Notes under the pieces: model-generated
The model's input: the letters and a program-made list of their open reading frames with translations, nothing else
The model's database searches: none
Told to the model about the DNA's origin: nothing
Shown here: positions 1-64,000 of the stretch, piece by piece
Position numbering within the stretch: position 1 is the first letter of the stretch
How the letters are laid out: each line of letters starts with the position of its first letter
NCBI GenBank assembly: GCA_965204745.1
Contig: OZ242010.1
Coordinates: 224,001-288,000, forward strand
DNA length: 64,000 bases
DNA from: Candidatus Latescibacterota bacterium
Lineage (GTDB): Bacteria; Latescibacterota; UBA2968
Direction of reading: 5' to 3'
Translations under genes and position numbers: made by a program

Positions 1-1367
1 CCGAGTGTCTTTTCCGCGGCCAGCGGCCGGATTTGCCCGACAACCGAATCGACTACTTCACGGATGGGATGGACGTGGATTTCGAGCGGGACCGTGCCGG
101 ATTCGATGCGGGACAAATCCAGAATGTCTTCGACCAGGTTGTGCAGGCGGTCCGCGTGGTTGTTGATCATCTGCACAAAGCGGCGCGCGGCTTCTTTGTC
201 GTCTAAGGCGCCGTCTGCCAGCGTGGCCGCACATCCCTTAATGGTGGTCAGCGGGGTTCGCAATTCGTGCGACACATTGGCGACGAAATCCTTGCGGACG
301 CGCTCTAGGCGGCGCAGTTCCGTGATGTCGTAGAAGATCGTGACCGAACCCGTGCAACTATTGTCGTCTTGCAAAATGGGTGCGACCTGCACGTCGAGAT
401 GGCGTTCTCGGTCGTCGGAGTGGATCAGGTCTAAAAACACCACTCGCCCGGTTTTCAGGGCTTGTTCTATCGCGTCTTGCACATCCCGATGGCGCACGAG
501 TTCGATGGGCATGCGCCCTTTGGTGGCCCGAGACGCGCCAAATAATTTTTCAAACGTGCGGTTGCCCATGAGGACGCGCCCGCTTTGATCTGTGACCAAA
601 ACCGCTTCTGTGATGCTCGTCAAAACCGCTTCCAACCGCGATTTTTCGAGGGTCATTTGCCCGGTGTGCATTTGGATTTGCCCGCGCATCTCGTCTAAGG
701 CCACGCCCAACTCGCGCAGTTCCCGCGTGCTGCCAAGGCGCGGCGCAGGGCGTTCATACATCCCCAACGCGACATTGCGGACGACGCCGATCACATCTAA
801 AATCGGGCGCGAGACATAGCGCGCAGTGCCATAAGCCACCAGCAAAGCCAAGCCCAAGCCGAGTAGGGATGCCATCCAAACGGCCCGGGAAATCAGGCGT
901 GTAAGATGCCCATCGCGCAAGGGCAGGGCCAGGCGCAGGACAAACTGACTATCGCCAAGTTCTGGCACCGCAGTCGCCACGTACAATATCTCGTCGCCGA
1001 GGTGAGACCGCACCTGGCTTCCGCTATCCTGTTGCCGTGCGGCCATAATCTCTGGGTGATCGGCGAAATTTTCCAATGCGGGATGATCGGCTTCGGAATC
1101 GCCCAATACCCGGCCCGAGGCGTCTATTAGGGTTGCGCGCACGCCCAAGCGCACGCCCACTTCATTGACGAGTGGGCCGAGGGCTTCGCCGGAACTCGCC
1201 GAGTCGCTGAACTGGGCGCGTGCAAGCCGCACTTCTCGCAAAAGCGTCTGCTCGAGGTGAGCGACCCAAAAGTCGCGCATGGCGCGGTTGAGATAGAGGT
1301 GAAGAGATGTGAGCACCAGGGCCAGTACACCGAGGCAGGCGAGCATCCCTTTCCAGTGCAAACGCAT
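1..1367 (-). CDS. phoR: PhoR-like sensor histidine kinase (3' end runs off window)
   Basis: Not in ORF track; ATG at 1367 abuts regulator stop; N-terminal TM (MRLHWKRMLACLGVLALV), H-box VRKDFVANVSHELRTPLTTIKG near 240-300. Confidence 0.8.
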   Translation of the reverse strand, partial: MRLHWKGMLACLGVLALVLTSLHLYLNRAMRDFWVAHLEQTLLREVRLARAQFSDSASSGEALGPLVNEVGVRLGVRATLIDASGRVLGDSEADHPALENFADHPEIMAARQQDSGSQVRSHLGDEILYVATAVPELGDSQFVLRLALPLRDGHLTRLISRAVWMASLLGLGLALLVAYGTARYVSRPILDVIGVVRNVALGMYERPAPRLGSTRELRELGVALDEMRGQIQMHTGQMTLEKSRLEAVLTSITEAVLVTDQSGRVLMGNRTFEKLFGASRATKGRMPIELVRHRDVQDAIEQALKTGRVVFLDLIHSDDRERHLDVQVAPILQDDNSCTGSVTIFYDITELRRLERVRKDFVANVSHELRTPLTTIKGCAATLADGALDDKEAARRFVQMINNHADRLHNLVEDILDLSRIESGTVPLEIHVHPIREVVDSVVGQIRPLAAEKTL

Positions 1368-2066
1368 CTATGCACGCCCCCTGCGAAAGCGATAGCCAAT
1401 GCCCCGCACGGTTTCGATCCAGTTGCTCGCGTCGCCGAGTTTTTCGCGCAACCGCCTGATATGCGTATCGACCGTGCGCCCGTAGCCGCTGTATTCATAT
1501 CCCCAAACCGTGTCGAGCAATTCGTCTCGCGTTTGCACGCGGCCCTTGCGCTCGATTAAGGTCAGGAGCAACCGAAACTCCGTGCCGGTCAATTCCAAGG
1601 GCGCGCCGTTTAGCAGGGCCTGATGCGCGCCCTTGTCTATTGAAAGTGGCCCTGAGCGCAACGAAACTTCGGCATGGGGCGGCAAGTGCCCGTTGCTCTG
1701 ACTGCGCTTGAGAATTGCACGCACCCGCAACACGAGTTCGCGGGGGGAAAAGGGTTTGACGACGTAGTCATCCGCGCCCAATTCCAATCCCACAATGCGA
1801 TCCACTTCCTCTTTGCGCGCGGTCAACATCAAGATGGGCACGGGGCGCGTCCGCGCATCTTGTTTTAATTGACGGCACATGTCCAGCCCATCGATCCCCG
1901 GCAACATCAGATCCAGGACGATCAAATCCGGCAACACATCTCGGATGTACTGGAGGGCAGACTCGGCGTCTTCTGCTGTCTCTATGTCCAACCCCGCCTG
2001 CGCGAGATTGTAGCGCACCATTTCCAAGATATCGGGTTCGTCTTCAACCACCAGAATTTTATTCAT
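1368..2066 (-). CDS. phoB: OmpR/PhoB-family response regulator
   Basis: MNKILVVEDE...LDLMLPG...KPFSPREL...RTVDTHIRRLREKL; upstream of PhoR-like kinase; start trimmed from ORF track. Confidence 0.85.
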   Translation of the reverse strand: MNKILVVEDEPDILEMVRYNLAQAGLDIETAEDAESALQYIRDVLPDLIVLDLMLPGIDGLDMCRQLKQDARTRPVPILMLTARKEEVDRIVGLELGADDYVVKPFSPRELVLRVRAILKRSQSNGHLPPHAEVSLRSGPLSIDKGAHQALLNGAPLELTGTEFRLLLTLIERKGRVQTRDELLDTVWGYEYSGYGRTVDTHIRRLREKLGDASNWIETVRGIGYRFRRGRA

Positions 2067-2090
2067 GGATTTCTCCTTTCTGCGATTCTG

Positions 2091-2132
2091 CTGACAACTG
2101 ACAACTGACAACTGACAACTGACAACTGACAA
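2091..2132. repeat. (CTGACAA)6 heptamer tandem repeat
   Basis: Six perfect units seen directly. Confidence 0.95.
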
Positions 2133-2229
2133 GCGCGGTGGCCTTCTCGCCTGTTGTACCACTTTTGTGCCTTTGAACTGTCTGTCGCCAGTTGTACCCC
2201 GCTCGTGCCTTTTGTGGCTAACCTCCATC

Positions 2230-3132
2230 TCACCTGTAGTTGATTGGCGTGCCGAACAGCGCGAACGCGAAATTCGGGGCGGGCGCGACCACGTCGGGTC
2301 TGTTTTGCAGATAGCGGTGCTGTTGTGCGTCGGCCGGGAGGGTTTCCATTTCGACGAAGCCGATGCGCGCCATCTCGTCATTCAATTCCTCGGGCGTGAA
2401 CTCGGAGACCATGGGTTCGCCGAGGCGGGCCACGAAGCGGTCCAACTTGTCGGCGAGGGGCAAGCCGCGTTCCGGGATGAGGTGTTTGGGGAGTTTGTAA
2501 TCAAAAACGAGGCGACTGCCCGGCGCGGCAACATCTGCAACACAGGCGAGGGTTTCTCGGATCGCGTCCTTTGTGAGGTAATACGTCGTCCCAAGCCAAG
2601 AAAAGAAGGCGGGTTGTTGCGGATCGAAACCCGCACGGGCAAGGACGTCGTTCAAGCGGTCCGTCTCAAAGTCGATGGGGACGAACACCAAGTTGGGCGG
2701 GATGTCCCCATGGGCGCGGCGCACGCGCACTCGTTTCATCGCTTGGGTCGCGGGATGGTCCAACTCGAAGATCCGCACGCGATCCGCGAGTGCCTTGTGG
2801 CGCAGGGAGAACGTATCGAGCCCCGCGCCGAGGATCGCGTATTGGCCGATGCCTTCGGCTATTGCCGCCAGCAGATGGTCTTCGGCATAGCGCGTCCGCA
2901 AGATGATCTCGGTGTGGATGGGGTGAAACGCGCCGAGCAGTTTGTGAACCACGAGCCAGTTGAGCGGTCGATTTTTCACGATGAGACGCCAAAAAAATGA
3001 CACCATATCAACCGCGTAATCATCGGCCAAGATCGGCGCGTTGTTCCACTGCCAATGGTGGGCGCGGATGCCGGCCGCGAGCGTCGCTGTCGCGCTCGTC
3101 CCGCGCTTCGATGTGGATTTGGTAGTAGCCAT
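2230..3132 (-). CDS. SAM-dependent methyltransferase, LCM (leucine carboxyl methyltransferase) family
   Basis: ILGAGLDT, FELDHPATQ, FVPIDF, WLGTTYYL motifs. Confidence 0.85.
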   Translation of the reverse strand: MATTKSTSKRGTSATATLAAGIRAHHWQWNNAPILADDYAVDMVSFFWRLIVKNRPLNWLVVHKLLGAFHPIHTEIILRTRYAEDHLLAAIAEGIGQYAILGAGLDTFSLRHKALADRVRIFELDHPATQAMKRVRVRRAHGDIPPNLVFVPIDFETDRLNDVLARAGFDPQQPAFFSWLGTTYYLTKDAIRETLACVADVAAPGSRLVFDYKLPKHLIPERGLPLADKLDRFVARLGEPMVSEFTPEELNDEMARIGFVEMETLPADAQQHRYLQNRPDVVAPAPNFAFALFGTPINYR

Positions 3133-3134
3133 CG

Positions 3135-4304
3135 TCACGCTGTTTTCTCGATGCCCTCTCGCGTTTCTGCGATCACCAAATCGACCACAGAGCGCAGGGC
3201 TTGCGCGTCTGTATCGCCCTCCAAACGGCGGAGGCGGAAATGGTCGATCTGTCGGTCTGCACCGCTGCCATTGCGGATGATGGACAAGGCGTGGCGCAAC
3301 TCTTTCTCACACCCCAGAGCGCGAGCGTCGCCGGATAATGCCTCCACGAGTTCAGCCGCGTAATCTTCGATGTCCATCCGCCCGCCATAGCGCGTGTCGC
3401 CGAAGAAGCCAAACACGCCATAGCGCTGGGCGATCCACCGGTTTTCGGCGATGATCTCGGTGTGCGGTTCGGGCGGCAACGCGCCTTCTCGGTCTCGCCG
3501 CAAAAGATAGCGAATGAGGGCGGCGTAGAGCGCCGCGATGCACAGTGCGTCCTCGATGCGCGGGCAGATGTCGCAGATCCGCAATTCGATAGTCGGATAG
3601 TCCTGAGACGGCCGGATGTCCCACCACAATTCGCTGCCATCATAGAGAAATGCCATGCGCTGGTAGTCGGTCAAGAGTCGGTCAAATTCCGCCCGCGACC
3701 ACAATGGGCCGGGCAGGCTGGTGCGCGGAAGGCTGCCGATGAGGTTCAGGCGGTAGGACTTGAACCCGGTCTCGCGCCCGTCATTGAACGGCGAGGATGT
3801 GGAGAGCGCGTGGAGCAGGGGAAGATAGCGCCGAAGCGCGGTCATGACCCGGATGCGCGAATCCGGATCCCCAAAGCCCGCGTGGATGTGCATGCCGCCG
3901 ATGAGGAAGCGGCGCAAGGTCTCTTGGTAGAGGACCACAAAGTGTTCGTAGCGTTCCTTGGGCGTGGTCAACTGCGCCCCCCATTCCGCAAAGGGATGGG
4001 TCGAGGCAGCCATCAGCGCGGCCCCGTACTGCTCGGCGGTGCCGACCACCAACCGCCGAGTCTCGCAGAGCACGGCGCGCAACTCGCCGACCGACTTGCA
4101 GACCCGGGTATTGGTCTCGATCTGGCTGCGAATGAGTTCCCGCATGACCTTGTGCGGCCCGCTGTTCTGTTCGCATGTCTCGAAAATGCCCATGTCGGGA
4201 TCGACGAGCAGGTCGCGGGATTCGGGATCGACGAGGAAAAACTCCTCTTCGATGCCGAGGGTGATCTCGCTGTCGCTCGGCATGTGCAGATGGTTGGATG
4301 CCAT
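3135..4304 (-). CDS. ybdK: YbdK/GCS2-family carboxylate-amine ligase
   Basis: TLGIEEEFFLVD, QIETNT, GMHIHAG, WWDIRPS, TIELRICD. Confidence 0.9.
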   Translation of the reverse strand: MASNHLHMPSDSEITLGIEEEFFLVDPESRDLLVDPDMGIFETCEQNSGPHKVMRELIRSQIETNTRVCKSVGELRAVLCETRRLVVGTAEQYGAALMAASTHPFAEWGAQLTTPKERYEHFVVLYQETLRRFLIGGMHIHAGFGDPDSRIRVMTALRRYLPLLHALSTSSPFNDGRETGFKSYRLNLIGSLPRTSLPGPLWSRAEFDRLLTDYQRMAFLYDGSELWWDIRPSQDYPTIELRICDICPRIEDALCIAALYAALIRYLLRRDREGALPPEPHTEIIAENRWIAQRYGVFGFFGDTRYGGRMDIEDYAAELVEALSGDARALGCEKELRHALSIIRNGSGADRQIDHFRLRRLEGDTDAQALRSVVDLVIAETREGIEKTA

Positions 4305-4340
4305 GTCCCACCTCTTGGGTTACGGGGGTTTGTAACTGCA

Positions 4341-5312
4341 TCAATCCTTCCAGACCAACACCACGGCCATTGCTTCGTGGAGGCGCGTGTAGAGTAGGTC
4401 AAATGCGGTTGCGGCGTCTTCAAAATCGAAGCGGTGCGTCACCATCGCCTCGGTTTGGATTTTTCCCTCCATCAACAGTTGAAGGGCCAAATCCGACCCG
4501 TGGGGACGGCGCGCCCTGTCCAGATACCCGCCCACCAAGCGTTTGCCCTGAATTTTTGACGAGTTCAAAGGCAGGGGTTCATCCTCGTACAAGCCCACAA
4601 CCTGTAACAACCCGCCTCGCCGCACCATGTCTTGGGCTTGCAAAAACGCCTGCACGCCTGCGCGCCCGCCCACGGCTTCAACCACGATATCCGCGCCTAT
4701 GCCCTCGGTGAGGGCGCGCACCGCGGCAATCGGATCGGTCTGGCTGGCATTTACCACGGCATCTGCGCCCAACTGCGCGGCCAACTCGCAACGCAGGGCC
4801 AACGCATCGACCGCAATCACGCGGCACTCGTGCAACTGTCGGGCGACTTGCATGCAACAACTGCCCACCAATCCCTGTCCCAGGATCGCCATTGTATCGC
4901 TCGGCCCCGCACTCGTTTCCCGCATCCACAATACCGAACTCGTGAGCAGGGGCCAAAAGGTCGCGGCTTCGGCTGTGATCGCGTCTGGCAACGAAACCAC
5001 GGAGGGCTCGTTGCGCGCATGGACGACTTCGACCGCCACGTACTCGGCGTGTGGCGCGAGCGCGGCGACCCGCTCGCCCATTGAAAACGCATCGACCTGC
5101 GCGCCCACTTGCACGATTGTGCCGGCCAGCGAATAGCCCATAATTCGCGGATCAATCGCTTCTTCCCGCACGTACCGCCGCCAAATTTCAGACCCGCGGC
5201 TGATCAGGGTGCGTTCCGTTTTGATGAGCACTTCCGTTTGTCGAATCTCTGGCAAGGGCACGTCTTCAATTTCGATGTGACACGCGCCTTCGGGTTTGAT
5301 CACGCGCTTCAT
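4341..5312 (-). CDS. MDR-superfamily oxidoreductase (canonical Zn ligands absent)
   Basis: GroES-like N-terminus, GQGLVG Rossmann motif; GYS in place of GHE. Confidence 0.8.
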   Translation of the reverse strand: MKRVIKPEGACHIEIEDVPLPEIRQTEVLIKTERTLISRGSEIWRRYVREEAIDPRIMGYSLAGTIVQVGAQVDAFSMGERVAALAPHAEYVAVEVVHARNEPSVVSLPDAITAEAATFWPLLTSSVLWMRETSAGPSDTMAILGQGLVGSCCMQVARQLHECRVIAVDALALRCELAAQLGADAVVNASQTDPIAAVRALTEGIGADIVVEAVGGRAGVQAFLQAQDMVRRGGLLQVVGLYEDEPLPLNSSKIQGKRLVGGYLDRARRPHGSDLALQLLMEGKIQTEAMVTHRFDFEDAATAFDLLYTRLHEAMAVVLVWKD

Positions 5313-5556
5313 TTTTTCTCCTAATTTTGTACAAACCAAAAATACCCACAGCGATCAATACGACCGCTATGGGACCCGCTCGATCCAGCCCCAACCAAAA
5401 GCCTTCTTCCCACTCGATGCTCTCGGTGCCGAACAAATCATCTACCACGACGACCTGTTGCTTGTTCTTCGTAAAAATCTGCGCGCCATCTATGGCCCAC
5501 CTCGCACCCACACCGATGACGAGGACAAATGCAACCGCGCTGATGATTTTCCACAT
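5266..5556 (-). CDS. small two-TM membrane protein, hypothetical
   Basis: SD GAGGG upstream, two hydrophobic segments. Confidence 0.65.
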   Translation of the reverse strand: MWKIISAVAFVLVIGVGARWAIDGAQIFTKNKQQVVVVDDLFGTESIEWEEGFWLGLDRAGPIAVVLIAVGIFGLYKIRRKNEARDQTRRRVSHRN

Positions 5557-5661
5557 GGCTCACCCCTCAACTATCGGCTGTTTTGAAAATGCCCTTGCCC
5601 ATCCGCAATCGAAATAGTAAATTAACCACGGGAATTTGCAAACATATCTCAAAGGGAATCC

Positions 5662-6075
5662 GTGATGCAGATATTTATCAGCCATTCTCACAATGACGAA
5701 AATGTTGCCCAAAAAGTCGCCTCTTGGCTTCGCGCTTATGGGTTGGATGTTTGGGAAGCGAGCAACGAGATTTTACCCGGCGACAACTGGGCCGCCAAAA
5801 TCTCTCAGGGATTGCAAGAATCCAATGCGATGGTTGTCTTGCTGACGCCTGAATCCCTGAAATCCACTTGGGTTCGGCGCGATATAGAATACGCTTTGGG
5901 TTCAAAAAGGTATCGCCAACGTCTGATCCCCGTGCTCGTTGATCCAGATCAAGCGATTGCAGAAACTGATATACCTTGGATTCTAAAGCGTTTGAACATC
6001 ATCAATTTGACCAAACACGAAACAGAAGAAGACGGCATTCGCAGAATTGCCGATACCCTCCTCGAAGTCGCCTAA
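5662..6075 (+). CDS. stand-alone TIR_2 domain protein
   Basis: IFISHSHND, PGDNW, VVLLTPESLKSTWV, RLIPV. Confidence 0.9.
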   Translation: MMQIFISHSHNDENVAQKVASWLRAYGLDVWEASNEILPGDNWAAKISQGLQESNAMVVLLTPESLKSTWVRRDIEYALGSKRYRQRLIPVLVDPDQAIAETDIPWILKRLNIINLTKHETEEDGIRRIADTLLEVA

Positions 6076-6186
6076 CGCCTCGCCAAACCAACGCTCCCAT
6101 CCAATATTCCATCAAAAAATGTAGATATGCACCGGCTCCCTGCATATCTTTCCCATACACGTTTCTTTTTTCGCAACCCATCCGGA

Positions 6187-6609
6187 ATGCCCTCCATGAT
6201 ACCCAAAGAAGTCTTTCTTTCCCACTCTGACCATGATCGAGAATTTGTTACACTATTAGCGCGTATCCTACGCAATCACGGTATTCCAGCGTGGTATAGC
6301 CGCACCGATATTGTAGGCGGGTTGCGATGGCATGACGAAATCGGTAGCGCGCTAAACCGATGCGATTGGTTTGTGCTCGTGCTCTCTCCATACTCTGTCA
6401 CATCGCGTTGGGTCAAATCAGAACTGATGTTCGCGCTCGATCAATCTCATTTTGAAGAAAGAATTGTCCCTTTGTTATACCGCGAATGTGACTATGTAGC
6501 ACTATCGTGGACATTGCCTAGCTTTCAAATGGTGGATTTTACGAAAAATTTTGATGATGGGTTTCGCAATTTGTTCCGCGTATGGGGTCTGGGATACAAA
6601 GACCCGTGA
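6187..6609 (+). CDS. stand-alone TIR_2 domain protein
   Basis: VFLSHSDHD, VLVLSPYSVTSRWVKSEL, IVPLLY; start may be 6196. Confidence 0.9.
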   Translation: MPSMIPKEVFLSHSDHDREFVTLLARILRNHGIPAWYSRTDIVGGLRWHDEIGSALNRCDWFVLVLSPYSVTSRWVKSELMFALDQSHFEERIVPLLYRECDYVALSWTLPSFQMVDFTKNFDDGFRNLFRVWGLGYKDP

Positions 6610-6641
6610 ATGATTCCAGTTACCAGCCTCTCTGCATCTTT

Positions 6642-6669
6642 GGGCGAGGCACAGGAGCATCGCCCCTAC
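6642..6669 (-). repeat. GTAG-type REP-like imperfect palindrome; relatives at about 19528-19556, 20202-20228, 20255-20277, 28304-28330, 48133-48158, 48238-48262, 51866-51892
   Basis: GTAGGGGCGATG...GTGC(C/T)TCGCCC-type units in intergenic positions. Confidence 0.7.
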
Positions 6670-6672
6670 GTT

Positions 6673-6877
6673 TCTTGCCTCTTGCCTCTTGCCTCTTGCC
6701 TTTCGCCTCTTGCCTCTCACCTCTTGCCTTTCGCCTCTTGCCTTTCGCCTTTCGCTTCTTGCCTCTTGCCTTTTGCCTCTTGCCTCTTGCCTCTTGCCTC
6801 TTGCCTCTCACCTCTTACTTGTGGATGGGTTGTTGGGCGGGGACTGACTACTGACAACTGACTACTGACAACTGACA
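6673..6877. repeat. degenerate (TTGCCTC)n array followed by TTGGGCGGGG core and (CTGACWA)5
   Basis: Seen directly between convergent genes. Confidence 0.9.
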
Positions 6878-6878
6878 A

Positions 6879-7556
6879 TTATGCTTGTATTCTGATTGCG
6901 ACGAGTTCCGTCGTCTTGCCCCCGGCCCATTCGTCTGCGCGGGCGATCAAATCCCCGAGTTGAGCCTGGGTCGTTTTTAACAAGACCACTGCCTCTGATG
7001 CTTCGCGCACGTCATCTCCCCTGCGGTAGATCGACCGCGTGCTCGGCGCGACGGTTCCGCCTGTCGCCAGATGTTCTGCGATGAGGAGTTGTCCGAGGTT
7101 GCGTGCCTGCGCTTCTGTGCGCGTGGCGATTAGCACGCCCAAGGGCGCGTCTGCGGAGTTTCCGCCCCTGCCCATCGCGCGAATCGCAGAGCGCAATGCG
7201 ATGAGGGCGACGAGGATGGCGATTCCAATGGCGATGTAGCTGGCGATGTTGACGATGGTCTCGTTTCGTTTTTGCCGCAATGCCTCTGCGCGCTGTTTTT
7301 GTGCTTCCAAAAAAGCCATGTCTCCGGCCAGTTGCACGGTTAGGCGTTTGACCAATGCCACTTGCTCGGCGGTGAGGGAATCCCCCTCTGTCAAGACCGC
7401 CCGCGCCACATGTCGCACCATGCCTTCGACCCGCTCGACTTTCACTTGCTCCTGCCCCGCAGCGGGCGTGGTGATGGCGACAAATAGAAAGACGAATGCG
7501 AGCGCGACTTTCGGATGTTTAGGCCACTGGTTCGGAGATGGGGTAAGGTTTGACAT
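6879..7556 (-). CDS. membrane-anchored protein with C-terminal degenerate CutA-like domain
   Basis: Signal peptide, coiled segment, TM, then EAQARNLGQLLIAEHLA...RSIYR...EAVVLLKT...ELVAIRI resembling CutA. Confidence 0.6.
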   Translation of the reverse strand: MSNLTPSPNQWPKHPKVALAFVFLFVAITTPAAGQEQVKVERVEGMVRHVARAVLTEGDSLTAEQVALVKRLTVQLAGDMAFLEAQKQRAEALRQKRNETIVNIASYIAIGIAILVALIALRSAIRAMGRGGNSADAPLGVLIATRTEAQARNLGQLLIAEHLATGGTVAPSTRSIYRRGDDVREASEAVVLLKTTQAQLGDLIARADEWAGGKTTELVAIRIQA

Positions 7557-7731
7557 ACACACAGAGTAACTCAAAATATTCCAAATGTCAACCAACCTAG
7601 TACACATCACAGCTATGCGTCTTGCCTCTGGCGATCAACACACTTTTCGCCCGCTTGACAGCGCGGGGTTTTATTTTATATTATCGCCTGACGCGACAAA
7701 TCCTCCACACTCCAACAGAAAGGGCTATGTT

Positions 7732-8364
7732 ATGGCATTGCAACTGGGCGATGTTGCCCCCGATTTTACCGCAGAGACCACAGAGGGGCGCATCCGGTTT
7801 CACGACTGGTTGGCCGATGATTGGGGCATTTTGTTTTCTCATCCGGCCGATTTTACGCCCGTGTGTACCACCGAATTGGGCGCGATGGCAAATATCAAGG
7901 GCGAATTTGAAAAGCGCGGCGTCAAGGTTTTGGCGATCAGCGTCGATCCCCTCGAATCGCACGAGGGCTGGATTCACGACATCAACGAAACGCAAAACGC
8001 CACCGTGAATTACCCGATGATCGCCGATCCCAACCGCGAAGTCGCCGATTTGTATGGGATGATCCACCCCAATGCAGACAATACCCTGACCGTGCGCTCG
8101 GTCTTTGTGATCGGCCCGGACAAGACGATCAAACTGATGCTGACGTACCCGGCATCCACGGGCCGCAACTTCGACGAGATTTTGCGCGTGGTCGATTCCC
8201 TGCAACTGACCGCCAAGCACAGTTTGGCGACGCCGGTCAACTGGCGCCCGGGCGAGGATGTGATCATCGCGCCCGCGGTTTCAGACGAAGAAGCCGCCGA
8301 ACGCTTCCCCGGCTACACAGCGGTCAAACCCTATCTCCGCGTGACCCAACAACCCGCCGACTAA
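7732..8364 (+). CDS. 1-Cys peroxiredoxin (Prx6)
   Basis: FSHPADFTPVCTTE, YPASTGRNFDE, ATPVNW. Confidence 0.95.
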   Translation: MALQLGDVAPDFTAETTEGRIRFHDWLADDWGILFSHPADFTPVCTTELGAMANIKGEFEKRGVKVLAISVDPLESHEGWIHDINETQNATVNYPMIADPNREVADLYGMIHPNADNTLTVRSVFVIGPDKTIKLMLTYPASTGRNFDEILRVVDSLQLTAKHSLATPVNWRPGEDVIIAPAVSDEEAAERFPGYTAVKPYLRVTQQPAD

Positions 8365-8385
8365 CCGCACCCGCAACCAAAACGC

Positions 8386-8423
8386 AAAAGGTCTGAGACG
8401 CGCATCGTCCCAGACCTTTTTTT
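8386..8423. terminator. intrinsic, probably bidirectional terminator
   Basis: AAAAGGTCTGAGACG/CGTCCCAGACCTTTT hairpin with T-tract between convergent genes. Confidence 0.8.
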
Positions 8424-8437
8424 GTACGAGTTTGACG

Positions 8438-10873
8438 CTATTCATGCCGCAGGGCTTCTACCGGGTTCGTCAGTGCGGCGCGGAAGGCGTGATAGCCCAC
8501 GGTGAGCAGGGCGATCAGCAATGTGACCGCGCCGCTCCCCGCGAATATCCACCACGAGAGGTCCGTGCGGTACGCAAAGCCGTCCAGCCAGTTTCGCATG
8601 GCAAAATAGGCGATGGGGCAGGCCAACACGCTGGCGATCACGACCATCGCGGCAAATGTTCTGCAAATCAAAATCGCGATTTGAAACGCGCTCGCACCCA
8701 AAACTTTCCGCACCCCAATCTCTTTCACGCGCTGCTCAATCGCAAAAGCCGACAAGCCGAACAGGCCCATACACGCCAGCAAAATCGCCATACCCGCCGA
8801 GACCGCGGTCAGGGCTTGCGCCCGTCGCTCTCGATTGTACATGTCTTCAAAATGCTGGTCCCACATGGCGTGCTCAAAGGGCTGATCCGCAGGGGCGAAT
8901 CGCTTCCAAGTCTTTTCAAAAAACGCGAGCGTCTCTTCTATGTTTTCCGCTTTGACGCGCACGCCCAAGTTGTAAAACTGCTGTGACCGCAGGGTCAGCG
9001 CGACCGGGCCGATCTTCTCCCGCAATGGGCTGTAATGAAAATCTCGCACGACGCCGATCACGGTTCCCTTGCGATTGCGGGATCGATCCACCCACTCAAA
9101 GGTTTTGCCGATGGGATCGTCCCAGCCGAGTTTGGCAACCGCTGTTTCATTGATGACAAAAGCTGTTGACGTGTCTGTGGGAAAGGCGATGGGGTCGAAT
9201 TTGCGGCCTTGTACCAGTTCGATTTGAAACACATCCAAATAGTCCTCATCCACCTCCAAAAGGGGCATGCGCCAGTCCGTGCCGGCGTGTCCCTCTGCCC
9301 GAATGGTTCGGAGGATGCCCCCGCCCCAGCCGACCCACCAGCGATAGGCCGTGGCTTCGAGTGCATTTGGATGCGCGAGGAATGCTCGTTTCACCGTGGC
9401 ATAACGCGCCGCGAGCCGTCGCCCCACATCCGGTTCCGTCTCTTGATCGAGCACGAATATCGGCATCAGCACCATCTGATCCACATTGAATCCCAGGCGT
9501 TTGTCGGCGAGGTAATCGAGTTGCCGATAGATCGCTCCGGTGCTCGCGAGCAAGATGATCGAGATAGCAAATTGCGCGACCACCAGGCCCTTGCGGATCC
9601 ATTGCCCACGCGACCCTGCGCGAAACGCCCCCTTGAGCGTTTCCGTGGCTTCGTACGCGGACAGGAAAAACGCGGGATAGGCGCCTGCCAACAGCCCGAC
9701 GAGGATGGCGATGCCGAGCAGGGCAAAGGCAAAACCGCCCGTCAACTCGAGCGCGAGTTGACGGAAAAAGAACGCATTGAACGCGGGCAACGCGACTCGC
9801 ACCGCAATCAGCGCGAGCGCCAGCGCGACCAGGGCCGTGAGCATGGCCTCGCCCAAAAATTGCCCCATCAGTTGCAGGCGGTGCGCGCCGACCACTTTTC
9901 GCAACCCCACCTCGCGCGCCCTGCCCGCGGCCCGCGCCGTCGTCAGATTGGCGAAATTGATACCGCCTATCGCCAGCACCAAAAACGCAACCGCGCCAAA
10001 TTGATAGACGCGGTCGATATCCCCGTACCAGTCCAAATTGTAGTCCTTGCCCGAATACAAGTAGATGCGATGGAGCGGTTGCAGGTGGTACGCATTGGTG
10101 CGCGCGATCTCCGCGCCCATGTGGCGGTCGATAAATTCGGGCAATTTGGCGGCCAGCGCTTTTGGATCGGCCCCCTTGCGAAGCAGAAAATACGTATTGA
10201 CGGGCCGCCAGCCATCGGTGGGGATCCAATCTTCCCAAGCGTATTTCGATTCTTCAGCGATGCCGCCCGTTGCGATATAATCAATTTGATCGAATCCGAG
10301 CGTGGAATTGCGGGGCACATCTTTCAATACCGCCGCGACAACGCGCTCCCCGCCGAGGTGGTTGCTATCTACTGTGAATGACTTGCCGATGGGATCGCCA
10401 TCCCCAAACAATTGCTTTGCCGTCGATTCGGTGATGGCAATGGCGTTGGGATTGGGAAACGCGGTTTTGTGGTTGCCCCGCACAAATGGCAAATCGAAAA
10501 TCTCAAACAGTTCCGGATCGACGATGCAGGCGGACACTTGGAACTTTTTTTGATCCACGCGCACGTCAACCTCTCCTTGCCATAAGCGCGTGGCCTTTTC
10601 CACTTCCGGAAAATCCCGTGCGAGTGCCCCTGCAAGCGCGCCCGACGTGAAGGGCAAATAATCCGAGTGCCCCCCGGCGCGGGTCTCCCGAAGAACCCGA
10701 TAGATCCGATCCCCTTTCGCATGCCACCCGTCAAAGCTCAACTCATTCTGAATGTAGAGCACGATCAAAATGCAGGTGCCCAACCCAATGGCAAGCCCCA
10801 AAATATTGATCGCCCCAAAGGACTTTTGCCGCTTCAGATTCCGCAACGCGACGACCCAATAATTCCAAAACAT
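8438..10873 (-). CDS. MacB/FtsX-family ABC transporter permease
   Basis: INILGLAIG, RAREVGLRKVVGA, KEIGVRKVLGAS, NPVEALRHE. Confidence 0.9.
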   Translation of the reverse strand: MFWNYWVVALRNLKRQKSFGAINILGLAIGLGTCILIVLYIQNELSFDGWHAKGDRIYRVLRETRAGGHSDYLPFTSGALAGALARDFPEVEKATRLWQGEVDVRVDQKKFQVSACIVDPELFEIFDLPFVRGNHKTAFPNPNAIAITESTAKQLFGDGDPIGKSFTVDSNHLGGERVVAAVLKDVPRNSTLGFDQIDYIATGGIAEESKYAWEDWIPTDGWRPVNTYFLLRKGADPKALAAKLPEFIDRHMGAEIARTNAYHLQPLHRIYLYSGKDYNLDWYGDIDRVYQFGAVAFLVLAIGGINFANLTTARAAGRAREVGLRKVVGAHRLQLMGQFLGEAMLTALVALALALIAVRVALPAFNAFFFRQLALELTGGFAFALLGIAILVGLLAGAYPAFFLSAYEATETLKGAFRAGSRGQWIRKGLVVAQFAISIILLASTGAIYRQLDYLADKRLGFNVDQMVLMPIFVLDQETEPDVGRRLAARYATVKRAFLAHPNALEATAYRWWVGWGGGILRTIRAEGHAGTDWRMPLLEVDEDYLDVFQIELVQGRKFDPIAFPTDTSTAFVINETAVAKLGWDDPIGKTFEWVDRSRNRKGTVIGVVRDFHYSPLREKIGPVALTLRSQQFYNLGVRVKAENIEETLAFFEKTWKRFAPADQPFEHAMWDQHFEDMYNRERRAQALTAVSAGMAILLACMGLFGLSAFAIEQRVKEIGVRKVLGASAFQIAILICRTFAAMVVIASVLACPIAYFAMRNWLDGFAYRTDLSWWIFAGSGAVTLLIALLTVGYHAFRAALTNPVEALRHE

Positions 10874-10960
10874 CGCATCCCTCCGTCAAAAGCAGTGCGT
10901 ATTGCCCGCCCATCGCCTATTGGACACATCCAAATCCCCCTGGGTTTCTCTCGCCTCTCG

Positions 10961-11280
10961 CCTCTTGTATCTTCCTCGTAGGCACAGGCGTAGCCTACAA
11001 CGAAGCGTAGCGAGTAACGGGGCCAGGGGGTAGGTTCCACCTCGCAAAACCTATCCCCCCGGCCCCCTTTCCTACAAGGAAAGGGGGAGCACATGGCTTT
11101 CTTAAAGGTTTGTATCCATGGTTGTTCTGATGGCTTTGAGCGAATGGATAATGCCATAGAAACCCAAACCCCGCTCGCGCAAGCCCTCGCAAGACCTATC
11201 GCCATTTCCCCCTTCCTCGTAGGCACAGGCGTAGCCTACAACGAAGCGTAGCGAGTAACGGGGCTAGGGGGTAGGTTCCA
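10961..11280. repeat. composite palindromic repeat block with two copies of a ~70-bp unit (10971-11039, 11212-11280)
   Basis: CTTCCTCGTAGGCACAGGCGTAGCCTACAACGAAGCG... duplicated; same family at 19620-20040, 51595-51850, 56715-57012. Confidence 0.85.
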
Positions 11281-11285
11281 ATTTC

Positions 11286-11328
11286 AAAAAGTAAAGCCCG
11301 AGTTCCCTGTGAACCCGGGCTTTACTTT
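11286..11328. terminator. intrinsic terminator of large surface-protein locus A
   Basis: GTAAAGCCCGAGTTC/GAACCCGGGCTTTAC stem with A/T flanks. Confidence 0.8.
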
Positions 11329-11349
11329 GTTTTTTGCGTCTTTCGTCGT

Positions 11350-11550
11350 TCAGCCTGTCGAGCCAAAGTCGGCGACGAAGATGAGGAAATCGGAGAATCC
11401 AATCTCGCCATCGCCATTGAGATCGCACCGGGCGTCATATCGCTCCTGTCCGAGCCGCGATCCAAACTTATCCGCAAAGGTCAAGAAGTCGGCGAAATTC
11501 ACATTGCCATCGCCATTGCCATCTGTGGCGGTCAAGGAATAGGCTTTCAT
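11350..11550 (-). pseudogene. dockerin/EF-hand-like C-terminal remnant ORF
   Basis: DGNGDGNVNFADFL and DLNGDGEIGFSDFL motifs; no signal peptide; ATGA overlap with upstream gene. Confidence 0.6.
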
Positions 11551-14500
11551 TGGAAGTGGGAGGCGGGATAGAGGCTTCGGATGTAGGGTTCAATTTCTTG
11601 AGCGGTCGTGCGCGTGGCAGTTGGCTCGATGACGTTCCCTCTGAGGAGGGCCTCGTTCCGGAAGAAGAGGACATATCGAATGATCAGGATTATATCCGAG
11701 AACAGCCTCACATCGCCATCGCCATCCACATCGAGAATGTTCTGACCGACCAACGTGTCGAGGTAGGGGGTAATGGTTTGCGGGGTCGTGCGCGTGGCAT
11801 CTGGCTCGATGACGTTCCCTCTGACGAGGGCCTCTTCCCGGAAGAAGAGGACGTATCGAATGACCAGGATTATATCCGAGAACAATCTCACCCGGCCATC
11901 GCCATCCACATCCAAGTTGGCACTCGGGGTTTCGTCATCGGTCAGGGTCAGGGTCACGGGTGCGGGTGCGGTGATGCCTTGGGCGTTGTTTGCGGTTGCA
12001 GACACCGTGACCGTCTTCTCGTCTGCCTGGTCGTTGTTGTCCTCTGCGGTGATCGTCACGGTGCCCGTGCTCGTTGTGGTCGTCACCGCGATGATCAGGG
12101 TGTCTGCACTCGATAGCGTGAAGTCGCTCGCAGTCGCAGGGGACACAGGCGTAGCAGAGACCGTGATCGTCGTGATCGCGCTCGATGGATGCGATAGGGT
12201 CGCCGTGATCGTGGAAACCTCGGCGTTTTCCGAGATGGACGAGGGCATCAGCACCAACGTCACGGTCGGCGCATCTTCATCGTCGGTCGTCGTCACTGGA
12301 ACATCCTCATCCGAAAGGGTGTTGTAGTTGGCATCGCCGCTTGACGAGGCGAGTCGCACCGTCCAGGTGACGTTCCCGTCGTCGATGATGTCGTCTTGCC
12401 CGGTCACGGTCACGGTTTGTGCCGTGTTATAGCCTGACGTCGTGAAGGTCAGCATCGCAGGCTCAACCCGCCCCTCGCTCGGGTCTTGGCTCGTCACCGA
12501 AATCGTCACCGCCGCCGTGGGTTGCGTCAGCAGGGCCACCGTGAAGGTCGCCGAGCCACCGGCCTCTGTGGCCTGCCCGGTCACCGCGCTGATGTCCAAG
12601 CCGAAATCGTTATCGCGGTTGACCATGTACACGATGATCGCGGAGAGCGCGTCGTAGTTGGTGTCCTGCGTATCCGTCTGGTTCACCGAAAGGGTGACCG
12701 TATAGTTCTGGTTGCCATCGACGTTGTTGGCGGGGGCATCGTCCTGTCCGGTCACGGTCACGGTTTGTGCCGTGTTCCATGTTGTCGATGAGAAGGTCAG
12801 CACCGAGGGCGATACAGTACCTTCCGTCGTGTCTGAACTGACCACCGAGAGTGCCACATTTCCGGTTGGCTCGGAGGCGAGCGTGACCGTGAAGGTCTCT
12901 GCCCTGCCCGACTCTGTCGTGTGGAGCCTGACCGTCGTCGTGGTCATCGCCGACACCTCAATCGCCGCCTCGTCGTCATCGGTGATCGTCAGCGTCACAG
13001 CCTGCACGGTGCCCGCGCCGTGGTCGTTCTCCACAGCAGCGGTCTGCACCATCACCGCGTTGTCTGATGCGTCTATGTCGTTGTCCACGGCGGTGAGTGC
13101 CACCGTGTCCGTCGCGTTCGCCGTGCTCCCAGCCGCGATGGTGATCGTCGAATCCGACCCTACGGTATAAGCATTCGCCACCGGGCGTACCGTGATCGTT
13201 GTCGCCGCGCTCGATGGGTGTGTCAGCGTCGCGCTCACCGTGCTCACGCCGCCGGCCTCCGAGATGGACGCGGGCGACAGCATTAGTGTCACGTCCGGCG
13301 CGGCGTCATCGTCTGTGATCGTCAAAGCCGTGCCGGTCACACTGCCTGCGCCTTGGTCATTGCTCACCGCAACAGACACGGTCACGTCGCGATTAGGCGC
13401 GTCTTGGGTGTTGTTCACCGCTGTAATGACCACGGTATCCGACGCGTTCGCCGTGCTCCCGGCCGCGATGGTGATCGTCGAATCCGACCCCACCGTGTAA
13501 GCACCGGTCACAGGGCGCACCGTGATCGTCGTTGCCGCGCTCGACTTGTGAGACAGCGTCGCTGTCACCGTCGAAACACCGCCGTTCTCTGCAATCGACG
13601 CGGGCGACAGCGTCAGTGCCACATCCGGCGCGGCCTCATCATCGGTGATCGTCAGCGTCACGTTAGACGATAGCACCGCCCCATTGCCACCTGCCACCGT
13701 TGCAGACACGGTCACGCGCTTGTCCGGTGCATCGGTCGTATCGTTCACCGATGTGATCGTCACGGTGCCCGTGCTCGTCGTCACATTCGCCGCGAAGGTC
13801 AGCGTGGTCGCGGTCGATAGCGTAAAATCGCCCGCAACCGCAGGGGCCACCGCGGTCGCTGAAACCGTGACCGTCGTCGCCATGTTTGTGATGCGATCCA
13901 GCGTCGCCGTGATCGTGGAAACCTGGGCATTCTCCGTAATCGACGAAGGAGTCAAAACCAACGTCACGTTCGGCACGTCGTCATCGGTCAGCGTCAGCGT
14001 CACATCAGTGACCGATCCCGTGCCTACGCTGTTGGTTAGCGTACTCGACACGGTCACCGTCTTGTTCCCCGTAGCATCGGCGTTATCCTCCCCTGTGATC
14101 GTCACGGTGCCCGCGCTCATCGTTTGCCCCGCCGCGACGGTCAGCGTGGGCGGCGTACTCAGCATGTAGTCGGCCGGAACCGCAGGTGACACAGGCGCCA
14201 CTGTCACCGTAATCGTCGTCGGATGGCTCGACGTGTGAGACAGCCTCGCGGTCACGGTCGAGACACCGCCGTTCTCCGTAATTGACCCATCAGACAAAAC
14301 CATCGTCACGTCCGGCGCAGCGTCGTCGTCCGTCAGCATTATAGTGCCGGTCACACTACCCGCGCCTTGGGCGTTGCGCGACACAGCGGATATGGTCACG
14401 GTGCGAGCAAGCTCGTCTCGGGTGTTGTCCAACGTTGTGATGACCACCGTGTCCGACGCGTTTATCGTGTCCCCGGCCGCGATAGTGATCGTCGTATCCG

Positions 14501-17500
14501 CCGATATCACCGCGTAAGCACCGGTCACCGAGCGCACCGTGATCGTCGTCGCCGCGCTCGATGGACGCGAGAGCGACGCCGTGACCGTCGCCGCCTCGCC
14601 GTTCTCCGAAATCGACGCGGGATTCGGCGTCAGCGTCACCATCGGCGCAAGGTCGTCGTCGGTGATCGTCAAAGTGCCGGTCACCCTGCCCGAGACTTGG
14701 CTGTTGTGCATCACAGCGGACATGGTCACGTCGCGATTAGGCTCGTCTTGGGTGTTGTCCACCGCTGTGATGACCACCGTATCCGACGCGTTCGCAGTGC
14801 TCCCGGCCGGTATGGTGATCGTCGAATCCGCACCCACCGTGTAAGCATCCGCCACTGGGCGCACCGTGATCGTCGTTGCCGCGCTCAACGACCGTGACAG
14901 CGTCGCGGTCACGGTGCTCATCCCACCGCTTTCCGAGATCGACGAGGGCGTCAGTGCCAACGTCACGACCGCGGGTTGGAGCTGAAATTGCACGGTGGTG
15001 TCCAGGCCGGCATACTTCAAGGCCGGATACTGATCCATCGCGCCAAAGGTCCACGGATCGTCGTTGCCGGGTTGTCCGTCTATGTTGGCGTTCCAGCCGT
15101 AGTAGGTGTCGTTGGTGGTGGCACCGTAGGTGGTGGGGCTCTGGAGCTCGCTGGTCGTCTTGCCCGCCGCGCCGCTACCGCCGAAGCTCGTTGGGCGCCC
15201 GCTGGTTGTGGTGTCCCAGTAGCTATCGGTAACCGTGCCCGTGCCGGCATTCGACTCGCCCAACAACCCGCCGATAGATGTCATCGACCCGCTGGAGAGG
15301 CTGACCGCGCCGGTGGAGTAGGAGTTTGTTATGGAGCCGGCGGCGGCTTTTGAGCCTACCAGCCCACCGAGGTTCTGAGTCGCGCTGACGGATGCGAGGG
15401 AGTAGCTTGTAGAAATGGAGCCTCCGGTCCAGCCGACCAGACCGCCGACGACATTGTCGCCCGTCATGCGACCGGTGGTGTAGCAGGCGACGATTTCGCC
15501 GCGATTGCCGCCGACCAGAATGGCACTAAAGTCGTCTGCCGTAACATCGGCGTCGGTTACGCCCAGCGACTCGATGCGGGAGTTGGTGCCGGTGCCGCCG
15601 AACAGTGCTTGGTAGCTAACGGTGTTGCGGCTGATGAACAGGTTTTGGACGGTGTAGCCGTTGCCTTTGAAATCGCCTGTGTATCGTAACGCTGGGCTGG
15701 CGTCGGAGCCGATGGGCATCCAGCCTTGGCCGCTATTCCAGTAGGCGGCGTCTGCTGAGGTGATTGCGCCATCGTTGTTCTCGTCAAAGTCCAGGTTGTT
15801 GAGCAGTTCGTAGCCAGTGCAACCGCTGGAAGGGCAACCCTTGCTCGCTGACAAGTTCCCGTTGGGAAAGGCGGCGTTGTAGGTGGTCGTATCGGCGGTC
15901 GTGGCACTTGAGTCTATGGCACCATCGCCATTGATATCCCAGCGCATGGCATGCAGTTGGGCCAAGGTCGAGACCTCGAGGAGGCCATCGCTATCCGTGT
16001 CGTAATTCACGGGTTGGGCAGCGTACTGCGCCGTGGTGTCCAGGCCGGCAAACGTCAAGACCGGATACTGCTTTGTCGTGCCAAAGGTCCAGGGATCATC
16101 ATCGTTGGTCCCCGAAGCATCTATGGTCAGATCGTCCCAGTTGGCATAGATGCCGCTCGCAGACGTGATCGATTGTAAGTCGGAGGTCAGCTTGCCCTCC
16201 GGCGCAACAGTATCGCTATCATCGGCAATGTCGCTTGTTTGCGTGTCCCAGTAGCTATCGGTCACTGTACCAGCCGAACTGCCCACCAACCCGCCTTTCG
16301 TGCCGGCACCCGTGACTGCGCCCGTCGCGTAACTGGCGGTCACGCCACCGCCGCTCGCGATTTGACCCACCAACCCGCCGGCCACCGCGTTGCTGTGTCC
16401 CGCGAACACAGAGCCCAGCGCGTAAGACGCCACCACCTCGGTCTGATCGGTCAGCCAACCCACCAAACCGCCGGCCAATCCGTCACTCGTCACATGTGCA
16501 GGAACCCGCACAGAGACGAGCGCGTAGCTGCTCACAATGCGATTAGTGCCCGAAGTGCGATAAGACCGACCAACCAAACCACCCACACCCCACCGCGACC
16601 CCGAAACGCGACCCGTCACATAACACGACGAGATGGTGCCCCCACCACCTTGATTACCGGTCAGACCACCCACGCGGTCAGCACCGGTCACATTCACATT
16701 CAACAACCCCAACCCCGAAACATCGCCATCAACCGCATGGAACAATCCTGTATTATGCCGAGACCCCCGGTTGATGTACAAGTGGGAGATCGTCTTGTTG
16801 TTGCCTTTGAACGTGCCGCCGTAAGGCCCCACAGGGTCCCAGCCGGCGCCGCCATTCCAGTAGGTGGCGTCTGCTTGGGTGATCGCGCCGTCGTTGTTCT
16901 CGTCAAAGTCCAAGTTGTTGAGCAACTCGTAGCCGATGCAACCTGTGGAAGGGCAACCCTTGCTCGCTGACAAGTTCCCGTTGGGAAAGGCGGCGTTGTA
17001 GGTCATGGCATCACTATCGGCGACGACCCCATCGCCATTGAGATCCCAGCGCATGGCATGCAGTTGGGCCAAGGTCGAGACCTCGAGGAGGCCATCGCTA
17101 TCCGTGTCGTAATGCACGGGTTGGGTAGCGAACTGCGCCGTGGTGTCCAGGCCGGCAAACTTCAAGGCCGGATACTGCTTTGTCGTGCCAAAGGTCCAGG
17201 GATCATCATTGTTGGTCCCCGAAGCATCTATGGTCAGATCGTCCCAGTTGGCATAGATGCCGCTCGCAGACGTGACCGATTGTAAGTCGGAGGTCAACTT
17301 GCCCTCCGGCGCAACAGTATCGCTATCATCGGCAATGTCGCTTGTTTGCGTGTCCCAGTAGCTATCGGTCACTGTACCTGAGTTTTCCGCCAGCCCATGC
17401 TTGTGCAGGCAGGCCCCCGTCACTGATCCCAGCGAGTAGCTCGACGCGATCGTCGCACCCGAACCATTGGCACCTACCAACCCTCCGCCAGTGCCCCACG

Positions 17501-19184
17501 GCCCCGACTGATTGCACACCACAGACGCCGTGGCGTAACTCGCCACGATGTACGACCCCCTCTGAGCGGCGCCCACCAACCCGCCGACATTGGTGTTCGC
17601 CGTGACCGACCCCGTGACGTAACTCGCCGCGATCCGACCCTTGTTCAGACCCACCAGCGCGCCCACCGTGCCCTGACCCGTATTGATCACCGCGTTGACC
17701 AACCCCAAAGAGCGGATGTGGGCAGTGGTATCCGTGCTTGCGAAAAATCCCGAATAGTTGGTGTAGCGGTTGATGTACAGGTGGGAGATCCTCTTGCCGT
17801 TGCCCTCAAATGTGGCGGTGTATGGGGCGGTGTTGCTACTGCCGATGGGTGCCCAGCCCGCGCCGCCATTCCAGTAGGTGGTGTCTGCTTGGGTGATTGC
17901 GCCGTCGTTGTTCTCGTCAAAATCCAAGTTGTTGAGCAACTCGTAGCCGGTGCAGGTCCCGGACGGGCAACCCATCCGGCCGCTACTGGTGGTGTCGTGG
18001 CTGGGAAAGGCGGCGGCATAATCGGCGTGGGTAGCGTCGCCATTGCCGTTGAGGTCGTGGCGAATGGCGTTGAGTTGCGCCAAGGTGGTGATGTCAATCA
18101 GGCCGTCGTTGTCGTCGTCGTAGTCAATCCCAACCACGGAAGGACTGACGTACTTCAGTACCGGGTACTGACTACTGGTGCCGAAGTTCCACGGATCGTC
18201 TCTGCCTTGGCTATCGCCGGTGGCAGTATTGCCATCCAAGTTCAGGTTCCAGTTGGCGTAGATGCCGGTGTAGCCAGTGGGATTTTGGAGATTGCTGGTG
18301 GACTGACCGCTACCTATTAAGATTGACCCTGAAGCTTTTGAGGAGTCCCAGTAGCTGTTCGACGCGCTACCTCCGGCTTCGTCCCCGACTAATCCGCCGG
18401 GAGAACCACCGGTGCTGAGGGTACCTGCGAAGTACGAATTTGTTATAGTGACATCGCCCCACACCTCGCCTACCAAACCGCCGATTGAGCTTTGGTTGTT
18501 GGTGGATGTAACGGATGCATGGGAGTAGCTAGTTGAGATACTTCCTGTGCCAGCCCGGCCGACTAATCCAGAAAGTCTTCCTCCGCCCGTCAGTGTGCCG
18601 GTGGTGTAGCAGGCGACGATTGTGCCGGAATTTTGGGATACCAGAATGCCGCCCCGGTTTTTTAACGTAACATTGGCGTTGATGATGCCGAGGGTTTCGA
18701 CGCGGGAGCTGGATCCAAATTGGGAGAACAGTCCGATATAGTTGGTGGAGCTACGGTTGATGAACAGGTTGTCGATAGTGTGGCTATTGCCCTTGAAATT
18801 GCCCGTGTAGGTACCACCTATGGGTAGCCATCCGGCGCCGCTGTTGTAGTAGGCGTCGCCGGAGTCTGTGCCGATGGTGCCGTCGCCGTCGGTGTCTAGG
18901 TCAATGTTGGCGGTGAGTTCGTAGCCGACGCAGGTAGTGAGGCAACCCATGCCTGTGGCGGCGTTGGGGAATGCGGCGTTGTAGTTCGCAGTATCCGTAG
19001 CGGCTACGACCCCATCGCCGTTGAGGTCCCAGCGAATGGCGTTGAGTTGGGCGTGGCCGGACACCTCAATGTAGTTGTCGTTGTCCGTGTCGTAGTCGAC
19101 GGTGGTTTGGGCAAAAGCAGGCCCTGATGCCACCAGCATGCCCAACGCGACCAGGGCCAACAAGCGAGCGTAGCGGGGCATCAT
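11547..19184 (-). CDS. giant secreted/surface protein: 4 GLUG-repeat modules, Calx-beta/Ig-like stalk repeats, C-terminal twin DVDGDG domain
   Basis: Signal peptide (AFA-Q), repeated GGLVG, YWD, QYPxLKY, TLTITDDD motifs; 2545 aa. Confidence 0.85.
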   Translation of the reverse strand: MMPRYARLLALVALGMLVASGPAFAQTTVDYDTDNDNYIEVSGHAQLNAIRWDLNGDGVVAATDTANYNAAFPNAATGMGCLTTCVGYELTANIDLDTDGDGTIGTDSGDAYYNSGAGWLPIGGTYTGNFKGNSHTIDNLFINRSSTNYIGLFSQFGSSSRVETLGIINANVTLKNRGGILVSQNSGTIVACYTTGTLTGGGRLSGLVGRAGTGSISTSYSHASVTSTNNQSSIGGLVGEVWGDVTITNSYFAGTLSTGGSPGGLVGDEAGGSASNSYWDSSKASGSILIGSGQSTSNLQNPTGYTGIYANWNLNLDGNTATGDSQGRDDPWNFGTSSQYPVLKYVSPSVVGIDYDDDNDGLIDITTLAQLNAIRHDLNGNGDATHADYAAAFPSHDTTSSGRMGCPSGTCTGYELLNNLDFDENNDGAITQADTTYWNGGAGWAPIGSSNTAPYTATFEGNGKRISHLYINRYTNYSGFFASTDTTAHIRSLGLVNAVINTGQGTVGALVGLNKGRIAASYVTGSVTANTNVGGLVGAAQRGSYIVASYATASVVCNQSGPWGTGGGLVGANGSGATIASSYSLGSVTGACLHKHGLAENSGTVTDSYWDTQTSDIADDSDTVAPEGKLTSDLQSVTSASGIYANWDDLTIDASGTNNDDPWTFGTTKQYPALKFAGLDTTAQFATQPVHYDTDSDGLLEVSTLAQLHAMRWDLNGDGVVADSDAMTYNAAFPNGNLSASKGCPSTGCIGYELLNNLDFDENNDGAITQADATYWNGGAGWDPVGPYGGTFKGNNKTISHLYINRGSRHNTGLFHAVDGDVSGLGLLNVNVTGADRVGGLTGNQGGGGTISSCYVTGRVSGSRWGVGGLVGRSYRTSGTNRIVSSYALVSVRVPAHVTSDGLAGGLVGWLTDQTEVVASYALGSVFAGHSNAVAGGLVGQIASGGGVTASYATGAVTGAGTKGGLVGSSAGTVTDSYWDTQTSDIADDSDTVAPEGKLTSDLQSITSASGIYANWDDLTIDASGTNDDDPWTFGTTKQYPVLTFAGLDTTAQYAAQPVNYDTDSDGLLEVSTLAQLHAMRWDINGDGAIDSSATTADTTTYNAAFPNGNLSASKGCPSSGCTGYELLNNLDFDENNDGAITSADAAYWNSGQGWMPIGSDASPALRYTGDFKGNGYTVQNLFISRNTVSYQALFGGTGTNSRIESLGVTDADVTADDFSAILVGGNRGEIVACYTTGRMTGDNVVGGLVGWTGGSISTSYSLASVSATQNLGGLVGSKAAAGSITNSYSTGAVSLSSGSMTSIGGLLGESNAGTGTVTDSYWDTTTSGRPTSFGGSGAAGKTTSELQSPTTYGATTNDTYYGWNANIDGQPGNDDPWTFGAMDQYPALKYAGLDTTVQFQLQPAVVTLALTPSSISESGGMSTVTATLSRSLSAATTITVRPVADAYTVGADSTITIPAGSTANASDTVVITAVDNTQDEPNRDVTMSAVMHNSQVSGRVTGTLTITDDDLAPMVTLTPNPASISENGEAATVTASLSRPSSAATTITVRSVTGAYAVISADTTITIAAGDTINASDTVVITTLDNTRDELARTVTISAVSRNAQGAGSVTGTIMLTDDDAAPDVTMVLSDGSITENGGVSTVTARLSHTSSHPTTITVTVAPVSPAVPADYMLSTPPTLTVAAGQTMSAGTVTITGEDNADATGNKTVTVSSTLTNSVGTGSVTDVTLTLTDDDVPNVTLVLTPSSITENAQVSTITATLDRITNMATTVTVSATAVAPAVAGDFTLSTATTLTFAANVTTSTGTVTITSVNDTTDAPDKRVTVSATVAGGNGAVLSSNVTLTITDDEAAPDVALTLSPASIAENGGVSTVTATLSHKSSAATTITVRPVTGAYTVGSDSTITIAAGSTANASDTVVITAVNNTQDAPNRDVTVSVAVSNDQGAGSVTGTALTITDDDAAPDVTLMLSPASISEAGGVSTVSATLTHPSSAATTITVRPVANAYTVGSDSTITIAAGSTANATDTVALTAVDNDIDASDNAVMVQTAAVENDHGAGTVQAVTLTITDDDEAAIEVSAMTTTTVRLHTTESGRAETFTVTLASEPTGNVALSVVSSDTTEGTVSPSVLTFSSTTWNTAQTVTVTGQDDAPANNVDGNQNYTVTLSVNQTDTQDTNYDALSAIIVYMVNRDNDFGLDISAVTGQATEAGGSATFTVALLTQPTAAVTISVTSQDPSEGRVEPAMLTFTTSGYNTAQTVTVTGQDDIIDDGNVTWTVRLASSSGDANYNTLSDEDVPVTTTDDEDAPTVTLVLMPSSISENAEVSTITATLSHPSSAITTITVSATPVSPATASDFTLSSADTLIIAVTTTTSTGTVTITAEDNNDQADEKTVTVSATANNAQGITAPAPVTLTLTDDETPSANLDVDGDGRVRLFSDIILVIRYVLFFREEALVRGNVIEPDATRTTPQTITPYLDTLVGQNILDVDGDGDVRLFSDIILIIRYVLFFRNEALLRGNVIEPTATRTTAQEIEPYIRSLYPASHFQ

Positions 19185-19371
19185 TTTGTCCCCCTCTCGA
19201 GGGGGGGGGGGGGGGGGGGGGGTACACTGTACTGATCATCCTAACAGACTGCTTTGCAATGAAATAGAAGCACACGCCAAGACGAGAATGGGCACCATGA
19301 ACCGCTCTTTTCGCGGAAAAAACATAGGACCAAATGAGGTTCAAACAGCGGCTGAAAATGGCGGTGATCAT
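19066..19371 (-). CDS. putative leader ORF containing the homopolymer tract
   Basis: AAGGAGG SD 6 nt before ATG; conserved in paralogous locus; translation unproven. Confidence 0.45.
   Translation of the reverse strand: MITAIFSRCLNLIWSYVFSAKRAVHGAHSRLGVCFYFIAKQSVRMISTVYPPPPPPPSRGGQNDAPLRSLVGPGRVGHAGGIRACFCPNHRRLRHGQRQLH
19201..19222. repeat. G22 homopolymer (C22 on coding strand) 16 nt upstream of main ATG
   Basis: Seen directly. Confidence 0.9.
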
Positions 19372-19457
19372 CCGGAGCCTCCTTTGCAAAAGCACTGTCG
19401 CACAGACCGGGCGCGGCTTTTCCTCCGCGCTCAAAATCGAAATAGCGAATGGGTAAA

Positions 19458-19486
19458 AAATTAAAAATTACGCTATTGTTTGTCAA
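19458..19486 (-). promoter_or_regulatory. sigma70-like promoter TTGACA-17-TAATTT
   Basis: Perfect -35, 17-nt spacer, conserved at 51935-51963. Confidence 0.65.
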
Positions 19487-19619
19487 GTGGTAAAATGACG
19501 ATGGGACCGGTGGCCAGTCAAGCGAGAAGGACAGGCACAGGGGCCTGTGCCTGCGACGGATGGCGACAGGGCGTGCGATTAGCCACAAAAGGCACAAAAA
19601 CACAAAAGGGCGATGGGTC

Positions 19620-20040
19620 TTCCGAGGGATTGTGCGAGGGGGGTTGGGGTTTCTATGGCGTGATCCATTCGCCCAAAGCCATCAAAACAGCCAGGGATAC
19701 AACCCTTTAAGAAAGCCATGCGCTCCCCCTTTCCTCGTAGGAAAGGGGGCCGGGGGGATAGGTCCTGCGAGGAAGGGGGAATGGCGAGAGGTTGTGCGAG
19801 GGATTGTGTGTAAGGGTTTTTGGATTTTCATGGCGTGATCCACTCGCTCAAAGCCATCAAAACAGCTAGGGATACAAACCTTTAAGAAAGCCATGCGCTC
19901 CCCCTTTCCGCGTAGGCACAGGCGTAGCCTACAATGAGCGAAGCGAATAACGGGGGCCGGGGGGATAGGTCTATGGCGGTAGGGTGGTGTGGGGTAATCC
20001 GCGCAATCCTCTAATCCGTTTAATCCGCGATTCAGACACG
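19620..20040. repeat. composite palindromic repeat block with internal ~115-bp tandem duplication
   Basis: ...GCCATCAAAACAGC..GGGATACA..CCTTTAAGAAAGCCATGCGCTCCCCCTTTCC twice, then TAATCCG motifs. Confidence 0.85.
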
Positions 20041-20470
20041 GGTGGCAGGGCGGCGAGGATGGCCACGCTCATCGCTCTAAAACAAAATGTCAACAGAACC
20101 TCGTTCATGTCTTTGGATGATGGGTTGCGGCTTGCTTCTTACTCGCTTTCTACTCTTAATTCGCATTGTCAGTTGTCAGTCCGCCCCGCCCAATCCCCGT
20201 CGTAGGGGCGATGCCCCCGTGCTCGCCCAAAGATACAAGACGGAGAGGGATTGGGCGGAAAGGGGGCCTGTCCCTACGATTCATTCCTCGCATTTTGGGG
20301 TAGTCGGGCGGCCCTCTTACCTCTCCCGTCTTACTTCTTACCCCCGGGCCGGGCGGCTGGGTGGGGACTGACCACTACCCCAAAAAAAATTTGACTTTTA
20401 GGCGGGAATTGTAATATATTGGCACGCAAACAAATCAACAGTCCCAACCTCACATCAGGAAATGGTACCT

Positions 20471-20800
20471 ATGGAGATCAAAACCGAACGACAAAACAGC
20501 ACTTTAATCGCAAAGGTGGAGGGCCGGGTTGACAGTGCCAATGCCCGCGAGTTCGAGAACGCCCTCAGCGCGACGATCACCGACGACGATACGTACGTGA
20601 TCGTGGATTTTGCGGGGCTTTCCTACATCAGCAGTTCGGGCCTTCGGGTCATTTTGCTGATCGCCAAAAACCTTCGGAGTCGCAACGCGAAATTCGCGCT
20701 CTGCTCGCTCTCTGGCCCAATTGGCGAGGTCTTCAAGATCAGCGGCTTTGACAAGATCATTTCGATCTACGGCTCGCAAGACGAGGCCCTCGCCGGGTAA
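20471..20800 (+). CDS. STAS anti-sigma-factor antagonist
   Basis: VDFAGLSYISSSGLRVIL. Confidence 0.9.
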   Translation: MEIKTERQNSTLIAKVEGRVDSANAREFENALSATITDDDTYVIVDFAGLSYISSSGLRVILLIAKNLRSRNAKFALCSLSGPIGEVFKISGFDKIISIYGSQDEALAG

Positions 20801-21148
20801 ATCCCGCTCGCCGGGCCAACAGCATCGCACACCTATCGCTGGCGAAAGTCGAGGTATGGATCTCGACCTTCGATGATCTGTTGGCCCAAGCGCAGACCGC
20901 CACCAACATCCCTTCAAAGAAGGCATTGGTAGAGCGGAAAAACGTGCGACTGCTTCTATACTTCGGTATGGATTGGGCGTTTGCCCAACAACGATCATTA
21001 TCCATCCCGAACAACTACCTTCCCGTCTCGCCCCGTGCTCCTCGCGTCGAAGCGAAGGGGCCGGGGCTTTCGTCCCTCAATACGCTCCGCTTCCAACCCT
21101 TCCCAAAATACCGTCCCCCTTTCATCCCACAAACCATTTGAGGAATCT

Positions 21149-22318
21149 ATGGCGCAAGCGCAATACAAAATCCTAGTGGTTGACGATGAACCCGACCTCG
21201 AACACTTGGTGCGGCAACGCATGCGCCGCTATGTGCGTGCCGGGCAGTACTTGTTCACCTTTGCCCACAATGGCATCGAAGCCCTCGAGAAACTCAATGA
21301 GGATTCCGACATCGACATGGTGCTCACAGACATCAACATGCCTCAGATGGACGGCCTCACCCTGCTCGAACAAATTCCAAAAGTCGATCCCAACATCCGC
21401 TCTGTCATCGTCTCGGCGTATGGCGACATGAAAAACATCCGCACGGCCATGAACCGGGGCGCGTTTGACTTTGTCACCAAACCCATCGACTTCAAGGATC
21501 TACAGATCACTATCGACCGCACCTTGCGCCACATGACCTTGTGGCGCGAGGCCCTGGCTTCGAGGGACAAACTGGTGGCATTGCAGAACGAGTTGCACGT
21601 CGCCAGCGAAATGCAGCAGTCGATTTTGCCGACCGAATTCCCGGATCGACCGAACTGTCAGTTGTTTGGCAACATGGCGCCTGCGCGCGAAGTGGGCGGC
21701 GACTTTTTCGATATCGTCAACTTAGAACAAGGGCGCATCGGCTTGGCTATCGCCGATGTCTCTGACAAAGGCGTACCGGCCGCTTTGTTCATGATGTCTA
21801 GCCGCACCCTGTTGAAGGGCACCGCCATTGGCAGCCCAAACCCGGGCGAGGTGTTGCAAGAAGTCAACGAACTACTCGAGCAAGACAACGAAGCGGCGAT
21901 GTTCGTCACCATGTTTTACGCGGTATTCAATCCGGAAAATGGGCGACTCATTTACGCCAATGGGGGGCATAACCCCCCGATCATCGTCCACCCAGATGGC
22001 AGTTCGACCGTGCTTCCGCAGACCGATGGGATCGCCTTGGGCATTATGCCAGACATCGACTTCACGCAGAACGAGATCACCCTGTCGCCCGGGGATATTC
22101 TCGTGTTTTACACGGATGGCGTTACCGAAGCCATGAACAGCCGCGGCGAGGAATTCGAAATGGATCGCCTGCGCGCCGTTTTTGCCGGCGCGCAATGGGA
22201 CGATGCCCGCCGCGCAAATCAAGCGGTTTTCGATGCCGTGCATGCGTTTGCGGGCGAAACGCCGCAGTTTGACGACATCACCTGCCTGACGCTTCTGTAC
22301 CGCGGGAGAGAGCCATGA
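21149..22318 (+). CDS. REC + PP2C (SpoIIE/RsbU-like) phosphatase
   Basis: ILVVDDE, TDINMP, VGGDFFD, ADVSDKG, YTDGVTEA, DDIT. Confidence 0.9.
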   Translation: MAQAQYKILVVDDEPDLEHLVRQRMRRYVRAGQYLFTFAHNGIEALEKLNEDSDIDMVLTDINMPQMDGLTLLEQIPKVDPNIRSVIVSAYGDMKNIRTAMNRGAFDFVTKPIDFKDLQITIDRTLRHMTLWREALASRDKLVALQNELHVASEMQQSILPTEFPDRPNCQLFGNMAPAREVGGDFFDIVNLEQGRIGLAIADVSDKGVPAALFMMSSRTLLKGTAIGSPNPGEVLQEVNELLEQDNEAAMFVTMFYAVFNPENGRLIYANGGHNPPIIVHPDGSSTVLPQTDGIALGIMPDIDFTQNEITLSPGDILVFYTDGVTEAMNSRGEEFEMDRLRAVFAGAQWDDARRANQAVFDAVHAFAGETPQFDDITCLTLLYRGREP

Positions 22319-22737
22319 GCGCGAAACGATTGTTGCGCTTTGCAACGCACCTCGACGAGTTGGCGCGCCTCAGCACAGCCATAGAGGAAATCGGGGAGGC
22401 GGAAGATTGGCCGCTCGACCTCGTCTTTCAAATCAATCTCGTTCTCGAGGAATTGGTCGTCAATATCGTCAACCACGGGCACGGCGGCGATCCCAACCAC
22501 GAGATCGAGATCGCATTCACCTCAGAGGCAGACGCCCTGACCATCGAATTGATAGACGACGGGCGCGCCTTCAATCCCTTGGACGACGCCCCGGAACCCG
22601 ATCTGGACTCGGAAGTCGAGGATCGGCCCATCGGCGGGCTCGGCGTCCATCTGGTGCGTACGGTCATCGACGCGATGATCTACAAGCGCGAGAACGGCAA
22701 GAACCACCTGACCATGATCAAGCGGAGGGATGGATGA
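22315..22737 (+). CDS. anti-sigma Ser/Thr kinase (RsbW-like)
   Basis: EELVVNIVNH, DDGRAFNP, GGLGVHLV. Confidence 0.9.
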   Translation: MSAKRLLRFATHLDELARLSTAIEEIGEAEDWPLDLVFQINLVLEELVVNIVNHGHGGDPNHEIEIAFTSEADALTIELIDDGRAFNPLDDAPEPDLDSEVEDRPIGGLGVHLVRTVIDAMIYKRENGKNHLTMIKRRDG

Positions 22738-23900
22738 GACGCTCCCTGTGCGCCATCGTGTTGGTCGCCATGGCGATAGCGGACCTCCGCGCAGAAGAAT
22801 CCGGCATTTCCGACCAGCGCATCCTGTTCGGGCAGTCCGCCGCCTTTAGTGGCCCGGTCAGCGAACTGGGCAAAAACATGCGGATCGGCATCAAAGCGGC
22901 TTTTCAAGAGGTCAACGATCGAGGCGGCGTCCACGGCCGCCGCCTGGAGTTGCTGTCTCTCGACGACGCGTATGAACCCGAAGTCGCCATTGCCAACACC
23001 GCCGAGTTGATCGACCGAGAAGGGGTTTTCGCGCTCATCGGCGCGGTTGGCACGCCCACCTCGCTCTCTGCTGCTCCCGTAGCCGCTGCCGCGCGCGTTC
23101 CCTATATCGCGCCTTTTACCGGCGCGGCTTTTTTGCGTGAACCCAAGTGGCAAAACGTGATCAACCTGCGCGCTTCCTACGACCAAGAGACCGAGGCGAT
23201 GGTCGCGCGCTTGACCGCGGACTTGGGCATCTCGCGCATCGCGGTGATGTACCAAGACGATTCCTTTGGTCGGGCCGGCTATCGGGGCGTGTTGCAAGCA
23301 CTCGAGCAGCGCGCCATGGCCCCTGTGGCCGTGGGGGTGTACCCGCGCAATACCACGGCTGTGAAAACCGGGTTGCTCGACATACGCAATGCGAATCCCG
23401 GCGCCGTGATCCTCATCGGCGCGTACCAGCCCGTGGCAACGCTGATCCTTTGGGCGCGGCACACGGGCCTCAATCCCGTGTTTATGACCCTCTCCTTTGT
23501 GGGGAGCAACGCGCTGAGCAACGCACTCGGGCGCGCGGGCGCGGGCGTTTTCGTCACCCAAGTCGTGCCCTTTCCAATGGGCAACGCACCCCGCGTCGTC
23601 GCGGCCTATCGCAGCGCATTGGCGGCCCACATGCCCAAAGCAATGCCCGGGTTCGTTTCCCTCGAAGGCTATCTGGCCGGGCGCTTGGCAATTGACGCCC
23701 TCCAACGTTGCGGCAGAGAGGTCACGCGCGCTCGGTTTCTCGACAGCTTGCGCGAGGCAGATGCCATCGATCTCGACGGCTTTCAACTGCGCTATGGCGA
23801 GCGCGACAATCAGGGTTCAGACGCCATCTTTCTCACCGTGATCGGCAACGATGGGCACTATCGCGCCATCGACACACTTCGGGATGTCATGCAGCCATGA
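22734..23900 (+). CDS. type I periplasmic ligand-binding protein (LivJ-like)
   Basis: GQSAAFSGP, LDDAYEP, GAVGTPT, NLRASY; signal peptide. Confidence 0.85.
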   Translation: MRRSLCAIVLVAMAIADLRAEESGISDQRILFGQSAAFSGPVSELGKNMRIGIKAAFQEVNDRGGVHGRRLELLSLDDAYEPEVAIANTAELIDREGVFALIGAVGTPTSLSAAPVAAAARVPYIAPFTGAAFLREPKWQNVINLRASYDQETEAMVARLTADLGISRIAVMYQDDSFGRAGYRGVLQALEQRAMAPVAVGVYPRNTTAVKTGLLDIRNANPGAVILIGAYQPVATLILWARHTGLNPVFMTLSFVGSNALSNALGRAGAGVFVTQVVPFPMGNAPRVVAAYRSALAAHMPKAMPGFVSLEGYLAGRLAIDALQRCGREVTRARFLDSLREADAIDLDGFQLRYGERDNQGSDAIFLTVIGNDGHYRAIDTLRDVMQP

Positions 23901-26029
23901 CCGATTTCTTAAAACGCCTCCTCGAAAGTCGCTTCCGAATCTCCTCGCAGCTCTATATGAGCATCGGCGGCGCAGTCATGCTCACGATGGGCGCGAGTTT
24001 GGTCGGTTGGTTTTCCTTCGACCGAGTGGGCGACGCCCAAAGCCGCGTGAACGAGGGCAGCGTGCCCGGGATGGCGGCCGCTTTCGGGGTCGCACAACAA
24101 AGCGGTGCATTGGTGGCCGCCGCGCCGCGCGTGGCCTCTGCTGTCTCGCCCGAAGCCTTTGCCCTCGTAACCGCTGAAATCGCCAAAGAGCGCGACACTT
24201 TTGAAGCGCAATTGGCCGCCCTGGCACAGCAAAGCGGCGACGAGGAACGCTTCAGTCGCATTCGCGCCCATGCCAACACCTTGATCTCCAATATCGCGGC
24301 CATCGAACAATCGGTGGCCGAGCGTTTTGTGCTGATCGAGCGCAGCGAAGCCCTGCGCGCAGAACTCGCCGAAGTCCGCGATGTGTTGGTCGGCGCGTTG
24401 GTGCCGGTCATCGACGATCAGTTGTTCTACGCCATGACGGGCTACCGCAGCTTGGGCGAAGTGCCCGCGCCGCGCGAGAAACACTTCTCGGAAGCGGAGT
24501 TTGACCGCTATCGCCATTTGTCCGAGTTGCAATCCGATGTGACTATCGCCATCCAACTTCTCGCAAGCGCGTTCAACCTGTCGGACGCGCCCCTCATCTC
24601 GCCCCTGCGCGAGCGATTCGAAGCGGCCAAGGGCAGAATTGAGCGGAGCTTGTCCGCACTCGAAACCGTTCCCTCGCGCGATCAAGTCGCCCAAATTTGC
24701 GCGCAGTTGTTCAAATTGGGCCTAGGCGAGCAAAGTGGCTTTGACCTGCGTGCCCGAGAACTCGAGTTGGTCGCGCACCAGCGGGAGTTGCTCGCCATGA
24801 ACAACCGCCTCGCCATCGACCTGATCGCAGATATCGAGGGGCTCGTGAGCGAGGCCCGCGTGAGCGTGCAGGAAGCCACGCAGGCTTCTACGCAAACCAT
24901 CAGCACGGGCCGCCGTTTTCTCCTCGCTTTGAATATCATCAGCATCGCTGGAGCCGTGCTGATCGCCTATTTGTTTGTGGGCAGGGTGTTGTTGCGCCGC
25001 CTCGAACGGCTCTCGGATCGCATGCGCGGCATGGCCGATGGCGATTTGGAGGCCAAAGTCGATATCGACGGCCGGGACGAGGTGGCAGATATGGCCGCGG
25101 CCCTCGAGGTTTTCCGCCGTCACGCCCTCGAGGTGCAACGCTTAAATCTGGTGGAAAAGTTGGCCGAAGAGTTGCAAGACAAGAACGCAGAACTCGAAAA
25201 TGTGCTGGCTGACTTGCAGCGCGCACAGGATCAGATCGTCATGCGCGAAAAATTGGCTGCGCTGGGCGAACTCACCGCGGGCGTGGCCCACGAGATCAAA
25301 AACCCGCTGAATTTTGTGAAAAACTTCGCGGAGGTGTCCGCGGAGCTCATCGAGGAATTGGGCGAGATTCTCGAAGAGACCGGCGAGGCCATCAGCGAAG
25401 ATCAGCGCGGTTGGATCGACGAAATCTGCCAAGACCTCACGGACAACCTCGGGCGCATCCGAGAACACGGCACCCGCGCGGACCGCATCGTTCACGACAT
25501 GCTCATGATGGGGCGTGGCGCGGGCGAATCACAGCTCACCAACATCAACAACCTGCTCGACGAACACGCCCGCCTCGCCTATCACAGCGCGCGCGCGGCG
25601 GATCCGAATTTCAATTTGACTATCGAGTCGAATCTCGATCCAAACGCGGGAGAGATCGATATCGTCCCGCAAGACATGGGCCGCGTCTTCCTCAACATGG
25701 TGAGCAATGCCTGCTATGCCACCGACGAGAAGCGGCGCGAATCGACCGCCTCGGGCAAGGCAGGCTACATGCCGATCCTGTCGCTTTCCACGCGGCGCGA
25801 AGATGATCGTCTCGAGGTCAGCATCAAAGACAATGGCAACGGGATTCCACCCGAGGTCGTGGATAAAATTTTCAACCCATTTTTCACCACCAAACCCACG
25901 GATCAAGGCACTGGGCTCGGCCTTGCCCTGTCCAACGACATCGTGCGCGAACACGGCGGAACCATCCACGTCACATCCGAACCCGGCGAATACACCGAGA
26001 TGACGGTTGAGTTGCCATTGAACAAATAA
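23897..26029 (+). CDS. sensor histidine kinase with TorS-like helical periplasmic domain and HAMP
   Basis: Two TMs, GRDEVADMA, AHEIKNPLNF, FFTTKP, GTGLGL. Confidence 0.85.
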   Translation: MTDFLKRLLESRFRISSQLYMSIGGAVMLTMGASLVGWFSFDRVGDAQSRVNEGSVPGMAAAFGVAQQSGALVAAAPRVASAVSPEAFALVTAEIAKERDTFEAQLAALAQQSGDEERFSRIRAHANTLISNIAAIEQSVAERFVLIERSEALRAELAEVRDVLVGALVPVIDDQLFYAMTGYRSLGEVPAPREKHFSEAEFDRYRHLSELQSDVTIAIQLLASAFNLSDAPLISPLRERFEAAKGRIERSLSALETVPSRDQVAQICAQLFKLGLGEQSGFDLRARELELVAHQRELLAMNNRLAIDLIADIEGLVSEARVSVQEATQASTQTISTGRRFLLALNIISIAGAVLIAYLFVGRVLLRRLERLSDRMRGMADGDLEAKVDIDGRDEVADMAAALEVFRRHALEVQRLNLVEKLAEELQDKNAELENVLADLQRAQDQIVMREKLAALGELTAGVAHEIKNPLNFVKNFAEVSAELIEELGEILEETGEAISEDQRGWIDEICQDLTDNLGRIREHGTRADRIVHDMLMMGRGAGESQLTNINNLLDEHARLAYHSARAADPNFNLTIESNLDPNAGEIDIVPQDMGRVFLNMVSNACYATDEKRRESTASGKAGYMPILSLSTRREDDRLEVSIKDNGNGIPPEVVDKIFNPFFTTKPTDQGTGLGLALSNDIVREHGGTIHVTSEPGEYTEMTVELPLNK

Positions 26030-26082
26030 ACGAGGTTAGCCACAAAAGGCACAAAAGCGACAGTCCGTTCAGGAGAGAACAA

Positions 26083-28308
26083 ATGACACAACAATCGGAT
26101 ATCATCCAAGAGATACTCAAAGACAGCGATTATCATCTCGACTTGTTCAGAGAACGGGAAATCGCCACCCTGCGGGAAAAGGTCTTTGTCAAAACGAGCA
26201 GAGGCAGAGAAGTCCCGCATGTGAAGTGCATTGTGCGGGACAAGGATATTCAACTCAAGCCCGAAGAAATCGTCCGCCAACTCTACGCGGCGCGGCTTAT
26301 TGAGCAGTACGGCTATCCCAAAAACCGGTTGGGCTTTGAATACTCGGTCAACTTTGGCAGAGAAAAGAAAAAGGCCGATATCGTCATTTTTGACAAAGAC
26401 CGTTTTGATGCGACCTATATCATCGTGGAGGTCAAAAAGCCCAAGCTCAAAGATGGCAAGGCACAACTCAAGTCCTATTGCAACGCCACGGGCGCGCCGA
26501 TAGGCGTGTGGACAAATGGCGAGCAAATTTCCCATTACCACCGCAAAGACCCCAATTATTTTGAGAACATCACCGACATTCCAAACCGGGATCAAAGCCT
26601 TGAAGATGTCCTCAACCAACGCTTTACCCTGAAAAACCTGATCCTCAAGGATAAGGTCGTCAATAATCAAAAACCTCTGAAAGACATCATTTTGGAAATG
26701 GAAGACGAAGTGCTGGCAAATGCCGGGGTGGATGTATTCGAGGAGGTTTTCAAACTCATATTCACCAAGCTATACGACGAATTTTGCAGTCAGCAGGACA
26801 AAATAGCCATCAATTCTATCGTGCGACAAAAGACAAAAACGGCTGTCAGTGAGCCAAGGTCGGACTATTCCAATGGACAGGATTACGAAGCGATCAAAAA
26901 AGAGGTCAAAAAAATTGACGACGAGGACTTTCGCCCCATGTCGTTTAGGAATACCGGGCAGACCGATGCGGAACTGAAAGCCAAAATCCAAGCCCTGTTC
27001 GATCAGGCCAAAAGCGAGTGGCCCGGGGTTTTTGGGAAAGACGCGACTTTTGAACTCTCCGACAGCCACTTGTCCATTTGCGTGTCCAGCTTGCAGGACG
27101 TGAAGTTGTTCAACTCCAATCTGCTGGTGGTGGATGAAGCCTTTGAGTATCTCGTCAGCAAATCCGCCAAAGGCGAAAAGGGGCAGTATTTCACGCCGCG
27201 CCATGTCATTGATATGTGCGTGCAGATGCTGAATCCCCAACCCGGCGAATACATGATCGACACCGCGTCCGGCAGTTGCGGTTTTCCAGTGCATACCATT
27301 TTCAAACTCACGGGCCATCTGTTCAGCAACGCGGAGATTAAGCCAGAGGAAAAGGCGCATGTCCTGAAAGTGTTCGGCATTGACTTTGATGAAAAAACCG
27401 TTCGCGTCGCCCGCACCTTGAACCTGATCGCCGGCGATGGCGAGACCAATGTGCTGCATTTGAACACGCTGGATTTTGAACGCTGGAGCGACAGAACAGA
27501 AAAAGACAAGCAGTGGATCAGAACTTATGGCGCTGGCTTTGAACGGCTGGAAGAACGGAGAGCCGAAAGAGGTCAGAACAAGCGGTTTAACTTCGATATT
27601 CTGATGGCAAATCCGCCCTTTGCCGGCGACATCAAGGATGGACGTATGTTGCATCAATACGAACTCGGGTTTAAGGCAAACGGCAAGGCGCAAAGCAAAG
27701 TCGGGCGCGACATTCTGTTTATCGAGCGCAATCTGGACTTTCTAAAGCCCGGCGGGCGCATGGCGATAGTGTTGCCGCAAGGCAGATTTAATAACACAAC
27801 CGACGAATACATCAGGGAATTTATCGCCGAGCGCGGGCGCATCCTCGCCGTGGTTGGGCTACACGGCAACACGTTCAAACCGCACACGGGCACCAAAACC
27901 AGCGTGTTGTTCGTGCAGAAATGGGACGATGAACTTTGCCCCCAAGTGGATGACTACCCCATCTTTTTTGCCGTGAGCGAACAGGGAGGGAAAGACAACT
28001 CCGGCGATTATATCCATCTCAAAAACGAGAAAGGGCGGGGCAAGCTGGACAAAAACGGCCATCTGATTGTGGAACATGATTTGCACAACCACGCTGGCGA
28101 ACTGCCCGACGGCATCGCCGAAGCCTTTATCGAATGGGCAAAGGATGAGGGATTGAGTTTTTGGAGAGGTGCAGAAGATGAGCAGAGAACTGATCGCCGC
28201 AACGCATGGCGGGACTTTGTTCGCAACAATCGCAAGCGGGAATTACATGTCGATCCAGATGCCGATATTACTCGTCTGTGCGATGAAGTGAACGTAGCAA
28301 CATCGTAA
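26083..28308 (+). CDS. fused HsdR_N-type nuclease / N6-adenine methyltransferase of an RM system
   Basis: ADIVIF..IVEVK nuclease motif, GQYFTPR, DTASGSCGF, NPPF. Confidence 0.9.
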   Translation: MTQQSDIIQEILKDSDYHLDLFREREIATLREKVFVKTSRGREVPHVKCIVRDKDIQLKPEEIVRQLYAARLIEQYGYPKNRLGFEYSVNFGREKKKADIVIFDKDRFDATYIIVEVKKPKLKDGKAQLKSYCNATGAPIGVWTNGEQISHYHRKDPNYFENITDIPNRDQSLEDVLNQRFTLKNLILKDKVVNNQKPLKDIILEMEDEVLANAGVDVFEEVFKLIFTKLYDEFCSQQDKIAINSIVRQKTKTAVSEPRSDYSNGQDYEAIKKEVKKIDDEDFRPMSFRNTGQTDAELKAKIQALFDQAKSEWPGVFGKDATFELSDSHLSICVSSLQDVKLFNSNLLVVDEAFEYLVSKSAKGEKGQYFTPRHVIDMCVQMLNPQPGEYMIDTASGSCGFPVHTIFKLTGHLFSNAEIKPEEKAHVLKVFGIDFDEKTVRVARTLNLIAGDGETNVLHLNTLDFERWSDRTEKDKQWIRTYGAGFERLEERRAERGQNKRFNFDILMANPPFAGDIKDGRMLHQYELGFKANGKAQSKVGRDILFIERNLDFLKPGGRMAIVLPQGRFNNTTDEYIREFIAERGRILAVVGLHGNTFKPHTGTKTSVLFVQKWDDELCPQVDDYPIFFAVSEQGGKDNSGDYIHLKNEKGRGKLDKNGHLIVEHDLHNHAGELPDGIAEAFIEWAKDEGLSFWRGAEDEQRTDRRNAWRDFVRNNRKRELHVDPDADITRLCDEVNVATS

Positions 28309-28427
28309 GGACAACCCCCTGTGCCTGTCCGATAGGAATCGGATGCACACAACCCGCGCAATTTTGACCGACTAGCAAGGCCAAATCTTCATAATTTAAG
28401 CACCGTCGTTTGAAAGATGGGGGAAGG

Positions 28428-29906
28428 ATGCGGTATTCAGTCGTCAACCTACAAGACATTTCTTTAGAATCGACCATATTTCGGTTGGACTCAGAATTTT
28501 TTCATCCAGAGATATTGAGCACAAAAAAATGGATACGCTCAAAGGCGCATTCTACTTTAAGAAAAATTGGGTCAACCATAATTCATCCATCAGAAGTTAA
28601 AAGAAAATACGAAGAAACGGGCATTCAGATTTTACTGGCCCAAAACATCAGAGATAATTTTCTGGATTTCTCTATCAGGGTCTTCATGGCTAAAAAATTA
28701 GAGAACCTGCTAAAAAAAAACAGACTCGAATATGGAGACATAGCACTCACGAGGTCAGGGGCAAATTATGGACAATGCGCGCCATATCTCGGGTTGCCAT
28801 CGAAAATATTTGCCTGTGCTGACGATTTGGTGATAAAAAATATAAAAATTCCCGGCACGTATTTATCCACTTACCTGAATACATCCTTTGGCAAAAATCT
28901 AATTGAAAGTTGTAAATACGGTGGTTCACAACCCCATATAGCACCGCAAACGCTCTACGATATTCCTATTTACACACCATCGGATAAACTGATTCGCAAA
29001 ATTGATAGGCAAATAAAAAACGCATTTGAGTTGACAAAAAAATCAGAGGCCACATATCGCCAAGCCCAAACCCTCCTCCTCTCTGAACTCGGCCTTGCCA
29101 ACTGGAAGCCCAAGCATCAACTGACCTTTGTCAGAAACTACTCCGATACCCAGCGAGCGGGGCGCATGGACGCCGATTACTTTCAACCCAAATACGAAGA
29201 AATCATCAATGCCATCCTAAGCTACTCCGGTGGATGGGATACGCTGGGGAATTTGGCTTACTTAAAAAACGAGAATTTCAAACCAAAAAGTAAAACAGAG
29301 TACAGATACATTGAACTTGCCAATATCGCAGGCAACGGAGAAATAACCGACTGCATGACAACACGAGGCCGAGATTTGCCAAGCAGAGCAAGACGCAAGG
29401 TGTCAGCGGGAGATGTGATTGTTTCATCTATCGAAGGTTCATTGGATAGCAGTGCCTTAATCAAAAAAGAATATGACGAAGCCCTTTGTTCTACGGGTTT
29501 CCATGTGATCAACTCAGGGGTGTTTAATTCCGAAACGCTGCTTGTGCTGATGAAAAGCATAGTTGGGCAGTTGCAACTCAAGAAGGGGTGTAGTGGTACC
29601 ATTCTAACCGCCATCAACAAGGACGAATTTACTCAGATCGTTTTACCGATAATTGCACAAGAAAAACAGACGCGAATCTCGGAAAAAGTGACCGAGTCCT
29701 TCAACTCGCGAAAGCAATCCAAGCACCTGCTTGAATGCGCCAAGCGAGCGGTGGAACTGGCGATAGAGCAGGACGAACAAACCGCGATTGACTGGTTGGA
29801 AAATGAAAGGAATTGTTATGTTCCGCAAAACCATTGCCGAACCCAAATGCACGCCCAAGGCACAGGTGCTTGCCAGAGCACAAAAGAAAATTTGGGCGAT
29901 CAATGA
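28428..29906 (+). CDS. restriction-modification specificity subunit (HsdS-like)
   Basis: RLDSEFF and RMDADYF repeats, two TRDs, PSRARR, STGF. Confidence 0.85.
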   Translation: MRYSVVNLQDISLESTIFRLDSEFFHPEILSTKKWIRSKAHSTLRKIGSTIIHPSEVKRKYEETGIQILLAQNIRDNFLDFSIRVFMAKKLENLLKKNRLEYGDIALTRSGANYGQCAPYLGLPSKIFACADDLVIKNIKIPGTYLSTYLNTSFGKNLIESCKYGGSQPHIAPQTLYDIPIYTPSDKLIRKIDRQIKNAFELTKKSEATYRQAQTLLLSELGLANWKPKHQLTFVRNYSDTQRAGRMDADYFQPKYEEIINAILSYSGGWDTLGNLAYLKNENFKPKSKTEYRYIELANIAGNGEITDCMTTRGRDLPSRARRKVSAGDVIVSSIEGSLDSSALIKKEYDEALCSTGFHVINSGVFNSETLLVLMKSIVGQLQLKKGCSGTILTAINKDEFTQIVLPIIAQEKQTRISEKVTESFNSRKQSKHLLECAKRAVELAIEQDEQTAIDWLENERNCYVPQNHCRTQMHAQGTGACQSTKENLGDQ

Positions 29907-30105
29907 AGATGTGCTCAACGCCGAGGGACTGACCGAAGATGAGGCTGACGTTGCAATTGAGGCAGGGCTAATCGACCCAGATCAAAAGTACTGGTGGCTC
30001 GAGGACTGGCAGAAGCGTCACCGCAAAGCTGAAGCGGATATTCGAGAAGGACGCATCCGTGCGTTTAATAGTCCCAAAGCATTCCTCGATGCCCTACCCT
30101 CATGA
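29818..30105 (+). CDS. putative antitoxin
   Basis: C-terminal IDPDQKYWWLEDWQ...AEADIREGR motif; ATGA overlap with toxin stub. Confidence 0.65.
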   Translation: MFRKTIAEPKCTPKAQVLARAQKKIWAINEDVLNAEGLTEDEADVAIEAGLIDPDQKYWWLEDWQKRHRKAEADIREGRIRAFNSPKAFLDALPS

Positions 30106-30200
30106 GATATATCCAGACCGACCAATTCAGGGAAGCATTTGCAAAGCTCCCGCAAAGCATCCAACGGCGAGCAAAAAAACAGAGAGAATCGGGAACTTGA
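30102..30200 (+). pseudogene. 5' stub of RelE/ParE-like toxin
   Basis: MRYIQTDQFREAFAKLPQSIQRRAKKQ; remainder found at 34005-34247. Confidence 0.75.
30117..30181 (+). repeat. 65-bp direct repeat R1 (copy at 34005-34069)
   Basis: 62/65 identical by manual alignment. Confidence 0.95.
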
Positions 30201-30212
30201 CAGGAGGAAGAG

Positions 30213-31154
30213 ATGAAAAATTTAATTGACTTGAAATCCTTAACCAAACCCGTAGAGATGCTGATCGAAAAAATCTCTAATGTCGTGGGGGTTCTCTATG
30301 AACCTAAGCGGATCGAAAGAGAAGCAGAGGCTCAGGCAAAGGCTGATGTAATAAAGGCTAAGTCTGAAAATGAGATAACTGCTTTACGACAAAGATCCGA
30401 GCACCGACGGATGATGGAGGAGATGAGACATCAAAAAAATATGGAAAGTATTACTGCTAAAGCATTGCCACAATTGAATGACAATGCAGATGCTAGCCAA
30501 ATGGATGATGATTGGCTAGCCAACTTTTTTGCTAAATGCCGTATTGTCTCTAACGATGAGATGCAAACCCTGTGGTCGCGTATTTTAGCTGGCGAAGCAA
30601 ATACCCCTGGTGCTTACTCAAAAAGGACTGTTAATTGTCTTTCGGAGATGGACAAAGACGAAGCTGAGTTCTTTAAGAAGCTTTGCGGGTTTTGCTGGAG
30701 ATGCAAGATAACAAAAGATTTTCTGCCAACAAATTCTTTTGCTATCTCAAATCAAGTGTATCAAGAAGTTGTAAATGATCCAGATTTAGTGTCTCCGCTG
30801 ATATTTGATTCTAGCGATGCGATCTACAACAAACACGGCATAAGATTTGAGATTTTAGAACACTTCGATAGTATTGGACTTATCAAATTTTTTATGTCGG
30901 TGGATGATAATTTTATATGGACATTTAACGAAGATATTGGAATTTTGGGGATATACCAGGACAAGACCTTTTTTCTCTCGCCAAGTTCTATCGAAAAAGC
31001 TCAGCGCACTGTGAGACTTGGGGTGGTCTCTTTTACAGCAGTAGGAGAAGAACTTGCGACCTTGTGTGAAACTGAACCTGTTGATGGTTTTTATGACTAT
31101 GTGAAAACACAGTGGAAAGAGTATTCGCCCCTGGATATTGCTATTGAATCCTGA
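30213..31154 (+). CDS. DUF2806-like protein
   Basis: DDDWLANFF..VSNDEMQTLWSRILAGE..PGAYSKRT; AT-rich. Confidence 0.75.
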   Translation: MKNLIDLKSLTKPVEMLIEKISNVVGVLYEPKRIEREAEAQAKADVIKAKSENEITALRQRSEHRRMMEEMRHQKNMESITAKALPQLNDNADASQMDDDWLANFFAKCRIVSNDEMQTLWSRILAGEANTPGAYSKRTVNCLSEMDKDEAEFFKKLCGFCWRCKITKDFLPTNSFAISNQVYQEVVNDPDLVSPLIFDSSDAIYNKHGIRFEILEHFDSIGLIKFFMSVDDNFIWTFNEDIGILGIYQDKTFFLSPSSIEKAQRTVRLGVVSFTAVGEELATLCETEPVDGFYDYVKTQWKEYSPLDIAIES

Positions 31155-31218
31155 CGTTACGCAGTATGTCAATCCCGAACAGGAAACGAAATGGCGACGA
31201 TTCACACCCAAAATATCG
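31134..31218 (+). repeat. 85-bp direct repeat R2 (copy at 34284-34368) containing a stop codon, RBS and MATIH start
   Basis: 82/85 identical by manual alignment. Confidence 0.95.
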
Positions 31219-32306
31219 AAGACGAGAGCGGTCTTGAAATTGAACGGGAAGATCCGGAAGAGAAGATCATACATCCATTCGATCCCGATCAGATCAAGAT
31301 CAATACGCGCCATATCCTCGTCGAGCAACTCGTCGCACGCATCAAGCACAGTGAGATTGATCTCGCGCCCGATTTTCAGCGTCACAGCAATCTCTGGAAA
31401 GATGAGAACAGGAGCCGCCTTATCGAGTCACTTCTGCTACGTATTCCCATCCCAGTGTTCTATGTCGCTGCTGACGAGGATGATAACTGGTCTGTCGTCG
31501 ATGGCGTTCAGCGTATGTCAACCATTTATGATTACGTGACGGGTGTGTTTCCCTTGACGCGACTTGAATACTTGAGACTGGACGGACAGAAGTACGATGC
31601 ACTTCGGCGACCCTTGCAGCGGCGAATCAGCGAGACCCAATTCATCGTCAACGTCATTGAACCGGGTACACCGCAGGAGGTTATGTTTAATGTTTTTCGC
31701 AGAATCAATACCGGGGGCATGATGCTGAACGCGCAGGAGATTCGCCACGCGCTCAACCCAGGTCACGTCCGGGATTACCTAAAAACACTCGCCGAATCCG
31801 CCGAGTTCATCACAGCTACAAAGGGGAATATCAAGCCAATCCGGATGGCTGACCGCGAGTGCGTGTTGCGCTTTTTGGCTTTTTATATCGATTCCCCAGG
31901 GGAATATACCACCGACGATCTCGATGGTTTTCTGGGAAATGCAATGCAAAAGATCAACAAAATGAGTCATGAGGAGCGCGATGCGTGTAGCGCGGCTTTC
32001 AAGAAAGCGATGCGTGCGGCGTTCGACATTTTCGGCGAGTACGCCTTTCGCAAGACCAGCAGGAGCGATAGAAAACGCCCGATCAGCAAGATACTGTTTG
32101 AGGTCTGGAGTGCTCAGTTGGCGCGCTGTTCGCCCGATCAGATTCGCGTCCTCGTCAAACGGCGCGAGGATGTTCAACGTCGTTTCATGGAACTAATCGC
32201 AAAAGACGATGAGTTTGAACGGGCGATCTCCTTATCGACCAATACGGTTCGGCGCGTGGAGAAACGTTTTCAAGCGGTTCAACAACTCATCGAGGAATTT
32301 ATCTGA
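31191..32306 (+). CDS. DUF262 (ParB-like) protein, Menshen NsnA-like
   Basis: PDFQR, IESLLLRIPIP, VVDGVQR, FRRINTGG. Confidence 0.8.
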   Translation: MATIHTQNIEDESGLEIEREDPEEKIIHPFDPDQIKINTRHILVEQLVARIKHSEIDLAPDFQRHSNLWKDENRSRLIESLLLRIPIPVFYVAADEDDNWSVVDGVQRMSTIYDYVTGVFPLTRLEYLRLDGQKYDALRRPLQRRISETQFIVNVIEPGTPQEVMFNVFRRINTGGMMLNAQEIRHALNPGHVRDYLKTLAESAEFITATKGNIKPIRMADRECVLRFLAFYIDSPGEYTTDDLDGFLGNAMQKINKMSHEERDACSAAFKKAMRAAFDIFGEYAFRKTSRSDRKRPISKILFEVWSAQLARCSPDQIRVLVKRREDVQRRFMELIAKDDEFERAISLSTNTVRRVEKRFQAVQQLIEEFI

Positions 32307-33424
32307 TGCTAAAAAAAATAAGCCTTGCGAATTTCAAATGCTTTGAGCAGTTGGACTTGGACTGCACCTCTCTCAACTTGCTGTGCGGCTTGAACGGGAT
32401 GGGCAAGAGCAGTGTTATTCAAGCGTTGCTGGTGTTGCGGCAATCGTTTGATACCGGGGAATTGCACAACGGCAGACTCGTTTTGGGCGGAGATCGGATA
32501 GACCTCGGCGCGGGTTCAGATGTGTTGTTCGAAGGTGCTGAGCGCGATATTGTGGGTTTTGTGCTTCAAGACGACGAAATGTTGCATGAGTGGTTCATGG
32601 CCTTTGCTTATTCGCGGGATGCCGACCAATTGAGCGTGGTGATCCCCGACAAACCTACCGATTACATATCCGCTGAATGGCAAAAGGCGTCGCTGTTCGG
32701 AGGCAGGGTCGTCTATGTGAATGCGGAACGGGTCGGCCCCCGGAAGTTTTATCCGCTCTCCGAGGTGCGGGCCAGGTACGGCGACTTTGGGGCAAGCGGC
32801 GAGTACGCGTGGAATTATCTGAATCGCCATCAGAACGATCTTTTGCCGGAGAACGACCCCCGTTGCATTGGCGCGAGGCGGCGACTGCTCGATGTCGTCG
32901 ATCAATGGCTACAGCATGTATGCCCAGGCGCGCACCTGCAACTTGAGGCAGTTGTGGACGCCGACGCGGTCATTGCGGGTTTCTCGTTTGACCGGCCAGG
33001 AGATATTGCGACGCGCCGATACCGTGCGACTAACGTCGGGTTTGGCTTGTCTTACGTGCTACCGGCCATCCTCGCTCTGCTCTCGGATCGCGGGACGCTT
33101 TGCTTGATAGAGAACCCGGAGGCGCACCTGCACCCACGCGGGCAGACGAAATTGGCGGAATTGGCGGCCCGAGCCGCGAGCGCAGGGATCCAAGTATTCG
33201 CCGAGACCCACAGCGATCATTTCATCGACGGCGTCCGCATTGCGGTCAGAGATGAACTCATCGCACCGGAGGACACGGCGTTTCACTACTTTGAACGCGA
33301 CGGGAGCGAGACGGTTGTCACTTCTCCCCAAGTAGATGCGGATGGTCGGCTGTCGCACTGGCCGGAAGGATTTTTCGATCAGCACGAAGAAAATTTGGCT
33401 CAACTGATCGGCCCGAGGTCGTAA
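32306..33424 (+). CDS. ABC/AAA ATPase with DUF3696, Menshen NsnB-like
   Basis: GLNGMGKS, NVGFG, IENPEAHLHP, ETHSDH, WPEGFFDQ. Confidence 0.85.
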   Translation: MLKKISLANFKCFEQLDLDCTSLNLLCGLNGMGKSSVIQALLVLRQSFDTGELHNGRLVLGGDRIDLGAGSDVLFEGAERDIVGFVLQDDEMLHEWFMAFAYSRDADQLSVVIPDKPTDYISAEWQKASLFGGRVVYVNAERVGPRKFYPLSEVRARYGDFGASGEYAWNYLNRHQNDLLPENDPRCIGARRRLLDVVDQWLQHVCPGAHLQLEAVVDADAVIAGFSFDRPGDIATRRYRATNVGFGLSYVLPAILALLSDRGTLCLIENPEAHLHPRGQTKLAELAARAASAGIQVFAETHSDHFIDGVRIAVRDELIAPEDTAFHYFERDGSETVVTSPQVDADGRLSHWPEGFFDQHEENLAQLIGPRS

Positions 33425-33425
33425 T

Positions 33426-34247
33426 ATGCGCGAAATGGTACTCAACCACGCGAGCCTTGGTTCGCCCGATCAACATACCGCCGTAGGGTGGCTGAAAGAG
33501 GTGACGGTCGGCATGAAGATGCTGGTTAGGGACAAAATCGCAAAACCTACTCTGAGAATGCGTCAGTCCCATGCTGAAATCCTTTGCCTGTCTAACTGGT
33601 CGCTGGGGGACGCGCTTCAGGAACTGCGGAAAGGTGGGGCGCGAGATGAGTACTTATTTTTTGCGCGCCTGACATCCAAGGTTCCACTTTTGTGCGACAT
33701 CGATCATGAGGTTGCAGATCGGTTTCGGGCGTGCGAGGCGACGACATTGCCGCCGGAAGATGGAGAGCCACTCGTTTTGTGCGCTATCACCGATGGCATA
33801 GCGGTTGGGTTTCCATCGGCTCCGGTTTGGGACTGCGATCAGCTAACGATCCATTTTGATGAACTACTGCCCGATGAAAGTATTGGGGAAGCGTCTGAAA
33901 TAATTGACAATCTCACGCGGTCCGCCCATGTTCAACCGATCTGTGAACGACATCGCGCTGGTCTCTGCGATCAATTCCCAAACGCCGCCGCATTGTGGAA
34001 TGGCACCGACCAATTCAGGGAAGCATTTGCAAAGCTCCCGCAACGCATCCAACGACTAGCAAAAAAACAACTCACCCTCTTTTTTCAAAACTACCGCTAT
34101 CCCTCTCTGCAAACCAAAAAAATGGAAGGTCACAATGATCTTTTTGAAGGCAGAATTACCAGAGGCTACCGCTTTATCTATCGCATGACTGGTGATACTT
34201 GTTATATCATCGACATTGGTACGCACGATGTTCTAAATCGGTATTAA
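33426..34247 (+). CDS. NsnC-position protein fused to C-terminal RelE/ParE-like domain
   Basis: Third gene of operon; last 80 aa (YPSLQTKKMEG..RITRGYRFIY..DIGTHD) RelE-like and begin exactly at repeat R1. Confidence 0.65.
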   Translation: MREMVLNHASLGSPDQHTAVGWLKEVTVGMKMLVRDKIAKPTLRMRQSHAEILCLSNWSLGDALQELRKGGARDEYLFFARLTSKVPLLCDIDHEVADRFRACEATTLPPEDGEPLVLCAITDGIAVGFPSAPVWDCDQLTIHFDELLPDESIGEASEIIDNLTRSAHVQPICERHRAGLCDQFPNAAALWNGTDQFREAFAKLPQRIQRLAKKQLTLFFQNYRYPSLQTKKMEGHNDLFEGRITRGYRFIYRMTGDTCYIIDIGTHDVLNRY

Positions 34248-34340
34248 AGGGCGAAGTGTAGGTAATCCTCCTCATCCTGGGGAGATGTTGCTATTGAATC
34301 CTGACGTTACGCAGTATGTCAATCCCGAACAGGAAACGAA

Positions 34341-34565
34341 ATGGCGACGATTCACATCCAAAGTATCGGTGAGAAAGTGTTGCTGCCACAAAGCGAACTC
34401 GAACGCCTCGTAGAATTGCACCGCGAAGATATCGTCTTGGACAGACGGGAAGACGGTGCGTCAACAGGACGTATCATGCACTTGGTGGCCCAAAGCGGCG
34501 CGTTTGACTTTTGGAAAGAGGAAGGAGAAGATATTTACTCCTTCGAGGACGGAGAACCGGTGTGA
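34341..34565 (+). CDS. putative antitoxin of PemK/MazF-type pair
   Basis: Acidic C-terminus AFDFWKEEGEDIYSFEDGEPV; GTGA overlap with MazF-like stub. Confidence 0.65.
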   Translation: MATIHIQSIGEKVLLPQSELERLVELHREDIVLDRREDGASTGRIMHLVAQSGAFDFWKEEGEDIYSFEDGEPV

Positions 34566-35773
34566 CGCGCCCAACGCTTTTTCGCGGTCAAGTGGTACTG
34601 ACGCGGTTTCCATTTACAAAACAAATTTTAAGGCCGCTTTACATGAATAATCTAGAAATTTTCACTCCTGAAGAACGAGAGGAAAACGAAAAACGAAAGC
34701 GTGAACTAATTGAACTTGTTGCTTCAAGAGAGTCTGTACTCATCGTTGGGGCTGGAAGTAGTGTTCGTGTGGGCTATGTGGATTGGTCTCGTCTTCTAAA
34801 AGAACTGGAGGATTTAGCCATCGCCTGGGGTGAAGATTTTGTGAAAGATGATAGAAAGCGCGAAAATGACCCATTAGAATACGCTGAAGATATCAAATCG
34901 CATATTGATAAAACAGGCAACTTAGCCAAATATCATGCGTTGCTCTATGACTTGTTTAAGCCCAAGACTCCTTCGTTTGATGATTTACACAAAACGCTGG
35001 TCGCGTTACCCTTCAGAGGAATTTTAACGACAAACTACGATACAGTGCTCGAAGCCGCGTTAGCTGAACAAGAACCGCTAACTGCTTTTGACAACTCATT
35101 GGTTATTGATAGCAGATCCGCCGCTCGAGTTGATGAATTTTTCAGGGCAATGATTGATAGCAACCTAACACGACGTATTGCACACTTACACGGAAAATTT
35201 GAGCCTCCAGATAGCATTATTCTAAGTATCAAAGACTACGAAAGGGCTTACGGTTTGAAGCTACCTATAAATCAAGTGCAGAAAGATAGAGATTTTGAAT
35301 GGACACTTCGCCGAAAATTTTTGTGGGCTGTATTCGCTACTCGCCGCGTCGTTTTTATAGGTTTCAGCATGAGAGACCCCTATCTTAACAAAATGTTGGA
35401 GACTGTCAGCACAGATTTGTGGAAATGGGGACAATCTACACACATTGCGATTATGAGTATCTCGCCCCAAAATGCCGATACCGACAAACAAGAGGCAGAA
35501 CTACTCAAAAACAAGTATGGTGTTGACACGGTATTCTACGAAGATTTAGATGGGTCGCATCTACGTTTAGACCATTTCGTCTCTGAAATCTCCAAAGTTT
35601 GTGAGAGTGAGCGTCAGTCAACCATTGCTCCAGCGATAAACCAGCCAAGTGCTAGAGATCGATCCGAATATGAAAAACCAAGACCCAATGAGAGTGCGTC
35701 TCAAGGTGTATTGAATTGGCTAGAACAAGTGAATGAACGTCTGGAAAGGGGCATTAACGACGATGAAAATTAA
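34562..35773 (+). CDS. SIR2_2-family NADase-like effector (own ATG at 34643; in-frame MazF-like 19-codon stub upstream)
   Basis: VGAGSS, LTTNYD, HLHG, FIGFSMRDP. Confidence 0.85.
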   Translation: MTRPTLFRGQVVLTRFPFTKQILRPLYMNNLEIFTPEEREENEKRKRELIELVASRESVLIVGAGSSVRVGYVDWSRLLKELEDLAIAWGEDFVKDDRKRENDPLEYAEDIKSHIDKTGNLAKYHALLYDLFKPKTPSFDDLHKTLVALPFRGILTTNYDTVLEAALAEQEPLTAFDNSLVIDSRSAARVDEFFRAMIDSNLTRRIAHLHGKFEPPDSIILSIKDYERAYGLKLPINQVQKDRDFEWTLRRKFLWAVFATRRVVFIGFSMRDPYLNKMLETVSTDLWKWGQSTHIAIMSISPQNADTDKQEAELLKNKYGVDTVFYEDLDGSHLRLDHFVSEISKVCESERQSTIAPAINQPSARDRSEYEKPRPNESASQGVLNWLEQVNERLERGINDDEN

Positions 35774-38700
35774 ACGAAAAAAATTGCTTGAGGACTTGCA
35801 GAGCTTTGCTTCGCAAGGAAATGGCGTAATTATCGGCAATCCTGGCGTTGGAAAAACATATCTACTGAAAGAACTTCGCCGAAGCCTAAAGTCCGAAGGA
35901 ACGCCTCATCTCCTTTTGCGGATTGACCAACTCGGTGATGGCACGGACAAAACGTTGCGGCAAGTGTTGTCGTACGAAGGTGATCTGATTGAAAAGTTGA
36001 AGTTCGTTCCCACTTCACACGAGAAATCAATTCTATTGTTTGACGCCTTTGACGCTGCTCGAAATGAACAGACGCGCAAACGCTTTCTGCACCTAATCCA
36101 ACGAGCAATCCATGAACTCAGCGAGTCGTGGAATGTCGTCGTTACGGTACGAACTTACGACGCAATGAAATCGCAAGAACTATTGGATATGTTTGGCAAT
36201 CCTTATGGCACCGATCTACCCCAATACCATAGCAAAGAGATTTTATGCCGACATTTCACAATTCCACCTTTGAATGAAGATGAAATTCAACAAGCCTTTG
36301 ACCAGATTCCGCATCTGGAGTCTATCTACAAATCTGGCTCTCAAGACTTTAAGTGCCTCCTTGCAAATCCATTCAATATCTGGCTATTGAAAAAAATCCT
36401 AAAGACCTCACAGAACATTCCCGATTTTAGTCACATTCATTCTGAAGTCCAATTACTCGGTTTGTTTTGGCAACGACGCATTGAGTCTTCAAGCGATGCA
36501 GATGCCCGTGGGTTTATCCTCACAAAGATCGCACGTCAGATGGTTGAGGAACGTTCACTGACCGTCAGGCAGGAAGACATTTATGAAAACCTACGCCTTG
36601 ACAAAGCAATGAGATGGACAGCATGGAATGGTCTCCTAAGCGATGAGATATTGTCCAAGGTTTCCTCAACAGGACAACGTATTGCTTTTTCTCACAACAT
36701 TCTCTTTGACTATGCAATCAGCGTCTTGCTCATTGAAGACGCCCCCAAAAAACTCGAAGTTTTTGTGCGTGAAGACCCATCGCGTCCGCTCTTTCTCCGC
36801 CCAAGCCTCACATATTTTTTTACTCGCCTCTGGTACTATGATGAGGCTCCTGAAAAATTTTGGAACGCTTTCTGGCATATTTTACCAAGCGATCAATCTG
36901 CACATTTGCGTCTATTTGCACGCTTGATTCCGACGAGTGTTGTCGCAAATGAGGCCCGCAAAATCACGCAGTTGAAACCAATTTTGAAGAAACTAAAGCA
37001 GAGAGAAGAACTCGCAAACGAAGCGACAATGCGGCTTTTGCAATCACTCCGTGCCCTACAGATCGAACGCGACGAACTTTGGATCGGGTTCTTCAACCAG
37101 GTTTCGGCACACTATCACGCCGACTTTGCCTGGGATTTGGCAACCCGCACTTCAGATATTCTTGAACGAGCGACAAACACCGATAACACGGCTATCATAG
37201 ACGCTTGTGGACGAGTTGGCCGTCGACTGCTCGGATGGGTATGGCAAGAAAGAGAGACAAGTGGTAATGATTGGTATAATCGGCTTGGTAGTTTTCGGGC
37301 GGTGCCGCTTGTCGCCAAAACGTATGGTACAAATGTCAAAGAATCGCGTCCTCTTCTCGAAAAGGTTCTCGAACTAACAAAAGAAGATAACTTCCCAATA
37401 AATTTTCTCACGCAGTTGGCCAGACATGTTGACAACATTTGGGGTTCTGATCCCGCGTTTGTCGCCTTGACCTATTGCACGGTATTCACACATTCCGAGA
37501 CGGGCGATGCACAGACAAACCTACCCATAAGTAGCCCCCTTTTAACTTTCACAAGCAATCGCCGCCAAGACTACGGCAGTTGTCAATATCTGTTGATAAA
37601 ACATTTCCCCGCCTTTCTTCAGGCAAATCCATTAGTCGCAACGCGAGCGGCGATCCGAAGTCTGATTTTTTTTGTTAAGAAAGAACATATTGACGGATAC
37701 CTCAAAGAAGGTGTGAAGGGTGAAGATTTGATAGAGACATTCGAGTTTCGTGGAAAAGACGCGTACTTTGTGCAAGACAATAGTTGTATATGGGATGAAC
37801 GAGAGTACCGCAATGAACCAATTGAAATTGCGGATAAGTTATTTCAATTCATCGCCGAAACGGCACGGTCAAACGGTTCGCTTCTCGATTCACTGCTCGA
37901 TGTTTTCCGTGATGAAGTGGGAGTCGCTTTTTTTTGGAAACGGCTCTTGAAGACAGCGGCTCAGTTTCCCGATGTTTTCGCACCGCACTTGTTTGAACTT
38001 TGTATAGCGAAACCGATACAAATAGGGGGCGATGCCCTTCATGAGCTCGGTCTATTTTTAGAAGCGGTTGCCTCTAAGTTTACGCCCGAACAACTGCGCC
38101 GGATTGAAGAGACCATTTTGGGACTTCCTTCGGAAGCAACGAGCGAAGATGACGCCAAAATCTTTGAACGACGGAGAAATCGGCTCATATCAAGGATATC
38201 GAGTGACTTGCTTCAAACGCGAGACGCCAAAGAGATCAAAAAAGAAATGGAGCGAACGGATCGAGTGCCCCCAAACGAGCCTTTATTCAGCTACAAATCT
38301 TGGTCAGAACCCTATACTGAAGAAAAGTGGCTTCGAGATCAAGGTGTTGACACCGCCACGCCGGAAAATCAAGAATTACAATGCTTTTTCGGGCCTCTCG
38401 ATAAATTCAGATTAGAGTGGTTAAATAAAATACCAACAGAGGAAGCCACCGAGTTGATTTTACCGCCATTACAGGAGGCATACGCCACCGTAAATGAAAA
38501 TAATAAAGCGACGAAAAAGATAATTGATTCTCTTTGGTATAAGTTGACTGCTTGCGTTGCAGTCCTCGGCCGAGTTACTAACCTTGAGAGCAAATGGTTC
38601 TCTTTTTGCCGTCAAGTGCTTCTACAAGCTGCAAAACATGAACTGCCCAAGCTAGATACAAGCGATGTTCAATCCGATACTCCTATGTATTCCCCATTTC

Positions 38701-39824
38701 CACGGCATGAAGCTGCCCAAGGACTACTAAGGCTCGCAACTCGCCAACCTGATGCGAAAATGTTAGACGCAATTGAGTCACTTGCCAGTGACCCTGTGCC
38801 ATCTGTTCGGACGGTGGCAGCGATGGAGTTGTTCCGAATTTACGACAAAAAGCCAGAAAGATTCTGGAACATCCTAGAGAATAGGGCAACGCATGAAACG
38901 ACTCACGTCGTACAAAAATACCTCTGCTATACATTGACTCAAGTGACCAAGAAAAAAAAAGAAAATGAAGATAAGACGACCCGTATCATGGATAAGATGC
39001 TCAAGCGTACACCGCCACCTAAAGAGAACGGAGAGCTAACAGATTCGTTTATTGATTTGTTGATGGAGTTGGCAATTGACCGCGAAAATTCATGGGCATT
39101 GAAAACTATAAAAGATACCCTTTTCGATGATCCAATCCGATTCGCTAACCCCTTGAGTCAGGCCGTGTCTCATGTTATGGAAGAGTATGTCGTCCCGAAG
39201 AACCTCGAAACACCTCAAAAAGAAAAAACTATTCAACGAGCTATTAAATGGTTGGAACAAGCGATTGATGCCACTTCTTCCGCAGTTCGGGAATTAGCCT
39301 GCAATAATACTGAGGAAAACAAAAAAAAATTGTGTGATGCCTACCAAGTGATTGATGAAGTGATCAAGCGTCTTTACTTTGAAGTTGCATACGAAAGCCA
39401 AACATCTGAGGAGTCCACAGAGAAAATTTCTGGTGAGTTGCGCTGTCGCTTCTATAACGAAGTAAAGTCGCTGATGAAACGGATCATCCATTTCGCATTA
39501 GACGGAGATAACGGCGTCATGTTTGCATCGACAGCACATTACTTCATGCAACTTCTAAGGAGTTTTCTAAGTTGTAATCCAAAAGAGGTCTTGCACTTAG
39601 CCGAAGGTGTCGCAAGGTCGAGTGAACCGTCCGGTTACAATCTCGATTCCCTTGCGGTTGCAGAGGTTGTCAAATTCGTCGAGATTGTCCTTGCCGACCA
39701 CCGGGACGCGGTGAGCGATGAACAAAGCTTGGAAGATATGCTGAATCTATTGGATATTTTCGCCAAAACAGGTTGGTCGGATGCACTTAGACTCGTTTGG
39801 CGTCTCGATGAGGTTTTTCGATAG
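35763..39824 (+). CDS. large STAND/NACHT-like ATPase with long helical C-terminus (Avs-like)
   Basis: Walker A GNPGVGKT, Walker B LLFDAFD, VTVR sensor, NPF, FSHNILFDY; 1353 aa; no N-terminal effector. Confidence 0.75.
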   Translation: MKIKRKKLLEDLQSFASQGNGVIIGNPGVGKTYLLKELRRSLKSEGTPHLLLRIDQLGDGTDKTLRQVLSYEGDLIEKLKFVPTSHEKSILLFDAFDAARNEQTRKRFLHLIQRAIHELSESWNVVVTVRTYDAMKSQELLDMFGNPYGTDLPQYHSKEILCRHFTIPPLNEDEIQQAFDQIPHLESIYKSGSQDFKCLLANPFNIWLLKKILKTSQNIPDFSHIHSEVQLLGLFWQRRIESSSDADARGFILTKIARQMVEERSLTVRQEDIYENLRLDKAMRWTAWNGLLSDEILSKVSSTGQRIAFSHNILFDYAISVLLIEDAPKKLEVFVREDPSRPLFLRPSLTYFFTRLWYYDEAPEKFWNAFWHILPSDQSAHLRLFARLIPTSVVANEARKITQLKPILKKLKQREELANEATMRLLQSLRALQIERDELWIGFFNQVSAHYHADFAWDLATRTSDILERATNTDNTAIIDACGRVGRRLLGWVWQERETSGNDWYNRLGSFRAVPLVAKTYGTNVKESRPLLEKVLELTKEDNFPINFLTQLARHVDNIWGSDPAFVALTYCTVFTHSETGDAQTNLPISSPLLTFTSNRRQDYGSCQYLLIKHFPAFLQANPLVATRAAIRSLIFFVKKEHIDGYLKEGVKGEDLIETFEFRGKDAYFVQDNSCIWDEREYRNEPIEIADKLFQFIAETARSNGSLLDSLLDVFRDEVGVAFFWKRLLKTAAQFPDVFAPHLFELCIAKPIQIGGDALHELGLFLEAVASKFTPEQLRRIEETILGLPSEATSEDDAKIFERRRNRLISRISSDLLQTRDAKEIKKEMERTDRVPPNEPLFSYKSWSEPYTEEKWLRDQGVDTATPENQELQCFFGPLDKFRLEWLNKIPTEEATELILPPLQEAYATVNENNKATKKIIDSLWYKLTACVAVLGRVTNLESKWFSFCRQVLLQAAKHELPKLDTSDVQSDTPMYSPFPRHEAAQGLLRLATRQPDAKMLDAIESLASDPVPSVRTVAAMELFRIYDKKPERFWNILENRATHETTHVVQKYLCYTLTQVTKKKKENEDKTTRIMDKMLKRTPPPKENGELTDSFIDLLMELAIDRENSWALKTIKDTLFDDPIRFANPLSQAVSHVMEEYVVPKNLETPQKEKTIQRAIKWLEQAIDATSSAVRELACNNTEENKKKLCDAYQVIDEVIKRLYFEVAYESQTSEESTEKISGELRCRFYNEVKSLMKRIIHFALDGDNGVMFASTAHYFMQLLRSFLSCNPKEVLHLAEGVARSSEPSGYNLDSLAVAEVVKFVEIVLADHRDAVSDEQSLEDMLNLLDIFAKTGWSDALRLVWRLDEVFR

Positions 39825-39922
39825 GTTTATCATAAGATTGACTTGCCCCCGGTTTGTTCTAAAATTGTGTCACCTCAATTATTTTTTGAATCCCATTCCT
39901 TACCACCCTCATTCACAGGAGA

Positions 39923-41317
<1,395 letters not shown>

Positions 41318-41469
41318 GTCGCCCCGTTGGCATACCACAACCCAAAACGCACACTCTGAAAGGCATGATTCAGACCATGGCAAAGACCATCCACAAGCCT
41401 GAACCGGAACGGTTGCAACCGCCGGACCAATCCCAAAAGCGTCGCATTCCACAACGAGAGGAGCGTATC

Positions 41470-41679
41470 ATGACCGTCAGGGAATTGAAAGAAGTGATGG
41501 ATCAGCGATTTGAAGCTCAAGACAAGCGCATTGATCAGGGGTTTGATGCCGTTAATCAACGGCTTGATGCCATTGACAAGCGGTTTGACGATTTGTGGAA
41601 GTTCGCGGCGATCATCGTCGCGCTGACGACGCTTTTTGTTTCCACTGTTGTCGGTCTTCTGGTGTATTTTAAGGGATAG
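41470..41679 (+). CDS. small coiled-coil protein with C-terminal TM
   Basis: GAGGAG SD; DQRF/DKRI/DKRF repeats then hydrophobic tail. Confidence 0.65.
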   Translation: MTVRELKEVMDQRFEAQDKRIDQGFDAVNQRLDAIDKRFDDLWKFAAIIVALTTLFVSTVVGLLVYFKG

Positions 41680-41702
41680 GCGTTTAGGCGTTGTGGTTTA
41701 AC

Positions 41703-41738
41703 AAAAAGGCCCTTCTGTTTTTGCAGAAGGGCCTTTTT
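41703..41738. terminator. bidirectional intrinsic terminator
   Basis: AAAAAGGCCCTTCTG/CAGAAGGGCCTTTTT. Confidence 0.9.
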
Positions 41739-42687
41739 ATATGCGCAGCAAATCGAGCATGTTTTGCATATCCTCGGGCGGCGGTGATTCAAATGTCAGT
41801 TCTCGTTTTGTGACGGGATGGACAAATGTCAACTGGGTCGCGTGGAGCATCTGGCGATTTGTTTGCGCGAGCAAGTGGGTTGCTCGTCGGCGAAACAGGG
41901 GGGCGATGCCATGCAACCGCTCCTCGCGCCCGCCGTATAATGGATCGCCAAACACCGGGCGATTGAGACGCGCCAGATGCACCCTGATCTGATGCGTGCG
42001 CCCGGTCTCTAGCGCGACGGACAGCAGGGAAAGAAAATCGCGACGCGCCCTGACGCGCCAGCGAGTCGCGGCAAATCGCCCAGCAGGCGAAACAGCCATT
42101 CGCTTGCGATGGTTGGGATGGCGTGCTATCGGGGCTTCCACGCGCCCCTCATCAACATCAAACCCGCCCCAAATCAGCGCGAGATAATGCCGCGCCATCG
42201 CGCGGGCCGCCAACTGCGCCGCCAACCCGCGATGCCCTTCATCGCTCTTGGCGACGACCATCAGCCCAGAGGTGTCTTTGTCCAGCCGATGCACGATCCC
42301 CGGTCGCAAAACTCCATTGATGCCCGACAACTGCGTGCAGTGCGCCAACAGCGCGTTGACGAGCGTGCCAGAAGTCACCCTCCCGGCTGGATGTGTGATC
42401 ATACCCGCGGGCTTGTCGAGCACCAGCAGATGGTCATCCTCAAAAAAAATACTTAGGGGAATAGCCTCGGGATCGATGGCACTTTTGGTCGGCGGTGGCA
42501 CATGGAGGGTAACGCTATCTCCTGCCATCACGCGATAGCTCGACCGCGTCGGCGCGCCATTGACGCAAATCGCGCCCTCGGCGATCAGCTTTTGAATGCG
42601 CGAGCGGGAAAGCGCGGGGCACTGATCGGCCAAATAGCGGTCCAGGCGCGCGCCTTCATGGGTCGGTGGAATTTGGAGATGTGTCAC
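41737..42687 (-). CDS. rluD: RluA-family pseudouridine synthase
   Basis: S4 domain, HRLDKDTSG, TGRTHQIRVH. Confidence 0.9.
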   Translation of the reverse strand: MTHLQIPPTHEGARLDRYLADQCPALSRSRIQKLIAEGAICVNGAPTRSSYRVMAGDSVTLHVPPPTKSAIDPEAIPLSIFFEDDHLLVLDKPAGMITHPAGRVTSGTLVNALLAHCTQLSGINGVLRPGIVHRLDKDTSGLMVVAKSDEGHRGLAAQLAARAMARHYLALIWGGFDVDEGRVEAPIARHPNHRKRMAVSPAGRFAATRWRVRARRDFLSLLSVALETGRTHQIRVHLARLNRPVFGDPLYGGREERLHGIAPLFRRRATHLLAQTNRQMLHATQLTFVHPVTKRELTFESPPPEDMQNMLDLLRI

Positions 42688-43144
42688 GGTTCTTGCGGGA
42701 GGTGGGCGCGATGCCCAAAATGAAAATTAAGAGGATCGTGCCCACGCTGACGCAGGCATCCGCGAGGTTAAACACCCACCAGCGCGTAGAGCCGATGCCA
42801 AAATCGAGAAAGTCGATCACCACGCCGAAGCGCACGCGGTCGATGATATTGCCTATCGCGCCGCCGAGCACCAGCGACAACCCAATGGCGATGCGCCGGT
42901 CTTCATGCGCGATACGCCACATGAACCCGCCAATCGCGATCAGCGCGACAAATGCCAGGGCCAGATGCAGAGACGGGTTGCCCAGTCGAATGCCGAAAAC
43001 CGCGCCCGGATTGTGAATATAGGTCAGTCGAAAAAAATCCCCCAACACCGAGACGGATTCGCCCAGGGCCAGGGTTTTCAACACCCACCACTTGGTCAGT
43101 TGATCCAGCACCACGGCAACGCCTGTAATCCACAAAAATTTCAT
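42656..43144 (-). CDS. lspA: lipoprotein signal peptidase
   Basis: DQLTK, NPGAVFG, GNIIDR, VIDFLD, FNLAD. Confidence 0.95.
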   Translation of the reverse strand: MKFLWITGVAVVLDQLTKWWVLKTLALGESVSVLGDFFRLTYIHNPGAVFGIRLGNPSLHLALAFVALIAIGGFMWRIAHEDRRIAIGLSLVLGGAIGNIIDRVRFGVVIDFLDFGIGSTRWWVFNLADACVSVGTILLIFILGIAPTSRKNRDTSPNSTDP

Positions 43145-43515
43145 TTCGTCGTCTCGTTTTCGCGCTCTTTGCACGGCACGCAAATTTTCGTGGTCGGCAC
43201 GGCCTCTAATCGCGGTCTGGGAATGGGGGATTTACACACGCGACACACGCCAAACGTGCGGTTTTCAATGCGCGCCAATGCAGCGTCAATCTGCTCGAGA
43301 TAAGCCCCGTCGCGCGACGCGAATAAAAACGCCTTTTCGCGCTCCATCGTCGCGCTGCCCAAATCGGGCATGTGATCCGAATACGTCAGATCGCCCGACG
43401 ATGCTGCTGCGGTGACTTTCATGGACTGGCTTTGCAACGTGCCCAAGTCCTGCAAAATCGCGGCGCGTTTGTCCTCTAAGAGATGTTTGAAATACGCCAA
43501 GTCTCGCTTTGTCAT
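43141..43515 (-). CDS. dksA: DksA/TraR C4 zinc-finger protein
   Basis: ALARI..FGVCRVC...RLEAVP...CVPC. Confidence 0.8.
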   Translation of the reverse strand: MTKRDLAYFKHLLEDKRAAILQDLGTLQSQSMKVTAAASSGDLTYSDHMPDLGSATMEREKAFLFASRDGAYLEQIDAALARIENRTFGVCRVCKSPIPRPRLEAVPTTKICVPCKERENETTK

Positions 43516-43516
43516 C

Positions 43517-43981
43517 TCATTCCTTTCCGCTCGCTATCTTCCAAATTAGACGTGCGTTTTCCCGGATGAGCGCGCGTTGTTCCGGCCAAAAAAACTCGGG
43601 CACTGGATCCAGCGGCGCCCAGGCCATGCTCACATGGTGTTTTGCGTCTGTTGGCACGGCTTCGATCTGATCCGTGACGTAGAGAAAATAATGCGTCACC
43701 TTCCACTCTTTCTTCTCAAAATCCAGCCGCTCTTTGACCCCGAGTTTTCCCACGAGTCGCAATTTCGACACGCCCACTTCTTCTTCGACCTCGCGTCTGG
43801 CAGCGCGCTCGAAGTCCTCGCCCGCCTCGACATGGCCTTTGGGCAACACGTAATCGTCAAACCCGCGCTCGCGTGCCAAGGCCAACCATACCCGTTCCCC
43901 ATCCCACCGCACGACCACACCGCCTGCGGCGTGGGTTTCGGGCAGTCCTTTGGGGCGGATGTACCAGGTGTTGTCTATCAT
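43517..43981 (-). CDS. NUDIX hydrolase
   Basis: PKGHVEAGEDFERAARREVEEEVG Nudix box. Confidence 0.9.
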   Translation of the reverse strand: MIDNTWYIRPKGLPETHAAGGVVVRWDGERVWLALARERGFDDYVLPKGHVEAGEDFERAARREVEEEVGVSKLRLVGKLGVKERLDFEKKEWKVTHYFLYVTDQIEAVPTDAKHHVSMAWAPLDPVPEFFWPEQRALIRENARLIWKIASGKE

Positions 43982-44045
43982 GGGTCAGTTGTCAGTTGTC
44001 GGTTGTCGGTTGTCAGTCCACCCCGCCCATGCCCCAAATGGCCCT

Positions 44046-44927
44046 TTATTTCCAATACTTCCCGTACAAAACATTCAGCCGTTCTTTTGCCGCTTGGGAA
44101 ATCGCGTCTGGCGCAGTGATGATTGCGAATTGCGCGGCATTGTGGCAAGCGCAAGCCGAGGTTTTGGGCAGGCGCTCGGTCAAGGCGCGGACGATGTGAT
44201 TGGCGCGGGCCGCATTGGCTTGGAGCACCGCGACCACGCTTTCTACGGATACGTCCTCCTCTGCCTCGTGCCAGCAATCGTAATCCGTGCCCATGGCCAA
44301 GAGCGCGTAACACATCTCGGCTTCTCGGGCGAGTTTGGCTTCGGGCAATGCCGTCATGCCGATCACGGTCGCATCGACTTCTCGACGGTAAAAATGGGAT
44401 TCGGCGCGCGTGGAAAACTGCGGGCCTTCCATGCAAACGTACGTTCCCCCTGCGTGCGTTGTGACGCCGACATCTTTGGTAGCGGCCAGCAAGACATGGC
44501 GCAGGTCATCGCAAAAGGGATCGGCAAAAGCCACATGTGCGGCGATGCCGTCGCCGAAAAACGTGCTCGGCCGGGCGCCGCGCGTGCGGTCGAAAATTTG
44601 GTCGGGCAACACCATATCCCCCGGTTGAATCGCCTCGCGCATGATGCCCACCGCGCTGATCGCCAACAGGTGGGTTATGCCCAGTTGCTTCATCGCATGC
44701 ACATTGGCGCGATAGGGCACTTCCGAGGGCAACAGCACATGCCCGCGCCCGTGCCGAGGCAAGAAGTACACGGGGCGATCCGCGATGCGCGTTTCCACAA
44801 TCGCGTCCGAGGGGTCGCCAAACGGCGTGTCCAAGCGGTGTTCCGCCACGAGTTCCACGCCGTCCATGCGATAAACGCCCGACCCACCAATCACGCCCAA
44901 CCGCACGATTTGTTCACCCATCTTCAT
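44046..44927 (-). CDS. mtnP: S-methyl-5'-thioadenosine phosphorylase
   Basis: GVIGGSG, PRHG, EGPQFSTRAES, TDYDCW. Confidence 0.92.
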   Translation of the reverse strand: MKMGEQIVRLGVIGGSGVYRMDGVELVAEHRLDTPFGDPSDAIVETRIADRPVYFLPRHGRGHVLLPSEVPYRANVHAMKQLGITHLLAISAVGIMREAIQPGDMVLPDQIFDRTRGARPSTFFGDGIAAHVAFADPFCDDLRHVLLAATKDVGVTTHAGGTYVCMEGPQFSTRAESHFYRREVDATVIGMTALPEAKLAREAEMCYALLAMGTDYDCWHEAEEDVSVESVVAVLQANAARANHIVRALTERLPKTSACACHNAAQFAIITAPDAISQAAKERLNVLYGKYWK

Positions 44928-45126
44928 CGGCCTTGAGAAGTCGTTTTCAATTTTTGAACCGTTCCTTCAAATCGAAAAAAATCGGCAATTATCGTATCGC
45001 ATCATGCGAAAGCAAACGACACTTGCACGCCGGTTGAATAGACGCTTCACTTCGACTATCCATTTCCCGATTTCATATACAGCGATCTGTTTCAAGCCCC
45101 GGTTACGCGCTCCGCTCGTTGTTAGG

Positions 45127-45657
45127 CTACGCCTGTGGGGGGGCGGGATCTCGTTCGCCTCGTTCTTCGCCTTCGGTTTCCGGAATGTCTTCTTGCACCA
45201 CATCGACGGTCGTGGCTTTGAACTGCGTCAGGAAATCCGCCTGAACCTGCACCAAAGATTGGAGTTTGGACGCGAACATGTCGCGCTGATTTTCCAGGGC
45301 CACGACCTCTGCCCGAATCGCATGCACATGCGTGCGCGCTTTTTCAATGGCCCGGTTGCCGCGGATCTCGGCTTCTTTCACGATCAACCGCGCTTCTTTG
45401 TGCCCGTTTTCTTTGACTTCTTCGGCGGTTTGTTGGGCCGTCCTGAGCATTTCCTGAAGGGTATTCTCCATCGCCCGATACCGGTCCACCTCTGATTGCA
45501 GGGTTTTTATGCGTTCTTTTTGTTGGATATTCTCGAGGTTGAGTTGCTCAAATTCTTCGGTGAGCATGTCGAGAAAGGTCTGCACCTCTTCCCGATCATA
45601 CCCGCGCAGCGACTTCTTGAAAACCTTTGTGCGAATGTCCAGCGGTGAGATGTTCAC
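45127..45657 (-). CDS. divIVA: DivIVA family protein
   Basis: ISPLDIRTKVFKKSLRGYDREEV + coiled coil. Confidence 0.9.
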   Translation of the reverse strand: MNISPLDIRTKVFKKSLRGYDREEVQTFLDMLTEEFEQLNLENIQQKERIKTLQSEVDRYRAMENTLQEMLRTAQQTAEEVKENGHKEARLIVKEAEIRGNRAIEKARTHVHAIRAEVVALENQRDMFASKLQSLVQVQADFLTQFKATTVDVVQEDIPETEGEERGERDPAPPQA

Positions 45658-45672
45658 GAGTTTCCTCCGAAG

Positions 45673-46266
45673 CTATGGGTACAACCCGAATACGCTTTGA
45701 ATCGCGCTTCGTACAAATTGCAGGAGCAAGATGAGCAAGATGGGCGACAAGTCGAACATGCCCAAGGGCGGGACGAGTTGCCGAAAAGGGCCCATCACCG
45801 GCTCGGTCAAGTTGTACAGCGTCCACATAAACCTGCCCCCGCGCACAAAGGGCAACCACGAAAACACGATGCGCGCAATGATTAAGACCAACAAAACCGC
45901 AACGGCCCCATAGAGCGACCATCCGATGATCTGCAACAAGTTGCCAGCCGCGACCCCGGTCAACAAGCCCACGAGCGCGGTCAACACGTCATTTGTCACC
46001 CACTTGAAAAAAAACGCCCCGATCAATGTCGCAATCAGCAAAATCAGCGGTGCTGCCGCGGCATTGTCGGGGAGGTGTTGGGCGATGGGCCACACGAGCG
46101 GGTCCGTTGCGCGGCGCACGTAATACGCGACCCATCCAAAGGGGTTGACGCGCAACAACACGGCGCGCAACAACAGCAATACCACTGTGCCGATCACCAA
46201 TGCAATGAGCAGCCAGTCAATGGCCTGCTGGATGAAAACGACCGCCTGAACGACCACATCGACCAT
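45673..46266 (-). CDS. yggT: YggT family membrane protein
   Basis: LTEPVMGPFR..PPLGMFDLSP. Confidence 0.9.
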   Translation of the reverse strand: MVDVVVQAVVFIQQAIDWLLIALVIGTVVLLLLRAVLLRVNPFGWVAYYVRRATDPLVWPIAQHLPDNAAAAPLILLIATLIGAFFFKWVTNDVLTALVGLLTGVAAGNLLQIIGWSLYGAVAVLLVLIIARIVFSWLPFVRGGRFMWTLYNLTEPVMGPFRQLVPPLGMFDLSPILLILLLQFVRSAIQSVFGLYP

Positions 46267-46269
46267 AAC

Positions 46270-46947
46270 CTATCCCACCCGCTGACCAAAAATTGCCGCG
46301 CCCACGCGCACCATTGTCGCGCCTTCTTCTATCGCCACTTCAAAATCGCCGGTCATGCCCATCGACAACGCCGATACATGGGGCAGGTGACGGGCGATGC
46401 GATCCCCGATTTCGCGCAACGCGACAAAATTGGATCGCACGGCTTTGGGATCGGGCGTGCCAATCGTCATCAGCCCTGCCACGTCGATGCCCGCCAATTC
46501 ATCGACTCGCCCGACCAAGTCTATCGCCTCGCAGGGCGACGCGCCGAATTTGGACGCCTCGCCCGAGGTGTTGACCTGCACCAACACGCGCACCGCGGTA
46601 TTTTGCCGCACGGCTTGTCGGCTGAGCTCATTTGCCAAGCGCAGGGTATCGACCGAGTGGATCAGGTCGAATAAGGGCAGGGCAATTTTGACTTTGTTGC
46701 GCTGCAAGTGCCCGACCAAGTGCCATGACACGGGGCCTGTCACTGCGTTGACCTTGTGCTGTGCCTCTTGCACGCGGCTCTCGCCCAAAACCCATGCCCC
46801 TGCATCTACGGCGTGCTGCACCACATCCGCGGGCCAGGTTTTCGTGACCGCGATCAATGTCACCGCATCTGCTACCCGCCCAGACCGCTGTGCTGCTTTG
46901 GCGATGCGGTCTTGCACGCGCTTGAGGTTTTCAGAGATGGCCCGCAT
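46270..46947 (-). CDS. yggS: PLP homeostasis protein
   Basis: AVTKT, GHLQRNK, LSMGMTGD, VRVG. Confidence 0.92.
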   Translation of the reverse strand: MRAISENLKRVQDRIAKAAQRSGRVADAVTLIAVTKTWPADVVQHAVDAGAWVLGESRVQEAQHKVNAVTGPVSWHLVGHLQRNKVKIALPLFDLIHSVDTLRLANELSRQAVRQNTAVRVLVQVNTSGEASKFGASPCEAIDLVGRVDELAGIDVAGLMTIGTPDPKAVRSNFVALREIGDRIARHLPHVSALSMGMTGDFEVAIEEGATMVRVGAAIFGQRVG

Positions 46948-47178
46948 GCATTTCAGCCTCGAGAATGGTAAAAAATAGCGTTTGTAATTTAGGCAAAAAT
47001 CAATGGCAGGGCAACAAAAACGGCATTGCACACGAGACAACCCGCACGCAACGCCGCCTTCACGAGGTATCAAAAAATCATTGACCCAATATGGTCATAT
47101 CCGCATGGTAAGGGACAAGAGGCGCAGTTGTCAGTTGTCAGCCGCTTTTATCTTTCTGATTTATCACTGGAGTTCCAA

Positions 47179-48009
47179 ATGCCAACACCTAATTCCCCCC
47201 AACGCCCTGAAATTTTGCCCAACGTGAAACACATCGTCGCGGTTGCCAGTGGCAAGGGCGGCGTGGGAAAGACGACGGTGAGCGTCAACCTCGCGGTCTC
47301 GCTCGCCAAACAAGGCGCGGCCGTGGGCCTGCTCGACGCGGATATCTACGGCCCCAACGTGCCCTTGATGATGGGCGCGATGGCGCAGCCCAAATCGCGG
47401 GGACAAAAAATTCTGCCCATTGAAAACCACCAGGTCAAATTCATGTCCCTCGGCCTGATTGCGGGCGAAAATGCCCCTATTATATGGCGCGGGCCTATCG
47501 TGGGCAGAATGATTCAGCAATTCATGATCGACGTGGTATGGGCCGCGCTCGACTATCTCATCGTGGATTTGCCCCCCGGCACGGGCGACGCGCCCCTCAC
47601 CCTCGTCCAAACCGTGCCCGTTGGCGGCGCGGTCATTGTCACCACGCCACAGAGTGTCGCGTTGGAAGATGTCTATCGCAGCATCGCGATGTTTCGCAAA
47701 GTGGAGGTGCCCGTTCTCGGCGTCGTGGAAAACATGAGTTATTTCCAATGCCCGTGTTGCGGGGACCTTGCGCCCCTGTTCGGCGAAGGCGGGGGGCAAC
47801 ACATCGCCGAGGCGTTTGGCCTGCCCCTGCTCGGTCAAATTCCCATTCAGCCCGATATTTGCGAACGCGGCGACGCGGGCCTGCCCATCGCCCTCGATGA
47901 CAACCCCAACGCGCACCCCATCAGCACCAGCTTTGCCGAGATCGCCACGCGCGTTGCCGAGGCATTGGGAGAACGCAAAAGCAATTTGCCGGAAATTACG
48001 ATTGTTTGA
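47179..48009 (+). CDS. mrp: Mrp/NBP35 Fe-S cluster carrier ATPase
   Basis: SGKGGVGKT, DADIYGP, DLPPGTGD, ENMS..CPCC. Confidence 0.92.
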   Translation: MPTPNSPQRPEILPNVKHIVAVASGKGGVGKTTVSVNLAVSLAKQGAAVGLLDADIYGPNVPLMMGAMAQPKSRGQKILPIENHQVKFMSLGLIAGENAPIIWRGPIVGRMIQQFMIDVVWAALDYLIVDLPPGTGDAPLTLVQTVPVGGAVIVTTPQSVALEDVYRSIAMFRKVEVPVLGVVENMSYFQCPCCGDLAPLFGEGGGQHIAEAFGLPLLGQIPIQPDICERGDAGLPIALDDNPNAHPISTSFAEIATRVAEALGERKSNLPEITIV

Positions 48010-48403
48010 AGAGCGCGGTCTGTGACCTGTGACCCCGCCCAACTCCCTTCGGTAAGACGTAAGACGGGAGAGGGGAGGCAACCCCGCCACAGCCTACCCC
48101 TTCGGCAAGAGGGGAGACGTAAGACGTAAGATGTAGGGGCGATGCCCCGTGCTCGCCCGAAGATACAAGAGGGGAGAAGACAACTGCGCTATTCCGATCA
48201 AGGGATCAAGTAGGGTCAGCCTCCATCTCCAAGCCCCGTAGGGATGGCTCTTGTGCCTGTCCTCGTACCCAGCGATGAGGGCGACCACCCAGCGGTCGAT
48301 AGCCAATCTTTGGGGCAGGGCTTGCAGAACGGGCAAAAATGCGTTACATTCAAAGGCAAGCGTCCAATGCCTGTCGTAACTTTAAACCAAAAGGAGAAGC
48401 ACG

Positions 48404-49078
48404 ATGATTGCGAATCTCGCTAGGGAAAAAGACAACTTTCGCATGGCGGTGTTCTGCGAGCCATCCGTGGGTGTGGTGAACGACAAGGGCGAGACGGGCC
48501 TGCACATTACAGCGCGTCTGAACCTGCCCGCACTGACCGAAGACCTGTTGGCGCAGGGGGCCAATGTCAACGTGCAGGCCCAATGGGGCATCACACCGTT
48601 GCACGTTGCGGCGGGGTACAACGCGCTTGAAACGACACAGGTCTTGCTGAACTACGGGGCAGATGTCCGTGCCAACGCGGAATTTCAGGGAACGCCGCTA
48701 CATGTTGCGGGAAAAAAAAATGCTTGTGAGATAGTTGCGTTGTTGTTGAAACGCGGTGTCCCTGTCCATGCGACAGCCAACGATGGCAAGACGCCGCTAC
48801 ACTATGCGGCGTGGCACAACGCGCTTAAGACAGCAAAATTGTTGTTAAATCAAGGTGCCGATGTCAACGTGAAAGACATAGCTGGCATGACGCCCCTGCA
48901 CTATGCGGCGGCGGTCAATGCTCATGAGATGGAAGCGTTATTGCTTCAAAAGGGGGCTGATGTCAACGCGGATGACAAGTTTGGAAATACACCCCTGCAT
49001 TTTGAGAGTCTGTTGGGGTCTGCCACGATCAAAATGACCACAGATGAAATCATGGCATTGACTCGGGGGGAAAAATGA
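48404..49078 (+). CDS. ankyrin-repeat protein with antitoxin-like C-terminal tail
   Basis: About 5 GxTPLH..A repeats; tail FESLLGSATIKMTTDEIMALTRGEK. Confidence 0.85.
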   Translation: MIANLAREKDNFRMAVFCEPSVGVVNDKGETGLHITARLNLPALTEDLLAQGANVNVQAQWGITPLHVAAGYNALETTQVLLNYGADVRANAEFQGTPLHVAGKKNACEIVALLLKRGVPVHATANDGKTPLHYAAWHNALKTAKLLLNQGADVNVKDIAGMTPLHYAAAVNAHEMEALLLQKGADVNADDKFGNTPLHFESLLGSATIKMTTDEIMALTRGEK

Positions 49079-49488
49079 ATGGTCTGCTGGTCGATTCCAA
49101 TGTCATTTTAGATGTCGCTAAAAACGATCCCGATTGGGCGACTTGGTCTTTACGAATGCTTGAACGATACCACGCGACTCACGAGTTGATCATCAATCCG
49201 ATCATTTATGCAGAAGTGTCAATCGGGTATGAAAATATTGAAGAAGTAGAGCGCGTGCTCAAAGAAGGTGGCTTTCACATGCGCCAAATTCCAAAGGAAG
49301 CCCTTTTTTTCGCTGGCAAGATTTTTTTGGCGTATCGCAAGCGCGGTGGAATAAAATGTTCGCCATTACCCGATTTCTTTATCGGCGCGCACGCCGCCGT
49401 TGAAAAATTATCTCTGTTGACGCGAGATGCAAGCTACAAAACAAATTTCCCGACAGTGAATCTCATTTCACCTAAAGAGTCATGCTGA
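49075..49488 (+). CDS. vapC: PIN-domain (VapC-like) toxin
   Basis: LVDSNVILD, YAEVS, PDFFIGAHA, LLTRD. Confidence 0.85.
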   Translation: MNGLLVDSNVILDVAKNDPDWATWSLRMLERYHATHELIINPIIYAEVSIGYENIEEVERVLKEGGFHMRQIPKEALFFAGKIFLAYRKRGGIKCSPLPDFFIGAHAAVEKLSLLTRDASYKTNFPTVNLISPKESC

Positions 49489-49549
49489 AGTCATTTGCTT
49501 TGGAGGCATAGAAATGGCAGACTTAATAACTGTGTCGGTTGATATGTTT

Positions 49550-49628
49550 AGCATCATCAAAAGGGCGGCCGAACAATCTCCGTACGGGGTTTAGAAGCCC
49601 CGACCTTTCAAGGCGGGGAGTGTATCAC
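49550..49628 (+). mobile_element. IS200/IS605-family right-end remnant
   Basis: TAGAAGCCCCGACCTTTCAAGGCGGGGAG hairpin followed by terminal TCAC; left boundary approximate. Confidence 0.55.
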
Positions 49629-49773
49629 AGCCGAAATACGGCGCGTTATTGATTATCCGCATATAGTTGATTCATTAAAAAATGTCGAAATTTGAAAAGG
49701 CTTCGCGGCAGTTGATAGACACATTCAAAACAGGCAAGGTCACCGGTTATCAGTGTCAAAGGGCGAGATACAA

Positions 49774-50100
49774 ATGAGCGAAATCACATTGCATATTCCG
49801 GACGCGCTGACGGGGTTGCCCAAACGGGAACAGGCCATTCTCATGGGCCGTGCGCTGAGAAGTGCTGTTGAGGAGCGCGTGATTCAGGTCGAGGAGGAAA
49901 TCAGGGAGGGGCAGGCTTATTTGGAACAGTACAAAAAGAAGTACGGCCTTTCGTTTGTAGCTTACGAAAAAAAAATCAATGACTTGGAATTTGTAGGAGT
50001 CGATTATCAAGAGGATTACAACGACTGGTATTTCTGGACTGAGTGCGTGCAACGCGCCCAAGGTGTTTTAATAAATTTACGCCAATTTTTGTCGCCGTAA
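49774..50100 (+). CDS. hypothetical antitoxin-like protein
   Basis: KKYGLSF..Y...DYNDW pattern; no intact partner downstream. Confidence 0.5.
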   Translation: MSEITLHIPDALTGLPKREQAILMGRALRSAVEERVIQVEEEIREGQAYLEQYKKKYGLSFVAYEKKINDLEFVGVDYQEDYNDWYFWTECVQRAQGVLINLRQFLSP

Positions 50101-50186
50101 TGAATCTCAATATCCCAAATCAATATCGAGGAGAGGATGGGGCGGAAGATGGGGCATCGTGAACCAGCAACTCGAGGAGACACGCC

Positions 50187-51359
50187 ATGAGCGCGACTTA
50201 TGACATGCTCGTCGCACGGGCAACGGCTATTACTACCGGGCTTTCTCCGGAACGCGCACAGGAGAAACTCCACGCCAATGGCACGTTGCTCATTGACGTG
50301 CGCGAGCGCGAACACTACATCGAAGGGTATATCCCCGGCGCGGAAAACGTGCCGCGTGGGTTTCTCGAACTTCGCATCGAAGGCATGGACAACGACCGTG
50401 ACCGCACGATTGTCGTCTATGGCGACAAGGGCCAAGGCGCGTTGGCCGCACAGGCATTGCAAGGCATGGGCTATGCCAATGTCGCGTACATCCAAGGCGA
50501 CATCGAGGCGTGGCAAAACGCCGGTTTGCACCTCCACCGCGACCGCGCGCTCAACAAGGCCGAAGTGCAACGGTTCTCCCGCCATCTGCTCATTCCCGAA
50601 GTGGGGGAACGCGGGCAGGGCAAATTGCTCGACGCGCGCGTGTTGCTCATCGGCGCGGGCGGATTGGGCAGCCCGACGGGCCTGTATCTGGCCGCGACGG
50701 GCATTGGGACGCTCGGCATTGTCGATGCCGACGTGGTCGACGTTACCAACTTGCAACGCCAGATCTTGCACGGCACGTCTGACCTGGGCCGCCTCAAAGC
50801 CATCTCGGCGTACGAGACCCTCAAAGAGATCAACCCCGGTTGCCAAGTGGTGCCGCACACGGACTACCTCACGTCCGACAACGTCATGGACATTCTTCCG
50901 GAATACGACATTATCGTCAATGGATGCGACAACTTCCCAACGCGGTATCTGGTCAACGACGCGTGCGTGTTCCTGAAAAAGCCCATCGTGGATGGCAGCA
51001 TTTTCCGATTCGAGGGCCAAGTCACGGTCTATACGTGCGACAGCGAGGGGCCGTGCTACCGATGCCTGTACCCCGCGCCGCCGCCGGCAGATTTGGCGCC
51101 GTCGTGAGACGAAGCAGGCGTGTTGGGCGTTTTGCCCGGCACGGTTGGCCTCGTGCAGGCCACTGAAGTCGTCAAACTCATTCTCGGTCAGGGCAACCCG
51201 CTCATCGGTCGCTTGCTGATGTACGATGCCCTGCAAATGAACTTCAACACGTTCAAAATCCGCCGCGACCCGACCTGCCCAGTCTGCGGAGACAATCCCA
51301 CGATCACGGAATTGATAGATTATCAAGCCTTCTGCTCGATGGATCACGGTGAGAAATGA
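50187..51359 (+). CDS. moeB: rhodanese-MoeB/ThiF adenylyltransferase, probable selenoprotein (UGA at 51105-51107)
   Basis: GAGGLG, NLQRQ, CYRC, PS*DEAGVLGVLPG continuing in frame to CPVC; SECIS-like hairpin. Confidence 0.85.
51119..51143 (+). promoter_or_regulatory. putative bacterial SECIS element
   Basis: 10-bp stem CGUGUUGGGC/GCCCGGCACG, loop GUUUU, starting 11 nt after UGA. Confidence 0.7.
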
Positions 51360-51383
51360 AAAAAGTAGTCAGTTGTCAGTTGT

Positions 51384-52231
51384 CAATGCGAATTGAGAGT
51401 AGAAAGCGAGTAAGAAGCAAGCCGCAACCCATCATCCAAAGACATGAACGAGGTTCTGTTGACATTTTGTTTTTGAGCGATGAGCGTGACCTCAAAATAG
51501 AGAAAGCCTCGATTCTCACCTCGCCACCCTGCCGCCCGTGCGTTCCTCGCCGCTCTACCCAACCGCCCGTGCGGCCTCACCGCGCCACCCAACCGTGTCT
51601 GAATCGCGGATTAAACGGATTAGAGGATTGCGCGGATTACCCCACACCGCCCTACCGCCATAGCCCTATCCCCCCGGCCCCCGTTATTCGCTTCGCTCAT
51701 TGTAGGCTACGCCTGTGCCTACAAGGAAAGGGGGAGCACATGGCTTTCTTAAAGGTTTGCATCCAGGGCTGTTTTTGATGGCTTTGCGCGAATGGATCAC
51801 GCCATGAAAATCCAAAAAACCTATCGCACAATCCCTCGCAAAACCGCTCACAGTTCCCCCTTCCTCGCAGGGACAGGACCCTGTGCCTGTCCTTCTCGCT
51901 TGACTGACCACCGATCCCATCGTCATTTTACCACTTGACAAATAATAGCGTAATTTTTAATTTCTTATCCATTCGCTATTTCGATTTTGAGCGCGGAGAA
52001 AAAGCCGCGTCTAATTTGTGCGACAACTTTTGCAAAGGAGGCTCCAGATGATTACCACCATTTTCAGCCGCTGTTTGAACCTCATTTGGCACTATGTTCA
52101 CTCCGCGAAAAGTGGCGTTCATATCGCCCATTCTCGTCTTGGCGTGTGGTTCTATTTCATTGCAAATCAGTCTGTTAGGATGATCAGTACAGTGTACCCC
52201 CCCCCCCCCCCCCCTCGGGAGGAGCGACAAA
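51384..52231. repeat. inverted homologue of 19185-20167 (upstream region of giant gene), including promoter 51935-51963 and C18 at 52197-52214
   Basis: Block-by-block reverse-complement similarity. Confidence 0.9.
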
Positions 52232-52344
52232 ATGACCTCCCGATCCGCTCACTTGTTGGCTCTGGTCGCGTTGGGCATGCTGATGGCATCAGGGCCGGCT
52301 TTTGCCCAAACCGACTACGATACGGACAACGACAACCTGATTGA
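52048..52344 (+). CDS. putative leader ORF containing C18 tract
   Basis: AAGGAGG SD; paralogue of 19066-19371. Confidence 0.45.
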   Translation: MITTIFSRCLNLIWHYVHSAKSGVHIAHSRLGVWFYFIANQSVRMISTVYPPPPPPREERQNDLPIRSLVGSGRVGHADGIRAGFCPNRLRYGQRQPD

Positions 52345-55300
52345 CATCACCTCCTTGGCGCAACTCAATGCCATTCGCTATGACCTCAACGGCGATGGTA
52401 CGGTACCGTAGCCACTACGGATACCATGAACTACAACGCCGCCTTTCCCAACGCCATGTCGGGCATGGGTTGCGCCGCTACCTGCACCGGCTACGAGTTG
52501 ATGAACAACCTGGACTTTGACGAGAACAACGATGACCAGATCACCTCAGCAGACGCCACCTACTGGAACAGCGGTGCCGGTTGGACGCCCATCGGTGTTG
52601 CGTCCACCGGTGCTGCAACCGTCTTCTCTGCCACCTTTGACGGCAATGACAACACCATTTCCAACTTGTTTATCAATTCCAACACCAGCACTGCCACCGG
52701 CGGCGGTTTCGTCGGTCTGTTCGGCGATGTCAGCGGCACGATTAGAGATGTGGGCTTGTTGGACGTGAATATCACCAACACTCGCACTTTCGTTACCACC
52801 GGTTTAAACTTTGGTCGAACCGGTGCCTTGGCGGCTCGCCTCAGTAGCGGCGGCGCGGTGCGCGGGAGCTACGTCGCCGGCGGCTCCGTAACCCACACCA
52901 CCGGCAGTGGCAATGTCGGCTATCTCGGCTGTCTATTGGGCTACGCCACTGCGCCCGTCAGCGATAGCCACGCCACCTGCAATGTGACCGGAGCGAGCGA
53001 CCTCACGATTTACTTAGGCGGCCTGATCGGTGGATCCGACGGTAACGTCGACTCCACCTACGCCACTGGGACGGTCACCAAAACCGGCTCCGGTGCCAGC
53101 CTCGGCGGTGGCCTGATCGGTTGGACCACGGGCCGGGTCAGCGTCAGCTACGCGACCGGGAATGTCACCGCCGCCGGCCGCGGCAGAGCGGGCGGCCTGA
53201 TAGGTTTTATGCAGGGTCCCAGCTACGCCAACTACGCGACCGGGAACGTTTCCGGCACCGGCACCGGTGACGGTTCCACCAACATCCAAAGCCTCAGAAT
53301 GGGCGGCCTGATCGGATCGATGGATCTCGGTAGTGGCGAATACCTGCGCTCCAGCTACGCAACCGGGAACGTTTCCGGCACCGGCTCCGGCGTCAAAGCG
53401 GGCGGCCTGATAGGTCAAGTGCAGGTCACTGACGCCAACTCGATAAGCGCCGTCTATGCTATCGGCGCTGTTTCCAACATCAGCACCGGCACCACAGCCA
53501 CCGGCGGCTTGGCGGGACAACAGACGGGTTCAGCCAACCCGATGACCAACAGCTACTGGGACAGACAAACCACCGGGCAGACCACCACCGCTGGCACCAG
53601 TAGTAGCACCACTGGCGCTCAAACCACCAGCGCACTCCAAACCCCCACAGGCTATACCGGCATCTACACCACCTGGAACCAGAATCTGGACGGGCAAACG
53701 GGCAACGACGATCCGTGGTACTTTGGCGCGACGAATCAGTACCCCGTGTTGAAGTATGCCGGCCTGGACACCACCGCGCAATTTACGTTGCAACCGCCGG
53801 GCAGGCCGGTTGTGGCAGTGACGTCCAATGGGGACACTTTGTACGTGGGCTGGAGTGCGGCGAGTCAAGCGACGGGATACACCGTGCAGTGGAAATCCGG
53901 CATGCAAAGCTACGACGCCTCGCGTCAGGCCACCACCACGGCTACGCGCTACAAGATTCCCTTGACGACGGGGACGACCTACACAGTACGTGTCCTTGCC
54001 ACCAAGACCGGTGCGCGCAACACAGCTTCGGTCGAGGTCATGCGCGCTCCAGGCCTCACCAATTACGATACCGATGGCGATGGCCTCATCGCTATCACCA
54101 CGCTAGCTCAGCTCAACGCCATTCGCCACGACCTAAACGGCAATGGCGACGCTACCCACGCCGATTATGACGCTGCCTTTCCCGGCTGCGACACCAGCAG
54201 CAGCGCCCGCATGGGCTGCCTCTCGGGATGCACCGGCTACGAACTGCTCAGCGACCTGGACTTTGACGAGAACAACGACGGCGCAATCACCTTAGCAGAC
54301 GCCACCTACTGGAATAACGGCGCAGGCTGGATGCCCATCGGAACCGACGCCGACACAAACGCTCCATACACAAGCCAATACCACGCCGTTTTCAAAGGCA
54401 ACGGCTACACCATCAACAACCTATACATCAGCCGCCCCAGCACTAACGACGTCGGGCTGTTCGGCGCAATTTCCTCCCCCGGCCGCATCGAGACCTTGGG
54501 CGTAATCAACGCCGACGTTACGGCGCAGTATTGGGTCGGCATTCTGGCAGGCACCATTCGCGGCGACGGCGATATTGTCGCCAGTTACACCACCGGCGAG
54601 GTTGCCGGCACCCAAAATGTTGGTGGATTAGTCGGCTACATGTTAGAAACAGGACCAGGAATCCACTCCAGCTACTCTACAGCATCCGTCAGCGGCAATC
54701 TGAACGTCGGCGGTCTATTGGGCCGCCAGGACAGCGGCGGCTCTATAACAAACTCATACTCCACCGGCAGGATTAGCGGCACCGGAAGCTCTCCCGTCCA
54801 AATCGGCGGACTATTAGGCCTCGGTAACCTGGGAAGCGTCGTGTCCAACAGCTACTGGGACACCTCCACCAGCGGGACTACCTCTAGCGAAGGCGGCACG
54901 GGCAAGACGACCCGCGAGCTCCTAAGCCCCACCACCTACGGTGCCACCAGTAGCGATCCCTACTACAACTGGAACGCCAACCTCGACGGACAAGCCGGCA
55001 ACGACGATCCGTGGACCTTTGGCGCGATGGATCAGTATCCGGTCTTGAAGTATGCCGGCATGGACACCACCGTGCAATTTCAGCTCCAACCTGCGGTCGT
55101 GACATTGGCACTGACGCCTTCGTCGATCTCGGAAAGCGGTGGGATGAGCACCGTGACCGCGACGCTGACACGGTCATGGAGTACGGCGACGACGATCACG
55201 GTGCGTCCTGTGGCCGGTGCTTACACGGTGGGGATGGATTCGACGATCACCATCGCGGCCGGGAGCACGGCGAACGCGTCGGACACGGTGGTCATCACAG

Positions 55301-56466
55301 CGGTGGACAATACCCAAGACGCGCCTAATCGCGACGTGACCGTGACCGTTGTATCAGACAACGACCAGGGCAGTGTGGTCCTCCCGACCGAGATAACGAT
55401 CATCGATGATGACGCGCCGCCGAGGCTCTCGATCAGTTCGCCGAGTGCGGTTGAGGGCACTGCCCTGACGTTCACCGTTAGATTGAATGCAGTGAGCGAC
55501 AAGGCGGTGACGGTGGCGTATGCAGACGCGGGCACGGGCACCGCGACTTCGGGTACCGATTACACCGCACTTACCGCAGGGACCCTGACCTTTGCGGCAG
55601 GCGTGACCAGCCAGACCATCGCTGTTTCTGTGACCGGCGACACGGATAATGAGCAGAACGAGACCGTGATCGTGACGCTGAGCAGTGCGACCAATGCGAC
55701 CATAAGCACGGCGCAAGGCACAGGGACGATTATCGATGACGATGGCATGCCTGCGCTGAGTATCGGTTCGCCCAGCGTGATTGAAGGCGCGACCGGCGCG
55801 ACCCTGACCTTTCAGGTGTACCTACGCCCAGCGCACACGGCACAAGTGACGGTGGCGTATGCAGACGCGGGCACGGGCACCGCGACTTCGGGAACCGATT
55901 ACACCGCGCTTACCGCAGGGACCCTGACCTTCGCGGCGAGCGATACCATCCAGACCATCCCTGTTTCTGTGACCGACGACTCGGATGATGAGCAGAACGA
56001 GACCGTGATCGTGACGCTGAGCAGTGCGACCAATGCGACCATAAGCACGGCGCAAGGCACAGGGACGATTATCGATGACGAAACCCCGAGTGCCAACTTG
56101 GATGTGGATGGCGATGGCCGGGTGAGATTGTTCTCGGATATAATCTTGGTCATTCGATACGTCCTCTTCTTCCGGAACGAGGCCCTCCTCAGAGGGAACG
56201 TCATCGAGCCAACTGCCACGCGCACGACCGCTCAAGACATTGAACCCTACCTCGACACGTTGGTCAATCAGAACATTCTCGATGTGGATGGCGATGGCGA
56301 TGTGAGGCTGTTCTCGGATATAATCCTGATCATTCGATACGTCCTCTTCTTCCGGAACGAGGCCCTCCTCAGAGGGAACGTCATCGAGCAAAATGCTACG
56401 CGCACGACCGCTCAAGCCATTGAACCCTACATTCGAAGCCTCTATCCCGCCTCCCACTTCCAATGA
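52232..56466 (+). pseudogene. paralogous surface protein (2 GLUG modules, FN3-like, Calx-beta, DVDGDG domain), frameshifted by GGTAC duplication at 52397-52406
   Basis: Signal-peptide frame stops at 52411; removing 5 bp rejoins it to the 52426-56466 ORF and restores alignment with locus A. Confidence 0.85.
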
Positions 56467-56654
56467 AAGCCTGTTCCCTGACCGCCACAGATGAAGATGG
56501 CGATGAGGCGACCTTGATGTTCACCCTCTCTGTGATGGTTGATCCGATGCCGACCTTCGGCGATACGAGTGTGGATACACTGGCCTATACGCGGAAGCAA
56601 GAGATCGAATCCCTTTTCCTCATCTTCGCCGCCGGCTTTGGCTCGACAGGCTGA
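56463..56654 (+). pseudogene. remnant ORF (Ig-like fragment + end of dockerin-like tail)
   Basis: Shares start MKAxSLTATD and end FLIFxAxFGSTG with 11350-11550. Confidence 0.6.
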
Positions 56655-56670
56655 ACGACGAAAGACGAAA

Positions 56671-56715
56671 AAAAAGTAAAGCCCGGGTTCACAGCGAACT
56701 CGGGCTTTACTTTTT
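56671..56715. terminator. intrinsic terminator of locus B
   Basis: AAAAAGTAAAGCCCGGGTTC/GAACTCGGGCTTTACTTTTT. Confidence 0.85.
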
Positions 56716-57150
56716 GGGACCTACCCCCCTGGCCCCCCTTCCTGCGAGGAAGGGGGGAATGGCGAGAGGTTTTCCGAGGGAATGGCGAGAGGTTTTTTGG
56801 GGTTCATTGATCCATTCGCTCAAAGCCATCAAAACAGGCCTGGATGCAAACCTTTCAGAAAGCCATGCGCTCCCCCTTTCCTCGTAGGCACAGGCGTAGC
56901 CTACAATGAGCGAAGCGAATAACGGGGGCCGGGGGGATAGGGCTATGGCGGTAGGGCGGTGGGTGGTAATCCGTGCAATCCGCGTAATCCGTTTAATCCG
57001 AGATTCAGACACGGTGGGGTGGGGAGGAAGGGCACGCATGGGTGGCAGGGAGGACGAAGCGGCGGTTGGGCGTTGGGTTGCCCTCTCGCCTCTTACCTCT
57101 CCCGTCTTACCTCTCCCGTCTTACCTCTCACCGAAGGGAGTTGGGCGGGG
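56716..57150. repeat. composite palindromic repeat block plus TCTTACC/TCTCCCG heptamers and TTGGGCGGGG core
   Basis: Similar to 19790-20040; heptamers at 57083-57130. Confidence 0.8.
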
Positions 57151-57165
57151 TGGCCGCGCCGCCCA

Positions 57166-57588
57166 CTACCACAAATGCACAAACACAGCGGGACGCACTT
57201 TTTGGCCGGTTGTCCCAGCGGACAGGAGCGAGTCCGCGTACGCCGCGTCATTGACCATCTGCTCGCGGCTGCCGCCTTTTAGGAACAAGTGTAAATTTTG
57301 ATCGGGTTTTGCGACCAAGCCCGCAACGGTTTTGCGAAACTCGCCCGGTGCCAATTCGCGCTTGGCAGACCGACCGTCTTCTGAAAACGCCAGCCCTTGG
57401 GCCGTGTATAAAATGACCACATCGCCGGGCTTGGGGTCGTGGTGGTGGACGCGCCACACGGGTTGCGACACGTTCAAAATCATGATGCCCAAGCAGAGCA
57501 TCAACATCATAATTCCCAAAAACAACTCTTTGCTCACGTCGTGCGCTTCGGCATCGGATACCGCGCGGTGTAAAAATCGTTGTCTCAT
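57166..57588 (-). CDS. divergent ExbD/TolR-like single-pass protein
   Basis: One TM + small periplasmic domain, downstream of ExbB-like gene. Confidence 0.5.
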   Translation of the reverse strand: MRQRFLHRAVSDAEAHDVSKELFLGIMMLMLCLGIMILNVSQPVWRVHHHDPKPGDVVILYTAQGLAFSEDGRSAKRELAPGEFRKTVAGLVAKPDQNLHLFLKGGSREQMVNDAAYADSLLSAGTTGQKVRPAVFVHLW

Positions 57589-58343
57589 GACCTGTTCTCC
57601 CCATCGCGCATGCCCAGCCAGTCGCGTTCCAAATCGGACATGCGCCGCAGCAACTCATCGTAGCCCTTGCGGAGCGGCAGATAGGCCAAGAGCGCGACGA
57701 GGGTGGTTTGAAATGCGAGCACCAATCCCCCCGCCATATCGCGCAACACTTTGAACGTTTCGGTGGCTTCGTCCAAGCGGGTCAGTTCTTCGGCCATCAG
57801 CAAGATGCCGCAAACAGTGCCCAAATACCCGTAAAACGGAATGCGGCTCAAGGCGCGTTGCGATGCCAATACCCGGTCGCCGAACGCGGCGATCAGGTCG
57901 TCTAAGGCGTCGTCGTCTCGCGCTTTGCGATCCGCGTAATTCTCGCGGCTGTGGTGGAACGCATCCACCTGTTGCTGCCGCTGTGCGGTCAACGCCCCGG
58001 CGCCTCGTTTTTCCATGTCTATCCGCTGATAGAAGTGAATCAGCGCGACCACATGCGTTGCGGAACTGCCCAAGATGAGCGCGTAAGCCGCCCGCCCGAC
58101 CCACTCGACCCAGCCCCCTGCGGGTGGGGCAAAAAAGTAAAAGTAGATGATCATGCCCGCCATGCCCGCGCCTGCCAAACCGCCGACAACAGGCCCAAGC
58201 CACGGTGACGCGGGCGGGGCGTACTGTTTTTCGCTTCGACAAACAGCATCTGCGTACTGCCTCAAAATCAGCGCGCCTGCCACCGCACACACGGCAAAAA
58301 AGAGAACCGCAGATACCATCTCGGCCCAGTGCAATCCGCCCAT
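57585..58343 (-). CDS. MotA/TolQ/ExbB proton-channel family protein
   Basis: IPFYGYLGTVCGI, GGLVLAFQTTLVAL. Confidence 0.75.
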   Translation of the reverse strand: MGGLHWAEMVSAVLFFAVCAVAGALILRQYADAVCRSEKQYAPPASPWLGPVVGGLAGAGMAGMIIYFYFFAPPAGGWVEWVGRAAYALILGSSATHVVALIHFYQRIDMEKRGAGALTAQRQQQVDAFHHSRENYADRKARDDDALDDLIAAFGDRVLASQRALSRIPFYGYLGTVCGILLMAEELTRLDEATETFKVLRDMAGGLVLAFQTTLVALLAYLPLRKGYDELLRRMSDLERDWLGMRDGENRS

Positions 58344-59536
58344 CAACCGCGCCCTCCGGTGAACAATTGACGACGTGTGATGACGTATAACGAGAGTCCC
58401 AACGCCAATGTCGGCAACAACAACCCCAATCGCGTGGCCCGGCCACTCGCGCCAGCGCGTCCCTCTCTCGGTTGGACCTTGGCCCCGCGGTCATCGCGTT
58501 TGCTATCGCGTTTGCCTGCCCCCCCGCGATCTTCGGGTGGGCGATAGGCTCGTTGGCGGGTGCCAGGGGTGTCCAAGACGGGTTTGCCATCGGATAAATT
58601 TGCCGCGCGTTCGCCCTTGAGTGCGCGAGGGGTTGGATAGATCAAGTGTCGTTGTTCTGCGGGCAGGTTCTCCGACCACGTCCGCAGTTTTTGTGCTTCG
58701 GGGGCCGATATGTCTTCGGTCAAGGGTGCGATTTTTCCCAATGTCAGGGCGGCTGATCGGCCGCGGTCTCGGTTGTAAAGCGGCACGTCGAGGTCGCGTT
58801 GTCGCGCCAAGGTCGCCGCGATGGTTTCCCGCCGGGCCTGCAAGGTGGCGATTTGTTGCGCGTAGTTGTGATAGTCCATTTCGCGTTGCCGCGCCGTTGT
58901 GGTACCTACGGATCGCGCCAATGCGCGGTCTATCGCCCCCATGTCAAAGGCGGTGCTCAGGTTCACAATCCCAAATGGGTGATCGCCCCAAATCGGCTCG
59001 GCGGCGGGAATGTCCGGCAGGGGATGGGCATAGACGATTTCCGATGCCTGCCCGGCATCTGCTTCCCACGCCGCGTTGGAAACCGCGATGGGGTACAACG
59101 CGCCCGCGGCGTCCTTGAGGTACAACCCGCCCAAAAAGCAACTTTCGACCCAATCCGTGTCCCAACATCGCACGCGCAAGCGGTTTTGTTCGTGAAAATA
59201 CAGGTCTGGGATGGACACTTCTACGGGCGTCAACCGGGTCTCGCCCACGGGAAAACCATTGAGCCAAACGCGGGCTTCGTCGTCTGCCCAGAAGATCATC
59301 ACAGCGGTCATACCCTCGGGCAAGACGCGATCCGGACGCGCTTCGGGCAGTTTGCCCAGCACATCGGCATCGGAGACGCGCATCAGGCTCACCAAGCTAT
59401 CTATGGCGGCGGACGCGTCGTTATACGCCCGGCGCAGGGCGAGTGTGTCGGCGTTTGCATGGGTGAAAAACAAAAGCAACCCCATAAGACCGCAACACAA
59501 CGCGTTAGTAATCCGCAAAGGCGCCGTCATCTTCAT
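58343..59536 (-). CDS. exported hypothetical protein with beta-sandwich-like segment
   Basis: Signal peptide, WADDEARVWLNG motif, C-terminal hydrophobic segment; start 59536 or 59530. Confidence 0.6.
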   Translation of the reverse strand: MKMTAPLRITNALCCGLMGLLLFFTHANADTLALRRAYNDASAAIDSLVSLMRVSDADVLGKLPEARPDRVLPEGMTAVMIFWADDEARVWLNGFPVGETRLTPVEVSIPDLYFHEQNRLRVRCWDTDWVESCFLGGLYLKDAAGALYPIAVSNAAWEADAGQASEIVYAHPLPDIPAAEPIWGDHPFGIVNLSTAFDMGAIDRALARSVGTTTARQREMDYHNYAQQIATLQARRETIAATLARQRDLDVPLYNRDRGRSAALTLGKIAPLTEDISAPEAQKLRTWSENLPAEQRHLIYPTPRALKGERAANLSDGKPVLDTPGTRQRAYRPPEDRGGAGKRDSKRDDRGAKVQPREGRAGASGRATRLGLLLPTLALGLSLYVITRRQLFTGGRG

Positions 59537-60629
59537 GCCAGAACATCCCGCGTAGGCGATGGGATTCATCGCGCAGTGCCATGAGTGCGTCCTCGTCCAT
59601 GTCCACGCCCAAGCCCGGTTCGGTGGGCAGTTCGATAAAGCCATCTCGAAACGCCAAGGGGGTGTGGAACAAGCCTTCCCCGCGGTTGTGCCCGCCCTCG
59701 CAGATCAGCAGATTGGGAACGGTCGCCATCACATGGACGGAGGCGGCCACGCCCACCGGCCCCGCGGCATTGTGTGGGGCAATCGCCATGTTGTGGATTT
59801 CGGCCATGCCCGCGATCTTTTTCATTTCCAGCATGCCCCCGCAATGGCGAATGTCGGGTTGCAAAATCGCGCACATTTCCCGCTCGATGAGTTCGCGGAA
59901 CCCCCAGCGCGTCAAGTGCCGTTCGCCCGTGGCAATGGGCACGGTGGTGCTTCGGGACAGGGCCAACAATGCCTCGTTGTTCTCGGGGTGGCACGGCTCT
60001 TCGGCAAACAGCGGGCGCAGTGGCTCTAATTCTTTGACGAGGATGGCGGCCATCGCGGGACTCAAGCGGCGGTGCAAATCGACCGCGATGTCGATGCCAT
60101 CGCCCACGGCATCGCGCACGGCGGCAACGCGGGACACCATGAAGTCGATGGTTTTGGGCGTATCCACAAATCGCACGGGACCGGGCGACGCCCCCATTTT
60201 GACAGCGCGAAAACCAGCGGCGACTTTTCGACATGCGTTTTCCGCACACTCCTCGGGCGTCGTCCCGCCGATGCCGGTGTACACGCGGATGCGGTCGCGC
60301 ACTTTTCCGCCTAGCAATTTCCACACGGGCATGCGGACCCATTTGCCAAATACGTCCCACATTGCCATTTCTATGCCACTGAGCGCGCCGAGCAAGATCG
60401 GCATGCTGCGGCTGTAACTCGACCGGTACATCGCCTGCCAGTGATCCTCGATGTTCAACGGGTCTTTGCCGACCAGATAGGCGGCCATGTCCTCTACGGC
60501 CCGCGCCACCACGCGCCCGTGCTCGTAATTCATCGGCTCGCCATATCCGACCAGGCCTTCATCCGTGAACATTTTCAAAATCATCGCCCGCCCACGAATG
60601 GGGATGGTCTCGAATTTTGTGATTTTCAT
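59505..60629 (-). CDS. dgoD: mandelate racemase/galactonate dehydratase-like enzyme
   Basis: SGIEMAMWD, VDLH, EEP, ATGER, QPD, APHN. Confidence 0.8.
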   Translation of the reverse strand: MKITKFETIPIRGRAMILKMFTDEGLVGYGEPMNYEHGRVVARAVEDMAAYLVGKDPLNIEDHWQAMYRSSYSRSMPILLGALSGIEMAMWDVFGKWVRMPVWKLLGGKVRDRIRVYTGIGGTTPEECAENACRKVAAGFRAVKMGASPGPVRFVDTPKTIDFMVSRVAAVRDAVGDGIDIAVDLHRRLSPAMAAILVKELEPLRPLFAEEPCHPENNEALLALSRSTTVPIATGERHLTRWGFRELIEREMCAILQPDIRHCGGMLEMKKIAGMAEIHNMAIAPHNAAGPVGVAASVHVMATVPNLLICEGGHNRGEGLFHTPLAFRDGFIELPTEPGLGVDMDEDALMALRDESHRLRGMFWHEDDGAFADY

Positions 60630-60640
60630 GGTTGGAATCC

Positions 60641-60745
60641 TTGTCAGTTGTCAGTTGTCAGTTGTCAGTTGTCAGTTGTCAGTTGTCAGTTGTCAGTTGT
60701 CAGTTGTCAGTTGTCAGTTGTCAGTTGTCAGTTGTCAGTTGTCAG
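60641..60745. repeat. (TTGTCAG)15
   Basis: Perfect array. Confidence 0.97.
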
Positions 60746-60770
60746 TCCGCCCCGCCCAACCGCCCTTCGG

Positions 60771-61078
60771 TAAGACGTAAGACGTAAGACGTAAGACGTA
60801 AGACGTAAGACGTAAGACGTAAGACGTAAGACGTAAGACGTAAGACGTAAGACGTAAGACGTAAGACGTAAGACGTAAGACGTAAGACGTAAGACGGGAG
60901 ACGTAAGACGGGAGACGTAAGACGTAAGACGTAAGACGGGAGACGTAAGACGGGAGACGTAAGACGTAAGACGGGAGACGTAAGACGGGAGACGTAAGAC
61001 GTAAGACGTAAGACGTAAGACGGGAGACGTAAGACGGGAGACGTAAGACGTAAGACGGGAGACGTAAGACGGGAGACG
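60771..61078. repeat. 44-unit heptamer array of TAAGACG and GGAGACG
   Basis: Counted directly. Confidence 0.97.
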
Positions 61079-61139
61079 ACCACCCAACCCCCTTCGCTTT
61101 TCGCCTTTCCCCTCTTGTATCTTGGAAGTAAGGGTTAAT

Positions 61140-61315
61140 TAGGAGTTGCGCCCTCGTATCGAGATAAGCCATCTTGATGCCCGGCTCGGGGAAGGCCGGC
61201 CCCTCTTGAAGGCGATGACCTTGTAGGTAAGATAGGCCCCCCGACCGCCGGGTCTATGCCGAAGAGTATCTAAGTCCCTTGAGGCTGCATATACAAGACC
61301 GGTAGACTTGGCGTC
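61140..61315 (+). ncRNA. predicted bridge RNA
   Basis: Guide matches to donor (AGAGTATCT 61263-61271) and target (AGGTAAGATA 61225-61234); closing stem 61246-61256/61303-61313; ends approximate. Confidence 0.75.
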
Positions 61316-61380
61316 AATGGTCGGGATCGAACTCGAGCGCACACCAGACCCCTTACAACCCCTCATCACAGGAGGCCCCC

Positions 61381-62388
61381 ATGTCGAAATCTCAACCCGC
61401 TTTCGCCGGCATTGATGTCAGTGCCCGCACGTTGTCTGTTGCCCTGTCCAGACCCGGACAAGCTGTCATGCAAGCGACCTTTGCCAATGATCCCCAAGCC
61501 CATAAGCGGTTGCTGAAGTGGCTCACCAAGGGCGGGCACATGGTCTCTGTGTGCCTCGAAGCGACCGGGCTTTACAGCTTGGGGGTGGCCTTGGCCTTGC
61601 ATCGGCATCGCCACACAAAGGTCATGGTCGTCAATCCCAAAGCGATGAGCAAGTACGGTCAAGCCCGCATGCAACGAGCCAAGACGGATGCGAAGGATGC
61701 GTTGTTGATCATGGATTATGCCGAGCGCATGCCGTTTGTGCCTTGGCAAGCGCCGAGTGAGCAACGGCTTCAACTGCAAGCCCTCACCAGACGCATTGAC
61801 CAACTCAAGCAGGTGATCATCAGTGAACAGAGCCGCAACCACGCGCAAAGCTACCACATCCTGAGCACACGGCGCATCGCACGCGATATTCAGGTGAATA
61901 TTCGACACCTCAAACGCCGGATTGCATACTTGGAAGACCAAGCCCTCGATCTCGTTTTGCACGATGAGACCCTCAAGCGCGCCTACCAACGCCTCTGCTC
62001 GACGCCTGGCATCGCACAAACGAGCGCCTTGCGGCTCTTGGCCGAGTTGACCCTTTTGCCTGAGGAGATGCAACCGCCCCAGTGGGTCGCACATGCAGGC
62101 CTGGATCCCAAACCCAAACAATCCGGAACCGCCAACCCACAAAGACGCATCTCGAAAACCGGGAATAAGTACCTCCGCCATGCCCTCTATATGCCTGCCT
62201 GGGTGGCCATCAGACACGAAGTCCATGTCAAAGCCTTCTATGACCAACTCATTGCCCGCGGCAAGAAACCTTTGCAGGCTATCGTTGCGGTGATGCGAAA
62301 GTTGCTCCATTCAATCTGGGGCATGTTGCGGCATGACCAAGATTTTGAGGGCGAGAAATTCTATCGAATCGCCCCGCAATCCCCTTGA
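61381..62388 (+). CDS. IS110 DEDD recombinase
   Basis: GIDVS, CLEATG, KTDAKDA, QSG, AVMRKL. Confidence 0.95.
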   Translation: MSKSQPAFAGIDVSARTLSVALSRPGQAVMQATFANDPQAHKRLLKWLTKGGHMVSVCLEATGLYSLGVALALHRHRHTKVMVVNPKAMSKYGQARMQRAKTDAKDALLIMDYAERMPFVPWQAPSEQRLQLQALTRRIDQLKQVIISEQSRNHAQSYHILSTRRIARDIQVNIRHLKRRIAYLEDQALDLVLHDETLKRAYQRLCSTPGIAQTSALRLLAELTLLPEEMQPPQWVAHAGLDPKPKQSGTANPQRRISKTGNKYLRHALYMPAWVAIRHEVHVKAFYDQLIARGKKPLQAIVAVMRKLLHSIWGMLRHDQDFEGEKFYRIAPQSP

Positions 62389-62439
62389 CCTTTAAGAGAG
62401 TATCTTACCTCTTGCCTCTTACCTCTTACCTCTTGCCTC

Positions 62440-63459
62440 TTACCTCTCACCTCTCCCGCTGTACTGCCGCTTGTAATATTCCCGATACCCCGCGCTGTTC
62501 CGAATTTTTCGCCACCAGTCTTCGTTGTTCAGATACCATTCCACGGTGAGGCGCAGGGCGTCTTCAAAATTGTACTTGGGCTTCCAACCCAGGGCCGCGA
62601 TTTTGGACGTATTCAGAGAATACCGCATGTCGTGGCCGGGGCGGTCGGTCACATGTTGGATGAGGTCTTGGGGCTTTTCTAGATACGCGAGAATTTTTTG
62701 CGCGACGGACAGGCCATCGGCTTCATTTTCCCCGCCCACATTATAGGCTTGGCCCGGCGTGCCCTCGTGAAGTGCCAGATCAATCGCCGCGCAGTGATCG
62801 GTCACGTACAGGTGATCTCGAACAGCCGTGCCCGCGCCGTACACGGGCAAGGGCATGTGGTCTAGGGCATTGGTGATGTAAATGGGCACGCGCTTTTCGG
62901 GATATTGAAATGGACCGATGTTATTCGCGGATCGCGTGATCACCACGGGCAGGCCGTACGTGATGGCAAATGCCCGCGCCATCATATCGCCGGACGCTTT
63001 TGCCACAGCGTAGGGATTGCGCGGCGCAATCGGGGCTTCTTCTGTCCATGGCTCCTCGCCTTCCGCCAACGCCCCATAGACCTCATCGGTGCTCACTTGC
63101 AAAAACCGCTCAACGCCACACGCACGCGCGGCGGCGAGCAGGGTGTACACCCCCAGCGCGTTGGTTTTCATAAACGCCTCGGCGCCCATAATGCTGCGAT
63201 CCACATGGCTTTCCGCCGCGAAATTCACCACGAGGTCAACCCGCTGCATCACCGCGTTCACCAACTCGGCATCGCAAATATCCCCATGCACAAATTCATA
63301 GCGGGGATCGTCCGCAATATCCAACACGTTGTCCAGATTGCCCGCGTACGTCAACTTGTCCAAATTGATGACGCGATAATCGCGGTACGCCTGGAGCATG
63401 TGCCGCGCAAAATGACTGCCAATAAACCCGGCACCACCGGTAATGAGAATGGTTTTCAT
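62440..63459 (-). CDS. rfbB: dTDP-glucose 4,6-dehydratase
   Basis: GGAGFIGS, AAESHVDRS, VSTDEVYG, DRPGHD. Confidence 0.95.
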   Translation of the reverse strand: MKTILITGGAGFIGSHFARHMLQAYRDYRVINLDKLTYAGNLDNVLDIADDPRYEFVHGDICDAELVNAVMQRVDLVVNFAAESHVDRSIMGAEAFMKTNALGVYTLLAAARACGVERFLQVSTDEVYGALAEGEEPWTEEAPIAPRNPYAVAKASGDMMARAFAITYGLPVVITRSANNIGPFQYPEKRVPIYITNALDHMPLPVYGAGTAVRDHLYVTDHCAAIDLALHEGTPGQAYNVGGENEADGLSVAQKILAYLEKPQDLIQHVTDRPGHDMRYSLNTSKIAALGWKPKYNFEDALRLTVEWYLNNEDWWRKIRNSAGYREYYKRQYSGRGER

Positions 63460-63588
63460 GGTGACTCCCCCTAGTTGCCAAAAAGCGATTGTGGAATAAA
63501 ATCAACACGACCTAACTAGCTTCTCTATTTCATAAAACACCTTTTTGTGGTCGGGGTTCAATTTCTTTTTTCTGCCTTGACGTCGTTG

Positions 63589-64000
63589 CTACAAAAACAA
63601 GTGCGCGGTGAGGACGAGGTAAATGGCGTAGAGGGCGAGTAGGACAATGCCTTCGCCGCGGGACAGGTGATATCGCGTCCGCATGATCGCCAGCATGGTG
63701 ACGACGATGATCAGCATTGCGGGAAAGGAAAAGTGGATTACGCGCTCTGGCACAATCAGGGGATTCACCAGGGCAGACGCGCCAGCAATCCAGCAAATAT
63801 TCAAAATATCCGCGCCCAAGATATTGCCCACCATCAACTCGCCGTGGCCCTTGCGCGCAGACGTCACCGCAGTGGCGATTTCCGGCAGGGATGTGCCAAT
63901 GGCGACGACGGTCAGCGCGATCACCGCGTCGCTAATGCCCAAAAACTCGGCGATAGCAGACGCGGAATTGACGATAAAATGGCTCGTCACCAACACCCCG
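63589..64000 (-). CDS. Ca2+/Na+ antiporter (5' part outside window)
   Basis: AIGTSLPE, GNILGADILN. Confidence 0.9.
   Translation of the reverse strand, partial: GVLVTSHFIVNSASAIAEFLGISDAVIALTVVAIGTSLPEIATAVTSARKGHGELMVGNILGADILNICWIAGASALVNPLIVPERVIHFSFPAMLIIVVTMLAIMRTRYHLSRGEGIVLLALYAIYLVLTAHLFL

Follow-up and report, generated by a model that had tools for sequence, protein, structure and literature searches.

An IS110-family element with a putative IS621-type bridge RNA, predicted to read host heptamer arrays in an uncultured Latescibacterota-like genome

Among RNA-guided DEDD recombinases, the IS1111-group elements with their seekRNA belong to the same superfamily as the element considered here, and are characterized by an RNA downstream of the gene and by subterminal inverted repeats; the RNA predicted here would instead lie upstream of the gene, as in the IS110 group. 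In IS621 of Escherichia coli (PMC11208160, PMC11208158), the left end, which precedes the gene, encodes the bridge RNA, and each of the two internal loops of this RNA is closed by a stem and contains an inner hairpin. In the same accounts the left target and left donor guides (LTG, LDG) are sense, the right target and right donor guides (RTG, RDG) are antisense, the CT core takes part in all four pairings, an AU handshake follows the RTG and a -35 box lies in the right end. A counterpart to each of these traits can be read in the window, the whole stretch of 64,000 nucleotides that was analysed, and the IS621 donor letters dA6, dT7, core dC8-dT9, dT10 and dT12 are identical here. The differences lie in the guides and in their aim. 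The LTG comprises 5+2 bases here versus 7+2 in IS621, and the RTG 5+2 versus 2+2 (extendable); the RDG would pair contiguously over 7 bases, whereas nine RNA bases pair discontiguously with seven in IS621. The target here is 12 bp within tandem heptamers, in contrast to the REP element ATCAGGCCTAC of IS621 (PMC11208160), and the host is an uncultured Latescibacterota-like genome, the element being known from sequence alone.

A preference for host repeats has precedent in ISPpu9 and ISPpu10 of Pseudomonas putida, IS110 elements that are likewise reported to multiply in an abundant conserved intergenic host repeat (PMC12288879, 10.64898/2026.03.19.712850). However, those repeats are dispersed and palindromic, whereas the present ones form a head-to-tail 7-nt array with in-phase sites, and the guide here appears to read two variable dinucleotides of neighbouring heptamer units. 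A literature search found no bridge RNA associated with heptamer arrays and no Latescibacter IS110 element; the supplementary tables of PMC11208160, with their thousands of predictions, may include this one.

Window positions 61116-62405 very probably represent an active-looking IS110-family insertion sequence that would work like IS621. Its principal parts and boundaries are the following.

61109 to 61115, forward strand: left target half plus core, CCCCT-CT, with the core CT at 61114-61115; the flanks of the 52 copies diverge upstream of this block
61116 to 62405, forward strand: IS110-family element, 1290 bp including the right-hand core copy; 52 full-length copies of 1288-1294 bp
61116 to 61120, forward strand: right donor half (RD) TGTAT, with which the left end begins; complementary to the predicted RDG
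61370 to 61375, forward strand: ribosome-binding site AGGAGG, read from sequence, 5 nt 5' of the ATG
61381 to 62388, forward strand: IS110-family recombinase of 335 aa (Pfam PF01548 and PF02371; PDB-chain matches)
62397 to 62405, forward strand: left donor half AGAGTAT plus core CT (62404-62405); right junction identical in 52/52 copies
62406 to 62410, forward strand: right target half TACCT, with which the right flank opens, from sequence and copy comparison

The recombinase carries the same two Pfam domains as IS621, both exceeding the curated cut-off (PF01548, E = 4.6e-23, residues 9-151; PF02371, E = 6.6e-20, residues 203-287). Among PDB chains its best solved-structure relative by sequence is ISCro4 (PDB 9t56, related preprint 10.1101/2025.05.14.653916; E = 7.9e-41, residues 7-332), the comparison being of the protein; the alignment with IS621 (8wt6_A) spans the full protein length, though at a distant level (hmmer E = 1.9e-36). 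The catalytic residues of IS621, given as D11, E60, D102, D105 and S241 in PMC11208158, align by phmmer against 8wt6_A (chain numbering +2) with D12, E60, D103, D106 and S248, such that the D/E/D/D/S set is conserved, and the recombinase frames of the copies are open.

The boundaries of the element follow from its copies. Genome-wide, the 52 full copies comprise 8 that are 100% identical over 1290 bp, the window copy among them, 37 near-identical ones (99.92% mean pairwise identity) and 7 that are divergent; truncated copies are also present. All share the ends TGTATCTTGG...AGAGAGTAT-CT, with the core CT at both junctions in 52/52, and RD TGTAT is invariant in 51/52, the exception having a 1-nt insertion. 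Variation in the flanks stops at ...NNCCT-CT, and conservation starts with TGTATCTTGG; the left core is therefore placed at 61114-61115 and TGTATCT is assigned to the element. The five bases before CT are CCCCT, TACCT, TCCCT, CGCCT or CACCT, a variation that tracks the LTG, and a single 12-bp motif is common to the flanks. On this comparison, the predicted target is CCCCT-CT-TACCT, 12 bp spanning two adjacent CCTCTYR heptamers, and the predicted donor junction is AGAGTAT-CT-TGTAT. A previous sequence-only reading of the window had put the left crossover 7 nt away, at 61121-61122.

Between 61116 and the ATG at 61381 lies a non-coding left end of 265 nt, in which all four guides, as defined in PMC11208160, can be recognized.

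61153 to 61163, forward strand: small hairpin CUCG-UAU-CGAG containing CTCGTATC, in the 5' part of the left end and outside the conserved two-loop structure
61187 to 61243, forward strand: predicted target-binding loop (TBL; RNAalifold), 61187-61197 paired with 61235-61243 as closing stem and 61209-61212 with 61219-61222 as inner hairpin
61200 to 61206, forward strand: putative LTG CCCCUCU, same sense as the left target half (LT) plus core
61225 to 61231, forward strand: putative RTG AGGUAAG, reverse complement of CT-TACCT
61232 to 61233, forward strand: putative handshake guide of the TBL, AU, able to pair with AT at positions 6-7 of the donor (AGAGTAT)
61247 to 61312, forward strand: predicted donor-binding loop (DBL; RNAalifold), 61247-61261 paired with 61300-61312 as closing stem and 61273-61276 with 61283-61286 as inner hairpin
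61263 to 61271, forward strand: putative LDG AGAGTATCT (RNA AGAGUAUCU), identical to the right end AGAGTAT-CT at 62397-62405
61291 to 61297, forward strand: putative RDG AUACAAG, exact reverse complement of CT-TGTAT (61114-61120)

The LTG, which the sequence-only reading had missed, is identical to the seven flanking bases in 45/52 copies, and among the 45 copies that carry RTG AGGUAAG, 42 have TACCT or TGCCT (a U:G wobble) as right target half (RT). The LDG shows a single difference, in one variant copy. AGAU at the RTG and handshake is invariant in 17/17 aligned sequences, and PMC11208158 describes a handshake role for such bases in IS621. On the donor side, base A 61298, immediately 3' of the RDG, can pair with target position 7 (T), and a relative with C at this position has G in place of A after its RDG; of the two DBL handshake positions, the first pairs and the second does not.

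The left end thus appears to encode two stem-closed loops, the TBL followed by the DBL, with all of the support for them coming from comparison. The RNAalifold consensus and pair counts were obtained from 17 aligned sequences, 14 of them from three related genomes, and the resulting structure has 36 pairs with 94.4% of cells paired across the 17. Fifteen pairs show changes on both sides versus 4.8 in shuffles, a count that 0/500 shuffles reached, and slid controls of the consensus gave pairing of only 27-50%. Both-sided changes affect 7 of 13 pairs in the DBL closing stem and all four pairs of its inner hairpin; the stem proposed around the donor guides in the sequence-only reading exists, as 13 pairs with a bulge. 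Folding of the left end is accordingly borne out as a comparative consensus but not for the single sequence, as the fold of 61116-61345 was no better than shuffles (z = -0.18). An Rfam scan of 60500-63000 (E <= 1) returned no match to a bridge-RNA family, its sole match being a spurious sub-threshold one to a miRNA model, over the TTGTCAG array.

Further observations concern guides and flanks that differ among copies. The guides match the flanks exactly over 7+7 bases in 23/52 copies and, with G:U allowed, pair fully in 43/52. Imperfect sites account for the other 9/52, including four copies with two LT mismatches (TACCT), two with three RT mismatches (CCCGT) and one hybrid-looking copy mismatched on both sides. 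The copy at 1297030, with LTG TCCCTCT and RTG AGGTGAG, is located at TCCCT-CT-CACCT, and five copies of ~88% identity, with LTG CGCCTCT or TGCCTCT and RTG AAGTAAG, have left flanks CGCCT (3), CACCT (1) and TACCT (1) and right flanks TACTT (4) and TACCT (1). Outside this genome, seven loci of one Latescibacterota relative combine LTG TCCYCCT and RTG AGAAAAG with sites xCCYC-CT-TTTCT (0 LT mismatches in 3 loci, 1 in 3 and 2 in 1), and 18 loci of another combine LTG CGCCTCT and RTG AGGGAG with (CTCGCCT)n arrays before CCCGT (0 LT mismatches in 12 loci, 1 in 6), the RTG pairing over 5 of its 6 bases. Guide halves are exact against the flanks in the lineages L056 and L058, and agreement was read by eye in five further lineages. 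The predicted bridge-RNA guides and the flanks, read from these comparisons, are seen to change together both within the genome and in relatives.

Two heptamer arrays lie beside the element.

62403 to 62454, forward strand: host heptamer array of TCTTACC/TCTTGCC units that holds the insertion (Tandem Repeats Finder; period 7, 7.4 copies)
60770 to 61078, reverse strand: GTCTTAC/GTCTCCC heptamer array left of the element (Tandem Repeats Finder), an inverted CGTCTYR variant of the heptamer family and not the target of the window copy

At least two heptamer units adjoin the element on at least one side in 48/52 copies. Copies in unrelated targets, which would have refuted the sequence-only reading, were looked for and not seen, as all 51 others occupy targets like that of the window copy. 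The putative target loop is aimed at host heptamer arrays, as had been proposed before; of the units TCTTACC/TCTTGTA named in that proposal, TCTTGTA never occurs in tandem (0 two-unit matches). Across 21 genomes of the genus, the CCTCTYR array pattern has 625 matches in this genome, 296 in the one other genome of the genus with an element likewise reading heptamers of this kind, and 0-4 in the other 19, including one with an element aimed elsewhere. With hundreds of host CCTCTYR arrays, the IS110 element would have many landing sites. Perfect sites CCCCTCTTACCT are occupied in 20 cases and empty in 5 (80%, 20/25), versus 17 occupied and 65 empty wobble sites CCCCTCTTGCCT (21%, 17/82; Fisher p = 1.2e-7), and the element has nearly filled its perfectly matching sites. 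It was considered whether the recombinase makes the arrays, and this was rejected, as a second heptamer family, the untargeted CTGACH, is found in 15/21 genus genomes; since such arrays also occur in genomes lacking the IS, heptamer arrays form without it. No orthologous empty site was found among 21 same-genus genomes, because the neighbourhood of the right-flank gene, itself present in 21/21, is not syntenic; the same lack of synteny applies to a repeat module at 48161, for which no orthologous empty site was found either.

A model by which the element may move can be proposed, in which two half-promoters at its ends take part.

61118 to 61123, forward strand: -10-like hexamer TATCTT in the left end, read from sequence, a candidate half-promoter for the circle junction
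62385 to 62390, forward strand: -35-like TTGACC in the right end, read from sequence, 15 nt before the core end

Upon excision as a circle, the right-end TTGACC and the left-end TATCTT would come to lie 17 nt apart, and this junction promoter may drive a bridge RNA of ~180 nt from the left end. In the TBL, CCCCT-CT would be bound through its bottom strand by the LTG, and CT-TACCT through its top strand by the RTG; in the DBL, the LDG and RDG would pair with the joined ends AGAGTAT-CT-TGTAT. The DEDD/Ser recombinase, by homology, would then exchange strands at the CT core. All own-genome variants and relatives inspected (by eye) show a TTGAnn motif at a distance of 15-16 nt from the end of the core, and a sigma-70 scan of the resident left end returned no site upstream of the RNA. 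The circle junction had 0 matches in the genome and none in the contigs of four DNA runs; on 61079-62900 these contigs are fragmented, with IS parts at ~10-100x the flank depth. One contig of one run joins 61244 to 62383, and with a depth of 11 and a 30-nt side is too weak to use.

The register adopted above differs from that of the sequence-only reading, in which the element started at 61123, the target was CTTGTAT-CT-TACCT, the donor AGAGTAT-CT-TGGAA, CTCGTATC served as LTG with 7/8 matches and ATACAAGA as a partial, imperfect RDG. Every string on which it drew is present (CTCGTATC at 61153-61160, AGGTAAGATA at 61225-61234, AGAGTATCT at 61263-61271, ATACAAGA at 61291-61298, CTTGTATCT at 61114-61122 and AGAGTATCTTACCT at 62397-62410, with an IS110-type ORF between the last two), and TGTATCT being 7 nt long, the heptamer phase of the flank is therefore kept in either register. 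Its central conclusion, that an IS621-type bridge RNA is readable, holds, as does its exact left donor guide. Its register, however, retains scarcely any probability. TGTATCTTGG, whose first bases it assigned to the target, is invariant in 51/52 copies, whereas the pentamer preceding CT-TGTAT varies in step with the LTG at 61200-61206, and the left end TGTATCTT is common to relatives in other phyla with unrelated flanks. ATACAAG is an exact reverse complement of CT-TGTAT in the corrected register only. The complementarity of AGGTAAGATA to TATCTTACCT at 10/10 positions, which speaks for the earlier register, is real and comprises the RTG, the 2-nt handshake guide and one further base; it is explained by the handshake pairing with the donor's last bases published in PMC11208158. 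The 7/8 match of CTCGTATC is at chance level (~0.1-0.2 expected in 260 nt on two strands, by arithmetic), and this string, which forms part of the small hairpin, changes in variants and relatives without change in the flanks, its loop base being the one that differs in the variant copies. Finally, the empty site predicted by that register, CTTGTATCTTACCT, occurs once in the 5.48 Mb genome, versus 70 unoccupied occurrences of the corrected site CCCCTCTT[AG]CCT, and the target as now read contains no TTGTAT. The left-half matches once listed as unoccupied exist as CTTGTATCT at 10964-10972 (+), 20231-20239 (-) and 48161-48169 (-), all three being the starts of other repeat modules; a fourth, unlisted match at 38654-38662 (-) lies in sequence of no recognised module, and none of the four is an empty target.

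Two further explanations were considered. Site choice could be exerted by the protein or by the structure of the repeat DNA, with guides that resemble the target by descent or chance: the bridge RNA is itself read from sequence, 9/52 copies occupy imperfect sites, and some resemblance is to be expected from the T/C-rich, heptamer-like nature of both donor and target. However, such resemblance would hardly account for the joint changes of guide and flank at several positions, seen in this genome, in two others of the same genus and in at least seven more lineages whose targets are unrelated, nor for guides lying in the loops of a structure kept by compensatory changes. Since the homologous IS621 has, in addition, been shown experimentally to use these pairings (PMC11208160 and PMC11208158), this explanation is most unlikely. 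It is equally improbable that the window copy is an inert relic of a family that spread in the past, its RNA or recombinase no longer functional; while the missing circle junction in the genome and in the contigs of the four runs and the existence of truncated copies would fit such a scenario, the eight identical copies and the further 37 at 99.92%, the open frames with intact catalytic residues, and the exact match of guides to element ends all stand against it. A working IS621-type system thus remains the preferred reading of 61116-62405.

Beyond the copies of the element, CT-TGTATCT occurs at ~180 other sites in the genome, most of them starts of a hairpin module (TGTATCTTYGG...), and these sites reproduce the left junction of the IS, with a pyrimidine-rich flank, CT and the right donor half. 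The module start occurs 92, 106 and 205 times in the three same-genus genomes with the IS family, versus 0-3 times in each of the 18 without it. It is conceivable, yet rather unlikely, that the bridge system acts on these modules, either as non-autonomous IS110 passengers or as "half-match" substrates. Insertion of the module through the element's target loop was considered and is unsupported, as CCCCT precedes CT in only 16/89 copies; the 3' ends of the modules (...CAT-CT), which match the LDG at only 4/9 positions, also argue against it. To our knowledge, non-autonomous passengers have not been described for IS110 recombination, while "half-match" substrates have reportedly been described for IS621 in a 2026 preprint. 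If the modules were such substrates, this lineage would offer a natural example of small modules being spread, and rearrangements produced, through a bridge RNA.

The element leaves the known bridge-RNA mechanism unchanged, and its kind, judged IS621-type, is already known. Its interest lies in a natural bridge-RNA system that appears fully readable, from target and donor to the four guides and a handshake, and that belongs to an uncultured lineage remote from E. coli. Within one genome, three guide sets, each at its cognate site, form what may be a natural "reprogramming" series, and among the 21 genomes of the genus the aim of the guides matches the repeat content of the host. The compact recombinase and guide pair, with its short (5+2) guides, lends itself to practical comparison with IS621 and ISCro4, and the system suggests that the specificity of a bridge RNA can be fitted to tandem 7-nt units by reading the two variable dinucleotides of adjacent ones.

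The element in the window is an IS621-type member of the bridge-RNA family, of textbook quality and aimed at tandem heptamer arrays. Its parts, all on the forward strand, are these:

61116-62405, forward strand, IS110 element (junction alignment)
61114-61115 and 62404-62405, forward strand, the two copies of the core CT (junction alignment)
61187-61243, forward strand, target-binding loop (RNAalifold consensus mapped to window coordinates)
61200-61206, forward strand, left target guide CCCCTCT
61225-61231, forward strand, right target guide AGGTAAG
61247-61312, forward strand, donor-binding loop (mapped likewise)
61263-61271, forward strand, left donor guide AGAGTATCT
61291-61297, forward strand, right donor guide ATACAAG
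61381-62388, forward strand, IS110-family recombinase ORF (PF01548, 4.6e-23; PF02371, 6.6e-20), with AGGAGG read 5 nt 5' of the ATG
62385-62390, forward strand, TTGACC, 15 nt before the core end
61118-61123, forward strand, TATCTT, 2 nt after the core

The window protein aligns over its full length with the structurally solved recombinases of ISCro4 (7.9e-41) and IS621 (1.9e-36), and its D12, E60, D103, D106 and S248 align with the IS621 catalytic residues as named in PMC11208158. The source genome is a single contig of 5.48 Mb (G+C 56.5%), in which 52 of the 74 blastn matches to the element are full length. Clustering of the full copies gives eight, the window copy included, that are 100% identical across 1290 bp, 37 with 99.92% identity among themselves and 96.4% to the window-copy group, one cluster of three at about 88%, and four singletons; by visual comparison of coordinates, every one of the genome's 57 PF01548 matches falls within a copy or fragment of this single element. 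At one locus (L007, G000:C1:1121571-1124187 on the source contig), two copies of different subgroups stand head to tail with one heptamer (TACCTCT) between them, the second being inserted at the unit adjoining the first copy's right end. A single metagenome contig of DNA sequencing run X2 (depth 11, shorter side 30 nt) joins window 61244 to 62383, fusing the end of the target-binding loop to the element's final 22 nt, and may represent an internally deleted mini-derivative.

When the junctions of all 52 full copies are aligned, TGTATCTTGG is invariant on the left, save for a 1-nt insertion in one copy, with CT directly 5' and five variable bases (CCCCT, TACCT, TCCCT, CGCCT or CACCT) before that; on the right, AGAGAGTAT-CT is present in all copies, followed mostly by TACCT or TGCCT. 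Invariant ends beside varying flanks thus delimit the element as 61116-62405, and the target reads from sequence as CCCCT-CT-TACCT, with a predicted donor junction AGAGTAT-CT-TGTAT. The sequence-only reading had proposed an IS110 bridge RNA aimed at host heptamers, and this main idea is borne out, as 48 of 52 copies have two or more C[CGT]TCT[TC][ACG] units directly beside them on at least one side (left 28, right 36, both 16). The left half of its reconstruction, however, lay one 7-nt register off: the CT taken as core (61121-61122) is the second CT, so that TGTATCT was misassigned to the host. Its predicted site CTTGTATCTTACCT is found once in the genome, whereas CCCCTCTT[AG]CCT stands unoccupied 70 times; the supposed heptamer TCTTGTA is nowhere tandemly repeated in the genome; and relatives in other phyla also begin with TGTATCTT, beside unrelated flanks. 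Together these observations exclude that register.

The guides were located by the definitions in PMC11208160, by which the left guides match the top strand of left half plus core and the right guides reverse-complement core plus right half. The 10/10 match AGGTAAGATA noticed earlier is real, consisting of the right target guide plus two "handshake" bases, AU; in IS621, as PMC11208158 describes, such bases pair with donor positions 6-7 following strand exchange, and the equivalent donor positions here are AT. The string formerly assigned to the left target, CTCGTATC, instead forms a small hairpin, CUCG-UAU-CGAG, that lies apart from the conserved structure and differs in variants while the flanks stay unchanged.

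Within the genome, 23 of 52 copies have flanks that match all 7+7 guide bases exactly, and a further 19 have a single right-target difference (17 TGCCT, one TACTT, one true mismatch). Since TGCCT and TACTT form wobble pairs with the right target guide (U:G and G:T), 43 of 52 are fully paired with wobble allowed; the other nine comprise four at TACCT-CT-TACCT, two with right CCCGT, one with TGCCC, one of the 88% group at TACCT and one hybrid-looking copy. For guide-flank tracking, the informative cases are the seven copies whose guides differ from the main ones. A variant with guides TCCCTCT (left) and AGGTGAG (right) is located at TCCCT-CT-CACCT, and the 88% group, with CGCCTCT or TGCCTCT and AAGTAAG, lies at left CGCCT, CACCT or TACCT and right TACTT (4/5). 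The five copies of this subgroup (G000:C1:216658, 288661, 1307058, 2197878 and 3989008) also share longer similar flanks, ...GGGGCGGTCTCGCCTCT left and TACTTCTTGCCTCTTACTTGGGGATAGGGCTTGCGG right, and appear to be located in copies of one further repeat. Of the 45 main-guide copies, 20 occupy perfect sites and 17 wobble sites; with five perfect and 65 wobble sites empty, occupancy is 80% against 21% (Fisher p = 1.2e-7, odds ratio 15).

Relatives were scanned with one genome per species, returning 29 loci. Seven, at about 80% amino-acid identity, lie on a Latescibacterota MAG chromosome and carry target guides TCCYCCT (left) and AGAAAAG (right) beside flanks xCCYC-CT and TTTCT, with 0, 1 or 2 left mismatches in three, three and one, and 0 or 1 right mismatches in six and one. 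Eighteen in a second MAG record (77% identity) have guides CGCCTCT and AGGGAG at (CTCGCCT)n-type arrays followed mostly by CCCGT; left mismatches number 0 in 12 and 1 in six, and AGGGAG pairs at 5/6 bases in 16 and at 4 in two. Among more distant loci, the left half is exact in L056 (59% identity), the right half is exact in L058 (Gemmatimonadota, 48%), and L057 (Gammaproteobacteria, 51%) is fully paired on the right with two left mismatches. A phylum-wide protein search added five lineages read by eye (L066, L067, L069, L071 and L078/L082), a reading that leaves out L070 and L072, of opposite orientation in their loci; in the partial match L073, no left end was recognised. The right target guide shows exact reverse complementarity to core plus right target in L069, L071 and L078/L082; in L066 its pairing includes two G:U, and in L067 there is a single mismatch. 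The left guide is identical to the flank in L066 and L078, one base off in L067, L069 and L071, and different at no fewer than two positions in L082. In L078 and L082, distant relatives from a same-order genome, the left junction reads ...AT-TGTATC and the right CT; as the left target guide also ends in AT, the two copies of the core may not be alike.

For 17 aligned left ends (six source-genome variants, eight from the two MAG records and three distant), RNAalifold gives a consensus of two stem-closed loops, each with an inner hairpin, in which the four guides occupy unpaired stretches. Across 36 pairs, standard pairs fill 94.4% of cells against 89.0% in shuffles, and 15 pairs are changed on both sides against 4.8 (0/500 shuffles reach either value), although most rows come from three related genomes and prediction and pair counts use the same alignment. 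Sliding partners by 1-3 columns lowers pairing to 27-50%; a single-sequence fold of the left end was not better than shuffles. According to PMC11208160, excision restores a sigma-70 promoter spanning the joined ends. Here the TTGACC-TATCTT spacer would be 17 nt on a circle, all variants and relatives read have TTGAnn at 15-16 nt from the end of the core, and no sigma-70-like site was found upstream of the RNA in the resident left end. We infer both the bridge RNA and its promoter.

In the source genome, runs of three or more C[CGT]TCT[TC][ACG] units form 615 arrays (24.3 kb in total), and the guide reads CC/CCTCT/TA/CCT, taking in the two variable dinucleotides of adjacent units. A close recombinase relative (E <= 1e-60) occurs in 11 of 168 genomes of the phylum and three of 21 of the genus. 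The three-unit CCTCTYR pattern has 625 hits in the source genome, the other two that carry the IS have 296 and 0, and the remaining 18 have 0-4 each; same-genus genomes with and without arrays parallel the two MAG records, whose loci are array-targeted in one and not in the other. The three IS-bearing genomes are mutual nearest relatives (one gene: 92% and 89%, versus 86% and about 81% for the rest), so that these co-occurrences represent few independent events. A second heptamer family, CTGACH, occurs in 15 of 21 genus genomes (1216 three-unit hits here, 0 in the other array-bearing genome), and arrays as such therefore do not require the IS. These arrays resemble the TAACTGA direct repeats of Beggiatoaceae and cyanobacteria described in PMC4679880. 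In the window they are:

2091-2132, 6843-6878, 43984-44017 and 60641-60746, CTGACAA/ACTGACT/ACTGACC heptamer arrays not targeted by the IS

Unrelated long tandem repeats lie at 13100-13716 (period 330) and 56101-56430 (period 180), about 1.9 copies each.

Intergenic regions of the source genome resemble mosaics built from a small number of modules, two of which had been taken for unoccupied half-sites (20231 and 48161 for the first, 10964 for the start of the other):

20231-20239 and 48161-48169, reverse strand, hairpin module
10964-10972, forward strand, third module CT-TGTATCTTCCTCGTAGGCACAGGCGTAGCCTAC..., about 15 copies when counted by the first 12 bases

Of the 231 genomic occurrences of CTTGTATCT, about 50 are IS left junctions, and most others begin the hairpin module TGTATCTT[CT]GGGCGAGCACGGGGGCATCGCCCCTAC, which shares its first 8 nt with the IS left end and has 89 copies, 81 with CT directly 5'. 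Its start pattern numbers 92, 106 and 205 in the three IS-bearing genomes versus 0-3 in the other 18. However, only 16 of 89 copies have CCCCT as left flank and the 3' ends match the left donor guide poorly, so movement of the module by the IS element cannot be claimed. These right-donor-half look-alikes are of interest because a 2026 preprint reports that recombination can occur on substrates with a match to half of the IS621 bridge RNA. A version of the hairpin module with compensatory stem GGACAGGC...GCCTGTCC flanks L044, L053 and L054, and GTAGGC...GCCTAC hairpins similar to the third module flank relatives L031, L032, L034 and L043. A second module, often 3' of the hairpin, runs CCTTTGAACTGGCTGTCGCCAGTTGTACCCC, then (CCTTTTGTG)n, and ends GTGGCTAAA(ATCC/CTTC)CAT-CT before heptamers (for example G000:C1:296778 and 436752, reverse strand; 105 such ends genome-wide).

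The mechanism is already known and the novelty is accordingly modest; the element's family displays natural variation in its guides, its perfect sites are nearly saturated, and what is new is a family member tuned to tandem heptamer arrays.
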